Origin: Escherichia phage HK629
Length of the DNA: 47,288 bases
Direction: 5' to 3' (one strand)
Sequence record: NC_019711.1
Below the pieces are notes generated by a model. The model saw nothing but the letters and a program-made list of their open reading frames with translations, was not told where the DNA came from and did no database searches. This document shows positions 1 to 47,288 of the stretch, piece after piece (position 1 is the first letter of the stretch; the number at the start of each line of letters is the position of its first letter). A program made the position numbers and the translations under genes.

Positions 1-520
1 ATGGAAGTCAACAAAAAGCAGCTGGCTGACATTTTCGGTGCGAGTATCCGTACCATTCAGAACTGGCAGGAACAGGGAATGCCCGTTCTGCGAGGCGGTG
101 GCAAGGGTAATGAGGTGCTTTATGACTCTGCCGCCGTCATAAAATGGTATGCCGAAAGGGATGCTGAAATTGAGAACGAAAAGCTGCGCCGGGAGGTTGA
201 AGAACTGCGGCAGGCCAGCGAGGCAGATCTCCAGCCAGGAACTATTGAGTACGAACGCCATCGACTTACGCGTGCGCAGGCCGACGCACAGGAACTGAAG
301 AATGCCAGAGACTCCGCTGAAGTGGTGGAAACCGCATTCTGTACTTTCGTGCTGTCGCGGATCGCAGGTGAAATTGCCAGTATTCTCGACGGGCTCCCCC
401 TGTCGGTGCAGCGGCGTTTTCCGGAACTGGAAAACCGACATGTTGATTTCCTGAAACGGGATATCATCAAAGCCATGAACAAAGCAGCCGCGCTGGATGA
501 ACTGATACCGGGGTTGCTGA

Positions 521-546
<26 letters not shown>
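1..546 (+). CDS. nu1: Terminase small subunit Nu1
   Basis: 181-aa ORF whose translation matches lambda Nu1 as I remember it; 3' end overlaps the A start; cos lies immediately upstream in the circular map. Confidence 0.97.
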
Positions 547-4227
<3,681 letters not shown>

Positions 4228-4247
<20 letters not shown>

Positions 4248-5547
4248 TCTCCCGCATATTGCCAGCATGGCCTTTAATGAGCCGCTGATGCTTGAACCCG
4301 CCTATGCGCGGGTTTTCTTTTGTGCGCTTGCAGGCCAGCTTGGGATCAGCAGCCTGACGGATGCGGTGTCCGGCGACAGCCTGACTGCCCAGGAGGCACT
4401 CGCGACGCTGGCATTATCCGGTGATGATGACGGACCACGACAGGCCCGCAGTTATCAGGTCATGAACGGCATCGCCGTGCTGCCGGTGTCCGGCACGCTG
4501 GTCAGCCGGACGCGGGCGCTGCAGCCGTACTCGGGGATGACCGGTTACAACGGCATTATCGCCCGTCTGCAACAGGCTGCCAGCGATCCGATGGTGGACG
4601 GCATTCTGCTCGATATGGACACGCCCGGCGGGATGGTGGCGGGGGCATTTGACTGCGCTGACATCATCGCCCGTGTGCGTGACATAAAACCGGTATGGGC
4701 GCTTGCCAACGACATGAACTGCAGTGCAGGTCAGTTGCTTGCCAGTGCCGCCTCCCGGCGTCTGGTCACGCAGACCGCCCGGACAGGCTCCATCGGCGTC
4801 ATGATGGCTCACAGTAATTACGGTGCTGCGCTGGAGAAACAGGGTGTGGAAATCACGCTGATTTACAGCGGCAGCCATAAGGTGGATGGCAACCCCTACA
4901 GCCATCTTCCGGATGACGTCCGGGAGACACTGCAGTCCCGGATGGACGCAACCCGCCAGATGTTTGCGCAGAAGGTGTCGGCATATACCGGCCTGTCCGT
5001 GCAGGTTGTGCTGGATACCGAGGCTGCAGTGTACAGCGGTCAGGAGGCCATTGATGCCGGACTGGCTGATGAACTTGTTAACAGCACCGATGCGATCACC
5101 GTCATGCGTGATGCACTGGATGCACGTAAATCCCGTCTCTCAGGAGGGCGAATGACCAAAGAGACTCAATCAACAACTGTTTCAGCCACTGCTTCGCAGG
5201 CTGACGTTACTGACGTGGTGCCAGCGACGGAGGGCGAGAACGCCAGCGCGGCGCAGCCGGACGTGAACGCGCAGATCACCGCAGCGGTTGCGGCAGAAAA
5301 CAGCCGCATTATGGGGATCCTCAACTGTGAGGAGGCTCACGGACGCGAAGAACAGGCACGCGTGCTGGCAGAAACCCCCGGTATGACCGTGAAAACGGCC
5401 CGCCGCATTCTGGCCGCAGCACCACAGAGTGCACAGGCGCGCAGTGACACTGCGCTGGATCGTCTGATGCAGGGGGCACCGGCACCGCTGGCTGCAGGTA
5501 ACCCGGCATCTGATGCCGTTAACGATTTGCTGAACACACCAGTGTAA
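4228..5547 (+). CDS. C: Capsid assembly protease C (GTG start)
   Basis: Frame opens further upstream, but a GTG at 4228 begins the recognised C N-terminus (TAELRNLPHIASMAF); 439 aa. Confidence 0.9.
4942..5547 (+). CDS. nu3: Scaffolding protein Nu3 (in-frame internal start within C)
   Basis: ATG at 4942 in the C frame (MDATRQMFAQKVS), same stop as C; nested arrangement known for lambda. Confidence 0.85.
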   Translation: MDATRQMFAQKVSAYTGLSVQVVLDTEAAVYSGQEAIDAGLADELVNSTDAITVMRDALDARKSRLSGGRMTKETQSTTVSATASQADVTDVVPATEGENASAAQPDVNAQITAAVAAENSRIMGILNCEEAHGREEQARVLAETPGMTVKTARRILAAAPQSAQARSDTALDRLMQGAPAPLAAGNPASDAVNDLLNTPV

Positions 5548-5556
5548 GGGATGTTT

Positions 5557-5889
5557 ATGACGAGCAAAGAAACCTTTACCCATTACCAGCCGCAGGGCAA
5601 CAGTGACCCGGCTCATACCGCAACCGCGCCCGGCGGATTGAGTGCGAAAGCGCCTGCAATGACCCCGCTGATGCTGGACACCTCCAGCCGTAAGCTGGTT
5701 GCGTGGGATGGCACCACCGACGGTGCTGCCGTTGGCATTCTTGCGGTTGCTGCTGACCAGACCAGCACCACGCTGACGTTCTACAAGTCCGGCACGTTCC
5801 GTTATGAGGATGTGCTCTGGCCGGAGGCTGCCAGCGACGAGACGAAAAAACGGACCGCGTTTGCCGGAACGGCAATCAGCATCGTTTAA
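5557..5889 (+). CDS. D: Head decoration protein D
   Basis: 110-aa ORF starting [15 protein letters not shown]. Confidence 0.95.
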
Positions 5890-5944
5890 CTTTACCCTTC
5901 ATCACTAAAGGCCGCCTGTGCGGCTTTTTTTACGGGATTTTTTT

Positions 5945-6970
5945 ATGTCGATGTACACAACCGCCCAACTGCTGGCGGCAAATGAGCAGAAATTTAAGTT
6001 TGATCCGCTGTTTCTGCGTCTCTTTTTCCGTGAGAGCTATCCCTTCACCACGGAGAAAGTCTATCTCTCACAAATTCCGGGACTGGTAAACATGGCGCTG
6101 TACGTTTCGCCGATTGTTTCCGGTGAGGTTATCCGTTCCCGTGGCGGCTCCACCTCTGAATTTACGCCGGGATATGTCAAGCCGAAGCATGAAGTGAATC
6201 CGCAGATGACCCTGCGTCGCCTGCCGGATGAAGATCCGCAGAATCTGGCGGACCCGGCTTACCGCCGCCGTCGCATCATCATGCAGAACATGCGTGACGA
6301 AGAGCTGGCCATTGCTCAGGTCGAAGAGATGCAGGCAGTTTCTGCCGTGCTTAAGGGCAAATACACCATGACCGGTGAAGCCTTCGATCCGGTTGAGGTG
6401 GATATGGGCCGCAGTGAGGAGAATAACATCACGCAGTCCGGCGGCACGGAGTGGAGCAAGCGTGACAAGTCCACGTATGACCCGACCGACGATATCGAAG
6501 CCTACGCGCTGAACGCCAGCGGTGTGGTGAATATCATCGTGTTCGATCCGAAAGGCTGGGCGCTGTTCCGTTCCTTCAAAGCCGTCAAGGAGAAGCTGGA
6601 TACCCGTCGTGGCTCTAATTCCGAGCTGGAGACAGCGGTGAAAGACCTGGGCAAAGCGGTGTCCTATAAGGGGATGTATGGCGATGTGGCCATCGTCGTG
6701 TATTCCGGACAGTACGTGGAAAACGGCGTCAAAAAGAACTTCCTGCCGGACAACACGATGGTGCTGGGGAACACTCAGGCACGCGGTCTGCGCACCTATG
6801 GCTGCATTCAGGATGCGGACGCACAGCGCGAAGGCATTAACGCCTCTGCCCGTTACCCGAAAAACTGGGTGACCACCGGCGATCCGGCGCGTGAGTTCAC
6901 CATGATTCAGTCAGCACCGCTGATGCTGCTGGCTGACCCTGATGAGTTCGTGTCCGTACAACTGGCGTAA
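5945..6970 (+). CDS. E: Major capsid protein E
   Basis: 341-aa ORF starting MSMYTTAQLLAANEQKF. Confidence 0.96.
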   Translation: MSMYTTAQLLAANEQKFKFDPLFLRLFFRESYPFTTEKVYLSQIPGLVNMALYVSPIVSGEVIRSRGGSTSEFTPGYVKPKHEVNPQMTLRRLPDEDPQNLADPAYRRRRIIMQNMRDEELAIAQVEEMQAVSAVLKGKYTMTGEAFDPVEVDMGRSEENNITQSGGTEWSKRDKSTYDPTDDIEAYALNASGVVNIIVFDPKGWALFRSFKAVKEKLDTRRGSNSELETAVKDLGKAVSYKGMYGDVAIVVYSGQYVENGVKKNFLPDNTMVLGNTQARGLRTYGCIQDADAQREGINASARYPKNWVTTGDPAREFTMIQSAPLMLLADPDEFVSVQLA

Positions 6971-7011
6971 TCATGGCCCTTCGGGGCCATTGTTTCTCTG
7001 TGGAGGAGTCC

Positions 7012-7410
7012 ATGACGAAAGATGAACTGATTGCCCGTCTCCGCTCGCTGGGTGAACAACTGAACCGTGATGTCAGCCTGACGGGGACGAAAGAAGAACT
7101 GGCGCTCCGTGTGGCAGAGCTGAAAGAGGAGCTTGATGACACGGATGAAACTGCCGGTCAGGACACCCCTCTCAGCCGGGAAAATGTGCTGACCGGACAT
7201 GAAAATGAGGTGGGATCAGCGCAGCCGGATACCGTGATTCTGGATACGTCTGAACTGGTCACGGTCGTGGCACTGGTGAAGCTGCATACTGATGCACTTC
7301 ACGCCACGCGGGATGAACCTGTGGCATTTGTGCTGCCGGGAACGGCGTTTCGTGTCTCTGCCGGTGTGGCAGCCGAAATGACAGAGCGCGGCCTGGCCAG
7401 AATGCAATAA
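7012..7410 (+). CDS. FI: DNA packaging protein FI
   Basis: 132-aa ORF starting MTKDELIARLRSLGEQL. Confidence 0.93.
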   Translation: MTKDELIARLRSLGEQLNRDVSLTGTKEELALRVAELKEELDDTDETAGQDTPLSRENVLTGHENEVGSAQPDTVILDTSELVTVVALVKLHTDALHATRDEPVAFVLPGTAFRVSAGVAAEMTERGLARMQ

Positions 7411-7421
7411 CGGGAGGCGCT

Positions 7422-7775
7422 GTGGCTGATTTCGATAACCTGTTCGATGCTGCCATTGCCCGCGCCGATGAAACGATACGCGGGTACATGGGAACGTCAG
7501 CCACCATTACATCCGGTGAGCAGTCAGGTGCGGTGATACGTGGTGTTTTTGATGACCCTGAAAATATCAGCTATGCCGGACAGGGCGTGCGCGTTGAAGG
7601 CTCCAGCCCGTCCCTGTTTGTCCGGACTGATGAGGTGCGGCAGCTGCGGCGTGGAGACACGCTGACCATCGGTGAGGAAAATTTCTGGGTAGATCGGGTT
7701 TCGCCGGATGATGGCGGAAGTTGTCATCTCTGGCTTGGACGGGGCGTACCGCCTGCCGTTAACCGTCGCCGCTGA
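7422..7775 (+). CDS. FII: Head-tail joining protein FII
   Basis: 117-aa ORF following FI. Confidence 0.93.
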   Translation: MADFDNLFDAAIARADETIRGYMGTSATITSGEQSGAVIRGVFDDPENISYAGQGVRVEGSSPSLFVRTDEVRQLRRGDTLTIGEENFWVDRVSPDDGGSCHLWLGRGVPPAVNRRR

Positions 7776-7786
7776 AAGGGGGATGT

Positions 7787-8365
7787 ATGGCCATAAAAGG
7801 TCTTGAGCAGGCCGTTGAAAACCTCAGCCGTATCAGCAAAACGGCGGTGCCTGGTGCCGCCGCAATGGCCATTAACCGCGTTGCTTCATCCGCGATATCG
7901 CAGTCGGCGTCACAGGTTGCCCGTGAGACAAAGGTACGCCGGAAACTGGTAAAGGAAAGGGCCAGGCTGAAAAGGGCCACGGTCAAAAATCCGCAGGCCA
8001 GAATCAAAGTTAACCGGGGGGATTTGCCCGTAATCAAGCTGGGTAATGCGCGGGTTGTCCTTTCGCGCCGCAGGCGTCGTAAAAAGGGGCAGCGTTCATC
8101 CCTGAAAGGTGGCGGCAGCGTGCTTGTGGTGGGTAACCGTCGTATTCCCGGCGCGTTTATTCAGCAACTGAAAAATGGCCGGTGGCATGTCATGCAGCGT
8201 GTGGCTGGGAAAAACCGTTACCCCATTGATGTGGTGAAAATCCCGATGGCGGTGCCGCTGACCACGGCGTTTAAACAAAATATTGAGCGGATACGGCGTG
8301 AACGTCTTCCGAAAGAGCTGGGCTATGCGCTGCAGCATCAACTGAGGATGGTAATAAAGCGATGA
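7787..8365 (+). CDS. Z: Tail completion protein Z
   Basis: 192-aa ORF, lambda gene order. Confidence 0.93.
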   Translation: MAIKGLEQAVENLSRISKTAVPGAAAMAINRVASSAISQSASQVARETKVRRKLVKERARLKRATVKNPQARIKVNRGDLPVIKLGNARVVLSRRRRRKKGQRSSLKGGGSVLVVGNRRIPGAFIQQLKNGRWHVMQRVAGKNRYPIDVVKIPMAVPLTTAFKQNIERIRRERLPKELGYALQHQLRMVIKR

Positions 8366-8757
8366 AACATACTGAACTCCGTGCAGCCGTACTGGATGCA
8401 CTGGAGAAGCATGACACCGGGGCGACGTTTTTTGATGGTCGCCCCGCTGTTTTTGATGAGGCGGATTTTCCGGCAGTTGCCGTTTATCTCACCGGCGCTG
8501 AATACACGGGCGAAGAGCTGGACAGCGATACCTGGCAGGCGGAGCTGCATATCGAAGTTTTCCTGCCTGCTCAGGTGCCGGATTCAGAGCTGGATGCGTG
8601 GATGGAGTCCCGGATTTATCCGGTGATGAGCGATATCCCGGCACTGTCAGATTTGATCACCAGTATGGTGGCCAGCGGCTATGACTACCGGCGCGACGAT
8701 GATGCGGGCTTGTGGAGTTCAGCCGATCTGACTTATGTCATTACCTATGAAATGTGA
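8362..8757 (+). CDS. U: Tail terminator protein U
   Basis: 131-aa ORF, 4-bp overlap with Z. Confidence 0.93.
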
Positions 8758-8764
8758 GGACGCT

Positions 8765-9505
8765 ATGCCTGTACCAAATCCTACAATGCCGGTGAAAGGT
8801 GCCGGGACCACCCTGTGGGTTTATAAGGGGAGCGGTGACCCTTACGCGAATCCGCTTTCAGACGTTGACTGGTCGCGTCTGGCAAAAGTTAAAGACCTGA
8901 CGCCCGGCGAACTGACCGCTGAGTCCTATGACGACAGCTATCTCGATGATGAAGATGCAGACTGGACTGCGACCGGGCAGGGGCAGAAATCTGCCGGAGA
9001 TACCAGCTTCACGCTGGCGTGGATGCCCGGAGAGCAGGGGCAGCAGGCGCTGCTGGCGTGGTTTAATGAAGGCGATACCCGTGCCTATAAAATCCGCTTC
9101 CCGAACGGCACGGTCGATGTGTTCCGTGGCTGGGTCAGCAGTATCGGTAAGGCGGTGACGGCGAAGGAAGTGATCACCCGCACGGTGAAAGTCACCAATG
9201 TGGGACGTCCGTCGATGGCAGAAGATCGCAGCACGGTAACAGCGGCAACCGGCATGACCGTGACGCCTGCCAGCACCTCGGTGGTGAAAGGGCAGAGCAC
9301 CACGCTGACCGTGGCCTTCCAGCCGGAGGGCGTAACCGACAAGAGCTTTCGTGCGGTGTCTGCGGATAAAACAAAAGCCACCGTGTCGGTCAGTGGTATG
9401 ACCATCACCGTGAACGGCGTTGCTGCAGGCAAGGTCAACATTCCGGTTGTATCCGGTAATGGTGAGTTTGCTGCGGTTGCAGAAATTACCGTCACCGCCA
9501 GTTAA
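8765..9505 (+). CDS. V: Major tail tube protein V
   Basis: 246 aa from [12 protein letters not shown]; Ig-like C-terminal region. Confidence 0.95.
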
Positions 9506-9520
9506 TCCGGAGAGTCAGCG

Positions 9521-9943
9521 ATGTTCCTGAAAACCGAATCATTTGAACATAACGGTGTGACCGTCACGCTTTCTGAACTGTCAGCCCTGCAGCGCATTGA
9601 GCATCTCGCCCTGATGAAACGGCAGGCAGAACAGGCGGAGTCAGACAGCAACCGGAAGTTTACTGTGGAAGACGCCATCAGAACCGGCGCGTTTCTGGTG
9701 GCGATGTCCCTGTGGCATAACCATCCGCAGAAGACGCAGATGCCGTCCATGAATGAAGCCGTTAAACAGATTGAGCAGGAAGTGCTTACCACCTGGCCCA
9801 CGGAGGCAATTTCTCATGCTGAAAACGTGGTGTACCGGCTGTCTGGTATGTATGAGTTTGTGGTGAATAATGCCCCTGAACAGACAGAGGACGCCGGGCC
9901 CGCAGAGCCTGTTTCTGCGGGAAAGTGTTCGACGGTGAGCTGA
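9521..9943 (+). CDS. G: Tail assembly chaperone G
   Basis: 140-aa ORF upstream of the tape measure gene; slippery site near its 3' end. Confidence 0.93.
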   Translation: MFLKTESFEHNGVTVTLSELSALQRIEHLALMKRQAEQAESDSNRKFTVEDAIRTGAFLVAMSLWHNHPQKTQMPSMNEAVKQIEQEVLTTWPTEAISHAENVVYRLSGMYEFVVNNAPEQTEDAGPAEPVSAGKCSTVS

Positions 9944-10359
9944 GTTTTGCCCTGAAACTGGCGCGTGAGATGGGGCGACCCGACTGGCGTGCCATGCTTG
10001 CCGGGATGTCATCCACGGAGTATGCCGACTGGCACCGCTTTTACAGTACCCATTATTTTCATGATGTTCTGCTGGATATGCACTTTTCCGGGCTGACGTA
10101 CACCGTGCTCAGCCTGTTTTTCAGCGATCCGGATATGCATCCGCTGGATTTCAGTCTGCTGAACCGGCGCGAGGCTGACGAAGAGCCTGAAGATGATGTG
10201 CTGATGCAGAAAGCGGCAGGGCTTGCCGGAGGTGTCCGCTTTGGCCCGGACGGGAATGAAGTTATCCCCGCTTCCCCGGATGTGGCGGACATGACGGAGG
10301 ATGACGTAATGCTGATGACAGTATCAGAAGGGATCGCAGGAGGAGTCCGGTATGGCTGA
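9521..10359 (+). CDS. T: Tail assembly chaperone G-T fusion made by -1 ribosomal frameshift
   Basis: Slippery heptamer GGGAAAG at 9919-9925 near the end of G; the -1 frame (ORF 9925-10359) continues to just before H; conserved G/GT arrangement of long-tailed phages. Confidence 0.85.
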
Positions 10360-12913
10360 ACCGGTAGGCGATCTGGTCGTTGATTTGAGTCTGGATGCGG
10401 CCAGATTTGACGAGCAGATGGCCAGAGTCAGGCGTCATTTTTCTGGTACGGAAAGTGATGCGAAAAAAACAGCGGCAGTCGTTGAACAGTCGCTGAGCCG
10501 ACAGGCGCTGGCTGCACAGAAAGCGGGGATTTCCGTCGGGCAGTATAAAGCCGCCATGCGTATGCTGCCTGCACAGTTCACCGACGTGGCCACGCAGCTT
10601 GCAGGCGGGCAAAGTCCGTGGCTGATCCTGCTGCAACAGGGGGGGCAGGTGAAGGACTCCTTCGGCGGGATGATCCCCATGTTCAGGGGGCTTGCCGGTG
10701 CGATCACCCTGCCGATGGTGGGGGCCACCTCGCTGGCGGTGGCGACCGGTGCGCTGGCGTATGCCTGGTATCAGGGCAACTCAACCCTGTCCGATTTCAA
10801 CAAAACGCTGGTCCTTTCCGGCAATCAGGCGGGACTGACGGCAGATCGTATGCTGGTCCTGTCCAGAGCCGGGCAGGCGGCAGGGCTGACGTTTAACCAG
10901 ACCAGCGAGTCACTCAGCGCACTGGTTAAGGCGGGGGTAAGCGGTGAGGCTCAGATTGCGTCCATCAGCCAGAGTGTGGCGCGTTTCTCCTCTGCATCCG
11001 GCGTGGAGGTGGACAAGGTCGCTGAAGCCTTCGGGAAGCTGACCACAGACCCGACGTCGGGGCTGACGGCGATGGCTCGCCAGTTCCATAACGTGTCGGC
11101 GGAGCAGATTGCGTATGTTGCTCAGTTGCAGCGTTCCGGCGATGAAGCCGGGGCATTGCAGGCGGCGAACGAGGCCGCAACGAAAGGGTTTGATGACCAG
11201 ACCCGCCGCCTGAAAGAGAACATGGGCACGCTGGAGACCTGGGCAGACAGGACTGCGCGGGCATTCAAATCCATGTGGGATGCGGTGCTGGATATTGGTC
11301 GTCCTGATACCGCGCAGGAGATGCTGATTAAGGCAGAGGCTGCGTATAAGAAAGCAGACGACATCTGGAATCTGCGCAAGGATGATTATTTTGTTAACGA
11401 TGAAGCGCGGGCGCGTTACTGGGATGATCGTGAAAAGGCCCGTCTTGCGCTTGAAGCCGCCCGAAAGAAGGCTGAGCAGCAGACTCAACAGGACAAAAAT
11501 GCGCAGCAGCAGAGCGATACCGAAGCGTCACGGCTGAAATATACCGAAGAGGCGCAGAAGGCTTACGAACGGCTGCAGACGCCGCTGGAGAAATATACCG
11601 CCCGTCAGGAAGAACTGAACAAGGCACTGAAAGACGGGAAAATCCTGCAGGCGGATTACAACACGCTGATGGCGGCGGCGAAAAAGGATTATGAAGCGAC
11701 GCTGAAAAAGCCGAAACAGTCCAGCGTGAAGGTGTCTGCGGGCGATCGTCAGGAAGACAGTGCTCATGCTGCCCTGCTGACGCTTCAGGCAGAACTCCGG
11801 ACGCTGGAGAAGCATGCCGGAGCAAATGAGAAAATCAGCCAGCAGCGCCGGGATTTGTGGAAGGCGGAGAGTCAGTTCGCGGTACTGGAGGAGGCGGCGC
11901 AACGTCGCCAGCTGTCTGCACAGGAGAAATCCCTGCTGGCGCATAAAGATGAGACGCTGGAGTACAAACGCCAGCTGGCTGCACTTGGCGACAAGGTTAC
12001 GTATCAGGAGCGCCTGAACGCGCTGGCGCAGCAGGCGGATAAATTCGCACAGCAGCAACGGGCAAAACGGGCCGCCATTGATGCGAAAAGCCGGGGGCTG
12101 ACTGACCGGCAGGCAGAACGGGAAGCCACGGAACAGCGCCTGAAGGAACAGTATGGCGATAATCCGCTGGCGCTGAATAACGTCATGTCAGAGCAGAAAA
12201 AGACCTGGGCGGCTGAAGACCAGCTTCGCGGGAACTGGATGGCAGGCCTGAAGTCCGGCTGGAGTGAGTGGGAAGAGAGCGCCACGGACAGTATGTCGCA
12301 GGTAAAAAGTGCAGCCACGCAGACCTTTGATGGTATTGCACAGAATATGGCGGCGATGCTGACCGGCAGTGAGCAGAACTGGCGCAGCTTCACCCGTTCC
12401 GTGCTGTCCATGATGACAGAAATTCTGCTTAAGCAGGCAATGGTGGGGATTGTCGGGAGTATCGGCAGCGCCATTGGCGGGGCTGTTGGTGGCGGCGCAT
12501 CCGCGTCAGGCGGTACAGCCATTCAGGCCGCTGCGGCGAAATTCCATTTTGCAACCGGAGGATTTACGGGAACCGGCGGCAAATATGAGCCAGCGGGGAT
12601 TGTTCACCGTGGTGAGTTTGTCTTCACGAAGGAGGCAACCAGCCGGATTGGCGTGGGGAATCTTTACCGGCTGATGCGCGGCTATGCCACCGGCGGTTAT
12701 GTCGGTACACCGGGCAGCATGGCAGACAGCCGGTCGCAGGCGTCCGGGACGTTTGAGCAGAATAACCATGTGGTGATTAACAACGACGGCACGAACGGGC
12801 AGATAGGTCCGGCTGCTCTGAAGGCGGTGTATGACATGGCCCGCAAGGGTGCCCGTGATGAAATTCAGACACAGATGCGTGATGGTGGCCTGTTCTCCGG
12901 AGGTGGACGATGA
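10352..12913 (+). CDS. H: Tail tape measure protein H
   Basis: 853-aa ORF, coiled-coil-rich with Gly-rich C-terminal part. Confidence 0.96.
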   Translation: MAEPVGDLVVDLSLDAARFDEQMARVRRHFSGTESDAKKTAAVVEQSLSRQALAAQKAGISVGQYKAAMRMLPAQFTDVATQLAGGQSPWLILLQQGGQVKDSFGGMIPMFRGLAGAITLPMVGATSLAVATGALAYAWYQGNSTLSDFNKTLVLSGNQAGLTADRMLVLSRAGQAAGLTFNQTSESLSALVKAGVSGEAQIASISQSVARFSSASGVEVDKVAEAFGKLTTDPTSGLTAMARQFHNVSAEQIAYVAQLQRSGDEAGALQAANEAATKGFDDQTRRLKENMGTLETWADRTARAFKSMWDAVLDIGRPDTAQEMLIKAEAAYKKADDIWNLRKDDYFVNDEARARYWDDREKARLALEAARKKAEQQTQQDKNAQQQSDTEASRLKYTEEAQKAYERLQTPLEKYTARQEELNKALKDGKILQADYNTLMAAAKKDYEATLKKPKQSSVKVSAGDRQEDSAHAALLTLQAELRTLEKHAGANEKISQQRRDLWKAESQFAVLEEAAQRRQLSAQEKSLLAHKDETLEYKRQLAALGDKVTYQERLNALAQQADKFAQQQRAKRAAIDAKSRGLTDRQAEREATEQRLKEQYGDNPLALNNVMSEQKKTWAAEDQLRGNWMAGLKSGWSEWEESATDSMSQVKSAATQTFDGIAQNMAAMLTGSEQNWRSFTRSVLSMMTEILLKQAMVGIVGSIGSAIGGAVGGGASASGGTAIQAAAAKFHFATGGFTGTGGKYEPAGIVHRGEFVFTKEATSRIGVGNLYRLMRGYATGGYVGTPGSMADSRSQASGTFEQNNHVVINNDGTNGQIGPAALKAVYDMARKGARDEIQTQMRDGGLFSGGGR

Positions 12914-13239
12914 AGACCTTCCGCTGGAAAGTGAAACCCGGTATGGATGTGGCTTCGGTCCCTTCTGTAAGAAAGGTGCGCTTTGGTGATGGCTATTCTC
13001 AGCGAGCGCCTGCCGGGCTGAATGCCAACCTGAAAACGTACAGCGTGACGCTTTCTGTCCCCCGTGAGGAGGCCACGGTACTGGAGTCGTTTCTGGAAGA
13101 GCACGGGGGCTGGAAATCCTTTCTGTGGACGCCGCCTTATGAGTGGCGGCAGATAAAGGTGACCTGCGCAAAATGGTCGTCGCGGGTCAGTATGCTGCGT
13201 GTTGAGTTCAGCGCAGAGTTTGAACAGGTGGTGAACTGA
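12910..13239 (+). CDS. M: Tail tip protein M
   Basis: 109-aa ORF, 4-bp overlap with H. Confidence 0.93.
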   Translation: MKTFRWKVKPGMDVASVPSVRKVRFGDGYSQRAPAGLNANLKTYSVTLSVPREEATVLESFLEEHGGWKSFLWTPPYEWRQIKVTCAKWSSRVSMLRVEFSAEFEQVVN

Positions 13240-13937
13240 TGCAGGATATCCGGCAGGAAACACTGAATGAATGCACCCGTGCGGAGCAGTCGGCCAGCGT
13301 GGTGCTCTGGGAAATCGACCTGACAGAGGTCGGTGGAGAACGTTATTTTTTCTGTAATGAGCAGAACGAAAAAGGTGAGCCGGTCACCTGGCAGGGGCGA
13401 CAGTATCAGCCGTATCCCATTCAGGGGAGCGGTTTTGAACTGAATGGCAAAGGCACCAGTACGCGCCCCACGCTGACGGTTTCTAACCTGTACGGTATGG
13501 TCACCGGGATGGCGGAAGATATGCAGAGTCTGGTCGGCGGAACGGTGGTCCGGCGTAAGGTTTACGCCCGTTTTCTGGATGCGGTGAACTTCGTCAACGG
13601 AAACAGTTACGCCGATCCGGAGCAGGAGGTGATCAGCCGCTGGCGCATTGAGCAGTGCAGCGAACTGAGCGCGGTGAGTGCCTCCTTTGTACTGTCCACG
13701 CCGACGGAAACGGATGGCGCTGTTTTTCCGGGACGTATCATGCTGGCCAACACCTGCACCTGGACCTATCGCGGTGACGAGTGCGGTTATAGCGGTCCGG
13801 CTGTCGCGGATGAATATGACCAGCCAACGTCCGATATCACGAAGGATAAATGCAGCAAATGCCTGAGCGGTTGTAAGTTCCGCAATAACGTCGGCAACTT
13901 TGGCGGCTTCCTTTCCATTAACAAACTTTCGCAGTAA
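13239..13937 (+). CDS. L: Tail tip protein L
   Basis: 232-aa ORF with Cys-rich C-terminus. Confidence 0.93.
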   Translation: MQDIRQETLNECTRAEQSASVVLWEIDLTEVGGERYFFCNEQNEKGEPVTWQGRQYQPYPIQGSGFELNGKGTSTRPTLTVSNLYGMVTGMAEDMQSLVGGTVVRRKVYARFLDAVNFVNGNSYADPEQEVISRWRIEQCSELSAVSASFVLSTPTETDGAVFPGRIMLANTCTWTYRGDECGYSGPAVADEYDQPTSDITKDKCSKCLSGCKFRNNVGNFGGFLSINKLSQ

Positions 13938-13942
13938 ATCCC

Positions 13943-14686
13943 ATGACACAGACAGAATCAGCGATTCTGGCGCACGCCCGGCGATGTGCGCCAGCGGAGT
14001 CGTGCGGCTTCGTGGTAAGCACGCCGGAGGGGGAAAGATATTTCCCCTGCGTGAATATCTCCGGTGAGCCGGAGGCGTATTTCCGTATGTCGCCGGAAGA
14101 CTGGCTGCAGGCAGAAATGCAGGGTGAGATTGTGGCGCTGGTCCACAGCCACCCCGGTGGTCTGCCCTGGCTGAGTGAGGCCGACCGGCGGCTGCAGGTG
14201 CAGAGTGATTTGCCGTGGTGGCTGGTCTGCCGGGGGACGATTCATAAGTTCCGCTGTGTGCCGCATCTCACCGGGCGGCGCTTTGAGCACGGTGTGACGG
14301 ACTGTTACACACTGTTCCGGGATGCTTATCATCTGGCGGGGATTGAGATGCCGGACTTTCATCGTGAGGATGACTGGTGGCGTAACGGCCAGAATCTCTA
14401 TCTGGATAATCTGGAGGCGACGGGGCTGTATCAGGTGCCGTTGTCAGCGGCACAGCCGGGCGATGTGCTGCTGTGCTGTTTTGGTTCATCAGTGCCGAAT
14501 CACGCCGCAATTTACTGCGGCGACGGCGAGCTGCTGCACCATATTCCTGAACAACTGAGCAAACGAGAGAGGTACACCGACAAATGGCAGCGACGCACAC
14601 ACTCCCTCTGGCGTCACCGGGCATGGCGCGCATCTGCCTTTACGGGGATTTACAACGATTTGGTCGCCGCATCGACCTTCGTGTGA
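13943..14686 (+). CDS. K: Tail tip assembly protein K (JAMM/MPN plus NlpC/P60-like)
   Basis: 247-aa ORF containing EIVALVHSHPGG (JAMM-like) and a downstream Cys/His region; the classical 199-aa K would start at the internal ATG at 14087. Confidence 0.88.
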   Translation: MTQTESAILAHARRCAPAESCGFVVSTPEGERYFPCVNISGEPEAYFRMSPEDWLQAEMQGEIVALVHSHPGGLPWLSEADRRLQVQSDLPWWLVCRGTIHKFRCVPHLTGRRFEHGVTDCYTLFRDAYHLAGIEMPDFHREDDWWRNGQNLYLDNLEATGLYQVPLSAAQPGDVLLCCFGSSVPNHAAIYCGDGELLHHIPEQLSKRERYTDKWQRRTHSLWRHRAWRASAFTGIYNDLVAASTFV

Positions 14687-25211: not shown

Positions 25212-26785
25212 TGTACTTTACCTTCATCTCTGTTCATTATCATCGCTTTTAAAACGGTTCGACCTTCTAATCCTATCTGACCATTATAATTTTTTAGAAT
25301 GGTTTCATAAGAAAGCTCTGAATCAACGGACTGCGATAATAAGTGGTGGTATCCAGAATTTGTCACTTCAAGTAAAAACACCTCACGAGTTAAAACACCT
25401 AAGTTCTCACCGAATGTCTCAATATCCGGACGGATAATATTTATTGCTTCTCTTGACCGTAGGACTTTCCACACGCAGGATTTTGGAACCTCTTGCAGTA
25501 CTACTGGGGAATGAGTTGCAATTATTGCTACACCATTGCGTGCATCGAGTAAGTCGCTTAATGTTCGTAAAAAAGCAGAGAGCAAAGGTGGATGCAGATG
25601 AACCTCTGGTTCATCGAATAAAACTAATGACTTTTCGCCAACGACATCTACTAATCTTGTGATAGTAAATAAAACAATTGCATGTCCAGAGCTCATTCGA
25701 AGCAGATATTTCTGGATATTGTCATAAAACAATTTAGTGAATTTATCATCGTCCACTTGAATCTGTGGTTCATTACGTCTTAACTCTTCATATTTAGAAA
25801 TGAGGCTGATGAGTTCCATATTTGAAAAGTTTTCATCACTACTTAGTTTTTTGATAGCTTCAAGCCAGAGTTGTCTTTTTCTATCTACTCTCATACAACC
25901 AATAAATGCTGAAATGAATTCTAAGCGGAGATCGCCTAGTGATTTTAAACTATTGCTGGCAGCATTCTTGAGTCCAATATAAAAGTATTGTGTACCTTTT
26001 GCTGGGTCAGGTTGTTCTTTAGGAGGAGTAAAAGGATCAAATGCACTAAACGAAACTGAAACAAGCGATCGAAAATATCCCTTTGGGATTCTTGACTCGA
26101 TAAGTCTATTATTTTCAGAGAAAAAATATTCATTGTTTTCTGGGTTGGTGATTGCACCAATCATTCCATTCAAAATTGTTGTTTTACCACACCCATTCCG
26201 CCCGATAAAAGCATGAATGTTCGTGCTGGGCATAGAATTAACCGTCACCTCAAAAGGTATAGTTAAATCACTGAATCCGGGAGCACTTTTTCTATTAAAT
26301 GAAAAGTGGAAATCTGACAATTCTGGCAAACCATTTAACACACGTGCGAACTGTCCATGAATTTCTGAAAGAGTTACCCCTCTAAGTAATGAGGTGTTAA
26401 GGACGCTTTCATTTTCAATGTCGGCTAATCGATTTGGCCATACTACTAAATCCTGAATAGCTTTAAGAAGGTTATGTTTAAAACCATCGCTTAATTTGCT
26501 GAGATTAACATAGTAGTCAATGCTTTCACCTAAGGAAAAAAACATTTCAGGGAGTTGACTGAATTTTTTATCTATTAATGAATAAGTGCTTACTTCTTCT
26601 TTTTGACCTACAAAACCAATTTTAACATTTCCGATATCGCATTTTTCACCATGCTCATCAAAGACAGTAAGATAAAACATTGTAACAAAGGAATAGTCAT
26701 TCCAACCATCTGCTCGTAGGAATGCCTTATTTTTTTCTACTGCAGGAATATACCCGCCTCTTTCAATAACACTAAACTCCAACAT
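25208..26785 (-). CDS. ea59: Ea59, predicted ABC/AAA-type ATPase
   Basis: 525-aa ORF with Walker A GRNGCGKTT and Walker B-like LVLFDEPEVHLHP; AT-rich; coupled to ea31. Confidence 0.85.
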   Translation of the reverse strand: MLEFSVIERGGYIPAVEKNKAFLRADGWNDYSFVTMFYLTVFDEHGEKCDIGNVKIGFVGQKEEVSTYSLIDKKFSQLPEMFFSLGESIDYYVNLSKLSDGFKHNLLKAIQDLVVWPNRLADIENESVLNTSLLRGVTLSEIHGQFARVLNGLPELSDFHFSFNRKSAPGFSDLTIPFEVTVNSMPSTNIHAFIGRNGCGKTTILNGMIGAITNPENNEYFFSENNRLIESRIPKGYFRSLVSVSFSAFDPFTPPKEQPDPAKGTQYFYIGLKNAASNSLKSLGDLRLEFISAFIGCMRVDRKRQLWLEAIKKLSSDENFSNMELISLISKYEELRRNEPQIQVDDDKFTKLFYDNIQKYLLRMSSGHAIVLFTITRLVDVVGEKSLVLFDEPEVHLHPPLLSAFLRTLSDLLDARNGVAIIATHSPVVLQEVPKSCVWKVLRSREAINIIRPDIETFGENLGVLTREVFLLEVTNSGYHHLLSQSVDSELSYETILKNYNGQIGLEGRTVLKAMIMNRDEGKVQ

Positions 26786-27348
26786 ATAGTAACCCTTAAT
26801 TTTATTAAAATAACCGCAATTTATTTGGCGGCAACACAGGATCTCTCTTTTAAGTTACTCTCTATTACATACGTTTTCCATCTAAAAATTAGTAGTATTG
26901 AACTTAACGGGGCATCGTATTGTAGTTTTCCATATTTAGCTTTCTGCTTCCTTTTGGATAACCCACTGTTATTCATGTTGCATGGTGCACTGTTTATACC
27001 AACGATATAGTCTATTAATGCATATATAGTATCGCCGAACGATTAGCTCTTCAGGCTTCTGAAGAAGCGTTTCAAGTACTAATAAGCCGATAGATAGCCA
27101 CGGACTTCGTAGCCATTTTTCATAAGTGTTAACTTCCGCTCCTCGCTCATAACAGACATTCACTACAGTTATGGCGGAAAGGTATGCATGCTGGGTGTGG
27201 GGAAGTCGTGAAAGAAAAGAAGTCAGCTGCGTCGTTTGACATCACTGCTATCTTCTTACTGGTTATGCAGGTCGTAGTGGGTGGCACACAAAGCTTTGCA
27301 CTGGATTGCGAGGCTTTGTGCTTCTCTGGAGTGCGACAGGTTTGATGA

Positions 27349-27387
27349 CAAAAAATTAGCGCAAGAAGACAAAAATCACCTTGCGCT
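27349..27387 (-). terminator. tI terminator downstream of int/attP
   Basis: Minus-strand hairpin GCGCAAGG...CTTGCGCT followed by a T-run (plus-strand A-run 27350-27355); the adjacent long hairpin at 27390-27440 matches the sib region. Confidence 0.65.
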
Positions 27388-27630
27388 AATGCTCTGTTAC
27401 AGGTCACTAATACCATCTAAGTAGTTGATTCATAGTGACTGCATATGTTGTGTTTTACAGTATTATGTAGTCTGTTTTTTATGCAAAATCTAATTTAATA
27501 TATTGATATTTATATCATTTTACGTTTCTCGTTCAGCTTTTTTATACTAAGTTGGCCTTATAAAAAAGCATTGCTTATCAATTTGTTGCAACGAACAGGT
27601 CACTATCAGTCAAAATAAAATCATTATTTG
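27380..27630. other. attP: attP attachment site (core GCTTTTTTATACTAA at 27536-27550)
   Basis: Exact 15-bp lambda att core found at 27536-27550 within AT-rich arms just downstream of int. Confidence 0.9.
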
Positions 27631-28694
27631 ATTTCAATTTTGTCCCACTCCCTGCCTCTGTCATCACGATACTGTGATGCCATGGTGTCCGACTTATGCC
27701 CGAGAAGATGTTGAGCAAACTTATCGCTTATCTGCTTCTCATAGAGTCTTGCAGACAAACTGCGCAACTCGTGAAAGGTAGGCGGATCCCCTTCGAAGGA
27801 AAGACCTGATGCTTTTCGTGCGCGCATAAAATACCTTGATACTGTGCCGGATGAAAGCGGTTCGCGACGAGTAGATGCAATTATGGTTTCTCCGCCAAGA
27901 ATCTCTTTGCATTTATCAAGTGTTTCCTTCATTGATATTCCGAGAGCATCAATATGCAATGCTGTTGGGATGGCAATTTTTACGCCTGTTTTGCTTTGCT
28001 CGACATAAAGATATCCATCTACGATATCAGACCACTTCATTTCGCATAAATCACCAACTCGTTGCCCGGTAACAACAGCCAGTTCCATTGCAAGTCTGAG
28101 CCAACATGGTGATGATTCTGCTGCTTGATAAATTTTCAGGTATTCGTCAGCCGTAAGTCTTGATCTCCTTACCTCTGATTTTGCTGCGCGAGTGGCAGCG
28201 ACATGGTTTGTTGTTATATGGCCTTCAGCTATTGCCTCTCGGAATGCATCGCTCAGTGTTGATCTGATTAACTTGGCTGACGCCGCCTTGCCCTCGTCTA
28301 TGTATCCATTGAGCATTGCCGCAATTTCTTTTGTGGTGATGTCTTCAAGTGGAGCATCAGGCAGACCCCTCCTTATTGCTTTAATTTTGCTCATGTAATT
28401 TATGAGTGTCTTCTGCTTGATTCCTCTGCTGGCGAGGATTTTTTCGTAGCGATCAAGCCATGAATGTAACGTAACAGAATTATCACTGTTGATTCTCGCT
28501 GTCAGAGGCTTGTGTTTGTGTCCTGAAAATAACTCAATGTTGGCCTGTATAGCTTCAGTGATTGCGATTCGCCTGTCTCGGCCTAATCCAAACTCTTTAC
28601 CCGTCCTTGGGTCCCTGTAGCAGTAATATCCATTGTTTCTTATATAAAGGTTAGGGGGTAAATCCCGGCGCTCATGACTTCGCCTTCTTCCCAT
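27624..28694 (-). CDS. int: Tyrosine integrase Int
   Basis: 356-aa ORF ending ...HKSDTMASQYRDDRGREWDKIEIK; adjacent to attP. Confidence 0.96.
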   Translation of the reverse strand: MGRRRSHERRDLPPNLYIRNNGYYCYRDPRTGKEFGLGRDRRIAITEAIQANIELFSGHKHKPLTARINSDNSVTLHSWLDRYEKILASRGIKQKTLINYMSKIKAIRRGLPDAPLEDITTKEIAAMLNGYIDEGKAASAKLIRSTLSDAFREAIAEGHITTNHVAATRAAKSEVRRSRLTADEYLKIYQAAESSPCWLRLAMELAVVTGQRVGDLCEMKWSDIVDGYLYVEQSKTGVKIAIPTALHIDALGISMKETLDKCKEILGGETIIASTRREPLSSGTVSRYFMRARKASGLSFEGDPPTFHELRSLSARLYEKQISDKFAQHLLGHKSDTMASQYRDDRGREWDKIEIK

Positions 28695-28890
28695 TTCTGA
28701 TCCTCTTCAAAAGGCTACCTGTTACTGGTCGATTTAAGTCAACCTTTACCGCTGATTCGTGGAACAGATACTCTCTTCCATCCTTAACCGGAGGAGGGAA
28801 TATCCTGCACTCGCGTACCCATCGACGAACTGTTTCAAGGCTTCTTGGGCGCCGCTGGCGTGCGTTCCACTCCTGAAGTGTTAAGTACAT
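28672..28890 (-). CDS. xis: Excisionase Xis
   Basis: 72-aa ORF starting MYLTLQEWNARQ, overlapping the int 5' end. Confidence 0.95.
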   Translation of the reverse strand: MYLTLQEWNARQRRPRSLETVRRWVRECRIFPPPVKDGREYLFHESAVKVDLNRPVTGSLLKRIRNGKKAKS

Positions 28891-28916
28891 CGCAAAGTCT
28901 CCGCAATTACACGCAA

Positions 28917-28938
28917 GAAAAAACCGCCATCAGGCGGC
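28917..28938 (-). terminator. Putative intrinsic terminator upstream of xis (leftward transcripts)
   Basis: Minus-strand hairpin CCGCC-TGAT-GGCGG followed by six T. Confidence 0.5.
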
Positions 28939-29003
28939 TTGGTGTTCTTTCAGTTCTTCAAATCGAATATTGGTTACATTGTTTTCATATATGAATAAAT
29001 AAA

Positions 29004-29183
29004 TTAGCTTTTTTCGTTGCCTTCGCGTTCTTTATTAATTTTGACAAACTCGTTTTTACCACGCTCTCCAAATGCGTCTTTAGAGTCGTTGTATCCGCAA
29101 TCGCAGCACACATAATCACCAGACCATCCACGCATTGTTTTTTCTTTTGCAATATTTCCAGAACCGCATTTTGGACAAGACAT
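29004..29183 (-). CDS. Small zinc-ribbon protein
   Basis: 59 aa from ATG at 29183 (MSCPKCGSGN...CCDCGYND) with GGAGG 7 nt upstream; the track ORF extends to a TTG at 29216. Confidence 0.6.
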   Translation of the reverse strand: MSCPKCGSGNIAKEKTMRGWSGDYVCCDCGYNDSKDAFGERGKNEFVKINKEREGNEKS

Positions 29184-29279
29184 ATCACTACCTCCAAAGC
29201 ATGAGTGAGATGACAACGTAACATTGATTGGAGATTAACAATAGATTGCTGATGTAAAAGATATGTATAAGCTTCGCTT

Positions 29280-29999
29280 TCAAAGTGGAGGCACTGGTAG
29301 CGGCATCCAGTGAGTTACGTCATCCAAGATATATCCTGATAAATACGTGAAAGCTCTATATTTTTTGTAATCAATTGGATTTACAACCCAGTTCCAATAT
29401 GCGGCCACGATTTTACCTTGACTAAATGCCAGTAACATTTTGGTGTCTTCCGGCATTCGATCACTACAGCTTATCCAACCATCCGGAGTTACCGGAGAGT
29501 TGCCATTTATATCGAAGTTTGGCTCTGCGTCCTGAACTAGGAGGATGTAACCATTCTTGGCAGTATCAAGTTCCGACGCCTCGGTGACGGTGCCGAAATA
29601 GCGATTACCTAAATCAGCATCACAAGTACTTACATCAATGGAAACTTCCATGCCTTCGATTAATTCTGGCAAGTTGTAAGCTTGGCTTACAGGTTCGGCT
29701 TCCAGTTCTGCTATGCGCTTTTTTGCTGTTTCCAGCTCGCCCAGCAGCGCCAAGACGGTAGCCGGATTGGCTGCAGCGATGAATTCAGCATTGGCCTGCT
29801 GTTCCATTTGGAAATCTTCATCGAAACCGCTTTCTGGATGCGCTCCTTCAATTCTGCAAATGGGAAGATATCCAACAACTTCACGATGAATTAGTGCATC
29901 ACCAGCATCAAATCTCTCCTCTCCATATTCGAGCGACCACTCACCACACGTTGCTTTCTCTGCCTTTTCACGCAGTGCCTGATAGTCAATCTTGTTCAC
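29280..29999 (-). CDS. Ea22-like protein with C-terminal DUF551-like domain
   Basis: 239-aa ORF, GTG start with GGAGG upstream and GTGA overlap with the preceding gene; C-terminal W-rich region (WISCSDRMPED...YWNW...HWMPLP) typical of DUF551. Confidence 0.7.
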   Translation of the reverse strand: MNKIDYQALREKAEKATCGEWSLEYGEERFDAGDALIHREVVGYLPICRIEGAHPESGFDEDFQMEQQANAEFIAAANPATVLALLGELETAKKRIAELEAEPVSQAYNLPELIEGMEVSIDVSTCDADLGNRYFGTVTEASELDTAKNGYILLVQDAEPNFDINGNSPVTPDGWISCSDRMPEDTKMLLAFSQGKIVAAYWNWVVNPIDYKKYRAFTYLSGYILDDVTHWMPLPVPPL

Positions 30000-30220
30000 T
30001 CTTCATCCTCCAAGTCGGCAACGGCGTCCATCACATCAGAACCGCGAATAACCTCAAAAGCACGGCAGGCCATTTGAAATACCAGTTGCTCTTGCGGGTG
30101 AGGAGACTCCCAATATTTGAAGCCTGGGCGATGCGTGCACCCCATCATTGAATAAAAATCACCAGCAAGCTTAATCGCGGCATCGACAAGCTCTCTGTTA
30201 GTCATTCTTTTTCCGCTCAC
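29996..30220 (-). CDS. Hypothetical protein
   Basis: 74-aa ORF, GTG start with AAGGAGG upstream and GTGA overlap with upstream gene. Confidence 0.55.
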   Translation of the reverse strand: MSGKRMTNRELVDAAIKLAGDFYSMMGCTHRPGFKYWESPHPQEQLVFQMACRAFEVIRGSDVMDAVADLEDEE

Positions 30221-30738
30221 TGGTTGCCTCCTTTGCGAAGCTGGGCGGCTAACTCGTCACATATGTGCGTCAAGGAGCAAAGTTTGATTGATGGATGTTC
30301 GCGCATCATCTCAACTCCCTGCGCCCGGACTTCAGCCAGGAAAGCGTCGGTGGCTGGGGTTTCAGTAATATCATCTTCCCATTCGCTAAACTCCTCACGA
30401 CAAAAGTCATTAAATTCCTTCTCAGATTGCTTAAGCGAGGTATTTTCTGCAGCCATCTTCGCGCATTTAGCCTCAAGGTTATCAATCGTGATTCCAGCAG
30501 AACGACACTCCCGCAACGCCGTTTCCAGTTTTGATTCAAGCTCACCGAACTTACGCACCAGATATTCAGCGTTTGTTTCGTTAACCTTTAAATCTCGTGG
30601 GATGCATTTACCTTTCAGAAAACCATCCATCTCAATTAGTGTCATTTGTTTCATTTCTTCCCACTCCGCCACATCGCATTCAGATATTTGTTTTGATTTA
30701 CTGAAGGAACTTGCGACGGTTTGATTTAGGATTTCCAT
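30217..30738 (-). CDS. Hypothetical acidic coiled-coil protein
   Basis: 173-aa ORF, ATG with GGGGGAA upstream; no recognisable motif. Confidence 0.6.
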   Translation of the reverse strand: MEILNQTVASSFSKSKQISECDVAEWEEMKQMTLIEMDGFLKGKCIPRDLKVNETNAEYLVRKFGELESKLETALRECRSAGITIDNLEAKCAKMAAENTSLKQSEKEFNDFCREEFSEWEDDITETPATDAFLAEVRAQGVEMMREHPSIKLCSLTHICDELAAQLRKGGNQ

Positions 30739-31276
30739 TACGATTCCCCCTGTTTCCGTAATTTAATTTTCTGCAATCGATTGGTGTGGGGCGCAGGTAA
30801 CCATATATTTCTACTTGATATTTTGCTAGAGCATACGCATATTTTGCACCATCACATGTTGCATATGAGCCAAGGTGATGTAGTTTTCCATTAACACCTA
30901 TGTATGCTCTCCATCCATAAGCACACCTTTCTGTGCCTATTTCAGTTCCTTTATTTCTACTTGTGTTGCTATTGTTTTCCCTACTGGAGACATCTCGTAG
31001 GTTAATAAACCTGTTGTCAGCTTTATTTCTGTTGATGTGATCAATTACATTTACTGGCCATTTCCCGGTAACATATAACCAAGCTAGTCTGTGCGCTAAA
31101 TACCATTTTTTATTAATATATATCCTTATGTATCCCATCGAGTGCGTACAGCCAGTTGGTTTGAAACCAATTATATCCCCATTATTTGATTTAATTATCT
31201 TCTTGAAAACCCCAGTTTCTTTATCGTAGTGAATGTTGCTAATGAGGTATTCATATGAAATGTCATTTTTTGACAT
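30698..31276 (-). CDS. HNH homing endonuclease (HNH_3 plus AP2-like domain)
   Basis: 192-aa ORF with [44 protein letters not shown] and downstream AP2-like [19 protein letters not shown]. Confidence 0.8.
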
Positions 31277-31472
31277 AATCCTTCTTACTCCTCAAAATCA
31301 TTTCAAGATATCTGTTGTCGTTAACAGAACCGAAACTATTTCTCTTAAGCAATTCTTCTCTCGATGGCATTGGCTTTACGCGTTGGCGAATAATCATTTC
31401 TGCCGGAAGAATGCCGGGATTGTATGCAAGTCCTCTCATGGTAAATTCCTCAGTCATTACTGATAGCGCCAT
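31263..31472 (-). CDS. Hypothetical small protein
   Basis: Open frame downstream of the 98-aa ORF; alternative ATG at 31457 gives 64 aa with an 8-nt overlap on the upstream gene; no clear RBS. Confidence 0.35.
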
Positions 31473-31746
31473 AGCGTGAGTGGTAATTACGCAGGCGCGG
31501 GTCGATATATTCAGGGAAGTGGGTATATGTGGCTTTGCGGAATGGTCGGATTGATGTCTGGTAAATTCGCTCGCGTTCTTCTTTCTCTGCAAGCCATATA
31601 CAATGGCGAAATTCCTTTTCCTCTTTCGTTTCCTGCGGTAGCGACATTATCCGATCGTAGTTTTTTCTGAATTTATCCAGCACCTCCGATACGGAATTGC
31701 CGGAACAGCGGAGTGGGTCATCCGCACCATACAGAGGCGCTGGCAT
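31450..31746 (-). CDS. Hypothetical protein
   Basis: 98-aa ORF in the same operon orientation downstream of the SSB-like gene. Confidence 0.5.
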
Positions 31747-31769
31747 AATGGGAGCCTTATTTTCAGTAA

Positions 31770-32357
31770 TCAGAAAGGAGGGTAATCGTTCTGGCTGTAA
31801 CCATAATCATCTGCATGATTCTGGCTTACGTTTTTAGAGCGATTGTCTTTATCTTTGAGGCTGGCAACCATGTTGGCGATAGTTTCTGGTTGCTTGCCTA
31901 CCGCCTTTTCTTTAAGGGTTTGACCTGTTTGTGCAATAAACGGGATGCGTATTTCCATCTGGTAGCTGTCTGCGCCAGTCTTTTTGTTTGTGGTTAATAC
32001 TTTCTGGAGCACTAACCCGATTTTCTTTCCATGAAATTCAGGAGCAACAAATTTACTGGCGGAAACCATATGTTGCGTTAATTGTCCAATCCCGGCACAC
32101 CCCATCATGGCGTGGACGACATTTGCGCCAAATTTATTTTCCGTTCCGTCATTTTTCTGAACACAAACGCTAAGATATTGGATTTTACGTCCGTCGTCGG
32201 ATTCGCCAGAAAACTCAATAAATTTGGCTCCTTTTTCTGATTGCTTTAGTTCTGCTTCAGTAATGGTAATGATATGAGCGCCAGTTTCGTTAATAAAACC
32301 ACCTTGCCCTGCGGTCAGTGCTGCTTCTTCGTTATAAGTAAAAATCACGTTGCTCAT
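31770..32357 (-). CDS. Putative ssDNA-binding protein (DUF669-like partner of Sak4)
   Basis: 195-aa ORF, ATGA overlap with Sak4 stop, AAGGA RBS; acidic aromatic C-terminal tail ...DDYGYSQNDYPPF reminiscent of SSB tails. Confidence 0.55.
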   Translation of the reverse strand: MSNVIFTYNEEAALTAGQGGFINETGAHIITITEAELKQSEKGAKFIEFSGESDDGRKIQYLSVCVQKNDGTENKFGANVVHAMMGCAGIGQLTQHMVSASKFVAPEFHGKKIGLVLQKVLTTNKKTGADSYQMEIRIPFIAQTGQTLKEKAVGKQPETIANMVASLKDKDNRSKNVSQNHADDYGYSQNDYPPF

Positions 32358-33034
32358 GCGGCGTTTTCCTTAATTTGATGAACATTATTGATGCCGTAGT
32401 AATCACAAACAGTGGCATCGACGAAAGAGAGATCGTTATCAATCTCATTGGAGTCAAACATTCCCATTGGGGATTTAACAGTGTCTGCACCGTTGTTTTT
32501 TGTGGTGAAAAAGAACTGGTCATCACGGGTAAGGGTGCGAAGAACTATAGTAAACATGCCTTCGACAGTGATTTTCTCGTCCAGCATTTTGCCGATAGTT
32601 TTCATTTTCACGCGCCCCATAGGGGTTTCTTCGGTGTGTGCAAGAAAATAGACTCTCAGGTCATCAGGTGCATCCTGTGCAGCCTTAATCACCTCCCATG
32701 CGTGGCGGCCTATCTCAGTAAATTTATCAAACGATTTTTCTTCTGAGCGGCGCATAAACTCATTGCTCATCACATACTGGAAGTCATCAACAATAACGAT
32801 TCTTTTCCCGTATTCGTGAGCACGCTTAATTACGGCAACTATTACGTCCCATTTGTCAGTGGTAACTACGGTTCCTTTTTTTGCTCTGGCATCCCATGCC
32901 AGCCATTCTTTTGATTTAAAAGGTAGCGGCTTGCCTATTGGTTTTATAAGTATTGCTTCCTCTGGATTGATATTTCTCATGCTGGTTGATTTTCCGGTGC
33001 CAGATTCACCGAGTATTAATGTCGCAGTTCCCAT
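32354..33034 (-). CDS. Sak4-like RecA-fold recombination ATPase
   Basis: 226-aa ORF starting MGTATLILGESGTGKST (Walker A) with downstream VIVDDF Walker B-like motif; size typical of Sak4. Confidence 0.75.
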   Translation of the reverse strand: MGTATLILGESGTGKSTSMRNINPEEAILIKPIGKPLPFKSKEWLAWDARAKKGTVVTTDKWDVIVAVIKRAHEYGKRIVIVDDFQYVMSNEFMRRSEEKSFDKFTEIGRHAWEVIKAAQDAPDDLRVYFLAHTEETPMGRVKMKTIGKMLDEKITVEGMFTIVLRTLTRDDQFFFTTKNNGADTVKSPMGMFDSNEIDNDLSFVDATVCDYYGINNVHQIKENAA

Positions 33035-33042
33035 AATTTGCC

Positions 33043-33243
33043 TCAGAATGGTAATTCGGATGGGACGGAAAGAAATTCGCGCTCATTCATGCGCTCTCTT
33101 TGAGCCTGCCATAAACAAAGTTGTTTCTTTGATTTATCTCCCGCTTTACGCCAGTAACGAGCCTCAGCAATGTGATATTCTCTTTTTAATCGACTTAATT
33201 CTGGAGTTTTCGCCAGTTCTACCGGAATCATTTTGACCTCCAT
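33043..33243 (-). CDS. Hypothetical small protein
   Basis: 66-aa ORF between kil-like and Sak4 genes. Confidence 0.45.
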   Translation of the reverse strand: MEVKMIPVELAKTPELSRLKREYHIAEARYWRKAGDKSKKQLCLWQAQRERMNEREFLSVPSELPF

Positions 33244-33341
33244 TTTCTGTAGGCTTCGATGGCCTCACGAAACATCTTTTCATCGCCAATAAAAGTGGCG
33301 ATAGTGAATTTAGTCTGGATAGCCATAAGTGTTTTATCCAT
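33228..33341 (-). CDS. kil: Kil-like small protein
   Basis: 37 aa from ATG at 33341 (MDKTLMAIQTKFTIATFIGDEKMFREAIEAYRKWRSK) with AGGAG upstream; position downstream of cIII and resemblance to the lambda Kil N-terminus (from memory). Confidence 0.55.
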   Translation of the reverse strand: MDKTLMAIQTKFTIATFIGDEKMFREAIEAYRKWRSK

Positions 33342-33474
33342 TTTTGGGAACTCCTGGCTGATTAAGTACGTCGATGAGTCGTTTCCATCCGTCACGTAAT
33401 TTACGGGTGATTCGTTCAAGTAAAGATTCGGAAGGGCAGCCAGCAACAGGCCACCCTGCAATGGCATATTGCAT
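33334..33474 (-). CDS. cIII: CIII-like anti-FtsH protein
   Basis: 46 aa from ATG at 33474 (MQYAIAGWPVAGCPSESLLERITRKLRDGWKRLIDVLNQPGVPKNG), near-identical to the lambda CIII N-terminal 46 aa; AAGGAG 6 nt upstream. Confidence 0.85.
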   Translation of the reverse strand: MQYAIAGWPVAGCPSESLLERITRKLRDGWKRLIDVLNQPGVPKNG

Positions 33475-33771
33475 GGTGTGCTCCTTATTTATACATAACG
33501 GAAAACGCCTCTCGTGAAGCGTTATTGGTATGCATATAAAAAGGCCCTCACATTGGAGGGCAAAGAAGATTTCCAATAATCAGAACAAGTCGGCTCCTGT
33601 TTAGTTACGAGCGACATTGCTCCGTGTATTCACTCATTGGAATGAATACACAGTGCAGTGTTTATTCGTATGCCTGTCTTTTAACCACATCAGGCTCGGT
33701 GGTTCTCGTGTACCCCTACAGCGAGAAAAATAGTAAAATCCTCTTACCCCTACAGTAAGAGAGTAATTTAT

Positions 33772-34266
33772 ATGGATGTGTTATCTGGTATAACTGCCGC
33801 GAAACAGGCTTATGATCTGCTGAAGACAATAAAAGAAACCAGAGACGATGCTGTTATCGCTAAAGCTATTGGTGATCTACACCAAAGAATAACTGACTTA
33901 CAGATGCTTAATGCGGAGCTCTCTGGCCTTTATCAGGCCGAGAAGGAGATCGCAATGAAGCTTCGAGATGAAAATAGAAAAATCAAGATGTTTGTTGTGC
34001 AAGCTGAGAATTATGAACTTCATACAACTGAAGGTGGTTCTGTCGTGTATCGACCTAAGAGTCATTCCGATCATTCTATTCAGCAGCATAACCTTTGTGC
34101 ACATTGCTTCGGCGAACATAAAATATCGATACTTCAACCAAGCACGGTTACTATAAAATCTAATGGATTCTTTGTGCATTCATGTCCTCGCTGTAAGAAT
34201 GAATACCGGATGTATAGAGCGCCAGACCCTAAGCCTGTATATGTACCGCCGCTGACAAATTATTAA
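33772..34266 (+). CDS. Hypothetical coiled-coil / zinc-ribbon protein, opposite orientation to the pL operon
   Basis: 164-aa ORF on the plus strand inside the leftward early operon; N-terminal coiled coil and C-terminal CAHC...CPRC motif; preceded by a 200-bp non-coding region with repeats. Confidence 0.6.
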   Translation: MDVLSGITAAKQAYDLLKTIKETRDDAVIAKAIGDLHQRITDLQMLNAELSGLYQAEKEIAMKLRDENRKIKMFVVQAENYELHTTEGGSVVYRPKSHSDHSIQQHNLCAHCFGEHKISILQPSTVTIKSNGFFVHSCPRCKNEYRMYRAPDPKPVYVPPLTNY

Positions 34267-34296
34267 TTTTATTCCTGAAATAGCCTCTTCACCCCC

Positions 34297-34659
34297 TTAC
34301 TTTGTCAGGGGGATATCTCCTTCAGTTCTGACCATTCGCCTTAATACTTTCCTTAAGTCGATGTAAAGTTGAAGGTCTCCATTTGCTGCGGCATCAGCCA
34401 TTTTTTGCCTGACAAGCAGTAATGTTTCATACGGCTCAATAAGAATATCGTCATGAGTAATTAGGTGAAGCGTTGCCGCATCAACTATTCCTAGAGCTGC
34501 GCCAAGTATCAAAAATTCCCTGCTATTTTTGTCGCATGAGGAGATAAGCGTATTTAGCGCATACCTAATATTCTTTATAGCTGTTGTTAATGCTGCAATT
34601 TCTTCTATGGCGTCTTCTCCAATGAGCTTTTTAAGCTCATATTTTTCTTCCTGACCCAT
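34297..34659 (-). CDS. Hypothetical protein immediately downstream of N
   Basis: About 120 aa from ATG at 34659, GAGGT RBS, start 2 nt after the N stop. Confidence 0.6.
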   Translation of the reverse strand: MGQEEKYELKKLIGEDAIEEIAALTTAIKNIRYALNTLISSCDKNSREFLILGAALGIVDAATLHLITHDDILIEPYETLLLVRQKMADAAANGDLQLYIDLRKVLRRMVRTEGDIPLTK

Positions 34660-34661
34660 AA

Positions 34662-34934
34662 TTACCTCGCCGTCAGTTGTTTTGATTTCCGGTAGCCTGC
34701 CGCGTAAATGGCTACGTTTGGCAGGCAAATACTTCCACTGCATTCATCTGCCTTCTTGCAGCGAATGCTTCCGAGTGATGCTGCTTTATCTGCTCTGACG
34801 CAACCAGAGAGCTTTAGCGCAATTTTTCGCGCCAGTGCTTCATTACTGCGTCGCTCGGCAATAAGTTCTGCTCTGCGAGCTTTGTAGCGGCTTTTTGCCG
34901 TACCTTTGGATTCTTTCCAGACAATGGTTACCAT
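34662..34934 (-). CDS. N: N-type transcription antiterminator (P22 gene 24-like)
   Basis: 90 aa from ATG at 34934 with AAGGAG RBS; arginine-rich motif GTAKSRYKARRAELIAERR near the N-terminus; C-terminus ...YAAGYRKSKQLTAR resembles P22 gp24. Confidence 0.8.
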   Translation of the reverse strand: MVTIVWKESKGTAKSRYKARRAELIAERRSNEALARKIALKLSGCVRADKAASLGSIRCKKADECSGSICLPNVAIYAAGYRKSKQLTAR

Positions 34935-35045
34935 GATGGTCTCCTTTAAGTGGCTTTGGCGCATGACGCGTCGAGGTGCTTATCTTCTCGATCGCTGTCT
35001 TGCAGCTGCAATTCGCGCCATCCCCAAAACCACTCAAGTTCTGGT

Positions 35046-35085
35046 CTCAACGGTTAGGTTGAGAGTCCGTCGATGTTAAAGAGCC
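35046..35085 (-). promoter_or_regulatory. nutL (boxA GCTCTTTAACA, boxB hairpin)
   Basis: On the minus strand boxA GCTCTTTAACA (35085-35074) is followed by hairpin CTCAAC-CTAACC-GTTGAG (35063-35046), between PL and N. Confidence 0.65.
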
Positions 35086-35130
35086 TGCCAATCTGTTCCG
35101 TTTGGCTTCCAGCGTCCTGCTGATGGCTTA

Positions 35131-35184
35131 AATTTAAGACTTCTTAATTTATTGGTCAAGTGCATTTTTGAAGAAAACTTAATT
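35131..35184 (-). promoter_or_regulatory. PL promoter with two P22-type OL operators
   Basis: Minus-strand TTGACC (35159-35154), 17-bp spacer, TAAATT (35136-35131); 18-bp operators ATTTAAGACTTCTTAATT (35132-35149) and TTTGAAGAAAACTTAATT (35167-35184) fit ANTNAAGNNNNCTTNANT. Confidence 0.65.
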
Positions 35185-35228
35185 TTATGGGCGTGAATTT
35201 AGTTTGCCTTTGATTTTTAACGGGAAAT

Positions 35229-35249
35229 AAAAAAGGGGGCGAAAGCCCC
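35229..35249 (-). terminator. Intrinsic terminator directly after the repressor gene
   Basis: Minus-strand hairpin GGGGC-TTTC-GCCCC followed by TTTTTT, 1 nt after the c2 stop codon. Confidence 0.7.
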
Positions 35250-35900
35250 TTAAGGAAGGTTTGCTAGCTTGGCATCAACGACAACGCCAATGATTTTACA
35301 GTTCCCATTGATTTCAATCATTGGGTATTGTGGATTGAGTGGTTTCAGGAATTTTCTACCGGCATCAATAACTAACTTTTTGAATGTCGCCTCGTTTTCT
35401 CCTTCAAGTTTGGCGACTACCAGCTTTCCATTACGTGGTTCGACTTCTGGGTCGACGAGAATAATCATCCCCTCAGGAATACTCAGTCCTGCCGGGGCAG
35501 TCATTGAATCGCCTTTAACGTCGAGCCAAAAAGAGTCTTCAGAACAATCTACCGTTGTGTCGTACCAGTTATCTATTGCACGCCTATGATATGGCTCTAC
35601 AGCTTCCATCCAACATCCTGCGCTTACCCAACTAATTAGAGGATACGAACCTCTTGGATCATGCCTGCTGTGATAGGCAATGTTTGAAAGACTATCCTCT
35701 CCTTTCAACAGGTAATCAGGGGAGCACTGCAAAGCCTTGGCTAAGGCCAATAGGTTTTCGCCATTGGGCTCAGTTTCAGATCGCTCCCATTGGGAAATAG
35801 CAACATTAGACACGCCAACCATCTTGCCAAGGGCAGCCTGCCTAATCTTGAGTTCTTTTCTGCGAGCGCGAATACGCTCACCCATCAGTTGTGTATTCAT
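35250..35900 (-). CDS. c2: Prophage repressor, P22 C2-like (HTH plus S24 LexA-like peptidase domain)
   Basis: 216-aa ORF MNTQLMGERIRARRKELKIRQAALGKMVGVSNVAISQWER...GDSM...K; closely resembles P22 C2 as I remember it. Confidence 0.92.
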   Translation of the reverse strand: MNTQLMGERIRARRKELKIRQAALGKMVGVSNVAISQWERSETEPNGENLLALAKALQCSPDYLLKGEDSLSNIAYHSRHDPRGSYPLISWVSAGCWMEAVEPYHRRAIDNWYDTTVDCSEDSFWLDVKGDSMTAPAGLSIPEGMIILVDPEVEPRNGKLVVAKLEGENEATFKKLVIDAGRKFLKPLNPQYPMIEINGNCKIIGVVVDAKLANLP

Positions 35901-35966
35901 AGTTAAGACATCTTAAATAAACTTGACTTAAGATTCCTTTGGTGGATAATTTAAGTGTTCTTTAAT
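35901..35966. promoter_or_regulatory. OR operators (three) with PR promoter
   Basis: Three 18-bp sites fitting ANTNAAGNNNNCTTNANT: AGTTAAGACATCTTAAAT (35901-35918), ACTTAAGATTCCTTTGGT (35926-35943), ATTTAAGTGTTCTTTAAT (35949-35966); PR -35 TTGACT 35923-35928 and -10 GATAAT 35945-35950. Confidence 0.75.
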
Positions 35967-35980
35967 TTCGGAGCGAGTCT

Positions 35981-36166
35981 ATGTACAAAAAAGATGTTAT
36001 TGACCACTTCGGAACCCAGCGTGCTGTTGCTAAAGCACTAGGCATTAGCGATGCAGCAGTCTCTCAGTGGAAAGAAGTTATCCCAGAGAAAGACGCCTAT
36101 CGATTGGAAATCGTTACAGCTGGCGCCCTGAAGTATCAAGAAAGTGCTTACCGCCAAGCGGCATAA
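35981..36166 (+). CDS. cro: Cro repressor, P22 Cro-like
   Basis: 61-aa ORF MYKKDVIDHFGTQRAVAKALGISDAAVSQWKEVIPEKDAYRLEIVTAGALKYQESAYRQAA. Confidence 0.92.
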   Translation: MYKKDVIDHFGTQRAVAKALGISDAAVSQWKEVIPEKDAYRLEIVTAGALKYQESAYRQAA

Positions 36167-36173
36167 GCAAATT

Positions 36174-36213
36174 GCTCTTTAACAGTTCTGGCCTTTCACC
36201 TCTAACAGGGTGA
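36174..36213 (+). promoter_or_regulatory. nutR (boxA GCTCTTTAACA, boxB hairpin)
   Basis: boxA 36174-36184 followed by hairpin TCACC-TCTAACAG-GGTGA at 36196-36213, between cro and the cII-like gene. Confidence 0.65.
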
Positions 36214-36281
36214 GCAAACATCAGCGGCAAATCCATTGGGTGTGCCGCTATAACTCAATATCAATATAGGAAAATTAACAA

Positions 36282-36578
36282 ATGGCACAAGCAAGCTACA
36301 GCAAGCCAACACAGCGCGATGTTGATCGCGCAGAAACAGATTTACTTATCAACCTGTCAACGCTTACCCAGCGCGGTCTGGCAAAGATGATTGGCTGTCA
36401 TGAATCGAAGATAAGCAGAACGGACTGGCGGTTTATTGCTTCGGTCTTGTGTGCTTTCGGAATGGCATCAGACATCAGTCCGATTAGCAGGGCTTTTAAG
36501 TATGCGCTTGATGGACTCACCAATAAAAAACGCCCGGAGGCAACCGAGCGTTCTGAACAAATCCAGATGGAATTCTGA
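36282..36578 (+). CDS. cII: CII-type transcriptional activator
   Basis: 98-aa ORF with HTH and C-terminus ...TNKKRPEATERSEQIQMEF nearly identical to the lambda CII C-terminus; N-terminal half divergent. Confidence 0.85.
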   Translation: MAQASYSKPTQRDVDRAETDLLINLSTLTQRGLAKMIGCHESKISRTDWRFIASVLCAFGMASDISPISRAFKYALDGLTNKKRPEATERSEQIQMEF

Positions 36579-36601
36579 GGTCATTACTGGATCAATCCAC
36601 A
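36525..36601 (-). ncRNA. oop: oop-like antisense RNA overlapping the cII 3' end
   Basis: Minus-strand terminator CGCUCGG-UUGCCU-CCGGGCG plus U6 (36550-36525) in the same place as the lambda oop terminator; 5' end placed by analogy to the 77-nt lambda oop. Confidence 0.45.
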
Positions 36602-36610
36602 GGAGTAATT

Positions 36611-36772
36611 ATGACAAAACGTCGTAAGAAATACCAGGAAAAAGAAGAGATTCGACACCCTGATTCACCTGAGGGATTAGTGGTAGCCGCAGCAAATAAC
36701 AGGGCGTTCGCAGAGCGCCTTGTTGGTGTTTACAGACTAGCCAAAGCAGGAGTGAAACATGGGCGTCGTTAA
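36611..36772 (+). CDS. Small basic protein between cII and the O-like gene
   Basis: 53-aa ORF (MTKRRKKYQEKEEIRHPD...) with AGGAGT 5 nt upstream of the ATG; absent from the supplied ORF track (below its size cutoff). Confidence 0.45.
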   Translation: MTKRRKKYQEKEEIRHPDSPEGLVVAAANNRAFAERLVGVYRLAKAGVKHGRR

Positions 36773-36821
36773 GTTAGCTGATTACAGGCATAACCCTGTA
36801 CAACATCAGGAGGCATCCAGT

Positions 36822-37649
36822 ATGGGGTATGTCTCTATACACCGCCAGTTTATGGACAGCAGGCTCTATAAGGACTCTCAGGCAGTACATCTTTGGCTTC
36901 ACTTAATCCTCAAGGCTAATCACGAATCTACTGTCGTCAATACGGATATCGGTCCGATAACTGTTGATCGCGGTCAGATGATAACTGGACGCCCGTCGCT
37001 GGTCAGAGAAACATTCATTCCAGACAACAAAGTTCGGAGCTTATTACGGACTTTTGAGTCGAAAGGGATGCTTAATATTTGCTCGATGGGGAAGAAATTT
37101 AGCCTGTTTACAATCGTTAAATATGACGATTTTCAGGCAAAAAATTGTCCAACGGTTGTCCAACGGTTGTCCAACGCAAACACCAGTAATGGCGCGTCTC
37201 TCAGCGGAGATTGTCCAACGGTTGTCCAACGGTTGTCCATAAACAATAATATAAATAATATCTCTAATACTGACGTATTAGAGAGTGCCACAGCAGACAA
37301 AAAGTCTGACAAGAAAAAACCTTCCGTTAGCTGTCAGGATGTTGTCGATGCTTACCACGAAATCCTTCCTGAAGCGCCAAGAATCCGCGCACTGAATGAC
37401 AAGCGTAAAAACCAGATCCGAACGTTCTGGCGCAAAGCCGGAGTGATAACCCGCCAGCTTGACGGGCATGGGTTCACGATGCAGGACTGGAGAAATTATT
37501 TGAGCTACGTAGGCGAAAATTGCCGATGGATGTTCGAAGAGCGTCCAAACCATCAACGCGGAACCGTCTGGCACAAAAAGGGATTTGATTTCCTGCTTAA
37601 CGACAATACCTACCTGAAAGTTCGTGAGGGTGAACACGATGACCGATAA
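36822..37649 (+). CDS. Replication initiator (O-like, P22 gene 18-like) with internal origin
   Basis: 275 aa from ATG at 36822 (AGGAGG 8 nt upstream); iteron array and AT-rich stretch inside the coding sequence, as for ori-lambda in O; stop overlaps the helicase start. Confidence 0.8.
   Translation: MGYVSIHRQFMDSRLYKDSQAVHLWLHLILKANHESTVVNTDIGPITVDRGQMITGRPSLVRETFIPDNKVRSLLRTFESKGMLNICSMGKKFSLFTIVKYDDFQAKNCPTVVQRLSNANTSNGASLSGDCPTVVQRLSINNNINNISNTDVLESATADKKSDKKKPSVSCQDVVDAYHEILPEAPRIRALNDKRKNQIRTFWRKAGVITRQLDGHGFTMQDWRNYLSYVGENCRWMFEERPNHQRGTVWHKKGFDFLLNDNTYLKVREGEHDDR
37145..37270. repeat. Replication origin iterons (TTGTCCAACGG, 3 + 3 copies) plus AT-rich region
   Basis: TTGTCCAACGG at 37145, 37156, 37167 (last base C) and again at 37211, 37222, 37233 (partial), followed by AATAATATAAATAATATC. 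Confidence 0.8.
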
Positions 37650-39075
37650 TTTTTATGCGCCGCCCCATAGCATCGAGGCAGAGCAGGCGGTGATTGGTGG
37701 ATTGCTTCTGGATGATGACAGCAGTGAGCGCGTCCAGAAAGTTCTGGCGATGCTGAAGCCTGACTCATTTTACAGCCGGCCACACAAAATCCTTTTCGAA
37801 GAAATAACCAGAATGCACCGGGAGCAAAAGCCAGTAGATGGCCTGACGCTTTTCGATGAACTGGAGCGTAAATCGTTAACGGCGTCTGTTGGCGGTTTTG
37901 CTTATATCGCTGAGATCGCAAAGAACACGCCAAGCGCAGCAAACATCGTTGCTTATGCAATGCAGGTTCGCGAAACCGCAATGGAACGCTACGCCATCAA
38001 CCGCATGACTGAAGCGACGGAATTGCTCTATTCCCGCAACGGAATGACTGCAACACAGAAGTACGAAGCTATTCAGTCGATTTTCACGCAACTGACAGAC
38101 CATGCAAAAACCGGATCGCGTCGCGGCCTTCGCTCATTTGGTGAGGTCATGGAAGACTGGGTTAGCGACCTTGAGAAGCGATTTGACCCGTCAGGCGAAC
38201 AACGAGGAATGAGCACAGGGATCCCATCGCTGGACAGGATGCTGTCACCGAAAGGTCTGGTGAAAGGCTCTCTGTTTGTCATTGGCGCTCGCCCTAAGAT
38301 GGGGAAAACGACGCTATACAGCCAGATGGCAATCAACTGCGCAGTGCATGAGAAAAAGCCCGCTCTGATGTTCAGCCTTGAAATGCCCGGTGACCAGATA
38401 CTGGAAAAACTGGTAGGACAGAAGTCAGGTGTTAACCCGAATATTTTTTACCTTCCGGCGACAAATGACGCTGATGACGGATATCAGGGTGATTACGATG
38501 GTGACTTCAACAGGGCGATCGAAACAGCTAATCGCTTGAGTGAAATCGACATGCTTTACATCGACGACACGCCGGGATTATCTCTGGCTCAAATCGTCAG
38601 CGAAAGCCGTCGAATCAAGCGAGAAAAAGGATGTGTTGGCATGATTCTGGTCGATTACCTGACACTAATGACCGCTGAGAAGGCCGATCGCAACGACCTT
38701 GCTTACGGCATGATCACCAAAGGACTGAAGAACCTTGCCAAAGAGCTTGATTGCGTTGTTGTGCTTCTGACGCAGCTTAACCGCGCACTGGAAAGCAGAA
38801 CCAATAAACGCCCATTACCAAGTGACTCACGAGATACAGGGCAGATTGAACAGGATTGCGATTATTGGGTGGGGATCCATCGTGAAGGCGCTTTTGATGA
38901 CAGTGTTCCACCTGGTGAAACTGAACTAATCCTTCGTCTCAATCGTCATGGCAATACCGGCACGGTGTATTGCATTCAGGCAAATGGCGCTATTTATGAC
39001 ACCGACCAACAGTCTGCTGAAATGCGCCGCCGTGAACGCGAGGAACCGCAGTCCAAGAAGAAAGGAGGATTCTGA
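37639..39075 (+). CDS. DnaB-type replicative helicase (P22 gene 12-like)
   Basis: 478 aa from ATG at 37639; DnaB N-terminal domain (HSIEAEQAVIGGLLLD) and RecA-like core with Walker A GARPKMGKT; replaces lambda P. Confidence 0.88.
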   Translation: MTDNFYAPPHSIEAEQAVIGGLLLDDDSSERVQKVLAMLKPDSFYSRPHKILFEEITRMHREQKPVDGLTLFDELERKSLTASVGGFAYIAEIAKNTPSAANIVAYAMQVRETAMERYAINRMTEATELLYSRNGMTATQKYEAIQSIFTQLTDHAKTGSRRGLRSFGEVMEDWVSDLEKRFDPSGEQRGMSTGIPSLDRMLSPKGLVKGSLFVIGARPKMGKTTLYSQMAINCAVHEKKPALMFSLEMPGDQILEKLVGQKSGVNPNIFYLPATNDADDGYQGDYDGDFNRAIETANRLSEIDMLYIDDTPGLSLAQIVSESRRIKREKGCVGMILVDYLTLMTAEKADRNDLAYGMITKGLKNLAKELDCVVVLLTQLNRALESRTNKRPLPSDSRDTGQIEQDCDYWVGIHREGAFDDSVPPGETELILRLNRHGNTGTVYCIQANGAIYDTDQQSAEMRRREREEPQSKKKGGF

Positions 39076-39150
39076 TGACCATCTACATCACTGAGCTAAT
39101 AACAGGCCTGCTGGTAATCGCAGGCCTTTTTATTTGGGGGAGAGTAAATC

Positions 39151-39357
39151 GTGGCTGAGTTGATTTTCTCTGCATTGAGGATTCTCGGTGCTATGTGGAT
39201 GGTGGCGACGTTCATTGTGGTTGCCAGCAGTTTTGTCCGGTTGGTAGGCGAAGGTAAAGACCTGGTTGGTGTGCTTTTCGGTAGCATTTTTCTGTGGGTG
39301 ATTATCGGTGTTATGCCTGTCGCTGTAGCAAAAATGGCGTGGCGTTTTGTTAGTTGA
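39151..39357 (+). CDS. Small hydrophobic membrane protein
   Basis: 68-aa ORF, GTG start, two predicted transmembrane segments. Confidence 0.45.
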   Translation: MAELIFSALRILGAMWMVATFIVVASSFVRLVGEGKDLVGVLFGSIFLWVIIGVMPVAVAKMAWRFVS

Positions 39358-39364
39358 GGTGACA

Positions 39365-39775
39365 ATGAAGCAAACAATCTTCCTCCGAACTAAGCAACAA
39401 CAGCAAGCTGCAATAAATGCCATCCTCGCAACACCACTCGATAAAGACAAGCCAGTCACCATCCGCATTACTGACTACAAGCGCAACCTTGACCAGAACG
39501 CAAAATTTCACGTGATGCTGGCGGATATCGCTCGTCAGGTTCAATGGTGCGGCAAATGGTTAAAACCGGAACAATGGAAGGTTTTGTTGATCAGCGGTCA
39601 TGCAGTGGCTACAAAGCAGGAAGCTGATGTTTTGCCCGGCCTTGAAGGCGAATACGTCAACATTCGCGAAAGCAGCGCGCAGATGAGCGTGAAGCGCATG
39701 GCAAGCCTGATTGAGTACACGACAGCATGGGCTATTGGTCAGGGTGTCAGATTTACCGACAGGAGGTACGAATGA
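39365..39775 (+). CDS. ninB: NinB-like recombination protein
   Basis: 136 aa from [21 protein letters not shown]; conserved core ...[27 protein letters not shown] resembles lambda NinB (Orf). Confidence 0.8.
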
Positions 39776-39948
39776 GACGACAGCGACGAAGTTTCACCGA
39801 CATCATCTGCGAAAACTGCAAATACCTTCCAACGAAGCGCTCCAGAAATAAACGCAAGCCAATCCCAAAAGAATCTGACGTAAAAACCTTCAACTACACG
39901 GCTCACCTGTGGGATATCCGGTGGCTAAGACATCGTGCGAGGAAATGA
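39772..39948 (+). CDS. ninE: NinE-like protein
   Basis: 58 aa [23 protein letters not shown]...[12 protein letters not shown]; AGGAGG RBS; ATGA overlap with ninB. Confidence 0.75.
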
Positions 39949-40352
39949 CAATGCTTTTAATTCAACCTGGATTTGGCCTTAGCATCAAAAAAGGGCACAT
40001 GTTTGGCGAGAAAGAGTCTCAACGAAAAATGGTGTCTATCCAGTTGCCATTTATCAGTATTTTATGGCTAAACAGGGAGGCAACAAATTATTGGTATACA
40101 TGCGCCAGAGCAGCATTTAACGACCCTGACTGGTTTGTGGAAAACCACCACGCAGTTCGTCAGGCAAAGAGAAAGGCCAATACGACATACATGAAGGCGT
40201 ATCGAAAAGCATGGAAAGAACACCGCGATCGATACCAACAAGACATGGAAAAACTTGAATCAGAAAACATGGAATTAAGACGAAAGCTTGGTGAAGCAAA
40301 ACGAGACATTGATGCTTACAAGCGACTTTTTAATGGTGAAAGCCATGCTTAG
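39945..40352 (+). CDS. Hypothetical protein between ninE and ninF
   Basis: About 135 aa from ATG at 39945 (ATGA overlap with ninE stop); C-terminal coiled coil; no recognisable motif. Confidence 0.5.
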
Positions 40353-40521
40353 CCCATCCCAATACATTCAATACCAGAAAGAAAGCGTCGAGCGGGCTTT
40401 AACGTGCGCTAACTGCGGTCAGAAGCTGCATGTGCTGGAAGTTCACGTGTGTGAGCACTGCTGCGCAGAACTGATGAGCGATCCGAATAGCTCAATGTAC
40501 GAGGAAGAAGACGATGAGTGA
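40345..40521 (+). CDS. ninF: NinF-like protein
   Basis: 58 aa [58 protein letters not shown], near-identical to lambda NinF as remembered. Confidence 0.85.
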   Translation: MLSPSQYIQYQKESVERALTCANCGQKLHVLEVHVCEHCCAELMSDPNSSMYEEEDDE

Positions 40522-41236
40522 GTTAATAAATGGCAATGCCATCAAAATGACAAGCATTGAAATCGCTGAGTTGGTGGGAAGTCGTCATGACAAGGTGAAA
40601 CAATCTATTGAACGACTGGCGGCTCGAGGTGTGATCCGAAATCCCCCAATGGTGGTTTTCGAAAAAATCAATAACTTAGGATTACTTCGTGGCGTAGAGG
40701 CTTACGTTTTTGAGGGCGAACAAGGTAAGCGAGACAGCATTATTGTCGTCGCTCAGTTGTCGCCGGAATTCACCGCTCGTCTTGTTGACCGTTGGCGAGA
40801 GCTTGAAGGGGCAACCGCGAAAATCCCACAAACCTTCTCTGAAGCATTGCGCCTCGCGGCTGACCTTGAAGACCAGAAGGCTGAACTGGAGAAACAGCTT
40901 GCTCTCGCAGCACCTAAAGTTGATTTTGCCGATCGCGTTGGCGAGGCCAGCGGAATTTTGATTGGAAACTTTGCAAAGGTTGTTGGAATTGGTCCAAACA
41001 AACTGTTTGCGTGGATGCGCGATCACAAAATCCTTATTGCTTCAGGTTCCCGGCGCAATGTGCCAATGCAGGAATATATGGATCGCGGCTATTTCACAGT
41101 GAAAGAAACAGCGGTCAACACAAATCACGGAATACAGATATCGTTCACCACAAAAATCACCGGGCGTGGTCAACAGTGGCTGATCAGAAAGCTGCTCGAT
41201 AACGGAATGCTGAAAGTAACAGGTGAGGCTGCTTAA
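40514..41236 (+). CDS. Antirepressor-like protein (Rha-type N-terminus, KilA-C/ANT-type C-terminus)
   Basis: 240-aa ORF; N-terminal IKMTSIEIAELVGSRHDKVKQSIERL resembles Rha regulators; C-terminal FAKVVGIGPNKLFAWMRDHKIL resembles antirepressor C-domains. Confidence 0.7.
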   Translation: MSELINGNAIKMTSIEIAELVGSRHDKVKQSIERLAARGVIRNPPMVVFEKINNLGLLRGVEAYVFEGEQGKRDSIIVVAQLSPEFTARLVDRWRELEGATAKIPQTFSEALRLAADLEDQKAELEKQLALAAPKVDFADRVGEASGILIGNFAKVVGIGPNKLFAWMRDHKILIASGSRRNVPMQEYMDRGYFTVKETAVNTNHGIQISFTTKITGRGQQWLIRKLLDNGMLKVTGEAA

Positions 41237-41526
41237 TGGCTAACCTACGCAAAGAAGCACGCGGCAGAGAATGTCAGGTACGTATTTACGGCGTATGCAA
41301 TGGCAATCCTGAAACTACAGTTCTGGCACATTACCGGATGGCTGGAATTTGCGGAACGGGAATGAAACCTGACGACCTGATCGGCGCATGGGCTTGTAGT
41401 GACTGCCACGCGGAGATCGACCGGCGCACCCATAACCTCGACAACAAAGACGCCAGACTTTACCACCTCGAAGGCGTGATCAGGACGCAGGCGATACTGC
41501 TGAAGGAGGGGAAGATTAAGTCATGA
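41236..41526 (+). CDS. YbcO-like DUF1364 protein
   Basis: 96-aa ORF MANLRKEARGRECQVRIYGVCNGNPETTVLAH...CSDCH, resembles DLP12 YbcO. Confidence 0.75.
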   Translation: MANLRKEARGRECQVRIYGVCNGNPETTVLAHYRMAGICGTGMKPDDLIGAWACSDCHAEIDRRTHNLDNKDARLYHLEGVIRTQAILLKEGKIKS

Positions 41527-41885
41527 ACGAATATCAGTTTGTGCTTCCGTACCCACCGTCGCTGAATACCTACTGGCGAAGAAGGGGAAGCCAATACTAC
41601 ATCAGCGATAAAGGCCAGAAATACCGAAAAGACGTTCAGCAAATCATCCGCCAACTTAAGTTAGACATTTTCACCAAATCACGACTCCGTATCAAAGTCA
41701 TCGCAGACGTTCCAGACTCCCGCCGCCGCGACCTCGACAACATCCTGAAAGGTTTACTCGACTCCCTTATCCACGCCGGATTTGCGGAAGACGACGAGCA
41801 ATTCGATGACATTCGCGTAATTCGTGGTGTGAAAGTACCAGGCGGACGGCTTGGAATAAAAATCACCGAACTGGAGAACGTATGA
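41523..41885 (+). CDS. rusA: RusA Holliday junction resolvase
   Basis: 120-aa ORF with conserved RRRDLDN motif and G(F/W)xxDDxQ pattern typical of RusA. Confidence 0.85.
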   Translation: MNEYQFVLPYPPSLNTYWRRRGSQYYISDKGQKYRKDVQQIIRQLKLDIFTKSRLRIKVIADVPDSRRRDLDNILKGLLDSLIHAGFAEDDEQFDDIRVIRGVKVPGGRLGIKITELENV

Positions 41886-42076
41886 ACGCCACAATTCAAA
41901 CGATACCAGAACTGCTTATCCAGACACGAGGCAATCAGACCGAAGTGGCGAGGATGCTTTCCTGCGCAAGAGGAACAGTGCTCAAGTACAACCGAGACAG
42001 CAAAGGCGAGCGTCACGTAATAGTTAACGGCGTCCTGATGGTCAAACAGGGCAAGAGGGGAAGACGATGGGCATAA
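41882..42076 (+). CDS. ninH: NinH-like protein
   Basis: 64-aa ORF with GNQTEVARMLSCARGTVLKY matching the NinH HTH-like core. Confidence 0.75.
   Translation: MNATIQTIPELLIQTRGNQTEVARMLSCARGTVLKYNRDSKGERHVIVNGVLMVKQGKRGRRWA

Positions 42077-47288: not shown

Follow-up and report, generated by a model that had tools for sequence, protein, structure and literature searches.

Sequence and predicted fold place HkaP of Escherichia phage HK629, encoded behind a sieB-type promoter cassette, in the Rip1 family of prophage defence proteins

Results

Organization of the hkaP locus

The DNA analysed here is a stretch of 47,288 nucleotides from Escherichia phage HK629 (NC_019711.1; hereafter the window), whose plus strand carries at 33772..34266 an open reading frame for a protein of 164 aa, hkaP. 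As the preliminary description of this DNA had noted, the frame runs against its surroundings: hkaP is the sole substantial plus-strand gene among minus-strand neighbours, with kil/cIII and the recombination genes on one side and hkaQ and N on the other, and the same gene is annotated in phages HK620 and HK630. The protein has 100% identity to HkaP of HK620 (AAK28864) and of HK630 (AFH20793), no difference being present within the gene, and the DNA at 33400-34400 is 99.8% identical to that of both phages. In the HK620 annotation of 2001 the product is called a 'putative superinfection exclusion protein'. The gene hkaQ (34297..34659, minus strand; 120 aa, phrog_7374) belongs to the leftward operon and lies between N and hkaP, and the gene for the N antiterminator, which is of the phage 21/H19B type (34662..34934, minus strand), is convergent with hkaP. 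The terminator tL1 (33862..33885, minus strand), a prediction of the HK620 authors whose coordinates were transferred to the window, lies antisense within hkaP, where the sequence shows no more than a weak hairpin. Within the first 6 kb of the window Nu1, A, and B are 100% identical to their lambda counterparts, and the immunity region of the window is P22-type.

On the plus strand hkaP is flanked by a microhomology, CCTCTTACCCC on the left (33740..33750) and CCTCTTCACCCCC on the right (34284..34296), and at least seven IMG/VR loci without hkaP join the left directly to the right copy. The right copy overlaps the hairpin CCCCCT/AGGGGG (34292-34312) located between the convergent hkaP and hkaQ. 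An 80-aa reading frame ending at 33576, which is unannotated in HK620 and HK630, was dismissed as an artefact that results from taking the first TTG as the start.

The region upstream of hkaP

The noncoding stretch preceding hkaP extends over about 297 bp (33475-33771), and thus the earlier estimate of about 200 bp was too short. Alignment to lambda resolves the ~300 bp before the gene into three joined blocks. Block 1 (33300-33533, lambda 33289-33522) comprises cIII and its leader, with the cIII thermoregulator found by Rfam at 33429-33487 and the terminator tL2B, transferred from the HK620 annotation, at 33502..33523 (minus strand). Block 2 (33534-33667, lambda 33923-34056, 96% identical) is ea10-ral intergenic DNA; it holds a large inverted repeat and tL2A (33534..33561, minus strand), an intrinsic terminator of the leftward operon in the HK620 annotation that consists of GCCCTC...GAGGGC followed by a T run. 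Block 3 (33671-33765, lambda 34396-34491) corresponds to the DNA directly upstream of lambda sieB, a plus-strand gene (34482-35036) that is convergent with N. It follows from this arrangement that ea10 and ral are absent and that hkaP occupies exactly the slot of lambda sieB.

The inverted repeat (33614..33661) has two 22-nt arms, 33614-33635 and 33640-33661, that are 82% complementary around the core GTGTATTCA (33624-33632) and TGAATACAC (33643-33651), and it folds with -24.6 kcal/mol on the minus strand (z -6.3) and -23.4 kcal/mol on the plus strand (z -4.8). It had been placed at 33625-33652 in the preliminary description; the repeat is real, but those coordinates are off by one base and cover only the core of the longer arms. 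Since it resides in leftward-operon DNA between ea10 and ral that is shared with lambda, it is no hkaP-specific control element.

Judged by its homology, the DNA immediately upstream of hkaP is the cassette that carries the sieB promoter in P22 and lambda. The P22 GenBank record contains an experimentally mapped sieB promoter (29690-29720) with an RNA start at 29727, and homology to it defines a putative sieB-type promoter at 33709..33746 on the plus strand, in which alignment places the -35 element TGTACC at 33709-33714, a 19-nt spacer, the -10 element TAAAAT at 33734-33739, and the predicted +1 at A33746. The sequence at 33671-33728 is identical to lambda and differs by 1 base from P22, and the -10 element, the spacing, and the +1 context are conserved. 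A generic sigma-70 scan did not detect this promoter, because its -35 element is poor and its spacer is 19 nt long. By homology with P22, hkaP would be transcribed from this promoter, with a predicted leader of 26 nt, counted from A33746, that is unusually unstructured. Both the slot and the promoter have already been described.

The two direct repeats reported at 33712 and 33746 are present, and these positions are the starts of the core ACCCCTACAG inside longer units of 16 nt. Copy 1, TACCCCTACAGCGAGA (33711..33726, plus strand), overlaps the -35 element and lies in the loop of the hairpin TTCTCG/CGAGAA; copy 2, TACCCCTACAGTAAGA (33745..33760, plus strand), has its ACCCCTACAG core starting at the predicted +1 and lies within the hairpin CTCTTAC/GTAAGAG. 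The units are identical at 14 of 16 positions and are 34 nt apart, and the 47 kb window holds just 3 exact copies of the 10-mer. In six of seven distant prophage loci, which were found via protein similarity only, both ACCCCTACAG copies are exact and 23-24 nt apart despite diverged flanks, a conservation of the pair that is far beyond chance. The repeats, which the preliminary description proposed to test for regulator binding, are more than mere candidate sites of this kind, as repeat 1 overlaps the -35 element, repeat 2 starts at +1, and both fall within the template of the antisense RNA described below.

A sas-like antisense template in the cassette

For P22, PMC12197685 and PMC7067206 describe sas as a cis-antisense RNA that turns translation of the sieB mRNA from SieB to the internal inhibitor Esc, and they credit it, citing Ranade and Poteete (1993), with letting P22 escape its own exclusion. 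The RNA is 127 nt long and was seen in infected cells only (2026 RNA-seq study, Table 2 'P22A-sas', PMC13397905). In P22 the printed sequence corresponds to 29636-29762 of the minus strand. The RNA begins 4 nt within the sieB frame and from there extends back across the start codon and leader, repeat 2, the -10 element and repeat 1, and then a further structured element. Transfer of this map to the window gives a putative sas-like template at 33654..33776 on the minus strand, with approximate ends, that spans the hkaP start codon, the leader, both direct repeats, and a pair of interleaved stems; over 33671-33766 it matches the P22 sas core at 81 of 96 positions, with the same layout of three hairpins. 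Nearly the whole sas template lies in the cassette and not in the cargo gene, and therefore hkaP and the rip1 gene of phage HK446 have inherited it. A dedicated sas promoter inside the cargo was considered and discarded, as a minus-strand promoter-like site is absent from the 5' part of P22 sieB, HK446 rip1, and hkaP. For that reason we favour the view that the sas-like RNA would be cut from pL read-through transcripts. P22 sas acts jointly with Esc, an internal product of sieB; in hkaP no conserved equivalent of an internal Esc-like start was found.

Upstream of the -35 element, at 33672..33704, stem A (GCCTG 33672-33676 with CAGGC 33691-33695) and stem B (AACCAC 33683-33688 with GTGGTT 33699-33704) are interleaved and could form either a pseudoknot or two alternative hairpins. 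In our reading of the geometry, it is on the minus, or sas, strand that the loop lengths are more compatible with an H-type pseudoknot of the classical form. In an alignment-free test against shuffled sequences, 12 of 19 non-redundant cassettes contained a pair of perfect, interleaved stems, each 5 bp or longer (shuffles: mean 0.22, maximum 2), a difference whose significance the shuffles overstate as the cassettes are related in sequence; several of the stems are out of register in the MAFFT alignment. The stems vary by lineage, stem A appearing as GCCTG/CAGGC, GCCGGG/CCCGGC, TCCGGG/CCCGGA, or ACCGG/CCGGT, and stem B as AACCAC/GTGGTT, CCACG/CGTGG, ACCCTC/GAGGGT, or ACGGG/CCCGT, the last together with a stem A of mere 4 bp. 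In 13 of 21 cassettes (1.0 expected), repeat 1 lies in a hairpin loop closed by a stem of 5 bp or more, mostly with one and the same stem and with one compensatory variant; for repeat 2 the count is 9 of 21 (1.5 expected), with varied stems. The Rfam search returned no family for the cassette.

Cargo genes and distribution

IMG/VR was scanned for exact matches to the 36-nt cassette core, and the first gene behind it was classified among the matches listed. SieB-type cargo accounted for at least 92 loci (at least 62 of the P22 type and at least 30 of the lambda type); besides these there were at least 16 loci with an HK446-type Rip1, at least 9 with HkaP, and at least 8 that were empty. At least seven of the empty loci are precise deletions of hkaP between CCTCTTACCCC and CCTCTTCACCCCC that retain hkaQ. 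Among the matches listed, hkaQ was present at all 16 loci with hkaP or its deletion scar and at none of the 108 loci of SieB type or HK446-Rip1 type. This linkage may only mirror recent common descent, because the linked copies are all at least 98.8% identical. An obligate antidote or partner role of hkaQ was rejected as a general rule, no hkaQ homologue being found beside the divergent HkaP at any of seven loci.

Relatives of HkaP with 45-79% identity occupy the same slot in prophages of Serratia, Pantoea, Salmonella, and Hafnia, and the homologue in Yersinia and Enterobacter lies between the antiterminator Q and the holin. All contexts examined for genes of the family were phage or prophage, and the gene was antisense to its neighbours every time. 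A scan for the repeat pair in one genome per species located the cassette in Proteus, Morganella, Moellerella, Yersinia, Serratia, Pantoea, Rosenbergiella, Symbiopectobacterium, Phytobacter, and others, with cargo that was SieB-like, HkaP-like, or, once, an unrelated protein of 166 aa. Among 5,426 complete E. coli genomes, 66 carry hkaP, O26 EHEC included, and everywhere it is labelled 'hypothetical protein'. In strain H19 we did not find hkaP in a Stx-phage context; there the gene lies in a P22-like prophage with no annotated stx.

Sequence family and predicted fold of HkaP

The profile and structure searches that had been proposed for the 164-aa protein were run, and both routes led to Rip1 of PDB entry 9oox, which is titled as Rip1 of Escherichia phage HK446 complexed with the small terminase of phage T6. 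In a phmmer search of the PDB, residues 3-146 of HkaP match residues 14-156 of the Rip1 chain with E=2.4e-10 and with both CxxC pairs aligned, and 9oox is the single entry matched by sequence; a profile built from 34 HkaP homologues scores E=7.5e-18 against the same chain. HkaP, HK446 Rip1, and gp30 of Pseudomonas phage JBD30 all fall into phrog_1244 with E<=1e-50, a group annotated in PHROGs as of function unknown, and tblastn matches between HkaP and the HK446 and Pseudomonas phages are reciprocal. HkaP and HK446 Rip1 share 27% protein identity, the N-terminal half being especially divergent. The C-terminal CxxC...CxxC pattern mentioned in the preliminary description is confirmed by C109, C112, C138, and C141, which are invariant in 34 HkaP-family proteins and also in the HK446 and JBD30 proteins. 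The core invariant in HkaP, HK446 Rip1, and JBD30 gp30 further includes Y81, H84, V92-Y93-R94, K96, A110, and I120-P123, and most residues that are invariant across these three subfamilies lie in the C-terminal half. The family is large: at E<=1e-3 the HkaP profile matches 2,128 sequences, each representing a cluster at 50% identity, and at E<=1e-10 it matches 265.

The AF2 model of HkaP (pLDDT 85.8) consists of helices at 3-22 and 26-80 followed by a small C-terminal beta domain. This predicted fold agrees with the Rip1 pattern of long N-terminal helices and a small C-terminal domain that is beta or zinc-ribbon-like. Foldseek comparison of the model with the PDB gave 9oox_L/M as the only matches with E<=0.001 (prob 1.00), with TM values of 0.50/0.67 when normalised to the target and a modest 0.39/0.54 when normalised to the query, the latter because the solved 9oox chains are devoid of part of the N-terminus and the helices can shift position. 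HkaP lacks a hydrophobic transmembrane segment, its 19-residue hydropathy reaching a maximum of 0.6, and by the hydrophobic moment, a crude measure, its N-terminal helix is about as amphipathic (0.44 for residues 5-22) as that of HK446 Rip1 (0.41).

Searches of HkaP against Pfam, PADLOC, and NCBIfam gave no significant match; hits to a PADLOC Cas10 model and to the Pfam SprT zinc ribbon were far below threshold and were dismissed. With regard to SieB, HkaP has no PF14163 match and BLASTP against lambda SieB yields E=0.91, while lambda SieB itself scores 1e-29 against PF14163. A literature search, the coverage of which did not extend to the primary Rip1 paper, found no experiment on HkaP itself, and matches to the word 'hkaP' were unrelated.

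Discussion

Going by its sequence and predicted fold, HkaP is a divergent member of the known Rip1 family and not a new kind of system, and we consider it likely that hkaP is a single-protein antiphage defence of this family expressed by the prophage. Rip1, or ring interacting pore 1 (Patel et al., 2026, Nature 651:1060), is presented in the review PMC13434031 as a prophage-encoded, pore-forming antiphage defence that was demonstrated by experiment and is harmless when alone. According to the same review, phages escape it by mutations in the portal (Pseudomonas phages) or in the small terminase (E. coli phages), and cryo-EM resolved 12 Rip1 molecules around an 11-mer terminase ring, with the C-terminal half touching the ring and the N-terminal amphipathic helices making the pore. 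Premature lysis is described there as the outcome, and homologues as widespread in proteobacterial prophages (PMC13434031). The assumption in the preliminary description that hkaP is a self-contained moron with its own promoter and a role in superinfection exclusion or abortive infection thereby gains support through homology, namely that of the slot and promoter to those of sieB and that of the protein to Rip1.

It seems possible to draw a working scheme from these relationships. In a lysogen, in which pL is repressed, the weak constitutive sieB-type promoter would make hkaP mRNA and HkaP would accumulate harmlessly in the cytoplasm. Upon superinfection, HkaP would assemble, through its C-terminal zinc-ribbon half, around ring oligomers of the small terminase or of the portal, and the amphipathic helices at the N-termini of this HkaP ring would open a pore in the inner membrane, leading to cell death or lysis ahead of finished progeny. 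HkaP and HK446 Rip1 are divergent alleles of one locus and probably differ in the phage rings that they recognise. When the resident phage is induced or a related phage infects, N-antiterminated transcription from pL would run antisense through hkaP, and a sas-like RNA derived from it would cover the start codon and leader of hkaP and stop new HkaP synthesis. While the homology of the protein, its predicted fold, the locus, the cassette, and the sas mapping were established here, the trigger and the pore in this scheme would be those of the Rip1 work, and the antisense control is modelled on sieB/sas of P22. HK620 is a P22-like podovirus with P22-type packaging proteins, and HK630 and the window have lambda-type ones; identical HkaP in phages with both kinds of packaging implies that self-triggering must somehow be avoided.

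The trigger may differ from that of HK446 Rip1 because the identity between the two proteins is only 27%. HkaP could accordingly have the Rip1 fold with another trigger or output, for instance by sensing a different oligomeric assembly of phage or host, or by blocking the infecting phage without a pore. The low identity, the especially divergent N-terminal half, and the finding of two very unlike coliphage alleles at one locus, which suggests a diversified specificity, speak for such a difference, but the two proteins share their overall architecture and a length of 164 aa, and the invariant residues concentrate in the C-terminal half, which in Rip1 contacts the ring (PMC13434031), so that we think this rather unlikely. 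Less probable still is that hkaP has no role in defence; its product could then be a small regulator with a zinc ribbon or a factor for lysogenic conversion, or the gene could act mainly as a spacer, with its convergent transcription modulating the leftward operon. The Pfam matches of HkaP are weak and sub-threshold only, PADLOC and NCBIfam have no model for it, and at least seven natural variants have lost the gene precisely, indicating that it is dispensable for the phage. Dispensability is, however, what one expects of a moron, HkaP is strongly conserved across Enterobacterales with its cysteines invariant, and its family has demonstrated defence activity.

We give very little credence to HkaP being a functional analogue of SieB that works via the SieB/Esc mechanism, which is the sense of the position-based HK620 annotation of 2001. 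In slot, orientation, promoter, and sas template hkaP does resemble sieB of P22 and lambda, but the protein has neither similarity to lambda SieB nor a Pfam SieB domain, has no hydrophobic segment, and is clearly homologous to another, structurally solved family. At the level of homology, this reading is already contradicted.

Returning to hkaP as a Rip1-type defence gene, the homology allows us to name a 'hypothetical protein' gene that is also present in HK620, a well-studied model phage, and supplies a mechanism for it that can be tested. That two very unlike Rip1 alleles stand behind one promoter amounts to a natural experiment on the evolution of sensor specificity for packaging rings. 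Moreover, Rip1 genes that inherit the sieB promoter and the sas cassette lead to a hypothesis for how a prophage survives its own pore former at induction.

In our opinion, what most merits follow-up is the promoter and antisense cassette common to SieB and Rip1 cargo, together with its conserved structured RNA. It is conceivable, although we hold the idea only tentatively and lean against it, that the conserved 100-120 bp before hkaP is a portable 'defence-gene socket', in which a weak lysogen-active promoter and a structured antisense RNA template would let any resident lambdoid phage silence, upon firing of its own pL, whichever suicide gene is plugged in, be it SieB, either Rip1 allele, or others. 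Each of two hairpin loops of the antisense RNA would expose CUGUAGGGGU, which can pair with the 10 nt at the 5' end of the mRNA, and the 3' end of the antisense RNA would have a pseudoknot-like element. If this were the case, control of the sas type, so far described for P22 sieB only, would serve Rip1-type pore formers throughout Enterobacterales as a general means of self-immunity, and the purpose of the direct repeat would be to provide two loops through which the antisense RNA recognises its target.

Among known systems, HK446 Rip1 (HK446_037, AFH20665.1) is the closest to HkaP, with which it shares the length of 164 aa, the fold, the four cysteines, and phrog_1244. Its gene sits in the slot of hkaP, on the plus strand between the cIII side and N and convergent with N, and the DNA upstream of HK446 rip1 and of its counterpart in phage ev099 differs from the window at 2 positions only between 33656 and the ATG. 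The GenBank note of HK446_037 (2012) already reads 'similar to HK620p16', which is HkaP. The HK446 protein differs from HkaP in having an N-terminal extension of 11 residues and a first helix rich in Gly and Ala; moreover, HK446 rip1 adjoins an N gene of the lambda type, whereas hkaP is parted from its phage-21-type N by hkaQ. The Rip1-type proteins of Mu-like Pseudomonas phages (for example JBD30 gp30, D3112 orf25, DMS3, and MP38) resemble HkaP in length, family, and antisense placement. In contrast to hkaP, their genes are in the late region, between a putative small terminase gene and that of the large terminase, and the proteins are 25-27% identical to HkaP; the sieB/sas cassette belongs to lambdoid early-left operons, a different place from these Pseudomonas loci.

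The likeness of hkaP to sieB of P22 and lambda is one of setting, as the genes have in common the slot, the orientation, the promoter, a predicted RNA start at the second ACCCCTACAG, and the sas template. The SieB protein (PF14163) is, however, unrelated to HkaP; its N-terminus is visibly hydrophobic, whereas HkaP is devoid of hydrophobic segments and carries a zinc ribbon. SieB and the Rip1-type proteins are both expressed from the prophage and both abort the development of a superinfecting phage, as by homology HkaP would do.

Results and discussion

The cassette 5' of hkaP (a sieB-type promoter, two direct repeats and the template of a sas-like antisense RNA) is found with other cargo and at other sites. 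In Rosenbergiella metrosideri (locus L206), a third cargo type lies behind the repeat pair of the same cassette; it encodes a 166-aa protein (sequence MDKFDRNVQRDLLL...) that has no Pfam match, is unlike SieB and Rip1, and may be another defence gene in the same socket. Relatives of HkaP, the Rip1-family product of hkaP, were also observed in antisense orientation between antiterminator Q and holin in Yersinia pseudotuberculosis (L132) and Enterobacter (L133). This interval is a classic late-operon moron site. The Y. pseudotuberculosis copy has carried the ACCCCTACAG-N24-ACCCCTACAG cassette along with it, and the Enterobacter relative is present without it.

Within the cassette of the window, two interleaved stems occupy 33672–33704, immediately 5' of the sieB-type −35, and are also present in P22 (NC_002371, 29653–29686). 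They fall within the sas antisense RNA, towards its 3' end, and their compensatory changes are specific to lineage. Either a pseudoknot or a pair of mutually alternative hairpins could result from them; no Rfam family covers this region. A separate, very stable hairpin (33614–33661; about −24 kcal/mol on both strands) comes, on the minus strand, directly after the sas-like region. It corresponds to lambda 34003–34050 at 96% identity, where it is located downstream of ral, and it adjoins the sas-like region in the window because ea10 and ral are absent.

The microhomology CCTCTT(C)ACCCC is found on both sides of hkaP (33740–33750 and 34284–34296), and precise deletion of hkaP between the two copies was seen in at least seven IMG/VR phage contigs (L015, L022, L027, L063, L081, L106, and L120), which retain the promoter as far as the −10 as well as hkaQ. 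The latter gene (34297–34659, minus strand) encodes a 120-aa phrog_7374 protein with no match in Pfam or NCBIfam. Among the matches listed, hkaQ accompanies all E. coli-type hkaP genes and hkaP deletion scars, and none lies beside SieB-type or HK446-Rip1-type cargo; divergent HkaP homologues have no hkaQ alongside.

Sequence identical to that upstream of lambda sieB was observed on contigs of many GTDB representative assemblies from unrelated bacteria, including Nocardioides, Enterococcus, Vibrio, Streptomyces-like organisms, and Bradyrhizobium, among others (L148, L150, L151, L156, L167–L169, L171, L174, L178, L184, L186, L189, L192, L193, L195, L199, L200, L203, L210, and L212). Many of these contigs are short, some of the tiny ones have low coverage, and they most likely represent lambda DNA contamination.

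The first base of the window is the first base of the HK630 record, positions 1–6000 are 100% identical to the lambda Nu1-A-W-B-C region, and the immunity region (35250–36166) combines P22-type C2 and Cro proteins with a phage-21-type N. This combination indicates that the window is a mosaic that resembles HK630 but differs from it in the immunity module.

At 33943–33957, within the hkaP reading frame, the Shine-Dalgarno consensus AAGGAG is located 6 nt 5' of the in-frame Met62 ATG. Met62 is not conserved among HkaP homologues, which often have Val, Gly, or Ile, and thus the apparent internal start may simply reflect the codons for Glu-Lys-Glu. The predicted product from Met62 would be without most of the N-terminal helical region, and this candidate is reminiscent of Esc, the internal inhibitor product encoded within sieB of P22.
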